A DNA stretch of 43,551 nt from a virus (lineage: Duplodnaviria; Heunggongvirae; Uroviricota; Caudoviricetes): the IMG/VR virus record IMGVR_UViG_2718217869_000004. One strand, given 5' to 3'. Below, piece by piece: positions 1 through 43,551 of this stretch (position 1 is the stretch's first letter; every line of letters begins with the position of its first letter). The position numbers were made by a program, and so were the translations under genes. Under the pieces are notes generated by a model, which worked only from the letters and a program-made list of their open reading frames with translations, did not search any database and was not told the DNA's origin.

Positions 1-459
1 TTACTTACGGCCCGTAAACGGGCTGCCCGGATAGGGAATCGATAACTGCTCTCCCATTTTATCCTCTTCAAGCTGGTGCTTTATGTAGTCCTGTATCTTC
101 GCCGTGTTCTTACCCACCGTATCGACATAGTACCCTCGGCACCAGAACTCCCTGTTTCTGTATTTGAATTTCAAATCCCCAAACTGCTCGTAAAGCATCA
201 GACTGCTTTTCCCTTTCAGATATCCCATAAAGCCGGATACGCTCATTTTGGGTGGGATTTCCACAAGCATATGGATATGATCTGCGCGGCACTCTGCTTC
301 CAGAATCCGTACGCTTTTCCACTCACACAGCTTTCTCAAAATACTGCCTATCGCCCTACGCTTCTCTCCGTAAAACGCCAGTCTTCGGTATTTCGGCGCA
401 AAAACTATGTGATATTTACAGTTCCAGCGGGTGTGCGCTAAGCTCTTTTCGTCCCCCAT
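1..459 (-). CDS. tnpA: IS200 transposase TnpA (HUH/Y1 type, 152 aa)
   Basis: Translation MGDEKSLAHTRWNCKYHIVFAPKYRR... matches IS200 TnpA; start at second Met of the ORF gives 152 aa; stop codon at window positions 1-3. Confidence 0.9.
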   Translation of the reverse strand: MGDEKSLAHTRWNCKYHIVFAPKYRRLAFYGEKRRAIGSILRKLCEWKSVRILEAECRADHIHMLVEIPPKMSVSGFMGYLKGKSSLMLYEQFGDLKFKYRNREFWCRGYYVDTVGKNTAKIQDYIKHQLEEDKMGEQLSIPYPGSPFTGRK

Positions 460-650
460 TGGGACCCCCTTTTGATTTCTTGTTTGACACTTGCAGTTGC
501 CAGACCGCAAGGTGTTTTAACAAATCAAAAGGGGTTTTAATAACTGGCTCAAAGCTGAAAGCTTTCCGGAACCCCCAGCCTAGCTGGGGGTTTTCTGTGC
601 ACAAAAACAACGGGCGTATAACACGCCCGTTTCAATATTTAACACATGTA
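1..650 (-). mobile_element. IS200 (IS200/IS605 family) insertion sequence; right end cut by window edge, left end with subterminal hairpins abutting the icd fragment stop
   Basis: tnpA ORF plus about 190 bp of structured non-coding left end (hairpins cccccagcctagctggggg and aacgggcgtataacacgcccgtt); exact left boundary estimated. Confidence 0.8.
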
Positions 651-653
651 GAG

Positions 654-835
654 ATTACATGTTCTTGATGATCGCATCACCAAACTCTGAACATTTCAGC
701 AGTTTAGCGCCATCCATCAGACGCTCGAAGTCATAGGTTACAGTCTTGGCGTTGATTGCGCCTTCCATACCTTTAACAATCAGGTCTGCGGCTTCAGTCC
801 AGCCCATATGGCGCAGCAGTAGTTAGATGGTTCAT
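654..835 (-). pseudogene. icd: 3' fragment of isocitrate dehydrogenase gene (icdC-like att-site duplication at prophage end)
   Basis: Minus-strand translation ...[54 protein letters not shown] is the Icd C-terminus; similarity stops abruptly near 835. Confidence 0.85.
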
Positions 836-1263
836 ATACAACCGCATGATAAATAAAAATAATCCTATAATTTTATTGTAAATCAACTGGCTTTTATCTT
901 TCCCCTAACCTATTGATTATCAATGTATGTTTTTTGGTTTTGATAACCGTTTTAGAGGGCAAAAACAAGTGCCTGTACCTATCAGCCCCTTCACGGCAAA
1001 GGGATTTTAAATCATGCGTGTTTTCACAAACTATCAATGGCTTAACTAAATTTTTCGCCAATAACGTACGCTGTGAGTGAGAGGTGGATATGAAGTTACA
1101 CACTCCCGGAAAATAAAGAATTGAGCGTTATCTCATGCTATTAATGAAAAGTGTTTGCTTAATAGATTACATATAACTATGATTCAAGCCCAATTAAAGT
1201 CGTGTGTCTTTGGCTTAAATTGGCAAACAAACAATCAAGTCAAGAATATAAAGGAACTATTCA

Positions 1264-2232
1264 ATGAATAAGAATTATAAAACGTTTAAACTTGAACTAT
1301 GGGAGAAGTTTAAGCATCAATGTGCTTACTGTGGCACTAAACTTTATGAACCATTGATGGCGGATGTTGATCGTTTTTTCCCAAAATCAAAGTATACTGA
1401 CTTCCAAGATGCTACAGACAACCTGCTCATCGCTTGTAAGGCATGTAGCATGATTAAAAAAGATCAGTTTCCTCTCGATGAAAATGGCAAACCATTACTT
1501 CTAAATCCTTTAAATGAAAGTTTTTCAGAACATATAAAACAAAATAAAAATGGATATTTAGAAGGTTTAACTGAGCGAGGACATGCGACTATAGATATAT
1601 TACAGTTGAATAGACCTTCATTAATTGAACAGCGCATTCTAGATGTTATTGATATGCAGTACTCTGATGATCGAACGCTATCTGAACGAGATGTCTATAT
1701 GACATTCCAAAATAGTATGCAGAACGCCATAAAACTAAATGATGCTCAGTTAAAAATTGATAGCACTTTACAAATACAAATGTCGTATATGCTATATGCC
1801 AATACAATAACTTCCTTGGAAACATATTTATGTGACAGATTTATTTCCCTAATTCATGGTAGCCAAACTAATTTGAGAAATTTTGTTGAAACCTTCAAAG
1901 ATTACAATACAGAAAAATTCTTACTTTCTGAATTATTTATAAGGCATGAACAAATAGAGTCTCAAGCGATAGAGTCTATGAAGAGTGTTCTTTATCATAA
2001 TCTGCCAAAAGTAAGTGGCATGTATCGAGATACCTTTGGTATTAAATTCCCTGTTTTCACAGAAGTTTATAAAAGCGTGTTAATTAGGCATGACTTAGTT
2101 CATCGAGCAGGTAAAACAAAAAATGGTAATTTTCATAAGTTAGATTCAGAGTCAGTTAAAGATGTTATCAAAAAATGCTGTGACTTGGTTGAACAACTAG
2201 AAAAAGAGCTTAAAGATTGTGCATCATTCTAG
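1264..2232 (+). CDS. HNH-like nuclease-fold protein (322 aa) with degenerate N-terminal HNH motif and unknown C-terminal domain; AT-rich cargo gene
   Basis: CAYCGTKL...VDRFFPKSKY...DNLLIACKACSMIKKD resembles a C-x2-C...(D/E)H..P.S...NL..C..C HNH finger but with Arg in place of the His and no Asn; strong AT bias versus phage core. Confidence 0.75.
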   Translation: MNKNYKTFKLELWEKFKHQCAYCGTKLYEPLMADVDRFFPKSKYTDFQDATDNLLIACKACSMIKKDQFPLDENGKPLLLNPLNESFSEHIKQNKNGYLEGLTERGHATIDILQLNRPSLIEQRILDVIDMQYSDDRTLSERDVYMTFQNSMQNAIKLNDAQLKIDSTLQIQMSYMLYANTITSLETYLCDRFISLIHGSQTNLRNFVETFKDYNTEKFLLSELFIRHEQIESQAIESMKSVLYHNLPKVSGMYRDTFGIKFPVFTEVYKSVLIRHDLVHRAGKTKNGNFHKLDSESVKDVIKKCCDLVEQLEKELKDCASF

Positions 2233-2428
2233 GTAATTGCCACCAAATCGAAGGTGATCGCGCTTGCGGTCACCAAAAGTAATAAACTATTCATTCCCAT
2301 TCGATCATCTGAACCAACACAATTTTATTTAATAAAGTTGACCTACTTCATTATTTGATACCCATCCAATGTGCGCAAGGGCTGCTTCTGGCACATGGTT
2401 ACCCTTGATGAGAAGGTAGATCACCGCC

Positions 2429-2546
2429 ATGGGGTGTCGGGGGCGGAGGTTCAAATCCTCTCGTGCTGACCAAAAATCCTCGAAGAACCAGCCTGTTACG
2501 GCTGGTTTTTTTTGCCTGTTTTCTGAACGGGGAAGCAATGGGGAAA
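2429..2546 (+). repeat. Direct repeat copy 1: tRNA-Pro-like 3' fragment (T-arm GGTTCAAATCC, acceptor 3' strand, CCA) plus downstream hairpin/T-run
   Basis: atggggtgtcgggggcggaggttcaaatcctctcgtgctgacca followed by ccagcc-tgttac-ggctgg-ttttttt; near-identical copy at 3600-3716; no 5' tRNA half upstream. Confidence 0.75.
2486..2513 (+). terminator. Rho-independent terminator-like hairpin inside direct repeat copy 1
   Basis: aaccagcc tgttac ggctggtt followed by a T8 run. Confidence 0.55.
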
Positions 2547-2735
2547 TTAGCTTACGGTTGACCCCACTGCGAAAAGCGCAGATTTTTATCAATGGACGTA
2601 CATAGGGTAGATAAGGCACAATACTGCTTCAATGTCGTCTGATGGTATTGTAATACTAATTACATCAGATGATTTAACTAGATTAGTTCTTTATAGAAAT
2701 CATTCTTGAATATTAATTGGCTGACTGAGGTTTTT

Positions 2736-3521
2736 ATGGATGAAAAATACAGAAGATTTGTTGATGAGGTTGACTTTTCAAGACAATTATTAGGCATAGG
2801 GCTCACTTCCCTAAGGAAAGCAAATTTTGCAAGTAGAGGATTGTATTTTCAAGCATTATCCGGCATCAGTTTAGGATTAGAAAGGCTTATGAAACTTTGC
2901 CTTATGCTTGATGATTATAATAAAAATGGAAAATATACATCACGCAAAAAATTAAGAGATTACGGTCATAACTTAAGCAAGTTATTCAACCTAGTCATTG
3001 AGAGAGTTGATTCTCCCTCTGGCTTAAATGAAATTCACTACAGAGTGATGGAGTTGTTAACTAATTTTGCAAATTCATCAAGATATAGTAATATTGATTT
3101 CATTACTAATGACAACGACAATGATCCCATGAAGCAATGGTATAATGAAATCGATAAGAGCATTTACGATGAAATATTAACAAAAAGACAAAAAAATATA
3201 ATTGATAAAAAATGCGAGCAATACCGAAGCTATGGTGAAACACTGCCATGCTATGTGCTTGGATATTATGATGAAGACAGAAACCATATAAACTCTGCAG
3301 GGGATTTAAATTATTTACTTAAAAGAAGTGAAATGCTTGCTGGTTATCGCACTTTATTAGTTATTCATATCATAGAATGCATCTATAACATATTAGACTC
3401 AATGACAGTTCAAGCAAAAGATAATCACTTCCACCATCTTGAATTAGGTCGTTTTTTTGCAACCATCATTTATGGCTCTGATAGAGACAAAATCAATAGA
3501 AAAAATTTTATCCGTATGTGA
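2736..3521 (+). CDS. Hypothetical protein (about 261 aa), AT-rich, unrecognised family; candidate accessory/defence gene
   Basis: Long ORF with GAGG RBS 6 nt upstream of ATG at 2736; sits exactly between the two tRNA-fragment direct repeats. Confidence 0.7.
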   Translation: MDEKYRRFVDEVDFSRQLLGIGLTSLRKANFASRGLYFQALSGISLGLERLMKLCLMLDDYNKNGKYTSRKKLRDYGHNLSKLFNLVIERVDSPSGLNEIHYRVMELLTNFANSSRYSNIDFITNDNDNDPMKQWYNEIDKSIYDEILTKRQKNIIDKKCEQYRSYGETLPCYVLGYYDEDRNHINSAGDLNYLLKRSEMLAGYRTLLVIHIIECIYNILDSMTVQAKDNHFHHLELGRFFATIIYGSDRDKINRKNFIRM

Positions 3522-3599
3522 GACTACGAAGCGACCGACGAATGATGCTATCAACTTACTGTAGACGCATATAGGCCATCAGAATATTAGCACGACACT

Positions 3600-3716
3600 A
3601 TGGGGTGTCGGGGGGCGGAGGTTCAAATCCTCTCGTGCCGACCAAAAATCCTCGAAGAACCAGCCTGTTACGGCTGGTTTTTTTGCCTGTTTTCTGAACG
3701 GGGAAGCAATGGGGAA
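3600..3716 (+). repeat. Direct repeat copy 2: tRNA-Pro-like 3' fragment plus terminator hairpin
   Basis: atggggtgtcggggggcggaggttcaaatcctctcgtgccgacca...ccagcctgttacggctggttttttt; differs from copy 1 by a few indels/substitutions. Confidence 0.75.
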
Positions 3717-4111
3717 TTACAGGGGAAAAACCCCGTCAAATGTTGCCCCCGTATCGCTAGCACACAATGATTAAGTATCTTTTTCACTTTCGGAATTCAT
3801 CAATTCACAAAACCATCATTCCGATTTACCTTACATGCTCCTTTTAAATCTTTAACGGTGTGCACCACTTTTTCTAACTGCCCTATACTTTCAGTCTGAC
3901 ATACGGCTGGAGGTTTCTATGTGTGGACGCTTTTCACAGTCAATGACCCGTGAAGATTATCTTGCCCTTCTCGCTGATGAATCAGAACGCGATATTCCAT
4001 ACGATCCAGAACCCATCGGAAGATTCAACGTAGCGCCAGGAACAAAAGTTCTGCTTCTGAGCGAACGTGATGAGCAGTTGCATCTTGATCCAGTTATCTG
4101 GGGATACGCCC

Positions 4112-5450
4112 CATAAGCGCTAACTTAAGGGTTGTGGTATTACGCCTGATATGATTTAACGTGCCGATGAATTACTCTCACGATAACTGGTCAGCAATTC
4201 TGGCCCATATTGGTAAGCCCGAAGAACTGGATACTTCGGCACGTAATGCCGGGGCTCTAACCCGCCGCCGCGAAATTCGTGATGCTGCAACTCTGCTACG
4301 TCTGGGGCTGGCTTACGGCCCCGGGGGGATGTCATTACGTGAAGTCACTGCATGGGCTCAGCTCCATGACGTTGCAACATTATCTGACGTGGCTCTCCTG
4401 AAGCGGCTGCGGAATGCCGCCGACTGGTTTGGCATACTTGCCGCACAAACACTTGCTGTACGCGCCGCAGTTACGGGTTGTACAAGCGGAAAGAGATTGC
4501 GTCTTGTCGATGGAACAGCAATCAGTGCGCCCGGGGGCGGCAGCGCTGAATGGCGACTACATATGGGATATGATCCTCATACCTGTCAGTTCACTGATTT
4601 TGAGCTAACCGACAGCAGAGACGCTGAACGGCTGGACCGATTTGCGCAAACGGCAGACGAGATACGCATTGCTGACCGGGGATTCGGTTCGCGTCCCGAA
4701 TGTATCCGCTCACTTGCTTTTGGAGAAGCTGATTATATCGTCCGGGTTCACTGGCGAGGATTGCGCTGGTTAACTGCAGAAGGAATGCGCTTTGACATGA
4801 TGGGTTTTCTGCGCGGGCTGGATTGCGGTAAGAACGGTGAAACCACTGTAATGATAGGCAATTCAGGTAATAAAAAAGCCGGAGCTCCCTTTCCGGCACG
4901 TCTCATTGCCGTATCACTTCCTCCCGAAAAAGCATTAATCAGTAAAACCCGACTGCTCAGCGAGAATCGTCGAAAAGGACGAGTAGTTCAGGCGGAAACG
5001 CTGGAAGCAGCGGGCCATGTGCTATTGCTAACATCATTACCGGAAGATGAATATTCAGCAGAGCAAGTGGCTGATTGTTACCGTCTGCGATGGCAAATTG
5101 AACTGGCTTTTAAGCGGCTCAAAAGTTTGCTGCACCTGGATGCTTTGCGTGCAAAGGAACCTGAACTCGCGAAAGCGTGGATATTTGCTAATCTACTCGC
5201 CGCATTTTTAATTGACGACATAATCCAGCCATCGCTGGATTTCCCCCCCAGAAGTGCCGGATCCGAAAAGAAGAACTAACTCGTTGTGGAGAATAACAAA
5301 AATGGTCATCTGGAGCTTACAGGTGGCCATTCGTGGGACAGTATCCCTGACAGCCTACAAAACGCAATTGAAGAACGCGAGGCATCGTCTTAACGAGGCA
5401 CCGAGGCGTCGCATTCTTCAGATGGTTCAACCCTTAAGTTAGCGCTTATG
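4112..5450 (+). mobile_element. IS186 (IS4 family), 1339 bp, with 23-bp terminal inverted repeats and 10-bp target duplication
   Basis: Ends CATAAGCGCTAACTTAAGGGTTG ... CAACCCTTAAGTTAGCGCTTATG; flanking direct repeat GGATACGCCC at 4102-4111 and 5451-5460. Confidence 0.9.
4167..5279 (+). CDS. IS186 transposase (370 aa)
   Basis: Translation MNYSHDNWSAILAHIGKPEELDTSARNAGAL... matches the IS186 transposase; lies between the IRs. Confidence 0.9.
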   Translation: MNYSHDNWSAILAHIGKPEELDTSARNAGALTRRREIRDAATLLRLGLAYGPGGMSLREVTAWAQLHDVATLSDVALLKRLRNAADWFGILAAQTLAVRAAVTGCTSGKRLRLVDGTAISAPGGGSAEWRLHMGYDPHTCQFTDFELTDSRDAERLDRFAQTADEIRIADRGFGSRPECIRSLAFGEADYIVRVHWRGLRWLTAEGMRFDMMGFLRGLDCGKNGETTVMIGNSGNKKAGAPFPARLIAVSLPPEKALISKTRLLSENRRKGRVVQAETLEAAGHVLLLTSLPEDEYSAEQVADCYRLRWQIELAFKRLKSLLHLDALRAKEPELAKAWIFANLLAAFLIDDIIQPSLDFPPRSAGSEKKN

Positions 5451-5936
5451 GGATACGCCCCCGGTTGGTGGGATAAACCGCCGCTCATTAATGCACGGTC
5501 TGAAACTGCTGCCACCAGCAGAATGTTTAAACCACTCTGGCAGCATGGCCGCGCAATTTGCTTTGCTGATGGATGGTATGAGTGGAAAAAGGAAGGCGAC
5601 CAAAAACAACCCTACTTTATTCACCGGGCAGACGGTCAGCCGATTTTTATGGCGGCGATCGGCAGCACACCATTCGAACGTGGAGATGAAGCAGAAGGTT
5701 TCCTGATAGTTACAGCTGCAGCTGACAAAGGACTGGTTGATATTCACGACAGACGACCACTGGTACTGCTACCGGAAGCCGCGCGTGAATGGATGAGGCA
5801 GGATGTTGGAGGGAAAGAAGCAGCGGAAATTGCAGCCGACGGTGTTGTACCGGCTGATAAATTTATATGGCACGCCGTAACGCGTGCCGTCGGGAATGTG
5901 AAAAATCAGGGCGCCGAACTAATAACGCCAATATGA

Positions 5937-6358
<422 letters not shown>

Positions 6359-6360
6359 GG

Positions 6361-6603
6361 CTAAAGTCCTCCGTTTGGATTGAACAGCTGAAAGGTTCGG
6401 TTCTCGCCTTCCTGCGTTGATACATCGCGGAATGTTGTCACATAACATTCTATCCAATCGTTGGCCTGCTTCATCGTCCAGTGCCAGTTAACCTTACCCA
6501 GTTCCTGGACAAACCGCTGTGTGGTGACAGTCTTCCGGCCATTCGGTTCTCGCTGTATCGAAGCATGCCAGGCTATTTCAATATCGCTACGTTGTGGCAT
6601 CAT
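6361..6603 (-). CDS. Hypothetical small protein (about 80 aa) immediately upstream of and translationally coupled to the UmuD-like gene; possibly ImpC-like
   Basis: ORF MMPQRSDIEIAWHASIQREPNGRK...; its stop is 2 nt from the UmuD-like ATG; LexA box 40 bp upstream; start codon choice uncertain. Confidence 0.5.
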   Translation of the reverse strand: MMPQRSDIEIAWHASIQREPNGRKTVTTQRFVQELGKVNWHWTMKQANDWIECYVTTFRDVSTQEGENRTFQLFNPNGGL

Positions 6604-6642
6604 TAACCCCTTCTTGAACACTGGATAAAAAAACAGCATAAG

Positions 6643-6662
6643 CACTGTGTATCCATCCAGTA
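6643..6662. promoter_or_regulatory. LexA (SOS) box between divergent dinI-like and small-ORF/umuD-like units
   Basis: cACTGTgtatccatcCAGTa fits CTG-N10-CAG consensus TACTGT(AT)4ACAGTA; 16 bp upstream of the dinI-like start. Confidence 0.65.
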
Positions 6663-6677
6663 AAGAGGCAATAAGCA

Positions 6678-6920
6678 ATGTTCGTGGAACTCGTTTATGA
6701 CAAAAGGAATTTTGATGGCCTGCCCGGTGCAAAAGATATCATTCTGGGCGAATTGACTAAGAGGGTTCACCGGGTCTTCCCTGATGCTGATGTCCGGGTA
6801 AAACCGATGATGACACTGCCGGCGATCAACACTGACGCCAGCAAGCATGAGAAGGAACAGATAAGCCGTACTGTTCAGGAAATGTTTGAAAAGGCTGATA
6901 TGTGGCTGGTTTCAGATTAA
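6678..6920 (+). CDS. dinI: DinI family protein (DNA damage-inducible protein I homologue, 80 aa)
   Basis: Size and C-terminal ...QISRTVQEMFEKADMWLVSD resemble DinI (...QRISEILQETWESADDWFVSE); AGAGG RBS; LexA box upstream. Confidence 0.8.
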   Translation: MFVELVYDKRNFDGLPGAKDIILGELTKRVHRVFPDADVRVKPMMTLPAINTDASKHEKEQISRTVQEMFEKADMWLVSD

Positions 6921-7048
6921 ACGCCTTGAACCGTCATATTGCTTAAGTACAATCCGCCGTGACTGGCAATCATTCAATACTCGCACTATCGAACGTTCGC
7001 CAGTTCGTCGCCGCCCGTTCTTGCATACGACGACGCGGTGGCGTTTTC

Positions 7049-7600
7049 TCAACGCCGCGCAGGAAATTTTTTGTATAGCGTCGACACCCCTACATCATAA
7101 ATTATAGCCACACGTTTTCTAGACTCACCTGCAGCAATCAACCTTCCAGCCTGAGCCCACTCTTCTGCGGTTAACTTTGGTCGTCTGCCGCCGATCCGAC
7201 CATCTTCGCGCGCAGCAGCTAAGCCAGCCCGTGTTCGCTTAACAATAAGCTCTCTTTCCATCTCGGCAAGCGCCCCCATGACATGAAAGAAAAAGCGCCC
7301 CATTGGTGTTGAGGTATCTATACTGTCGGTCAGGCTACGGAAGTTTACCCCTCGCTCCCTCATTTCTTCGACCAGCACGACAAGATGCCGCATGCTGCGA
7401 CCGAGGCGATCCAGCTTCCAGACAACCAGAGTGTCACCTTCCGATAATGTCCTGAGCAGTTTTTTCAATCCCGGCCTTTCGGACTTTGTACCGCTTATCT
7501 TGTCTTCAAAAATCAGCTCGCATCCTGCACAGTTCAGCGCATTACGTTGTAGATCTGTGTTCTGGTCATTTGTTGACACACGTACATAGCCAATAAGCAT
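7049..7600 (-). CDS. pin: Pin/Gin-family DNA invertase (serine recombinase)
   Basis: MLIGYVRVSTNDQNTDLQRNAL...VVWKLDRLGRSM...HTH tail; typical resolvase/invertase motifs; next to the invertible tail-fibre segment. Confidence 0.9.
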   Translation of the reverse strand: MLIGYVRVSTNDQNTDLQRNALNCAGCELIFEDKISGTKSERPGLKKLLRTLSEGDTLVVWKLDRLGRSMRHLVVLVEEMRERGVNFRSLTDSIDTSTPMGRFFFHVMGALAEMERELIVKRTRAGLAAAREDGRIGGRRPKLTAEEWAQAGRLIAAGESRKRVAIIYDVGVSTLYKKFPARR

Positions 7601-7654
7601 GGTAGATCTCCCTGACAAAAGCAGGGATGATGCCATTTGCTCGTTATTTCTGCA

Positions 7655-7680
7655 TTTTCATAAATGTTGGTTTGGGAGAA
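7655..7680. other. Inversion crossover site 1 (gix/pix-like 26-bp site)
   Basis: TTTTCATAAATGTTGGTTTGGGAGAA; reverse complement shares half-site TCTCCCAAACC-AA with site 2 and resembles gix TTATCCAAAACC. Confidence 0.65.
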
Positions 7681-8169
7681 GGCTCTGCATTACCTGTTGG
7701 TGTCCCTGTTCCGTGGCCCTCAGCCACTCCGCCAACAGGCTGGCTAAAATGCAACGGAGCAGCTTTTTCTGCTGAAGAATATCCGGAACTGGCAAAGGCT
7801 TACCCGACAAATAAATTGCCTGATTTACGCGGTGAATTTATCCGTGGCTGGGATGACGGGCGTGGTATTGATGCTGTACGTGCCTTGCTAAGTCTTCAGA
7901 ATGGAGGAGTGGAATCACACACCCACCAAGGGCAGCTCTTCAGAGTTAGTGATTATCGTACAAAAGAAATACCAGCATCAGAAGTTATGGGAAGAGGATA
8001 TATTGCAAGCCTGACGCCGGGTGCTGATAGCCCACTTGATTTTGATGATTATTCTGTATCTTCTAATCCAAATGGATATTTTGTCGGGAATCAGAGAACA
8101 ACAGCATATGGGATAAATGAAACCCGTCCACGGAATATTGCATTTAACTATATCGTGAGGGCTGCATAA
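7669..8169 (+). CDS. Alternative tail-fibre C-terminal variable segment (silent in current orientation)
   Basis: ORF ...GAAFSAEEYPELAKAYPTNKLPDLRGEFIRGWDDGRGID... typical fibre tip; frame at the crossover site matches the constant fibre N-terminus after inversion. Confidence 0.7.
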   Translation, partial: GLGEGSALPVGVPVPWPSATPPTGWLKCNGAAFSAEEYPELAKAYPTNKLPDLRGEFIRGWDDGRGIDAVRALLSLQNGGVESHTHQGQLFRVSDYRTKEIPASEVMGRGYIASLTPGADSPLDFDDYSVSSNPNGYFVGNQRTTAYGINETRPRNIAFNYIVRAA

Positions 8170-8771
8170 TGGATAATGCTGTATTAAATAGCGAGTTTAT
8201 TGCTACAAAGGCGGGGAATATTACCGTCTATAACTATGATGGCGAAACACGGGAATATATTTCCACATCAACTGAATATCTTGCCGTTGGTGTCGGTATC
8301 CCTGCATATTCCTGTTTAGATGCCCCTGGCACATACAAAGCTGGTTATGCAATCTGCCGATCTGTAGATTTTAACTCATGGGAATATGTGCCAGACCATC
8401 GCGGTGAAATCGTCTTTAGCACCGAAACAGGAGAATCAAAAGAAATCACAGCTCCGGGTGATTACCCTGATAATACAACCACTATCGCCCCGTTAACGCC
8501 ATACGATAAATGGGATGGTGAGAAATGGGTGACGGATACCGAAGCACAGCATAGCGCCGCAGTAGATGCAGCAGAAGCACAGCGCCAGTCACTGATTGAT
8601 ACTGCAATGGCTTCAATCAGTCTGATTCAGCTGAAATTGCAGGCCGGACGTAAACTGACGCAGGCAGAAACAACCAGCCTTAACGCTGTGCTGGATTACA
8701 TTGACGCGGTGACGGCAACAGATACCAGCACCGCGCCGGATGTCATCTGGCCTGAACTGCCGGAGGCGTAG
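8169..8771 (+). CDS. tfa: Tail fibre assembly protein (Tfa, alternative cassette)
   Basis: MDNAVLNSEFIATKAGNITVYNYDGETREY... Tfa-like; conserved C-terminal ...DAVTATDTSTAPDVIWPELPEA shared with the other Tfa. Confidence 0.8.
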   Translation: MDNAVLNSEFIATKAGNITVYNYDGETREYISTSTEYLAVGVGIPAYSCLDAPGTYKAGYAICRSVDFNSWEYVPDHRGEIVFSTETGESKEITAPGDYPDNTTTIAPLTPYDKWDGEKWVTDTEAQHSAAVDAAEAQRQSLIDTAMASISLIQLKLQAGRKLTQAETTSLNAVLDYIDAVTATDTSTAPDVIWPELPEA

Positions 8772-19236: not shown

Positions 19237-19797
19237 TCAGGAAGGAAGGGTTATTTCGGTGTGATGTTCGATATCGCCGTCAGGCCCGTTACCGGGCTCG
19301 AGATAATCAACATCAATCGCCAGCGTTTGCAGTTCATCCAGACTGTTCAGATCATCCTGCTGGCGGGTATCGTCTTCGGTCAGCTCGCTGATGATCGAAA
19401 AATCGAACTGATAAATCAGCTCATGACGATTCAGATCCAGCAGCGTGCCGCCGTCATAGGTAATCGGGTTACCGCACGCTTCCGGGTTCCAGCCCAGCAG
19501 AGCCTTAAAGAGCATCTGCCGGACATCGTCCACCACATCATACGAGGCAAACTGACCGCGCTCATCACGCCCGTTACTCAGTATGACAACCACGGAGAAG
19601 CCCTCTTTCAGCTCCTGCCAGTAGTCGGTCTGGCTTTTGTTTTCTCCCGGAGAGTCATCACCCGGTACCACATACGCCGCCGGGAGTCTCAGCTTTCCGA
19701 CCTCCGGCAGATTTTTGAACTGTGCCGCGCCTGCCACCCGGTTTTCAAAATACGGGCAGCGGGCACGCAGCGCAGCAATAACAGGCGTCAGTTTCAT
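19237..19797 (-). CDS. Mu gp37-like virion/tail protein
   Basis: 186-aa ORF upstream of the sheath; synteny with Mu-like tail modules. Confidence 0.65.
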   Translation of the reverse strand: MKLTPVIAALRARCPYFENRVAGAAQFKNLPEVGKLRLPAAYVVPGDDSPGENKSQTDYWQELKEGFSVVVILSNGRDERGQFASYDVVDDVRQMLFKALLGWNPEACGNPITYDGGTLLDLNRHELIYQFDFSIISELTEDDTRQQDDLNSLDELQTLAIDVDYLEPGNGPDGDIEHHTEITLPS

Positions 19798-20300
19798 CTG
19801 CGTCGTCGCTCCGGCTTCAGTGATTTACGTAATTCCCGCGCCAGAAAATAGCGTGTCCAGCTGCGGTTCTTTTCAAGAGTTTCCACCATAAAGTTATTAC
19901 GTGGAGCCAGCCGCCAGCCGCTGCCACCGGATGCACCACGATGATGACTACGACGACGTTTTGCTCCTCCCCGGACACCAAAAAACAGAAACGCCGGATA
20001 GAAGTCACCAGAGATCATCCGGTTCCCCTTCCCGTTGCGCTGGTTAGGGGCAATGCGTGTCATAAAACCGGCTCGCTTTTTACTGGCTCCCGGCACCATG
20101 TAACCAATCGAACGAGCCAGGCGTCCGGTCTGATAACCGGGGTTTTCACCCGGTGCCGACCGCGCACGGCGCATCACCAGCCGACGAGCATCACGCATAT
20201 GACGCTGCCCAATCGTGACAAACGCCCGCCGGACACGGGCGCGGTTAAAGCGCATCTCCGCGGGCTGCTGAACATCAACGTGAAAAAAGGGAGTCGCCAT
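19794..20300 (-). CDS. HK97 gp10-like tail-completion / virion morphogenesis protein
   Basis: ORF starting MATPFFHVDVQQ... (internal Met of the 191-aa ORF); position after the head-tail adaptor. Confidence 0.6.
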   Translation of the reverse strand: MATPFFHVDVQQPAEMRFNRARVRRAFVTIGQRHMRDARRLVMRRARSAPGENPGYQTGRLARSIGYMVPGASKKRAGFMTRIAPNQRNGKGNRMISGDFYPAFLFFGVRGGAKRRRSHHRGASGGSGWRLAPRNNFMVETLEKNRSWTRYFLARELRKSLKPERRRR

Positions 20301-20685
20301 TGCTGCCTCCGTGACTCTGCGTAAATTCGCCCAGCTCCGTACACTCCAGCAGCAGAAAGCGCCGCGCACCGTTCAGATCGCGCTGACGTTTCACCCGGTA
20401 CACACTGTCACCGCAGACCACCTCATAATCAGCGGTGATCCCCCGGCGGTAGCGAATGGTGATGTAATGGGTGATGGCGTCTCCGGTCTGCGCGGTTTCC
20501 TGCCAGGTGGTGGCACTGGTCTGGACAACCTTCGCCCATGCCCGGAACGCAACCGGGTATTGAGGCTCCACGCCAAAGTTATCCGCGGGCATATCCACCC
20601 GCTGGCGGATCAGGACGCGTTTATTCAGTTCGCCGGGGTCCGGCAGAATGTAGGTTGCGCTGGTCTGCGCCTGACGAATTTTCAT
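20275..20685 (-). CDS. Head-tail adaptor / head closure protein
   Basis: 136-aa ORF in the head-tail joining block. Confidence 0.65.
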   Translation of the reverse strand: MKIRQAQTSATYILPDPGELNKRVLIRQRVDMPADNFGVEPQYPVAFRAWAKVVQTSATTWQETAQTGDAITHYITIRYRRGITADYEVVCGDSVYRVKRQRDLNGARRFLLLECTELGEFTQSHGGSNGDSLFSR

Positions 20686-21005
20686 TGCGGAAAGTACCTG
20701 TACGGGCCAACAAGCCAGCCAAAACTCTGCGGCATGTCGAGTTTCTCCACTTCCGTAACCGACGAGCGGTTTTCGTAAAAATGGCTGATAAGCATCAGCA
20801 TCCCCAGACGAATATCATCCGGCAGGTGTAGTCCGTCCGGGTCGCTGTCCGGAATGGTTTCATCCGGTGCATAGAGCTTCCGGTTCAGATACGTTTCCGT
20901 CCGCTTTTGCGCCGCACAGGCCAGCAGTTGCAGATGGCGGTCATCAGCATCGAAATCCTCATCCAGCCGGAGTTGGGCTTTAATCTCTTCCATTGTCAGA
21001 AGCAT
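20682..21005 (-). CDS. Head-tail connector protein (gp6-like)
   Basis: 107-aa ORF MLLTMEEIKAQLRLDEDFDADDRHLQLL...; position after the capsid gene. Confidence 0.65.
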   Translation of the reverse strand: MLLTMEEIKAQLRLDEDFDADDRHLQLLACAAQKRTETYLNRKLYAPDETIPDSDPDGLHLPDDIRLGMLMLISHFYENRSSVTEVEKLDMPQSFGWLVGPYRYFPQ

Positions 21006-21007
21006 AC

Positions 21008-21208
21008 TCAGCCCTCTTTACTGGTCGTGGCTTTTTTCTCTTTTGTCGCTTTACTGCTTTTTGCACTGGTTCCGCGCTCTGCTAACCCGGCCTGAAGTGC
21101 AATCTCCTGCACCCGGGCAGGAAGCGCCCCGTCGTCATACTCACCGGCCCGAATGACCTCAACACGCATACCGTCCGGTGACCATTTCAGATCTTGTTTC
21201 AGGATCAT
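21008..21208 (-). CDS. Small hypothetical phage protein (66 aa) with Lys-rich tail
   Basis: ORF between capsid and connector genes. Confidence 0.45.
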   Translation of the reverse strand: MILKQDLKWSPDGMRVEVIRAGEYDDGALPARVQEIALQAGLAERGTSAKSSKATKEKKATTSKEG

Positions 21209-21256
21209 GATTCTTCACCCTTCAGAACAGGGGCGCGGTTCAGCGCCCCTGAGTGA

Positions 21257-22462
21257 TTACGCCGCTGCAATCTTCAGCAGTTTGATGGCCTGCGAATCGA
21301 CCAGCATCCCGCCGGTGCGCTTGGTGGTATAAAAACCGACAAACGGTTTATTGGTGTACGGGTCGCGCAGAATGCGGGTGCCGATACGGTCAACGATGGT
21401 GTAACCCCGTTTGAAGTTACCAAATGCAATGGCTTTCGCATCAGCGGCGATATCCGGCATCTGTTCGTTTTCAGCGATACCGTAACCCGCCAGAGAGGAC
21501 GGCTGCCCCAGTTCCAGCCCCGGACGCCACAGATAGTTACCCTCGGTGTCTTTCAGCAAACGGATGGCAAACAGGCTGTTGTTGTTCATCATGAACTTCG
21601 CGCCGGTGCGGTGTGCCTTTCGCAGCGTGTAAATCAGTTTGATAATGGCGTCTGCGGTCACCCCCGTCGCTTCGCCGGATACAATATGCTGAAGTTTGCC
21701 GAACGCCCGGACCTTATCGGTTTCATCGGTGGATTCATACGCCAGGAACCCTTTCGGCTTCTTGGTACCATCGCCTGAGGTAAAGGCAATTTCTTCCTGT
21801 TCGGCAAATTCGGTTGCCAGCTCGCTGTTGATCCAGGCCTCCACGTTGAAGAAGGCATCGTCCAGCATTTTCTGGGTAGCCTGCGGGTTGCCGTAGATTT
21901 CCCCCATGAGAGGTTCAATCAGCTCCAGTCTGGAGGTGGCAGTCTGGGATCGCGTATCCGTTTCCCCCACCCATCCGGAAGCCGTACCGCCCAGATTCAC
22001 CAGTTTTTTGTAGTCGGAACCGCCAACGGTGATCACCGTGGCTTCCTGACGCATCACCACTTCATCTTTCAGCAGGTTAAGAATGTTGCGATCCAGTTCT
22101 TCCGGCACGGCGTAGCCACCGTCTTCATCGGTGCCCACCTGCAATGCCTTACGCTCCAGATCGCGCAGACCGTCTTCACGGCCTTTACGCAGGAAGCCCA
22201 CAAACGCCTCTTTATGCTCGGTGGCCAGTTTATTTTGCGCTCCACCTGCCGGACGTTTCAGCTCAAGCAGCTCTTTTTCAAGATCGCTTTTGAGGTTTTC
22301 CAGCTCGCTGAGTTTCCCGTTCAGGGTTTCCACCTGCCCGGCAAGTTTGCCTTTTTCCTGCTCAATCGCATCCACGCGCTTGTCGTTCTTTGCTTTGAAG
22401 TCGTCAAACTTCTGCTGCAGCTCCTGCGCGACCTGTTCGACATCTTTAATATCAACCGCCAT
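21257..22462 (-). CDS. Major capsid protein (HK97 fold) with N-terminal coiled-coil scaffolding (delta) domain
   Basis: 401 aa; N-terminal heptad-rich region then a capsid-like body; follows the prohead protease. Confidence 0.9.
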   Translation of the reverse strand: MAVDIKDVEQVAQELQQKFDDFKAKNDKRVDAIEQEKGKLAGQVETLNGKLSELENLKSDLEKELLELKRPAGGAQNKLATEHKEAFVGFLRKGREDGLRDLERKALQVGTDEDGGYAVPEELDRNILNLLKDEVVMRQEATVITVGGSDYKKLVNLGGTASGWVGETDTRSQTATSRLELIEPLMGEIYGNPQATQKMLDDAFFNVEAWINSELATEFAEQEEIAFTSGDGTKKPKGFLAYESTDETDKVRAFGKLQHIVSGEATGVTADAIIKLIYTLRKAHRTGAKFMMNNNSLFAIRLLKDTEGNYLWRPGLELGQPSSLAGYGIAENEQMPDIAADAKAIAFGNFKRGYTIVDRIGTRILRDPYTNKPFVGFYTTKRTGGMLVDSQAIKLLKIAAA

Positions 22463-22476
22463 CGTATTTCTCCTGA

Positions 22477-23127
22477 TTAGAAGTTCAGATTTTTCAGTGC
22501 ATTCAGTGCAGAGCCCACATCCTCAGCGTCGCGCAGGGACAGTGCGCCATAGCCCCCGGCCATGAATGCTTTGGCCTGGGTACGGGAGAGTCCGACATCA
22601 CGCAGGACTCTTTCGATTTTTTTCTGTTCGGGGATTTCCCCGCGGGCCAGTGCGTTCTTGACGTCGCTGATCCGCGCCTCGTCGTTAGACGGGAACGTCA
22701 CCAGGCTGACTTCCCAGAGGTCGATTTCTTTCAGCAGAAAGGCTTCTTTGCTCCGGTCGTATTCCCAGTCTTTCAGGACGTACCCAATAGAAAGGCCGGT
22801 TAACGAACCGGCCTTCATGTGTGCATGTGCGCGTTTTGCGAGGGGATCATCATCAATAAGCAACCGTCCCCTGACGTAAAGCCCGACATCGTCTTCCTTC
22901 ATTTCGGTGTAAACACCGATGGGTTCATCCATGCGGTGCTGCCAGAGCAGCGCAGGTAACGCTTTTCTGTCACTCCACGCCCGCAGGGAAGCAGCAAATG
23001 CCCCGGACATCACCACATCATCGTGGCTGTCCTTTACACCAAAGACGGAGCCATACCCTTCAAACTCACCGGAGTCACTGACAGATTTCAGACTCAGCGG
23101 TACATCAAGACGTTGTTTCGTCTGCAT
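22477..23127 (-). CDS. Prohead protease (HK97 family)
   Basis: Start chosen at internal Met with AAGGA RBS; located between portal and capsid genes. Confidence 0.8.
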   Translation of the reverse strand: MQTKQRLDVPLSLKSVSDSGEFEGYGSVFGVKDSHDDVVMSGAFAASLRAWSDRKALPALLWQHRMDEPIGVYTEMKEDDVGLYVRGRLLIDDDPLAKRAHAHMKAGSLTGLSIGYVLKDWEYDRSKEAFLLKEIDLWEVSLVTFPSNDEARISDVKNALARGEIPEQKKIERVLRDVGLSRTQAKAFMAGGYGALSLRDAEDVGSALNALKNLNF

Positions 23128-24346
23128 TGGCGTTATCCTTCTGCTTACCGGCTTTACTGCCATCGGAGGGTTTCGTGGTCATGTTCATCGGTGTGAGATA
23201 GACATCACCACCGGGACGCGGATTCATATCTTCCAGGTCGCGGCAGTCATTGGGAGAGTAAATTCCCCAGTTGATCCCGGTGGCGTAGGCTTCAAAACGG
23301 GACTTCATATCCCCGCGCAGTAACGCCCCGGCGTTAAATTTGGCGTAATAAACGCCCTGCTTACTTTTTCGTACCAGTCCGGTGTTGATCCGCTGTTCGA
23401 TGCGGGTCAGATACGGCACCAGTGAATAGTTGATAAATCCGAGCCCCAGTTCTTCGATATTGTTGAAGGTGGCGCGATCGGTGTTCTGCACCATGTGCAA
23501 CGGTACCCGGAACAGACGACAGATTTCTTCAAGCTGAAACTTGCGGGTTTCCAGGAACTGGCTGTCCTCGGCGTTCAGCGCCATCGACTTCCAGTCCAGC
23601 CCCATCTCAAGGATCATCGGGCGGTGAGCATTGCCAAGCCCGGTGTGACGCTCCTCAAAATCTTTCTTCAGGCGCTCATAAGCCTGATCTGACAGCGTCT
23701 GCTCTGTACGCAACACACCCGACGTCACCGCACCATTGCTGAACAGTCTGGCCCCGTGCTCTTCAGTCGCTGCCGCCAGCGATATTGCCTCGCGGGCATA
23801 GGCGATGGGATTCAGCCCCACCAGTCCGTCCAGCGTCAGCGTGCGCACATGCCAGATATCCTCCTGGCTCAGCACATCCGTGGAGCCGTCCGGGAATGTG
23901 ACCTGATAGACCGGCTCCCAGCTACTGTTAAGCTTCGGTACCACACAGCCGGGATCGACGGGCAGCAGTTCAGCCACTTCGCCAAATGCTTTCACTTTGT
24001 AGGCGTAAAAGTTTCCCCTCAGGCACAGACAGGTGACCACCAGCTCCCAGAACTCCTGCGGCGTCATATAGCCATTGGGATGCGTGGAGATCAGCTTATG
24101 CAGACGTTCGCCGGTGGCTCTCTGCTTCAGGCTGCCGTTCAGGTGATACAGATTGCAGGGCAACATCCCGACCGACTCTGCCAGCACTCTGACGCAGGAA
24201 AAAACCGCCGTCAGTCGCATGGCCCGCTGACTGCTGATCTGCTTTCCGGTATAGGTGTCGTAGGACAACCCGATGGCATCCGCCAGCTCTGCTGGCGTGG
24301 TCACCGGTGCGTCACTTTTTCGTTGAAATAATCCCGAAAAGAACAC
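23105..24346 (-). CDS. Portal protein (HK97 family)
   Basis: 413-aa ORF following the terminase large subunit. Confidence 0.9.
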   Translation of the reverse strand: MFFSGLFQRKSDAPVTTPAELADAIGLSYDTYTGKQISSQRAMRLTAVFSCVRVLAESVGMLPCNLYHLNGSLKQRATGERLHKLISTHPNGYMTPQEFWELVVTCLCLRGNFYAYKVKAFGEVAELLPVDPGCVVPKLNSSWEPVYQVTFPDGSTDVLSQEDIWHVRTLTLDGLVGLNPIAYAREAISLAAATEEHGARLFSNGAVTSGVLRTEQTLSDQAYERLKKDFEERHTGLGNAHRPMILEMGLDWKSMALNAEDSQFLETRKFQLEEICRLFRVPLHMVQNTDRATFNNIEELGLGFINYSLVPYLTRIEQRINTGLVRKSKQGVYYAKFNAGALLRGDMKSRFEAYATGINWGIYSPNDCRDLEDMNPRPGGDVYLTPMNMTTKPSDGSKAGKQKDNANADETTS

Positions 24347-24528
24347 TATTTACCTCCGCCGACAGACGGCTGTGTACGGTCGAGATATCGCGCCACCAGC
24401 CACGACCAGAACAGGCACAACGCCCCGGCAACAACAAACCCCGCCGGGGGATAAATCAGCCAGGCACCATACGCCAGCAAAAGCGCCCCCAGCACGCCCA
24501 CCAGAGGCGCGAGAATCAGCATGATCAT
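24346..24528 (-). CDS. Small hydrophobic protein (60 aa)
   Basis: ORF with two predicted transmembrane stretches between terL and portal. Confidence 0.4.
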
Positions 24529-24539
24529 AATTACCTCAG

Positions 24540-26273
24540 TTAAAGCGAGCGGATCCCATAGGACTCAATGTGGTCAGACAGCGTGTCTTCTTTCTCGTAC
24601 AGCATGGCTCTGCCAACCGCCATAATCAGCGCAACTGCACCATCGATTTTGTTTTCCGCCTGCTCTTTGACGGGCTTCACCACATCATCGTTACCCGGAA
24701 TGGTTTTGCCGACCACGTTGCCAATACACCAGGTCATGATGGGATTGCCATCATGATGAAAGCGCCCCGATTCAATTGCCGCTTCCAGCTCTTTCATCGG
24801 GTCGGACGTGTTGGTGTAGTTCTGAATGATAGTGATGGGGTTCAGGTCTTCATCAGCAAGGTCATGTGACAACCCGGTCGCCCCGAAGGGGTCGATGGGT
24901 GACTCACTGACCGGACTGATTTTGTTCGCCGCTTTGGCCTCCTCGAGGATGTAGCGATAATCCACCTCCGCACCATCGGTAACGGTCAGAACGCCCATTT
25001 CCACCCATTTCTGAAAGCGTTCGGCTGTCCGGCGATCTTCATTTTTCTCGACGCTGTACACCGTGTCATACGGTACCCAGAAACGCGGGGCCACACTGTA
25101 GTAATGCGTTTTACCGTCAATCTCGCGGGTATAAAGTCGCGCCATGCTGTTCATATCCAGCTTACGCGCCAGGTCAAAGGCCAGAATGCACGGCTGCCCC
25201 TCGAACTGCTCAAGAGTCAGTGATTTATCCTCGCAGCTCTGCCAGCTCACCAGGTTGAAATACGCCGAACGCGCCGACACCCAGATATTGAGGTGTTTTG
25301 TTTTAAAGACGTTTGCCAGACGGGCGTTATTTTTCGCACGCTGCTGCTGACTTAACAAAAATTCGCGATAAACCGACACGCCAATATTCGGGTTAGCTTT
25401 TTCCAGCACCTGCGGGTCGGTCCAGTCATCGCCTTCGTCAACGGTATAGATGATCCCGAACAGTTCATCGTTAGGCACCGAGCCATTGAGCATCTCGATG
25501 ACTTCCCGCCGCTTGTCGTAGCACGGCCCCTCAATGTTGTACCCGGCGGTGGTGATAGCCCACATCAGTGGCTGACGTCGCGCCCCCATCCCGGTAAGCA
25601 TCGTGGTGTAAAGCGCATCGGTGGCGTGCTCGTGATATTCATCCACCACCGCACAGTGGGGTGATGAACCATCACCGGGGTTACCGATCAGCGGTTCAAA
25701 CCGCGCGCCATCCTCCGGACGATTCATGTTTGAGGCGTTAACCTCAATCCCGAACGCTTCCGTCAGCATGGGTGTGCGTTTACACATCAGTCGCGCCGGG
25801 CGAAAGACTTCCCACGCCTGTTTCTCTGTCGTGGCACCGGAATACACTTCCGCGCCAAACTCGTTATCACAGGCAAAACAATACAGGGCAACACCGGCAG
25901 AGATTGCCGATTTGCCGTTCTTACGGGGGATTTCGGTATACACCTCCCGGAAGCGGCGCAGCCGGGACCCTTTATTGACCCAGCCAAACGCACAGCAGAC
26001 CACAAATAGCTGCCACGGCTCCAGCGTGATGGGCATCCTCTTGAATGCCCACTCACCCTTGGTGTGCGGCAACAGCTGAATAAATTTGGCGGCCCGTTCA
26101 GCCAGGTCCTTGTCGAAGCGGTAACGAAACGACTTACTTTTTTCCGCCATCAGGTCATCAAGATGGCGCTGGCAGGCCTGAATCACAAACTGGCAGGCCA
26201 CAATCTTTCCGCGCACAACATCACGGGCATACTGATTGGCAGCATTTACGTTGGGGTAAGATTTCCGGCTCAT
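24540..26273 (-). CDS. Terminase large subunit
   Basis: 577-aa ORF with ATPase and nuclease halves typical of TerL. Confidence 0.9.
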
Positions 26274-26773
26274 GACTCGATGATTTTCAGAAACGGGTTA
26301 GTGGCTTTCTTCTGCCCCGCCAGGCCAATCAGACGCTGGCGGCTGCTGGGGTCGAGTCCGAGCATTGCCCCCGTGCTGCTCATCTCGGACTCCTGTTCTT
26401 TTTTGGCGGTCAGCTCCGGATTTTTGACCCTGCCGCCCATTGCACCGGTGATGGTGTTGCCCTGTATGGCAATATTTTTCACGGCACGTCGCCAGAACTC
26501 GTAGGCCACGCACCACCGCTCAAGCACCGCGAGGTCAGTCACGCACAGCAGGCCCTGACCGCAGAGTTCTTTGGTTGTCAGTTGCCACATGATCGTGGCG
26601 AGAGGGAGATCTTCTTCAGCGAACCACTCCGGTGGCTCAACACCTTTGATGGGCGTAAAAACAGGTTCATCTTTATTCAGGGCTCGCTTGCCGGGGTTTC
26701 CGGCCAGCGCCTTGCGCGCCGTTGGCTTGGGGCGACGCCCGGAACGCCCCGCCGTTCCAGCCATATGCGGCAC
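26270..26773 (-). CDS. Terminase small subunit (P27-type)
   Basis: 167-aa ORF immediately upstream of terL, overlapping by 4 nt. Confidence 0.8.
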
Positions 26774-26889
26774 TCCTGGTTAAATTTCATTTTTCGCGGG
26801 TATAAAAAAACGATGGGGCGGGCAGTCCGGAAGACGTCAGGTCACAGGGATTTGACCCGCCCCTCCCCTCTGGCAGTGGGAACTGGTTC
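26774..26889. other. Candidate cos / packaging-site region between HNH endonuclease and terS
   Basis: Non-coding gap with GC-rich inverted repeat GGGGCGGG...CCCGCCCC; HNH-cos-terS arrangement as in HK97-like phages. Confidence 0.4.
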
Positions 26890-27240
26890 TTACTTCAGCC
26901 GTTCACGGGCCGTCTTCGCCTTATGACACGGCCAGCACAAACTCTGCAGATTACTGTCGACATCAGTGCCGCCATGCGATTTAGGGTTGATGTGGTCAAC
27001 GGTCTTCGCCTCACGCACCACACCAGCACGCAGACATAACTGACACAGGCCTTTGTCACGCTTGAGCACACGTTCACGGATAACATCCCATTTCGAACCA
27101 TAACCGCGCTGGTGTCGGGACTGGCCCGGCTTGTATTGTTTCCAGCCTTCGCTTTTGTGGCTTTCGCAATAGCCTGACGGGTCAGTCGTGGTATGGCGGC
27201 AGCCGCGAACACGGCAGGCTTTTGGGATTCGTGATGGCAT
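26890..27240 (-). CDS. Phage HNH endonuclease (terminase-associated)
   Basis: CRVRGCRHTT...CESH...DHINPKSHGGTDVDSNLQSLCWPCHKAKT is a canonical HNH/zinc finger; start at MPSRIPKACRVRGC. Confidence 0.85.
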   Translation of the reverse strand: MPSRIPKACRVRGCRHTTTDPSGYCESHKSEGWKQYKPGQSRHQRGYGSKWDVIRERVLKRDKGLCQLCLRAGVVREAKTVDHINPKSHGGTDVDSNLQSLCWPCHKAKTARERLK

Positions 27241-27765
27241 ATGTACTCCAATGAAGAAGCCACCGACATAGCCTCCTCCATTCATCGTGAAACTATTTTC
27301 ATCTACGCAGTCATGAATTCTTTGTAGAGTTGTGATCAATACAACTCACTAATGGAGAGGCTTGTCCAACACGTTGGACAAGTTTCCTGTTTGATTTACT
27401 GGACACTATAGAAGGACAGAATGCCTTCCTCACTCGAATAACATCAATTAAGGAGGTTCAACATGTTTCATTCCACAAATCATCAGGCTGTAATTATGGC
27501 TGCATCAGTTTGTGCCACAGACCTTTTCCGCTTCACTTTGAGCCTGATTCATTTCTACCTGACCGGCTCGCCTCTATCTTTTTAATCCCCGCTTTATCCA
27601 AATTGCATTGCCAGAATGCCGACAACAGACCGACATTCAAATCCTGACTACCTCCAATAGTCTGACCGTACACCTATATAGTTTTAATTTTCATCAATCC
27701 ATTTAACTATCGTTTAATTGTTGTCACATAGGATTCTGCCGTTTTTAACAATGCAGGATAATAAG

Positions 27766-28059
27766 ATGAAAAAAATGTTGTTTTCTGCCGCTCTGGCAAT
27801 GCTTATTACAGGATGTGCTCAACAGACGTTTACTGTTGGAAACAAACCGACAGCAGTAACACCAAAGGAAACCATCACCCATCATTTCTTCGTTTCGGGA
27901 ATTGGACAGGAGAAAACTGTTGATGCAGCCAAAATTTGTGGCGGCGCAGAAAATGTTGTTAAAACAGAAACCCAGCAAACATTCGTAAATGGATTGCTCG
28001 GTTTTATTACTTTAGGCATTTATACTCCGCTGGAAGCGCGTGTGTATTGCTCACAATAA
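27766..28059 (+). CDS. bor: Bor lipoprotein (lambda Bor-like outer-membrane lipoprotein)
   Basis: MKKMLFSAALAMLITGC lipobox, 97 aa, Bor-like sequence; opposite strand next to Rz as in lambda. Confidence 0.9.
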   Translation: MKKMLFSAALAMLITGCAQQTFTVGNKPTAVTPKETITHHFFVSGIGQEKTVDAAKICGGAENVVKTETQQTFVNGLLGFITLGIYTPLEARVYCSQ

Positions 28060-28090
28060 TTGCATGAGTTGCCCATCGATATGGGCAGCT

Positions 28091-28552
28091 CTATCTGCAC
28101 TGCTCATTAATATACTTCTGGGTTCCTTCCAGTTGTTTTTGCATAGTGATCAGCCTCTCTCTGAGGGTGAAATAATCCCGTTCAGCGGTGTCTGCCAGTC
28201 GGGGGGTGGCTGCATTATCCACGCCGGAGGCGGTGGTGGCTTCACGCACTGACTGACAGACTGCTTTGATGTGCAACCGACGACGACCAGCGGCAACATC
28301 ATCACGCAGAGCATCATTTTCAGCTTTCGCATCAGCTAACTCCTTCGTGTATTTTGCATCGAGCGCAGCAACATCACGCTGGCGCACTTGCATGTCAGTA
28401 ATTGTCGAGTTCGCCAGCTTCAGTTCTCTGGCATTTTTGTCGCGCTGGGCTTTGTAGGTAATGGCGTTATCGCGGTAATGATTAACAGCCCATGACAGGC
28501 AGACGATGATGCAGATAACCAGAGCGGAGATAATCGCGGTTACTCTGCTCAT
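28091..28552 (-). CDS. Rz: Spanin, inner-membrane subunit Rz
   Basis: 153 aa with N-terminal TM and coiled-coil; follows endolysin. Confidence 0.9.
28150..28332 (-). CDS. Rz1: Spanin, outer-membrane lipoprotein subunit Rz1 (embedded in Rz in another frame)
   Basis: [20 protein letters not shown] lipobox then Pro-rich [15 protein letters not shown]; embedded in Rz. Confidence 0.85.
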
Positions 28553-29025
28553 ACCTCAATCTCTCTGACCGTTCCGCCTGCTTCTTTGAATTTTGCAATC
28601 AGGCTGTCAGCCTTATGCTCGAACTGACCATAACCAGCACCCGGCAGTGAAGCCCAGATATTGCTGCAACGGTCAATTGCCTGACGAATATCACCGCGAT
28701 CAATCATCGGTAAAGCGCCACGCTCCTTAATCTGCTGCAATGCCACAGCGTCCTGGCTTTTCGGAGAGAAGTCTTTCAGAGCAAGCTGCTTACGGTAAGC
28801 ATCCCACCAGCGTGAAAGAAGCTGATAACGTCCGGCGGCTGTTGATTTTAGTTTTGGGTTTAGTGTGACAAGTTTGCGAGGATGATCGGAGTAATCAGTA
28901 AATAGCTCTCCGCCTACAATGACGTCATAACCATGATTTCTGGTTTTCTGCCGTCCGTTATCCGTTCCTTCTGACCATGCCACCATATCGAGGAAAGCTT
29001 TACGCTGGGAATTTAGTATCTGCAT
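28549..29025 (-). CDS. R: Endolysin (lambda R-like lytic transglycosylase)
   Basis: 158 aa, ...[33 protein letters not shown]... resembles lambda R. Confidence 0.9.
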
Positions 29026-29028
29026 AAA

Positions 29029-29364
29029 TTACTCCTTAGAGCCACTAAACTTATTACCGATTACTCGCATTGCAGCTCCACGAATGGCATCAACACCGAT
29101 CAGCCCAACGCCACCACCAATGGCAACAGAAAGCGATTTAGGCCATCCGACATACTCAAGCGCGGATGCAAAAGTCAGCGTCAGAGCACCACAGAGCAAA
29201 ATCTCGAGCGTTTTTCGCTTCCAGCCACCACCTCCGCCAAAATAGGCGATACGCAAACCAGCCATAACGATCGACATAATCACTGCCCCCAGCGGGGTGT
29301 CTCCACGCCACCAGCTCTGGAACAACTCCAGCCAGTCCGGCCAAGTATTTGGGTTATGAGGCAT
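29029..29364 (-). CDS. Putative holin
   Basis: 111-aa ORF with hydrophobic helices immediately upstream of endolysin. Confidence 0.6.
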   Translation of the reverse strand: MPHNPNTWPDWLELFQSWWRGDTPLGAVIMSIVMAGLRIAYFGGGGGWKRKTLEILLCGALTLTFASALEYVGWPKSLSVAIGGGVGLIGVDAIRGAAMRVIGNKFSGSKE

Positions 29365-29410
29365 TTGTAGTTATCTCTCACCTGCGATTATTTGCGGGTG
29401 CTGTGTTGGA

Positions 29411-29436
29411 AATAAAAAGGCCACCCGAAGGCAGCC
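29411..29436 (-). terminator. Rho-independent terminator after the ATPase moron
   Basis: Minus strand GGCTGCC-TTCG-GGTGGCC hairpin followed by TTTTTATTT. Confidence 0.6.
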
Positions 29437-29460
29437 TGATTTAATTATTCACATTAATCG

Positions 29461-30852
29461 TCACTTAATAGGATTTGGTTTTATGTCGTCAAGCCAGTCG
29501 TTATCACCTCTTAGCTTGGCTACTCGTCCTTCAACATTAGTTAATGGTTTATAAGCAGAGTATTTGCCTATAGCCCTAGCAGAATGCTCTCCAGCAACAC
29601 GATAATTTTGGAAGTCCAACTCAAGTCCATGCTGCTCCGCTCTCATTCGAATATAACCACGAAGCATGTTTTCTCTAAATCGAAACCAAGATGGACGATT
29701 CCCTAAAGCAGGGATGATGATGCATCCAAATGTCGGTTTCTTCAATGCGTTGAACTTTCGCTCAAACGTGGATTTATCTAAAGGTGTTACATCAAGCGAT
29801 TTGCAAATTTTAACGTACGATTCTGATATATGAGTCTTATGTCTGGTCAAATCAGCCATATCGGACATAGCCCAAAGAATATGCTTATATGACTCATCAC
29901 GTCCCTCTGTTGCATCCGTGTAACTTTGCCTTAAAGTTTCCGAGACTGAATCAATTGCATCATTTAACCCTTTAATGAAAAGGTTGTAATCAACAGAGCT
30001 ATATTCACGTATTGAGCTTTGACATGTTAAAAGGATTTTTTCACAAATAAGATGAATGTAGTTCGGGAACCCGTCACTAAGACCCGCAATTTTATAGCGG
30101 ACAGAATCATCGACAGTCAGGCCAAACTCATCGAAAGCATTATCAATTATTTGAAAACGACCATTCCATGGTAAACTATCGAGATGTACCTGATGTATTT
30201 GTCGCTCACTTGATTTATGCCCTCCGATTAAAGTAACGAGAGAATCACCAATCCCCGTAAAAATTAATTTTACTTCACACGCCTGATCACCAAGTTGCTT
30301 AATGAGTGATCCAAACTTTTGTCGTTCTTCATCAGAGTCAATTTGGTCAAACTCATCGATAACTATATAAGGAATCTTTGAGTGAACTTTAGTTAAAAAT
30401 TGCAACGCCCGAACGGCTGCAGAAACTGAGTCAATTTTCAGTTCTGGATAATTATATTTTTGATTTTGACCAGCATTGATACCACCAATTCCAGCCACAT
30501 TTAAGCCAAAGCTCCATCCCTGTGTATCGATTTTCTTATCCTGAGGTGTGCCTCGCAAAATAATGTCATTCATGACACTTGAAAAAGTGGATTCTTTCTC
30601 GCAGCCAACCAAAATAGGTTCAGCATCTTCCTGCAGCTTAAAAGCAACAGTTTGCGCTAAGGATGTCTTTCCTACTCCGCGATCACCATAAATGAAAGCA
30701 TGCCGACCTGTAGCATAAAGCGCCAATTCGAGATCGGTTACATGTTTTTCACGTCCAAATAACAGTTCCATAGAAACAACTGGACCCGTTGGTCGCAAAA
30801 CTTTATGCAGTTTATGCATAAAGTCTCGCAAAGAAAGACCTCCACAGAGCAT
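29461..30852 (-). CDS. P-loop NTPase (AAA+-like ATPase, 463 aa) moron; AT-rich
   Basis: Walker A GDRGVGKTS and Walker B YIVIDEFD; codon usage and AT content differ from flanking phage genes; own terminator downstream. Confidence 0.8.
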   Translation of the reverse strand: MLCGGLSLRDFMHKLHKVLRPTGPVVSMELLFGREKHVTDLELALYATGRHAFIYGDRGVGKTSLAQTVAFKLQEDAEPILVGCEKESTFSSVMNDIILRGTPQDKKIDTQGWSFGLNVAGIGGINAGQNQKYNYPELKIDSVSAAVRALQFLTKVHSKIPYIVIDEFDQIDSDEERQKFGSLIKQLGDQACEVKLIFTGIGDSLVTLIGGHKSSERQIHQVHLDSLPWNGRFQIIDNAFDEFGLTVDDSVRYKIAGLSDGFPNYIHLICEKILLTCQSSIREYSSVDYNLFIKGLNDAIDSVSETLRQSYTDATEGRDESYKHILWAMSDMADLTRHKTHISESYVKICKSLDVTPLDKSTFERKFNALKKPTFGCIIIPALGNRPSWFRFRENMLRGYIRMRAEQHGLELDFQNYRVAGEHSARAIGKYSAYKPLTNVEGRVAKLRGDNDWLDDIKPNPIK

Positions 30853-30913
30853 TTTTATTCTCCTGCATTTTTTTCGAAAACTATAACATCATTCTTTTTG
30901 GCAAGCCTTTCCT

Positions 30914-30940
30914 AAACGCAAAAACCCGCACAATGGCGGG
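30914..30940 (-). terminator. Rho-independent terminator-like hairpin downstream of the Q-like gene
   Basis: Minus strand CCCGC-cattgt-GCGGG followed by TTTTTGCGTTT. Confidence 0.5.
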
Positions 30941-30991
30941 TTCTTACTATTATGTTGCTCAGTTCGCTTTTCGTCCCGAGCTTATCACAAT

Positions 30992-31570
30992 TCAAGCACT
31001 TTCTTGCTCACTTTGCAATTTAAATCTGTCGCTATTTGTGCCAAACGCATCACATAGTGGAGCGTACAGGAGCGATTCGGCCAAACTTATCCATGTGTCA
31101 ACTCGGCGGCGACAGGTAATGAGCGCCCAGTCAGGATGTTTAATATGAAGCTCATTGGCCATTTGCAACTTGCTCTTACGCAGACGATACCGGCCAACAA
31201 TCACACCGTATAGAGAACGGTAATCATTATTCATCAGCACCGAGGCGATCACACCGTCAATCTTCAGGCCTTCATCGTCCGAGCAAAACGCCAGACTACT
31301 TTTGTTTTTACTGTTGAGTATTTCGCGCAAATAAGCTTCGAGCTCTGGTTTCGTAATGCCTGACTTTTTCATACGGCGCAGCGCATCGTTGATTGCAGTT
31401 TTGGTAATTTTGCTGGATACAAGCAGTTGGTTAAACATGTTACCGCTAGTCCCTCCACTGATATAAGACCAACGCCCCCACATGCGGAGCTTCCCCTGAA
31501 CCCAGATACTTTCCAGAGTACGAAGACGAACCATTTCACCCGTTTTGCCAATTTCAGAAGGATTAATCAT
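30992..31570 (-). CDS. Putative late-gene antiterminator (Q-like)
   Basis: 192-aa ORF upstream of the lysis cassette and downstream of RusA/DUF968; family assignment unverified. Confidence 0.45.
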   Translation of the reverse strand: MINPSEIGKTGEMVRLRTLESIWVQGKLRMWGRWSYISGGTSGNMFNQLLVSSKITKTAINDALRRMKKSGITKPELEAYLREILNSKNKSSLAFCSDDEGLKIDGVIASVLMNNDYRSLYGVIVGRYRLRKSKLQMANELHIKHPDWALITCRRRVDTWISLAESLLYAPLCDAFGTNSDRFKLQSEQESA

Positions 31571-31584
31571 TTAGAGTTCTCCAC

Positions 31585-32580
31585 TTACGCCAGCACGCCA
31601 ATTGCCAGCGCACGATCAATAAAACGAAATATCAGCTCCAACTGGGAGCCATACTTCTCTTCAAATACCACGGTATCCGCATGCAGCTCGTCGTGATGCT
31701 TTCTGCACAAAGGCAACACAAAAAGGTCATGCGCTTTTGTACCCATTCCACCCTGACCGTGACCTATCAGGTGGTGGGCATCATCAGCAGGCTTTCCACA
31801 ACATGCGCACGGCTGCGTCTTAACCCAGCGCGTGTACTTTTCATTAACCCAGCGGCGACGTTTTGGGCGTAACATAAAAGACTCCGGCGACTCCGGATCC
31901 ACTTTCAGCGCCAGCACCTTTTTCGCTTTATCCTGGATGATGCTGGTGGAAGGAACCGAAGGCACAAGGTCACTTTCCCGGGTGACAGATGGCACAACAG
32001 GCTTCGGTAATCTCAGTGCCTTACGGGCTGCACTTTCCGGTAAGGCATCCGCCAGGTCATTACGAACCAGCCACCAGCACAGTTCCGGCATTGTCACAAC
32101 GTGACTATCATTAAAACCGAGATCCCGACGCACGACAGATAACACCCACCGGGCACAGTTATCCGTTGCCATTGATTCCAGCCGTTCCGTGAACTGATCG
32201 CGCAGCTGGTTATCACAGTGCCAGCACAGACGGATTGCGCCCGGCGCGTGTCGCATTGTGGTCATGTTCTCGCTGTGCCAGTCGGAATGAGGCCACTGGC
32301 AGCCTTTTTCACGAAGTAACCAGCTTTCAAGACATTCCACCCCACCAGCACGACGAATCACTGCCTCATTACGGAACACGGCCCGAACGACAGGATCATC
32401 CGCCAGCGGTTGTGATGCCGCGGGAACGGCACCACTGGCGAAAGATGAATAATGCTCCGGCTCAGGCTCCAGCAGGACACGCCCCTGCATAAACAGGGGC
32501 ATCAGCTCTGAACCTGGTCTGAACAATACGATCCCCATACGCGGGGCAATTTCAGGGGTCAGTAGTGCTCTCACGGTCAC
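31585..32580 (-). CDS. DUF968-like phage protein with C-terminal His/Cys-rich nuclease-like motif
   Basis: ...CACCGKPADDAHHLIGHGQGGMGTKAHDLFVLPLCRKHHDELH... Confidence 0.7.
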   Translation of the reverse strand: MTVRALLTPEIAPRMGIVLFRPGSELMPLFMQGRVLLEPEPEHYSSFASGAVPAASQPLADDPVVRAVFRNEAVIRRAGGVECLESWLLREKGCQWPHSDWHSENMTTMRHAPGAIRLCWHCDNQLRDQFTERLESMATDNCARWVLSVVRRDLGFNDSHVVTMPELCWWLVRNDLADALPESAARKALRLPKPVVPSVTRESDLVPSVPSTSIIQDKAKKVLALKVDPESPESFMLRPKRRRWVNEKYTRWVKTQPCACCGKPADDAHHLIGHGQGGMGTKAHDLFVLPLCRKHHDELHADTVVFEEKYGSQLELIFRFIDRALAIGVLA

Positions 32581-32581
32581 C

Positions 32582-33424
32582 TCAATGAACGGTATCGAGC
32601 AGCTTTAACAGCTCAGGGAATCGGGATTCGAAAAAGTGCGGCTGCGTCTCGCGCGGATTTGCGGGACTGGTGATGTTCTTGCCGAACATGCAGCCTTTCG
32701 CTGTCAGCGACCAGAATTTTTTGATGTTGTTAATCGCGGTACGGCTGTATCGTTCGCGCTGTTCGACGATCCCCAGCTTCACCATCTGGTGATATGCCTG
32801 ATTAGCCGTAAGGCGGATACCATACTGCTTCAGCAGTGCACTCAATGATAGCGTAGGGCGGCTTGAGCCATCGAGTGCATCAGCAGGAGCATCAATGGCA
32901 TAGCGCGGTGCCAGATTCGGTAAGCCAACAGCCTCCTGGAGTTTCTGACAGGCACCAAGCACAGATGAGTTAGACAGGTTTAACTCCCGACGCATAAAGT
33001 CCAGCAGAATCACACCAGCCTGCATCTTGTCAGCAGCCTGTCCGGATAATTTTTCCGGTGCGCTGGTTACCATGTCGAAAGTACGGATCACCTTCAGATG
33101 GAATGACGGGCTGATCCACATTGCATAGGCATACACCAGTTCCTTGCAGACATAAGTTCCCCGTTCATTTCCCCCATGAATCACACTCACCGGGTCAACA
33201 CCCAAATTCTGGGTGTTGGTCAATTCATGAACGAGTTCAACAGTTTGTTGGCTGGAAAGAAACTTTCCTGGCTCCTTGGTTCTGGCATTTGCACCAGATG
33301 CTACTGCTGCGCGATGCAGATCGTTCAGGCTGTAACGCCCATAAGCATCACGACGAACTTCAATACCATCAATGACCATCAGATTATTCATACTTCGTTT
33401 CTCCTCTTGATCAGGCGGCTGCAC
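32582..33424 (-). CDS. KilA-N domain protein (antirepressor-like); alternative start at 33391
   Basis: N-terminal MNNLMVIDGIEVRRDAYGRYSLNDLHRA...GTYVCKELVYAYAMWISP resembles the KilA-N DNA-binding domain. Confidence 0.7.
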   Translation of the reverse strand: MQPPDQEEKRSMNNLMVIDGIEVRRDAYGRYSLNDLHRAAVASGANARTKEPGKFLSSQQTVELVHELTNTQNLGVDPVSVIHGGNERGTYVCKELVYAYAMWISPSFHLKVIRTFDMVTSAPEKLSGQAADKMQAGVILLDFMRRELNLSNSSVLGACQKLQEAVGLPNLAPRYAIDAPADALDGSSRPTLSLSALLKQYGIRLTANQAYHQMVKLGIVEQRERYSRTAINNIKKFWSLTAKGCMFGKNITSPANPRETQPHFFESRFPELLKLLDTVH

Positions 33425-33800
33425 CCGCCGTTTTCTCGTACTTACTGATAGTGATCTCGACCTTCCCTTCCGGGATAACCGGTCCCCACTCCACCAGCAT
33501 TCTTTTCACCTGGCTGTCGTCTTCCCACACACCCGCGTGGGTCAGGGCGTCAAACAGTGCCTTGTTATAGTTGTCCAGATCGCGGATCCGGTTATCCGGA
33601 GGAAACAACACAATCTCCACTGAAGCAGGTGCCGACGTTGGTTTCGGCAGACGACGTAACTGCTCAACTATTGCTGCGCACGCCGCGCTCTGGAATTTTC
33701 GCCCCGCCGCACTTATCAGGCTCTTACCAGCAAATGCCCCTTTGTTGGGGTGTCGCCAGTAGGTGTTCACGCTGGGTGGAAAAGGCAGAATCAGCTTCAT
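33411..33800 (-). CDS. rusA: RusA Holliday-junction resolvase
   Basis: MKLILPFPPSVNTYWRH...DLDNYNKALFDALTHAGVWEDDSQV... matches RusA motifs. Confidence 0.85.
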   Translation of the reverse strand: MKLILPFPPSVNTYWRHPNKGAFAGKSLISAAGRKFQSAACAAIVEQLRRLPKPTSAPASVEIVLFPPDNRIRDLDNYNKALFDALTHAGVWEDDSQVKRMLVEWGPVIPEGKVEITISKYEKTAGAAA

Positions 33801-34123
33801 ACTTTCAGCCCCCTCTCATGTAACCAGTGGGTTGCACGCAGCCTGGCGTTTTCCTCACCGGCAAGCAGTGAGCGGATAATCCCGACCGCCTCGCTGTCGT
33901 CATCCTTCACCGCGGTATGAAGCGTGATGCCCCGGGCCACGCCACGCTTTATCGTGATGACGCCTTTTTTCTCCAGTGCGCGAAGATGCTCCACCGCTGC
34001 ATTCACTGAACGGTATCCCAGCATGGTTGCCACCTCCTGATTGGTTGGCGGGAAGCCACGTTCTTTCTGATAAGAAATCAGCATATCCAGCACCTGCTGC
34101 TGGCATTGAGTTAACGTCGTCAT
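33797..34123 (-). CDS. LexA-like N-terminal winged-helix DNA-binding domain protein (no peptidase domain)
   Basis: ...QQQVLDMLISYQKERGFPPTNQEVATMLGYRSVNAAVEHLRALEKKGVITI... parallels LexA residues 1-70; ORF ends after about 108 aa. Confidence 0.7.
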   Translation of the reverse strand: MTTLTQCQQQVLDMLISYQKERGFPPTNQEVATMLGYRSVNAAVEHLRALEKKGVITIKRGVARGITLHTAVKDDDSEAVGIIRSLLAGEENARLRATHWLHERGLKV

Positions 34124-34773
34124 GCCGCCATCTCCCTGACCAGTTTTTCTGCCTGCTGGCGAACCTGCGCCAGAAAGGCCTCACCACATGCCTCAAGTTC
34201 ATCGCGCCCGATGTAGCTGATTGCCGGTCCCTTCCAGGTCTTGTCGAAAACAGCAATAGCACCAGCGAAGAAAGCGCCTGTCGGCACCTGCTTCTCATCC
34301 TTCGGGATAAACCAGGCAGGCAGTTCAAAACCAATACGCCCGCGAATAAAAGCAATATGATCTGCATCTTCCGGCCACCACACTTCGCTGGTGGCAACTT
34401 TGATCAGGAAAACATAGCGCCCACCTTTATCACGCATGGCACTGGCATGCTTCATGATGTAACGCATGCCTGTGATGTATTGCCCCTCATGCTGACTGGC
34501 GCGGCTGTATGGGGGATTACCAAAGGCAGCACCTTTAAGCTCCGCAAGACGTTCTGACCAGTCATGCGCCAGCGCGTTGTCTTCCGCCGTGTAATACGCG
34601 GCACATTTGGCGTTACCACCGTCGGTGAACAGATCCAGAACAAACGGGCCAAACAGGGTGTTAATTCCCCAGAAAATGTTGTCCGGCGTGCGCCACTGAT
34701 CGCCCACTTCCTTCAGTTCATGGGCTGGTTTGTTCCGCAGCTCCACCAGCGCCTGGCAATATTTATTACTCAT
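34120..34773 (-). CDS. Phage N6-adenine DNA methyltransferase (Dam-like)
   Basis: GNPPY catalytic motif (...AAFGNPPYSRA...); start coupled (TAATG) to the upstream gene stop. Confidence 0.8.
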   Translation of the reverse strand: MSNKYCQALVELRNKPAHELKEVGDQWRTPDNIFWGINTLFGPFVLDLFTDGGNAKCAAYYTAEDNALAHDWSERLAELKGAAFGNPPYSRASQHEGQYITGMRYIMKHASAMRDKGGRYVFLIKVATSEVWWPEDADHIAFIRGRIGFELPAWFIPKDEKQVPTGAFFAGAIAVFDKTWKGPAISYIGRDELEACGEAFLAQVRQQAEKLVREMAA

Positions 34774-35267
34774 TAAGCCCCCACGTAATTCCCTGACAGA
34801 TACCACTCTTCACCCGATGCAGCGCGCTTGCTGCTTTTCCGTAAGCACCGCTCACGACGCGCCAGAAAATTGTTTCGTTCTGGCTGGGAGTGGCTTTCAC
34901 GGAATGCCGCCATCCACACGGTTGCAGCACGACGAAATAAGCCCCTGGACTCCAGTTCTTCCGCCTGGCGGGCCAGGTACAAAATCACCCGCGGGTCGTT
35001 AGTGCCGACATAGAAATTGCGCACAGGTCTGGTTTCACGAACTGGTTGCCGTTCCGCCTCCGGCGATATCTTTGTCTGGCGCGGGAAATGTCTGCGTGTA
35101 TCCCCTTCACAACGGTGAGCCACACGCCCACTCTGACGTAACTTGCTTGCTGACTGCAGAACGCGCTGCCGTGAGTAACCTGCAAAAGCATCCGCAATGT
35201 CACCGGAAGTACACCCCGGATGGGCTTCAATGAATTTCTGAACGTCATTTAACAGACTCATGATCAC
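34773..35267 (-). CDS. Hypothetical phage protein (YfdN-like, 164 aa)
   Basis: ORF between the replication gene and the methylase; Arg-rich C-terminus. Confidence 0.55.
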   Translation of the reverse strand: MIMSLLNDVQKFIEAHPGCTSGDIADAFAGYSRQRVLQSASKLRQSGRVAHRCEGDTRRHFPRQTKISPEAERQPVRETRPVRNFYVGTNDPRVILYLARQAEELESRGLFRRAATVWMAAFRESHSQPERNNFLARRERCLRKSSKRAASGEEWYLSGNYVGA

Positions 35268-36205
35268 CCCCTGAATCCTGCCGGGATCTGGCTGTAGTCC
35301 ACGTTGTCGTAACTGGCTTTGAAGTACGGGTCCTCGCGTTTTTCGGTGTACGTACTTACGGACGGCGATAAGCGCAGGGAAAGCTCATCCCATTTTTCCC
35401 GCAGCTTCGACGGGCTGAGCACGTTACGGCACCAGAACGGATCGCGGCTGACGCGGCTGTACATCTCGCAGATTTGTTTGTGAGTACGACCATCCTGCAC
35501 ACACATCAGGCGAATTTCGTTTGCCCAGGCTGTCCAGTTCGGTTCTTTGGGACGAACCACCTCGCCGTCACATTCGGCAGCCTGCTCGTACAGGGCGATG
35601 ATTTTTTTCCAGAGCCACTGTGCGCAGGTCAAATCATCCTGCGTTCCCCACTGGCGCTTTTTAGGGCTGAATACAACAGCATCAGGATGGCGAGTTAAAA
35701 ACTCCTGTTCAGCCGTCTGCGTGTCCGGTTGCGAAGCGTCCGGACGAGAAGTTTTTTTATCTGACGGATCATGTTTTGATTTTACTGACGGATCCCCGCC
35801 AGATTCTGACGGGTGAAAACCCGCTTTTTTGCCAGATTTCGACGCATCAAATTTTGACGGGGCAGATTTTGATGCGTCAGATTTTGACGGGTCAGAATCT
35901 GACAGTTGAGAAAATGCCGCTGCCTGAAGCTTCGCAACGTTAAGCTGATAAACATTCGACGCATTGCGGTTACCCTGGCGACGCGCCTTACGCGTTAACC
36001 AGCCTTCTGCTTCCAGCCGTGCGATAGCCGTTCTGACGGTACTCATCCCCGCGCCAATCTGGCGGGCAATGGTTTCAATTGATGGCCAGCACACACCTTC
36101 GTCATTACTGAAATCAGCCAGGCGGGCCATAATTGCCACGCTGGATAACTTCATGCCTGACGCAGCGCAACCATCCCATACATAGCCGGTTAATTTAGTG
36201 CTCAT
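35264..36205 (-). CDS. Replication initiator protein (N-terminal HTH, O-like) containing the iteron array
   Basis: N-terminal ...CWPSIETIARQIGAGMSTVRTAIARLEAEGWLT wHTH; central low-complexity SKSDASKS region encoded by iterons. Confidence 0.75.
   Translation of the reverse strand: MSTKLTGYVWDGCAASGMKLSSVAIMARLADFSNDEGVCWPSIETIARQIGAGMSTVRTAIARLEAEGWLTRKARRQGNRNASNVYQLNVAKLQAAAFSQLSDSDPSKSDASKSAPSKFDASKSGKKAGFHPSESGGDPSVKSKHDPSDKKTSRPDASQPDTQTAEQEFLTRHPDAVVFSPKKRQWGTQDDLTCAQWLWKKIIALYEQAAECDGEVVRPKEPNWTAWANEIRLMCVQDGRTHKQICEMYSRVSRDPFWCRNVLSPSKLREKWDELSLRLSPSVSTYTEKREDPYFKASYDNVDYSQIPAGFRG
35755..35909. repeat. Iteron array (about 8 copies of a 15-bp AGATTTTGACGGgTC-like unit): putative origin of replication inside the initiator gene
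   Basis: Direct read of tandem imperfect repeats ttttactgacggatc / agattctgacgggtg / aaattttgacggggc / agattttgatgcgtc / agattttgacgggtc / agaatctgacagttg. Confidence 0.7.
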
Positions 36206-36214
36206 GACCGACCT

Positions 36215-36553
36215 CTATTTCCCTGAATTTACGACGAAACTGTTCGAGCGGGCTGAAGCACTCATGCTCATAGCCTTCGCGGAGGTAGATAACCCGTTGT
36301 GTTTCCGGCTCCCAACGAATGACTCTGACGGGCACTCCGTAGTGATCTTTGAACCAGCGGTTAACTTGTCGCAAAGGACTGTCTCCTTCTGCCGGTTGAA
36401 ATCACCCACAGCCCACTCTGCAAAGCTGTGGGTTACAATTTCCCTGTCACCTGGTACATTTACTGCATAGCAATACTCCACCTTCGCTTTTCCACCCGGT
36501 ACAGGAAGCGCAATCAGTTGCGAGCGACGGTAGTGTGTTGTTAAACTGTTCAT
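36215..36553 (-). CDS. Hypothetical protein; C-terminal half looks low-complexity and a plus-strand ORF overlaps, so the call is uncertain
   Basis: Minus-strand ORF in a minus-strand operon context. Confidence 0.3.
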
Positions 36554-37158
36554 GCGTTAGTTTCTCCACAGTCACGACACGCCACGGCGCCCGGAGCTGC
36601 ACACTCGCGGGCGTCATTACTTTCTGAAATGCAAAAAATTTTGTAGACCAGTGCTGCATGCTCCTGCAGCTTCGAAATTGAGAGGTACAGCTCGTCGTTA
36701 ATTGCTGTCTTCTCATGCGGTTCCACTACACCGTCTTCAATTGCTGAACGAATCTGTTTTGAATAACTGCCGATCTGTTCAATGACTTCCAGCAGGCGCT
36801 GGTTAATATCGGCGTTGTCCACATCCTCGACGTCAGGAAGAGACACAAAGACGCCATTTGCAGACTGCGCCACAGCGTCAGCAATGAAGTGAGTTCCACC
36901 AGCACGTTGCAAAATCATTGCCCATCCCAGCGGGAAAATCTGATCGCCATCGGCACGAAGGCGGTTAAATAATGCGTTCTCTGTTACATCCAGCCAGTCA
37001 GCTGCTTCAGCGTAACCACCCGGCAACTTTGCGATAGTTTTTCTGACAGCTTTCACGTACCACTCAGGCTGTTTTTCTACTTTCCAGTGATGCTTACCCA
37101 CGGTTAGCCTCATCGTTCTGTGGTTTCTGTTAATCGATTTATCCATTAGATTTTTCAT
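36550..37158 (-). CDS. Phage regulatory protein, CII-like
   Basis: Position immediately downstream of cro-like gene; family call from memory, start codon uncertain (37146 or 37158). Confidence 0.5.
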
Positions 37159-37339
37159 AAAGCTCAGGTTTAAATGGCAACCGTCCGCAAGTTCTATATG
37201 CAGCTTCTGCTGCACGTCCTTTTGGAATTAACTGGCCCGGACGGTTTCGCCACTGATAAACGGCTTCAGTTGTTATGCCGAAAAAAGCAGCAACTTTCTC
37301 AATACTGCCGAAGTAGCTTTCGATATCGTCAGTTGTCAT
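37139..37339 (-). CDS. cro: Cro-like HTH regulator
   Basis: 66 aa, ...GSIEKVAAFFGITTEAVYQWRNR... HTH; divergent from the CI-like repressor. Confidence 0.75.
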   Translation of the reverse strand: MTTDDIESYFGSIEKVAAFFGITTEAVYQWRNRPGQLIPKGRAAEAAYRTCGRLPFKPELYEKSNG

Positions 37340-37436
37340 ACGCCCTCCAAACTAAGTTTTATTAGATGCTAATTACAAATCTATCTTTGGTCAATAAAAA
37401 CTAAGATTACTTAGTAATTAAAGAAATGGTGCTCCT
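37340..37436. promoter_or_regulatory. Divergent immunity promoter/operator region (between cro-like and cI-like genes)
   Basis: AT-rich 97 bp with repeated ACTAAG half-sites: ACTAAGattaCTTAGT palindrome at 37400-37415 and actaagttttattagat at 37351-37367. Confidence 0.6.
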
Positions 37437-38063
37437 ATGGAAACGGTTGGTCAGCGTATAAAAGCTCTGAGAAGAGTTACCAGAACGTCCCAGAAAGAAT
37501 TGGGTAAATTTTGTGGAGTAAGCGACGTTGCTGTGGGGTACTGGGAGAAAGACATCAATACCCCTGGTGGGGAGGCACTTTCGAAATTAGCGAAGTTCTT
37601 CAATACGTCAATAGATTACATTCTTTATGGTGCTGAGTTTGAAGGCAAACTCGTCACAAACATGCGCAGAGTTCCTGTAATATCGTGGGTTCAGGCTGGG
37701 CAGTTTACTGAGTGCAGGGCAGCAGAAGTGTTTAGTGAAGTGGACAAGTGGGTAGATACATCATTAAAGATTGGTGATAACTCATTTGCATTAGAGGTTA
37801 AAGGTGACTCCATGACTAACCCTAATGGCCTCCCAACAATACCAGAAGGCGCAACAGTGATTGTAGATCCAGATGCAGAACCTCGTCATGGAAAAATAGT
37901 CATCGCTCGACTTGATGGAACAAACGAAGCTACAGTAAAAAAATTAGTCATCGATGGCCCTCAAAAGTTTTTAGTGCCATTAAATCCTCGGTATCCCAAC
38001 ATCCCTATCAATGGTAATTGCCTTATCATTGGTGTAGTCAAAGGAGTTCAATACGAACTCTAA
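37437..38063 (+). CDS. cI: CI-like repressor (HTH plus S24 LexA-type autopeptidase domain)
   Basis: N-terminal HTH (...SQKELGKFCGVSDVAVGYWEK...), C-terminal ...GDSMTNPNG...KIVIARLDGTNEATVKKL with Ser/Lys dyad. Confidence 0.9.
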   Translation: METVGQRIKALRRVTRTSQKELGKFCGVSDVAVGYWEKDINTPGGEALSKLAKFFNTSIDYILYGAEFEGKLVTNMRRVPVISWVQAGQFTECRAAEVFSEVDKWVDTSLKIGDNSFALEVKGDSMTNPNGLPTIPEGATVIVDPDAEPRHGKIVIARLDGTNEATVKKLVIDGPQKFLVPLNPRYPNIPINGNCLIIGVVKGVQYEL

Positions 38064-38248
38064 GACCTCTCTTCTCTAACTAAGGCACCGAACTAAGAAA
38101 AGTTTGGTGTTTTCTCTTGCCATAACAACTAAGTTAAGTTAGATTTTATGTCAAAGATAACGAACAGGCAGGACGCCCACGAAGTAGCCGCCTGGGGCAT
38201 ATGAAGTCCAAGATGATTCGTTGAGTCATGTTGTGCCACTAGGCACTC

Positions 38249-38545
38249 ATGTTAAAGCAGGTGTATGAAATGAAAGTCCAGATTTTAAACAATAACTGTG
38301 AAGTCGTTTGGTCATACGACATAGCCGCCCATGTAGATCAGAGCGGCGATAGCTGGGCCAATGGGAAACATCAGATTATGGCTGGAGTTGTATTCTCTTT
38401 ACGCCGTGCTTTAGAACAGGCTGAAGTCTTTCCATCAGACCCTGAATGGAAATGGCCTTTTTCTATTTGTCCAAATTCGGAGAGTACATTTCAGAAAATT
38501 GGTCAGAAAGTCGCACTCGAAGAGCATCAGCCAACTGTTTCCTGA
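38249..38545 (+). CDS. Hypothetical protein (about 91-98 aa)
   Basis: ORF downstream of the cI-like gene; 3' end overlaps the convergent ORF. Confidence 0.4.
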   Translation: MLKQVYEMKVQILNNNCEVVWSYDIAAHVDQSGDSWANGKHQIMAGVVFSLRRALEQAEVFPSDPEWKWPFSICPNSESTFQKIGQKVALEEHQPTVS

Positions 38546-38708
38546 TTTTTTCAGGTAACTCGTCGGCATCGCAGAAACAACAACGCTCGATCATGTTGAA
38601 AGCCGATTCGTAGAACTGTTTTTGCTGAGTGTCGCTGAGACAGGAAAAGAGCGACGTTACGATGATTTTATTAATTGCATTATCAAGTTCTTTTTCATCA
38701 AAAGTCAT
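38463..38708 (-). CDS. Hypothetical protein (81 aa)
   Basis: ORF MTFDEKELDNAINKIIVTSLFSCLSD...; convergent with and overlapping the preceding ORF by 83 nt. Confidence 0.4.
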   Translation of the reverse strand: MTFDEKELDNAINKIIVTSLFSCLSDTQQKQFYESAFNMIERCCFCDADELPEKIRKQLADALRVRLSDQFSEMYSPNLDK

Positions 38709-38817
38709 TTGATTTTCCTTTTATGTATACGGGCTTAAAAGGATACCACCGAGCCTGAAGTGGTGAAAAGACAGGCACATAACAGCTAAGTATTTTCAAC
38801 CAGAGAGAATCCTTAGC

Positions 38818-39097
38818 GTTGTGGTGAATGCGGCTCAGCGCACGCGGGTTAAGGTTGAGGCTGACAGTCGACCTTCTGTGGATACCCACCCGCCTGGTGT
38901 GCAACCTTCGCCAGGCACCGGGAGGCACCCGGCACCACAACTTTATGCTGTGTGTAGTCCTGGCGGTACCAGTTTGTACACTTGCTTCCGGCTGGTACCG
39001 CTCTTTTTACAAAACAGAGAAGAGCATCACCGGACGACGGGCTCATAACCCAATCCATCCGGGCGGCTGCCACCGCAGGTGTTCTTCTCTGTTTTGT
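38818..39097. ncRNA. Candidate structured non-coding RNA or DNA element (GC-rich, multi-hairpin), upstream of the yfdP-like gene
   Basis: No credible ORF; 9-bp helix GTTGTGGTG/CACCACAAC (38818-38826 with 38934-38942) enclosing sub-hairpins, 10-bp perfect stem 38963-38972/38992-39001, 18-bp stem 39009-39026/39080-39097. Confidence 0.35.
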
Positions 39098-39145
39098 GGA
39101 GAAACTAATCGGCCTTGCAGGGTCGATATGATGAGGAGCAACAAA

Positions 39146-39508
39146 ATGGCTAGCGAACGCAGTACTGATGTGCAGGCATTTATCGGGGAGCTGGACGGCG
39201 GCGTATTTGAAACAAAAATCGGCGCAGTTCTCAGTGAAGTCGCTTCCGGTGTGATGAACACGAAAACCAAAGGTAAGGTCTCACTCAACCTGGAAATCGA
39301 ACCATTTGATGAGAACCGTGTGAAAATCAAACACAAACTCTCATATGTTCGCCCGACTAACCGCGGGAAAATTTCCGAAGAAGACACCACCGAAACGCCG
39401 ATGTATGTCAATCGCGGTGGTCGCCTGACTATTCTGCAGGAAGACCAGGGGCAATTACTGACTCTTGCCGGTGAACCTGACGGAAAACTCCGCGCAGCAG
39501 GTCATTAA
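39146..39508 (+). CDS. YfdP-like phage protein (120 aa)
   Basis: ORF from MASERSTDVQAFIGELDGG...; upstream in-frame extension is GC-rich non-protein-like sequence. Confidence 0.65.
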   Translation: MASERSTDVQAFIGELDGGVFETKIGAVLSEVASGVMNTKTKGKVSLNLEIEPFDENRVKIKHKLSYVRPTNRGKISEEDTTETPMYVNRGGRLTILQEDQGQLLTLAGEPDGKLRAAGH

Positions 39509-39573
39509 TATCGTTCTTAATTAACTGATTATTTATCTCATCACTGAATATCTTTATATAGTGAGGACTTATT

Positions 39574-40398
39574 ATGTCTCAGAACTTAGACGCAACCGCA
39601 ATTAATCAAATCCATGCCCTTATTTCTGCTCAGGGTGTTAATGAAATTATCAGTAAGATTGGTGCCGATGCTGTGGCATTGCCTGAGAATTTCCGCATTC
39701 ATGATCTGGAAAAATTTAATTTAAATCGTTTCCGTTTCCGTGGTGCGCTTTCCACTGCCAGCATCGATGACTTTACCCGTTATTCTAAAGATCTTGCAGA
39801 TGAAGGCACCCGCTGCTTTATCGATGCCGATAATATGCGTGCCGTCAGTGTGCTTAACCTGGGTACTATTGATGAGCCAGGTCACGCAGATAACACTGCC
39901 ACTCTCAAACTGAAAAAGACAGCACCGTTCTCTGCTCTGTTGTCTGTTAATGGCGAGCGTAACTCCCAGAAGTCACTGGCAGAATGGATTGAAGACTGGG
40001 CCGACTACCTTGTGGGCTTTGATGCTAATGGTGACACCATTCAGGCAACCAAAGCGGCTGCGGCGATCCGTAAAATCACAATTGAAGCGAACCAGACCGC
40101 TGATTTTGAAGATAATGACTTCAGCGGCAAACGCTCCCTGATGGAGTCTGTCGAAGCGAAGACCAAAGACATTATGCCAGTGGCATTTGAATTTAAATGC
40201 GTTCCGTTTGAAAGCCTGAAAGAACGTCCGTTTAAATTACGCCTCAGCATTATCACTGGCGATCGTCCTGTACTGGTTCTGCGCATTATTCAGCTGGAAG
40301 CAGTGCAGGAAGAAATGGCTAACGAATTTCGTGATCTGCTTGTTAAGAAATTCAAGGACAGCAAAGTAGAAACCTTTATTGGTACTTTCACCGCCTGA
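39574..40398 (+). CDS. YfdQ-like protein (DUF2303 family, 274 aa)
   Basis: Full-length ORF with RBS; yfdP-yfdQ-yfdR gene order as in CPS-53-type prophages (from memory). Confidence 0.75.
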
Positions 40399-40525
40399 TT
40401 TCATTACTGCAAATGCCCCTGCGGGGGCATTTATGGAAACGTAATTGACTCAATAATCGCCGGATGGTGAGGGCTTCCTTTTACCAGAATTCAGCGCGGT
40501 GCAGCGCATATACGTGGAGAACAAA

Positions 40526-41062
40526 ATGTCATTTATTAAAACTTTTTCCGGGAAGCATTTTTATTATGACAGGATAAATAAAGACGACATCGTTATTAAC
40601 GATATCGCGGTTTCTCTTTCAAATATCTGTCGCTTTGCAGGACATCTTTCACATTTCTACAGCGTCGCCCAACATGCGGTGCTTTGCAGCCAACTGGTAC
40701 CGCAGGAATTTGCTTTTGAAGCGTTAATGCATGATGCAACAGAAGCGTATTGCCAGGACATCCCCGCTCCACTGAAACGCCTTCTTCCTGACTATAAACA
40801 GATGGAAGAAAAAATAGACGCCGTAATCCGTGAGAAATACGGGTTACCCCCGGTTATGAGTACGCCCGTGAAATATGCCGATCTCATCATGCTGGCAACA
40901 GAACGCCGCGATCTCGGGCTAGATGATGGCTCTTTCTGGCCTGTGCTAGAAGGTATCCCGGCAACAGATATGTTCAAAGTGATTCCAGTGGCACCAGGGC
41001 ATGCCTACGGGATGTTTATGGAACGTTTTAAAGAGCTGCATAAGATACATAAGCAATCCTGA
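40526..41062 (+). CDS. YfdR-like HD-domain phosphohydrolase (5'-deoxynucleotidase-like)
   Basis: HD motif ...FAGHLSHFYSVAQHAV...MHDATEAY...; GGAGAA RBS before MSFIKTF start. Confidence 0.8.
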   Translation: MSFIKTFSGKHFYYDRINKDDIVINDIAVSLSNICRFAGHLSHFYSVAQHAVLCSQLVPQEFAFEALMHDATEAYCQDIPAPLKRLLPDYKQMEEKIDAVIREKYGLPPVMSTPVKYADLIMLATERRDLGLDDGSFWPVLEGIPATDMFKVIPVAPGHAYGMFMERFKELHKIHKQS

Positions 41063-41117
41063 CAGCGAAATTAACTAGTGAAATAGTTTTGTAGCAAAAG
41101 AAATGAGGTTATCAAAA

Positions 41118-41363
41118 ATGCTTCAAATGCTGACACTTGAGGAATGGGCTGCAGAAAAATTTAGGAGTAATCCTCCAAGTGTGTCCACATTGCGTCGTTA
41201 TGCTAAGCAGAATTTATTTTGTCCACCGGCAATGAAACAAGGTCGACTGTGGCGAGTACGTGAGGACGCAGAGTTAGTTGGGGAATTAGTTACTCCAGTA
41301 ATCAAGAAAAGTGATTCTATTATTCTGCAAAGGATTTTAAGCAATGGCAGCCAGACCACGTAA
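41118..41363 (+). CDS. xis: Excisionase (Xis)
   Basis: 81-aa ORF immediately upstream of and overlapping int; ...LTLEEWAAEKFRSNPPSVSTLRRYAK... excisionase-like. Confidence 0.8.
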   Translation: MLQMLTLEEWAAEKFRSNPPSVSTLRRYAKQNLFCPPAMKQGRLWRVREDAELVGELVTPVIKKSDSIILQRILSNGSQTT

Positions 41364-42471
41364 AAATAATGTTTCAGTACCTAACTTGTATCCGCTTTAT
41401 AGCAGAAAAGTAAATAAAGTCTATTGGCGATATAAGCATCCAGTGACCGGGAAATTTCATTCGTTGGGCACAAATGAAGCTGAAGCTATTGCTATTGCCA
41501 CTGAAGCTAACACTCGTCTGGCTGAGCAAAGAACCCGGCAGGTTCTAGCTATCAGTGATAGGATCGCAACCAGCAAAGGAAAAACTATAACAACATCATC
41601 ATGGTTAGAGCGTTACCAAGCTATTCAGGATGACAGGCTGAAAAGTGGTGATATAAAGCTCAACACCTATAAACAGAAAGCCAAACCAGTATCCTTGCTC
41701 AGGGAACGAGCAGGAATGAAGTTAATTTCATCCGTTGATGTAAGGGATATCGCACAATTGCTTGACGAGTATATCACTGCCGGGCAACCGAGGATGGCGC
41801 AAGTAGTCCGCTCCGTTCTAATTGATGTATTCAAGGAGGCACAACACTATGGGGAGGTCCCTCCTGGCTATAATCCAGCATTAGCGACCAAACAGCCCAG
41901 AAGAAAAATTACCCGACAACGGTTAAGTCTTGAAGAATGGCAAAAAATCTTTGATATCGCAGATGCCAGTCATCGTTATATGGGGAATGCCATGCTGTTA
42001 GCACTGGTTACCGGTCAGAGGTTAGGTGATATCTCGCGTATGAAATTTAGCGATATTTGGGATGATCATCTTCACGTCATCCAGGAAAAAACCGGGAGCA
42101 AAATCGCCATCCCGCTTTCCCTGCGCCTCAATGCAATTAACTGGAGTTTACGCGATGTAGTAGCCCGCTGCCGTGACTATGCAGTCAGCCCATACCTTGT
42201 ACATTTTTTTCGTACGACTTCACAGGCTGAACGTGGCGCGCAGGTTAAAGCCAATACATTGACGATGAATTTCACTAAAGCGAGGGATTTGGCGGGAATT
42301 GATTGGGGGGATGGAACTCCTGCAACATTCCATGAACAACGGTCTTTATCTGAACGTCTATACAAAGAACAGGGGTTAGACACACAAAAGTTGCTGGGAC
42401 ATAAATCACCTAACCAAACAGCTCGATACCATGATGATCGTGGGAAAGATTGGGTTAAAGTAGCCCTCTGA
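41344..42471 (+). CDS. int: Tyrosine integrase (lambda Int family, e14 IntE-like)
   Basis: 375 aa, MAARPRKNNVSVPNLYPLYSRKVNKVYWRYKHP...; C-terminal catalytic region ...HEQRSLSERLY...LGHKSPNQTARYHDD. Confidence 0.9.
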   Translation: MAARPRKNNVSVPNLYPLYSRKVNKVYWRYKHPVTGKFHSLGTNEAEAIAIATEANTRLAEQRTRQVLAISDRIATSKGKTITTSSWLERYQAIQDDRLKSGDIKLNTYKQKAKPVSLLRERAGMKLISSVDVRDIAQLLDEYITAGQPRMAQVVRSVLIDVFKEAQHYGEVPPGYNPALATKQPRRKITRQRLSLEEWQKIFDIADASHRYMGNAMLLALVTGQRLGDISRMKFSDIWDDHLHVIQEKTGSKIAIPLSLRLNAINWSLRDVVARCRDYAVSPYLVHFFRTTSQAERGAQVKANTLTMNFTKARDLAGIDWGDGTPATFHEQRSLSERLYKEQGLDTQKLLGHKSPNQTARYHDDRGKDWVKVAL

Positions 42472-42504
42472 CAAATGAAGGCTACTAGATAGCAGAAGAC
42501 ACAT

Positions 42505-43551
42505 TTAGCGTACCGCTGGTTCTGCTTGAGCTGGCGGATCATTAGGTATGATCAAATTAAACTGACCACGAGCAACATGTCCGTTTTCGGTCACTTCTAA
42601 ATAGCTAATTCTTACTACCTCACCAGTCACAATAGCGGAGGCAAGCGCCTGTAACTCAACCGGGCGAGCAATATCCTCAGCTACTTTTATAGTAAAACTC
42701 TCTCCATTACTGACCCGGATCACACTTAAGTTTAACTCAGAGCTTGATATTCCGGATCGAGAGAGCCCCTTAATATAAAAGTTATCAAAGCGTTCTGTTC
42801 TTTCTCTGTCAACACTTTGCCTGTTTCGATAATCCTGAAGGGCTGCACCATCATATTGTTGATTTCCGATCTTTACGGACTCAGCATCTGACGCGACCGA
42901 TTTAAGCAAAGAGGACTTTCCATCTTCACCATGTGCTTCAATTTCGCGGCTAAGACTAGTTTCTCCCCTACGTTTGACCTCTCTCCCCAACTCAAATGAG
43001 CGTGTCATACCATCTACTACCGTTTGAGTCGTCTGAGTTTGAGCATTTAAGTCTGCGGCATGATCTTGGCTATTTGTGTACAAATAATAGCAACCACCTA
43101 CCGTCAAAGCGGTAATCAGTGCTAGCAAAATTGTCATTTTCTGAACGCCAGTCATACCTTCAAACGCTCCCGTGAGGAATGCAAGAAACTGATTAATGGT
43201 ACCTGACCAGTCAGTCTCTGAATCAGTAGAACCTTCCTTTATTTTAAATATAACATCCAAAGACTGTTTATCTTCATTAGTCAGCCTTTGTAAATTTGAG
43301 GTGCCATACTTCGCCAATGCATAAGCACGTTGAAATGACTCATGCATACTCGCCAAGCCATACACCATAGAGCTAGTCAGTGAAGAATGAAATTTTTCAC
43401 CTTTTACATTGATATGAAGATTCGGCCACCCTTGAAAATCTATATCTGCAGGTATATCAGCACCGGGATGTTCGGTTTCCTTTTGTAGAAAATCATCCAC
43501 AACGTTCCAAAATGTTTCTGCATTCTCAATAACAATTGCTGCATCAGTCAT
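42505..43551 (-). CDS. Hypothetical membrane-anchored protein (at least 348 aa; N-terminus at window edge, may be truncated); AT-rich cargo next to int
   Basis: Single central hydrophobic helix MTILLALITALTVGGCYYLY between two soluble domains; convergent with int. Confidence 0.7.
   Translation of the reverse strand: MTDAAIVIENAETFWNVVDDFLQKETEHPGADIPADIDFQGWPNLHINVKGEKFHSSLTSSMVYGLASMHESFQRAYALAKYGTSNLQRLTNEDKQSLDVIFKIKEGSTDSETDWSGTINQFLAFLTGAFEGMTGVQKMTILLALITALTVGGCYYLYTNSQDHAADLNAQTQTTQTVVDGMTRSFELGREVKRRGETSLSREIEAHGEDGKSSLLKSVASDAESVKIGNQQYDGAALQDYRNRQSVDRERTERFDNFYIKGLSRSGISSSELNLSVIRVSNGESFTIKVAEDIARPVELQALASAIVTGEVVRISYLEVTENGHVARGQFNLIIPNDPPAQAEPAVR

Follow-up and report, generated by a model that had tools for sequence, protein, structure and literature searches.

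What is encoded in the 437 bp (positions 38709–39145) that precede yfdP in the 43,551-nt phage sequence analyzed here (the window)? The original prediction, made from the letters alone, regarded this block as a candidate structured RNA that could be a phage sRNA, a 5' leader element, or a DNA-level site. An Rfam match, compensatory changes, and a homolog mapped by RACE and Northern blot now speak for a structured RNA. The whole window is an SfV/e14-like Escherichia coli prophage, and the block is probably a dicF-type small-RNA locus of that prophage, which would yield a long and a short RNA acting in trans as well as a terminator acting in cis.

Genomic Context and Distribution of the Locus

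The early-left gene order in the window is PL, orf33, the block, yfdP-yfdQ-yfdR, xis, and int. Because operator repeats and a promoter-like site are present in the OL/PL region (table 1), the block could be placed ~640 nt inside the early-left (PL) operon, with the repressor on one side and yfdPQR-xis-int on the other. It is a composite of a left module, a stem (P0), a 124-nt core, a linker with a terminator, and a 25-bp hairpin in the yfdP leader, and its mosaic makeup shows in a recombination joint near 38961. The high GC content that had been ascribed to the block holds for 38816–39003 (61%, vs. 38–45% in the flanks and 50% in the window), but the full 437 bp reach only 52%. The independent modules, the separate left ~75 bp, the identity of the 10-bp stem as a terminator in a DicF-like context, and the core pseudoknot had all been overlooked in the original prediction.

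Matches to the block were detected in 2786 of 5426 complete E. coli genomes, 1814 of which contain most of it, and it is also found in phages SfV, SfII, SfIV, and ST64B. Copies of the core additionally occur in phage P1, where it is carried in an operon with three tRNAs, and in K-12 Qin beside dicF. The hosting operons are early-left (window, phiES15, and Klebsiella), ban (P1), and late (Stx phages). Neither the Rfam model nor the family profile revealed a second copy within the window. Existing annotation offers nothing, a "terminator," or a bogus pseudogene at this locus, which was missed because its score falls just under two Rfam thresholds.

The original claim that the block has no credible ORF needs some qualification. 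Mechanical ORFs of 75, 80, 74, and 49 amino acids exist, but none of the ORFs of the block matched Pfam and no frame is conserved: the best reading frame is open in 46 of 85 homologous cores, whose lengths modulo 3 are distributed as 32/27/26. A frameshift-corrected ORF, which had been named as evidence that would count against an RNA, is nominally available, as PGAP calls a "frameshifted hypothetical protein" here and PHROGs includes families based on such calls. The family-wide frame analysis identifies this pseudogene as an annotation artifact. The protein-coding reading was rejected, the PHROG matches being other annotators' ORFs on the same DNA.

Table 1. Features of the Block and of the Preceding Repressor–Operator Region
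Feature	Position	Strand	Description
cI	37437–38063		Block lies downstream of cI and PL
OL/PL region	38091–38152	+	Operator repeats (AACTAAG...) same as OR 37345–37420
PL, promoter-like site	38117–38145	+	TTGCCA-17-TAGATT, within OL/PL region
Inverted repeat/hairpin A	38716–38743	unspecified	TCCTTTTA-N12-TTAAAAGGA
Conserved 5' module	38744–38785	unspecified	Hairpin B, then GAAAAGACAGGC, then CACATAACAG at 38776–38785
Hairpin B	38745–38764		ACCACCGAGCCTGAAGTGGT; part of conserved 5' module
P0 stem and short insert	38785–38817	+	GCTAAGTATT 38785–38794/GAATCCTTAGC 38807–38817
STnc100-family core	38818–38941	+	124 nt; five helices P1–P5 and pseudoknot
P1	38818–38826/38933–38941	+	5' strand GTTGTGGTG; then junction J = AAU
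P2	38830–38845	+	5 bp, bulge, UCAGC loop
P3	38845–38849/38888–38892	+	Followed by variable insert
P4	38893–38899/38909–38915	+	Loop CAACCTT 38902–38908
Pseudoknot	38851–38857/38902–38908	+	AAGGTTG with P4 loop CAACCTT
P5	38918–38932	+	CCGGG-AGGCA-CCCGG; directly abuts P1 3' strand
Linker	38942–38960	+	Single-stranded; candidate seed UUUAUGCUGUGUGUAGUCC
Intrinsic terminator	38961–39009	+	Stem GGCGGTACCAG/CTGGTACCGCT, loop 15–18 nt, tail TCTTTTTA
Hairpin 2	39009–39097	+	25-bp stem enclosing conserved CGACGGGCUCAUAACCCAAUCCAUCCGGG; within yfdP 5' leader
yfdP translation start region	39098–39148	+	Conserved GGAGAAACTAA; SD GAGGAG 39133–39138; ATG 39146

A Pseudoknotted Core of the STnc100 Family

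Searching the block with Rfam, as had been proposed, produced a full-length match (model 1–206 of 206) to STnc100 (RF02076) at 38788–39010 with 46.5 bits, 0.5 bit under the gathering score of 47 (E = 1.1e-8 in a 1-kb scan, 4.9e-7 over the whole window). Relatives of the same subtype score 30–41 bits, and the subfamily as a whole 30–46. STnc100 is also named EcOnc27 or sRNA103, and PasD1 and PasD2 are related prophage sRNAs. These RNAs are Hfq-bound and have been detected by Northern blot (PMC4104026, PMC8550237, PMC5331693). The core architecture of STnc100 is present in the window, including the closing helix, the P2 hairpin, and a CCGGGAGGCACCCGG hairpin abutting the closing helix, and the terminator lies within the 20–40 nt beyond the core that characterize STnc100. 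Common to both are the helix YRUGGUG/CACCAYR, the AAU junction, P2 with its UNNGC loop, an invariant CACCGGGAGGCACCCGGCACCA, and a downstream terminator. The window differs from canonical STnc100 by compensatory substitutions in P2 and P3 (GCGGC...GC-CGC, GGG/CCC), and it has in addition a 5' extension (module, CACAYAACAG, and P0) and a DicF-like 3' part. Location differs as well: canonical STnc100 is found at a late "moron" site that follows Q and stx, whereas the element of the window is part of the early-left operon. Furthermore, canonical copies carry a sigma-70 promoter (TTGACx-17/18-TAAaTT) ending 4–6 nt before P1, where the window has P0 instead.

A family profile (R1) was built from 32 diverse phage cores. 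The window, which belongs to the training set, scores 77 bits; outside the training set, matches were obtained in phage P1 (74 bits), RCS47 (76), Klebsiella (63), and K-12 Qin (58).

The predicted 9-bp closing helix exists, with its 5' arm as proposed, while its 3' arm is 38933–38941 and not 38934–38942, an error of one position. Comparison of 105 distinct phage copies revealed that 97.4% of cells are paired and that 11 of 20 pairs have changed on both sides. No measure was attained in any of 500 shuffles, and partners slid by 1–3 columns pair in only 39–53%. The pseudoknot is not part of the Rfam STnc100 model. Its two strands pair with a mean of 5.99 when matched vs. 4.04 when mismatched, a value that none of 5000 permutations reached, and about two dozen of the 30 listed distinct best-duplex sequence pairs are clearly complementary by eye. 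A compensatory example is AAGGUUG/CAACCUU in the window, which becomes AAGGCUG/CAGCCUU in phiES15. Thus, compensatory changes over ~100 phage copies, the kind of evidence for which the original prediction had called, back a core fold consisting of P1–P5 and the pseudoknot. Folding stability is weak evidence alone for the core (z = -1.8; 10 of 200 shuffles fold equally well) but strong for 38780–39110 on the + strand (z = -5.8, vs. -3.2 on the - strand). The case for structure beyond chance rests mainly on comparative sequence data.

The sequences of P5 and of the junctions are almost invariant in the family. Such conservation of the core sequence exceeds what a base-pairing sRNA would require.

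Modules Flanking the Core

The leftmost ~75 bp of the block form a separately conserved module beside a divergent 81-aa gene. The left arm of hairpin A carries the Shine-Dalgarno sequence of this minus-strand ORF (ATG at 38708). The arms vary among phages yet remain complementary, with a semi-conserved center; a stem of at least 5 bp is found in 90 of 91 distinct contexts, and a minus-strand ATG lies within 30 nt in 74 of 91. Hairpin A may function as an operator or as a hairpin in RNA. The adjacent conserved 5' module shows 95–97% identity in Arsenophonus and Klebsiella elements and may contain a weak minus-strand promoter (TTTTCA-18-TATCCT), spotted by eye.

P0 also appears to covary by eye, its paired segments being GCUAAG/CUUAGC in the window, GGUAAGAGCAUU/GGAAUGCUCUUUCC in phage P1, GAAGCGCAUU/GGAAUGCGCUUC in phiES15, and GAUAAGAG/CUCUUAUC in ST64B. 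The K-12 counterpart of P0 is a stem whose 3' arm holds the 5' end computed for the 190-nt, RNase III-dependent form of DicF. With only ~10 bp and a single mismatch, the stem of the window would be a short substrate for RNase III. A promoter scan and inspection found no + strand promoter for the element between 38709 and 38817. For a putative long-range duplex between CACAYAACAG and the UGCUGUGUG linker, z was -2.5, -3.5, and -2.0 in three homologs and ~0 or positive in four. In one Klebsiella variant, AACAG/CUGUU flank P1.

The linker motif UGCUGUGUGUAG(U/G) is kept in core-less, tRNA-bearing, and core-bearing variants. When the candidate seed was compared with the window, nothing matched except the seed site itself. 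The 10-bp stem of the original prediction (38963–38972/38992–39001), which begins 21 nt past P1, is indeed perfect and can be recognized as an intrinsic terminator because TCTTTTTA follows it; the predicted 3' end of the RNA is at ~39006–39008. Its 5' arm, UGGCGGUACCAGUUU, almost matches the one in DicF. Of 119 cores, 97 are followed by a hairpin with a T tail, in most cases 20–39 nt downstream and with diverse sequences.

The predicted 18-bp stem with one G-U (39009–39026/39080–39097) was likewise recovered and grows to 25-nt arms (39009–39033/39073–39097) that are 84% complementary. In this hairpin 2, the 5' arm ACAAAACAGAGAAGAGCAU is similar to AACAG plus the P0 5' arm, and the 3' flank UUUUGUGGAGAAAC to the 5' strand of P1. 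The hairpin has the look of a second cassette entry that lacks a core, and RNase III might cleave it.

Relationship to DicF and sRNA-17

The sequence at 38949–39003 aligns to the entire Rfam DicF model (RF00039, 1–52 of 52) with 15.4 bits (E = 0.18 in an 81-nt scan), below the cut-off of 48, and the two have the stretch UGGCGGUAYCAGUUU in common. No DicF match was obtained at E up to 5 in the "empty" and tRNA variants of the locus, so the link to DicF is based on how the window aligns, on the stem sequence they share, and on synteny. Both loci are situated in a repressor-controlled early-left operon, after small ORFs and before the next genes, and both have a P0-type stem, a P1-closed core, ~15 nt of single strand, and a terminator with UGGCGGUAYCAGUUU as its 5' arm. 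The K-12 sequence has a parallel layout of AUAAC, P0, GUUGUGG, a P1-closed core, and then DicF. The core ahead of the tail is of the STnc100 type in the window and of another type in Qin, where an STnc100-type core is located after dicF, in the dicB leader. The linker of the window corresponds to the DicF 5' seed region in position, not in sequence; since GCUGUGUGUAGUC replaces UUUCUGGUGACG, which is complementary to ftsZ, ftsZ targeting should not be assumed for the RNA of the window.

In K-12, RNase III and RNase E yield a 190-nt and a 53-nt form of DicF, respectively, from the dicBp transcript; a ydfABC-dicFB-ydfDE species went undetected, primer extension indicated no internal promoter for the precursor, and spontaneous derepression of dicBp has been reported in a subpopulation (10.1101/2023.04.14.536235). 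The sites matching these K-12 cleavage positions are the P0 stem and the single-stranded linker in the window.

In mEp460-like prophages, the homolog at this position is sRNA-17, which Sun et al. (2020) described from E. coli K1 RS218 as a 193-nt RNA of the cI-yfdP interval characterized by RACE and Northern blot (PMC7719688). We placed it by means of its primers and a corresponding locus (L004), the RS218 genome being absent from the E. coli collection searched. The primers give the ends CGTTGTGGTGAATGCG and ...GGCTGGTACCGCTCTTTT, so that sRNA-17 runs from P1 to the same terminator. Both end sequences are carried by the window, CGUUGUGGUGAAUGCG at 38816–38832 and GGCUGGUACCGCUCUUUU on the terminator side at 38990–39007, from which an RNA of 192 nt is predicted. 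Shared features are the cI-yfdP interval, an identical terminator, the first 16 nt (CGUUGUGGUGAAUGCG), and the P1 3' strand. However, sRNA-17 differs in its core interior, which is of the mEp460 type with the P5 CCGG-AGAUCAGCA-CCGG and is not detected by the R1 profile, and in its linker. Position, identical flanks, and an identical terminator suggest that the two are homologous. The authors of that study found no Rfam homolog of sRNA-17 and described it as an ArcA-controlled gene; they listed Ecol_545 (CP018976) with a "degenerate sRNA-17," their BLAST having found the terminator only (PMC7719688). The genome of Ecol_545 is identical to the window.

When a resistance cassette took the place of sRNA-17, reads increased for both yfdP (0.49 to 47) and yfdR (0 to 8.5) (PMC7719688). 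The increase of yfdP could be read-through out of the inserted cassette, which is conceivable because the homology arms spare the terminator. The sRNA-17 "targets" yfdP and yfdR may reflect a polar effect instead.

Possible Function and Alternative Explanations

The block belongs to kinds of RNA that are already known (STnc100/PasD, DicF, and sRNA-17) and is an unannotated, very common variant of them. Its recognition ties together four separate literatures (STnc100/EcOnc27, PasD, DicF, and sRNA-17). By analogy with the homologs, which supply the data on transcript ends, Hfq binding, and RNase dependence, a dicF-type locus would work as follows. Transcription from the left would generate a precursor with P0, the pseudoknotted core, ~19 nt of single strand, and the terminator, to which read-through would add the yfdP-leader hairpin. 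Two products are predicted on the basis of K-12 DicF and sRNA-17: a long form of ~190–195 nt, whose 5' end at the P0/P1 base (~38812–38817) would be cut by RNase III or a similar endonuclease, and a short DicF-like form of ~55–65 nt arising by an RNase E cut in the linker. The two forms would share a 3' end in the terminator U-tract (~39006–39008). The RNA would most likely act in trans on host or phage mRNAs, as single-stranded GCUGUGUGUAGUC, a terminator hairpin, and a U tail follow one another in the manner typical of base-pairing sRNAs that depend on Hfq. It would probably do so with Hfq, whose association is known only for EcOnc27 and PasD (PMC4104026, PMC8550237), and its targets would be unlike those of DicF. 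In cis, the terminator would be a barrier that holds yfdPQR-xis-int low. We predict a regulator that resembles DicF, has a new seed, and is made upon firing of the early-left operon. Its expression in the lysogen is uncertain because no promoter of its own was found for the subfamily, though sRNA-17 was detected uninduced.

That the element is an STnc100-type gene in its own right, driven by a promoter of its own and constitutive in the lysogen rather than processed from a PL transcript, seems unlikely to us. Canonical members do carry a strong promoter adjoining P1, STnc100 copies are transcribed in EDL933 lysogens, and sRNA-17 was seen in uninduced LB cultures, with ArcA-P binding an upstream fragment (PMC7719688). 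However, the + strand lacks any promoter-like site between 38709 and P1, the 5' flank is a covarying P0 like that of the DicF precursor, in which primer extension revealed no internal promoter, and detection without induction is explicable by spontaneous derepression in a subpopulation, as for dicBp. It is improbable that the block is purely a cis-acting leader whose core governs the terminator like a riboswitch, or like put by rendering RNA polymerase resistant to terminators, and so sets PL read-through into yfdPQR-xis-int, the stable RNA being a by-product. The P1-closed conserved domain standing shortly before an intrinsic terminator in most copies, the position within long phage operons (early-left, ban, and late), the fact that no N-like gene was seen across the inspected PL region, and the near-identity of P2 (CCCCCUGUGCGGAGGGGC) and the terminator (GCCCCUCUCCGGAGGGGC) in many canonical copies, whose arms could swap, are compatible with such control. 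On the other hand, anti-terminator pairing is not consistent family-wide, with none in the types of the window, L016, and L026; the core of phage P1 has no terminator behind it; and "empty" and tRNA-containing versions retain linker and terminator with the core absent. Moreover, termination is not abolished by the core, given that Northern blots of canonical members show discrete terminated RNAs (PMC5331693, PMC8550237). A riboswitch-style anti-terminator was rejected as a general device, the arm swap being plausible only in the commonest canonical type. The put-like antiterminator was also rejected. HK022 put and the element of the window are both structured RNAs in early operons of lambdoid phages with no obvious N in the inspected region, but put is ~70 nt with two stems directly after PL and PR, compared with ~640 nt from PL here; the HK022 PL and PR loci had no R1 match at E up to 1, and putL and putR adopt a different, two-stem fold. 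Their likeness is limited to a short CAAUGCUNCUCAU vs. the P0 3' arm in some relatives, and the terminators behind STnc100 cores work.

A DNA-level site (operators, a recombination hot spot, or a module boundary) or a degraded protein gene in place of an RNA is very improbable. The stretch 38716–38785 may act as DNA, given its inverted repeat at a divergent gene start and the possible minus-strand promoter, and the mosaic joint and the PGAP pseudogene would also suit such a reading. Against it, the changes within 38785–39097 compensate one another in five helices and a pseudoknot, something a DNA site would not need, and the folding signal is specific to the + strand. A degraded gene is further contradicted by the unconserved frame, lengths that are not multiples of three, and the lack of Pfam matches. 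Quite unlikely, too, is that the core is a tRNA-like, possibly tRNA-derived module that has a function independent of a base-pairing sRNA, could be matured by RNase P at P1, and might serve as a decoy, a protein scaffold, or a stabilizing 5' cap. Three loci (L165, L154, and L246) hold a tRNA-Arg(UCU) in the core slot, bounded by CACACAAC, P0, and GUUGUG on one side and by AGCUGUGUGGAGUC and the terminator on the other. The tRNA begins with GUGGCAU-UA-GCUC, in parallel to GUGGUGA-AU-GCGG at the start of the core, and the helices follow a class II tRNA topology: P1 corresponds to the acceptor, P2 to the D arm, P3 to the anticodon arm, P4 to the long variable arm, and P5 to a 5-bp T-like stem. 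The 5' end of sRNA-17 at the P1 base, where canonical promoters also start, the near invariance of P5 and the junctions, and the three tRNAs that share the operon of the phage P1 element fit this idea. However, neither ARAGORN nor the Rfam tRNA model recognizes the core, the P5 loop has 5 nt and not 7, a 3' CCA and T-loop/D-loop signatures are absent, and the 5' end of the K-12 190-nt DicF needs RNase III, not RNase P (10.1101/2023.04.14.536235); the shared slot may be just a permissive insertion site. A genuine tRNA or tmRNA was rejected, as ARAGORN was negative in the window and six related loci.

A broader and doubtful possibility is that the STnc100/PasD, sRNA-17, and DicF-precursor cores form one pseudoknotted superfamily with tRNA topology, occupying a phage "tRNA slot" and maturing at the P1 base, with P5 and the junctions serving a dedicated partner and the tail being a separable passenger. 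If so, cores would be interchangeable with tRNA-Arg and sometimes arranged in tandem arrays, the partner would be a protein, RNA polymerase, a nuclease, or a ligand, and the tail would be akin to a tRNA 3' external spacer sRNA. Both the pseudoknot and the tRNA-Arg swap offer testable handles on prophage sRNA folds that are more elaborate than base pairing needs.

STnc100-Type Core of the Block

The 437-bp block upstream of yfdP (38709–39145), originally predicted as a candidate structured RNA, is a genuine structured-RNA locus, which was borne out by alignment to the STnc100 model in an Rfam scan and by compensatory changes across phage copies. In an E-value scan, 38788–39010 (plus strand) spanned the whole STnc100 model (RF02076) with 46.5 bits; the default Rfam scan is silent on the block because this score lies below the gathering score of 47 bits. 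Judged from its sequence, the 124-nt core (38818–38941, helices P1–P5) is an STnc100-family RNA, and the locus is a new unannotated member of the known prophage sRNA kinds STnc100/PasD, DicF, and sRNA-17.

Viral contigs were searched with the most conserved 20-mer of the core, which gave 120 loci and 85 distinct cores; 34 of these were representatives at <88% identity, and 32 were used for RNAalifold. P1, P2, P3, and P5 were recovered, with compensatory changes in each. P2 consists of 5 bp with a bulge and a UNNGC loop, and P3, GCG/CGC in the family, is replaced by GGG/CCC in the window. The P5 helix, CCGGG-AGGCA-CCCGG, hardly varies, including in copies not selected by that pattern, and is compensatorily changed to CCUGG/CCAGG in the K-12 Qin copy. 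A profile made from this alignment was then run on sequences outside its training set. Among 105 distinct profile matches, 97.4% of cells are paired and both sides have changed in 11 of 20 pairs, values reached by none of 500 shuffles; when partners were slid by 1–3 columns as a control, pairing dropped to 39–53%.

All three predicted helices exist, although the 3′ arm of the closing helix lies at 38933–38941, one base from where it had been placed. The 10-bp stem is perfectly paired, with TCTTTTTA directly 3′, and the stem predicted at 18 bp has arms extending to 25 nt. The GC richness claimed for the block stood for 38816–39003 (61% vs. ~40% in the flanks). Folding energy of the core alone is unremarkable (z = −1.8), and that of 38780–39110 is strong on the plus strand (z = −5.8) and weaker on the minus strand (z = −3.2).

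Pseudoknot within the Core

The loop of P4, the penultimate hairpin, is complementary to the strand 3′ of P2 and P3 in nearly all copies. The arms are AAGGUUG (38851–38857) and CAACCUU (38902–38908) in the window, AAGGCUG and CAGCCUU in phiES15, and CCAGUC/GACUGG, AUCAGC/GCUGAU, AGACUGACAAA/UUUGUCAGUCU, and further pairs elsewhere, varying from phage to phage. Mean pairing was 5.99 for matched and 4.04 for mismatched sequences, and none of 5000 permutations reached the matched value. The Rfam STnc100 consensus contains no pseudoknot, and none is mentioned in a comparative study of PasD and STnc100 from 2026. To judge from the searchable literature, the pseudoknot, the phage P1 and Qin copies, the tandem arrays, and the tRNA-Arg swap are new observations, which make the family of more interest than the single locus.

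Genomic Setting and Modular Organization

The window is an SfV/e14-type prophage of E. coli. Its block matches the chromosomes of strains Ecol_545 and C1 at 100% identity and phage SfV at 98.6%; of 5426 complete E. coli genomes, 2786 contain matches to block DNA. The cI/cro, operator, and promoter-like layout (see table) places the block ~640 nt inside an early-left (PL-type) operon.

Two convergent ORFs with an 83-nt overlap lie between PL and the block: 38249–38545 (plus strand, 98 aa, phrog_3195) and 38463–38708 (minus strand, 81 aa, phrog_3311). Both match PHROG families of unknown function over their full length; of the two, only the plus-strand ORF is annotated by PGAP and in the SfV record. 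The sole Rfam match above gathering score in the window is the Hfq-binding RNA STnc490 (469–592, minus strand, 146 bits, full model). isrK and C4 antisense-RNA matches above gathering score were found on the PR side of ST64B-type phages.

Features of the window and of comparison loci (L numbers)
Feature	Location	Strand	Remark
cro	37139–37339	minus	
cI	37437–38063	plus	LexA-like
Operator repeats AACTAAG...	38091–38152		same repeats as between cro and cI
Promoter-like TTGCCA-17-TAGATT	38117–38145		within operator repeat region
Order 3′ of operator repeats			orf33, 81-aa minus-strand ORF, block, yfdP, yfdQ (DUF2303), HD hydrolase, xis, int
81-aa ORF	start 38708	minus	
yfdP	ATG at 39146		
Untrained profile match, phage P1	genome 70076–70203		upl-tciA spacer inside ban operon; 74 bits
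Untrained profile match, RCS47			76 bits
Untrained profile match, Klebsiella element			63 bits
Untrained profile match, E. coli K-12 Qin			58 bits
tRNA-Arg(UCU) in core slot	L165 5629–5705; L154 2273–2349; L246		
Tandem core arrays	L071 4377–5462 and 8377; L034 1723–2344 and 3211; L026 370–991; L017 2323–3353		
P0 inserts with T-arm-like motifs	L004 2230–2350; L039 7040–7165		
isrK/C4 antisense-RNA matches	L003 21–97; L039 4100–4288	minus	

Modules were compared between the window, ST64B, phiES15, phage P1, an Stx2a phage, and many IMG/VR contigs. The left module (38716–38785) is conserved independently: it is 95–97% identical in Arsenophonus plasmids, there upstream of holin, and in Klebsiella, there upstream of kil, and is present in at least 120 viral contigs. 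A minus-strand ATG lies ≤30 nt from hairpin A (38716–38743) in 74 of 91 distinct left-module contexts. Visual inspection of the window, Arsenophonus, and many variants suggests that the Shine-Dalgarno sequence of the minus-strand ORF falls in one inverted-repeat arm and that the arms covary; a minus-strand match to TTTTCA-18-TATnCT was likewise noted only by eye. This module may work as RNA, or as a divergent promoter plus operator.

The Arsenophonus nasoniae plasmid pArsFIN4 (L130 1480–1640) carries 37 nt of the left module, 97% identical to window 38740–38776, with a holin-lysozyme cassette ~60 nt downstream and an adjoining minus-strand 18-codon hydrophobic ORF (MSKLYFIHTTLVLWLLNI) whose Shine-Dalgarno sequence lies within the inverted repeat. 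The left module is common to 19 Arsenophonus plasmid records.

Further 3′, CACAYAACAG leads into the covarying stem P0, which abuts P1, and 3′ of the core the conserved single-stranded motif UGCUGUGUGUAG precedes the terminator (38961–39009). A hairpin with a T tail stands 3′ of 97 of 119 cores, in highly varied sequences. Hairpin 2 (39009–39097) is a core-less repeat of the pattern AACAG, P0-like stem, UUGUGGaGAAa; its pairing is kept in ST64B, where A-U replaces one G-C pair and two wobble changes occur.

Between P0 and the linker (38942–38960) is a slot whose contents depend on the phage: nothing, an STnc100-type, mEp460-type, or Qin-type core, or tRNA-Arg(UCU). In three loci, a tRNA-Arg(UCU) gene with encoded CCA sits exactly in the window's core slot, with the P0 stem and GUUGUG on its 5′ side and the AGCUGUGUGGAGUC linker and terminator on its 3′ side. 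Two T-arm-like motifs, CTGGTTCGATTCCAG and GTCCGTTCAATTCGGAC, lie in an insert within P0 of the mEp460-type and L039 elements, where ARAGORN called no tRNA.

Known Relatives and Possible Processing

STnc100 (EcOnc27/sRNA103) is an Hfq-bound sRNA downstream of stx2B, and PasD1 and PasD2 are related Hfq-dependent sRNAs (PMC4104026, PMC8550237, PMC5331693). EDL933 has 11 STnc100 copies, one confirmed by Northern blot. Canonical members have a sigma-70 promoter ending 4–6 nt before P1, whereas none was found in the window type. Among RNAs studied experimentally, the nearest is E. coli K1 RS218 sRNA-17, a 193-nt RNA of an mEp460-like prophage, mapped by RACE and detected by Northern blot; the same paper reports no Rfam relative and lists the window's twin genome with a "degenerate" copy (PMC7719688). 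Its primers start with CGTTGTGGTGAATGCG and end with the terminator present in the window, and its sequence was found in comparison locus L004. When sRNA-17 was swapped for a cat cassette, yfdP rose about 95-fold (PMC7719688), which we read as a probable polar effect because the homology arms keep the terminator.

Aligned to DicF (RF00039), the window linker and terminator cover the whole model and share UGGCGGUAYCAGUUU, with only 15.4 bits. The K-12 DicF locus has the same architecture (AUAAC, P0-type stem, GUUGUGG, P1-closed core, DicF). There, the 190-nt form requires RNase III and the 53-nt form RNase E; no internal promoter was found, and no transcript running into dicB was detected (10.1101/2023.04.14.536235). 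A count of 190 nt back from the annotated 3′ end of dicF puts the 5′ terminus of the longer form within the 3′ arm of the P0-type stem.

For the window, the analysis establishes anatomy, homology, covariation, and terminator. Transcript ends, Hfq binding, and RNase dependence have been shown only in homologues such as these, and by analogy we infer processing, action in trans, and a barrier role in the window phage. PL-derived transcripts would fold into P0, core, linker, and terminator; a cut at the base of P0 and P1 would release a ~192-nt RNA, and a cut in the linker a DicF-like ~60-nt RNA, both ending at ~39006. With the exposed GCUGUGUGUAGUC ahead of the U-tailed terminator, the RNA has an arrangement typical of Hfq-dependent pairing, and its targets would differ from those of DicF. 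The terminator may also restrict transcription into yfdPQR-xis-int, and hairpin 2 could serve the yfdP leader as an RNase III site or a stability element.

That the element is instead a gene with its own promoter is doubtful: sRNA-17 was detected without induction, but no such promoter is visible in the window. A tRNA-like function of the core, suggested by the slot shared with tRNA-Arg, a class II tRNA topology, and a 5′ end at P1, is unlikely, as no tRNA detector recognizes the core and the 5′ end is made by RNase III in K-12. The geometry would also suit a purely cis-acting riboswitch-like or put-like device; however, a consistent anti-terminator is absent and family members terminate efficiently, and we consider this reading quite improbable.

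Least credible by far is a DNA site or coding DNA in place of an RNA element. A DNA role is possible for the left module, but both readings fail over 38785–39097. The predicted lack of a credible ORF needs qualification, in that mechanical ORFs of 49–80 aa exist; they show no conserved frame and no Pfam match. Core lengths modulo 3 are distributed 32/27/26 among the 85 distinct homologous cores, and no reading frame is open in most of them. In RefSeq, PGAP calls a "frameshifted hypothetical protein" pseudogene at 38821–39131, covering core, terminator, and hairpin 2, and phrog_3651, 33599, and 36251 match ORFs read from the block's non-coding DNA, which reflect other annotators' ORF calls on the same DNA.

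Other Copies of the Core

Some viral contigs carry tandem arrays of 3–5 STnc100-type cores spaced ~250–260 nt apart. The 2026 Pas paper describes PasA and PasD copies as widely separated in the genome and credits them to repeated acquisition, not tandem duplication.

In phage P1 (L007 3000–3127), a complete STnc100-type core, with no terminator 3′ of it, fills the unannotated upl-tciA spacer of the C1-controlled ban operon, which also has a "dicF-like region" and three tRNA genes. The K-12 Qin core (L247 2953–3084, MG1655 1649452–1649583) has a long P1 helix and an intact pseudoknot, and is located after the dicF terminator and before the dicB start codon, within the 5′ leader of dicB.
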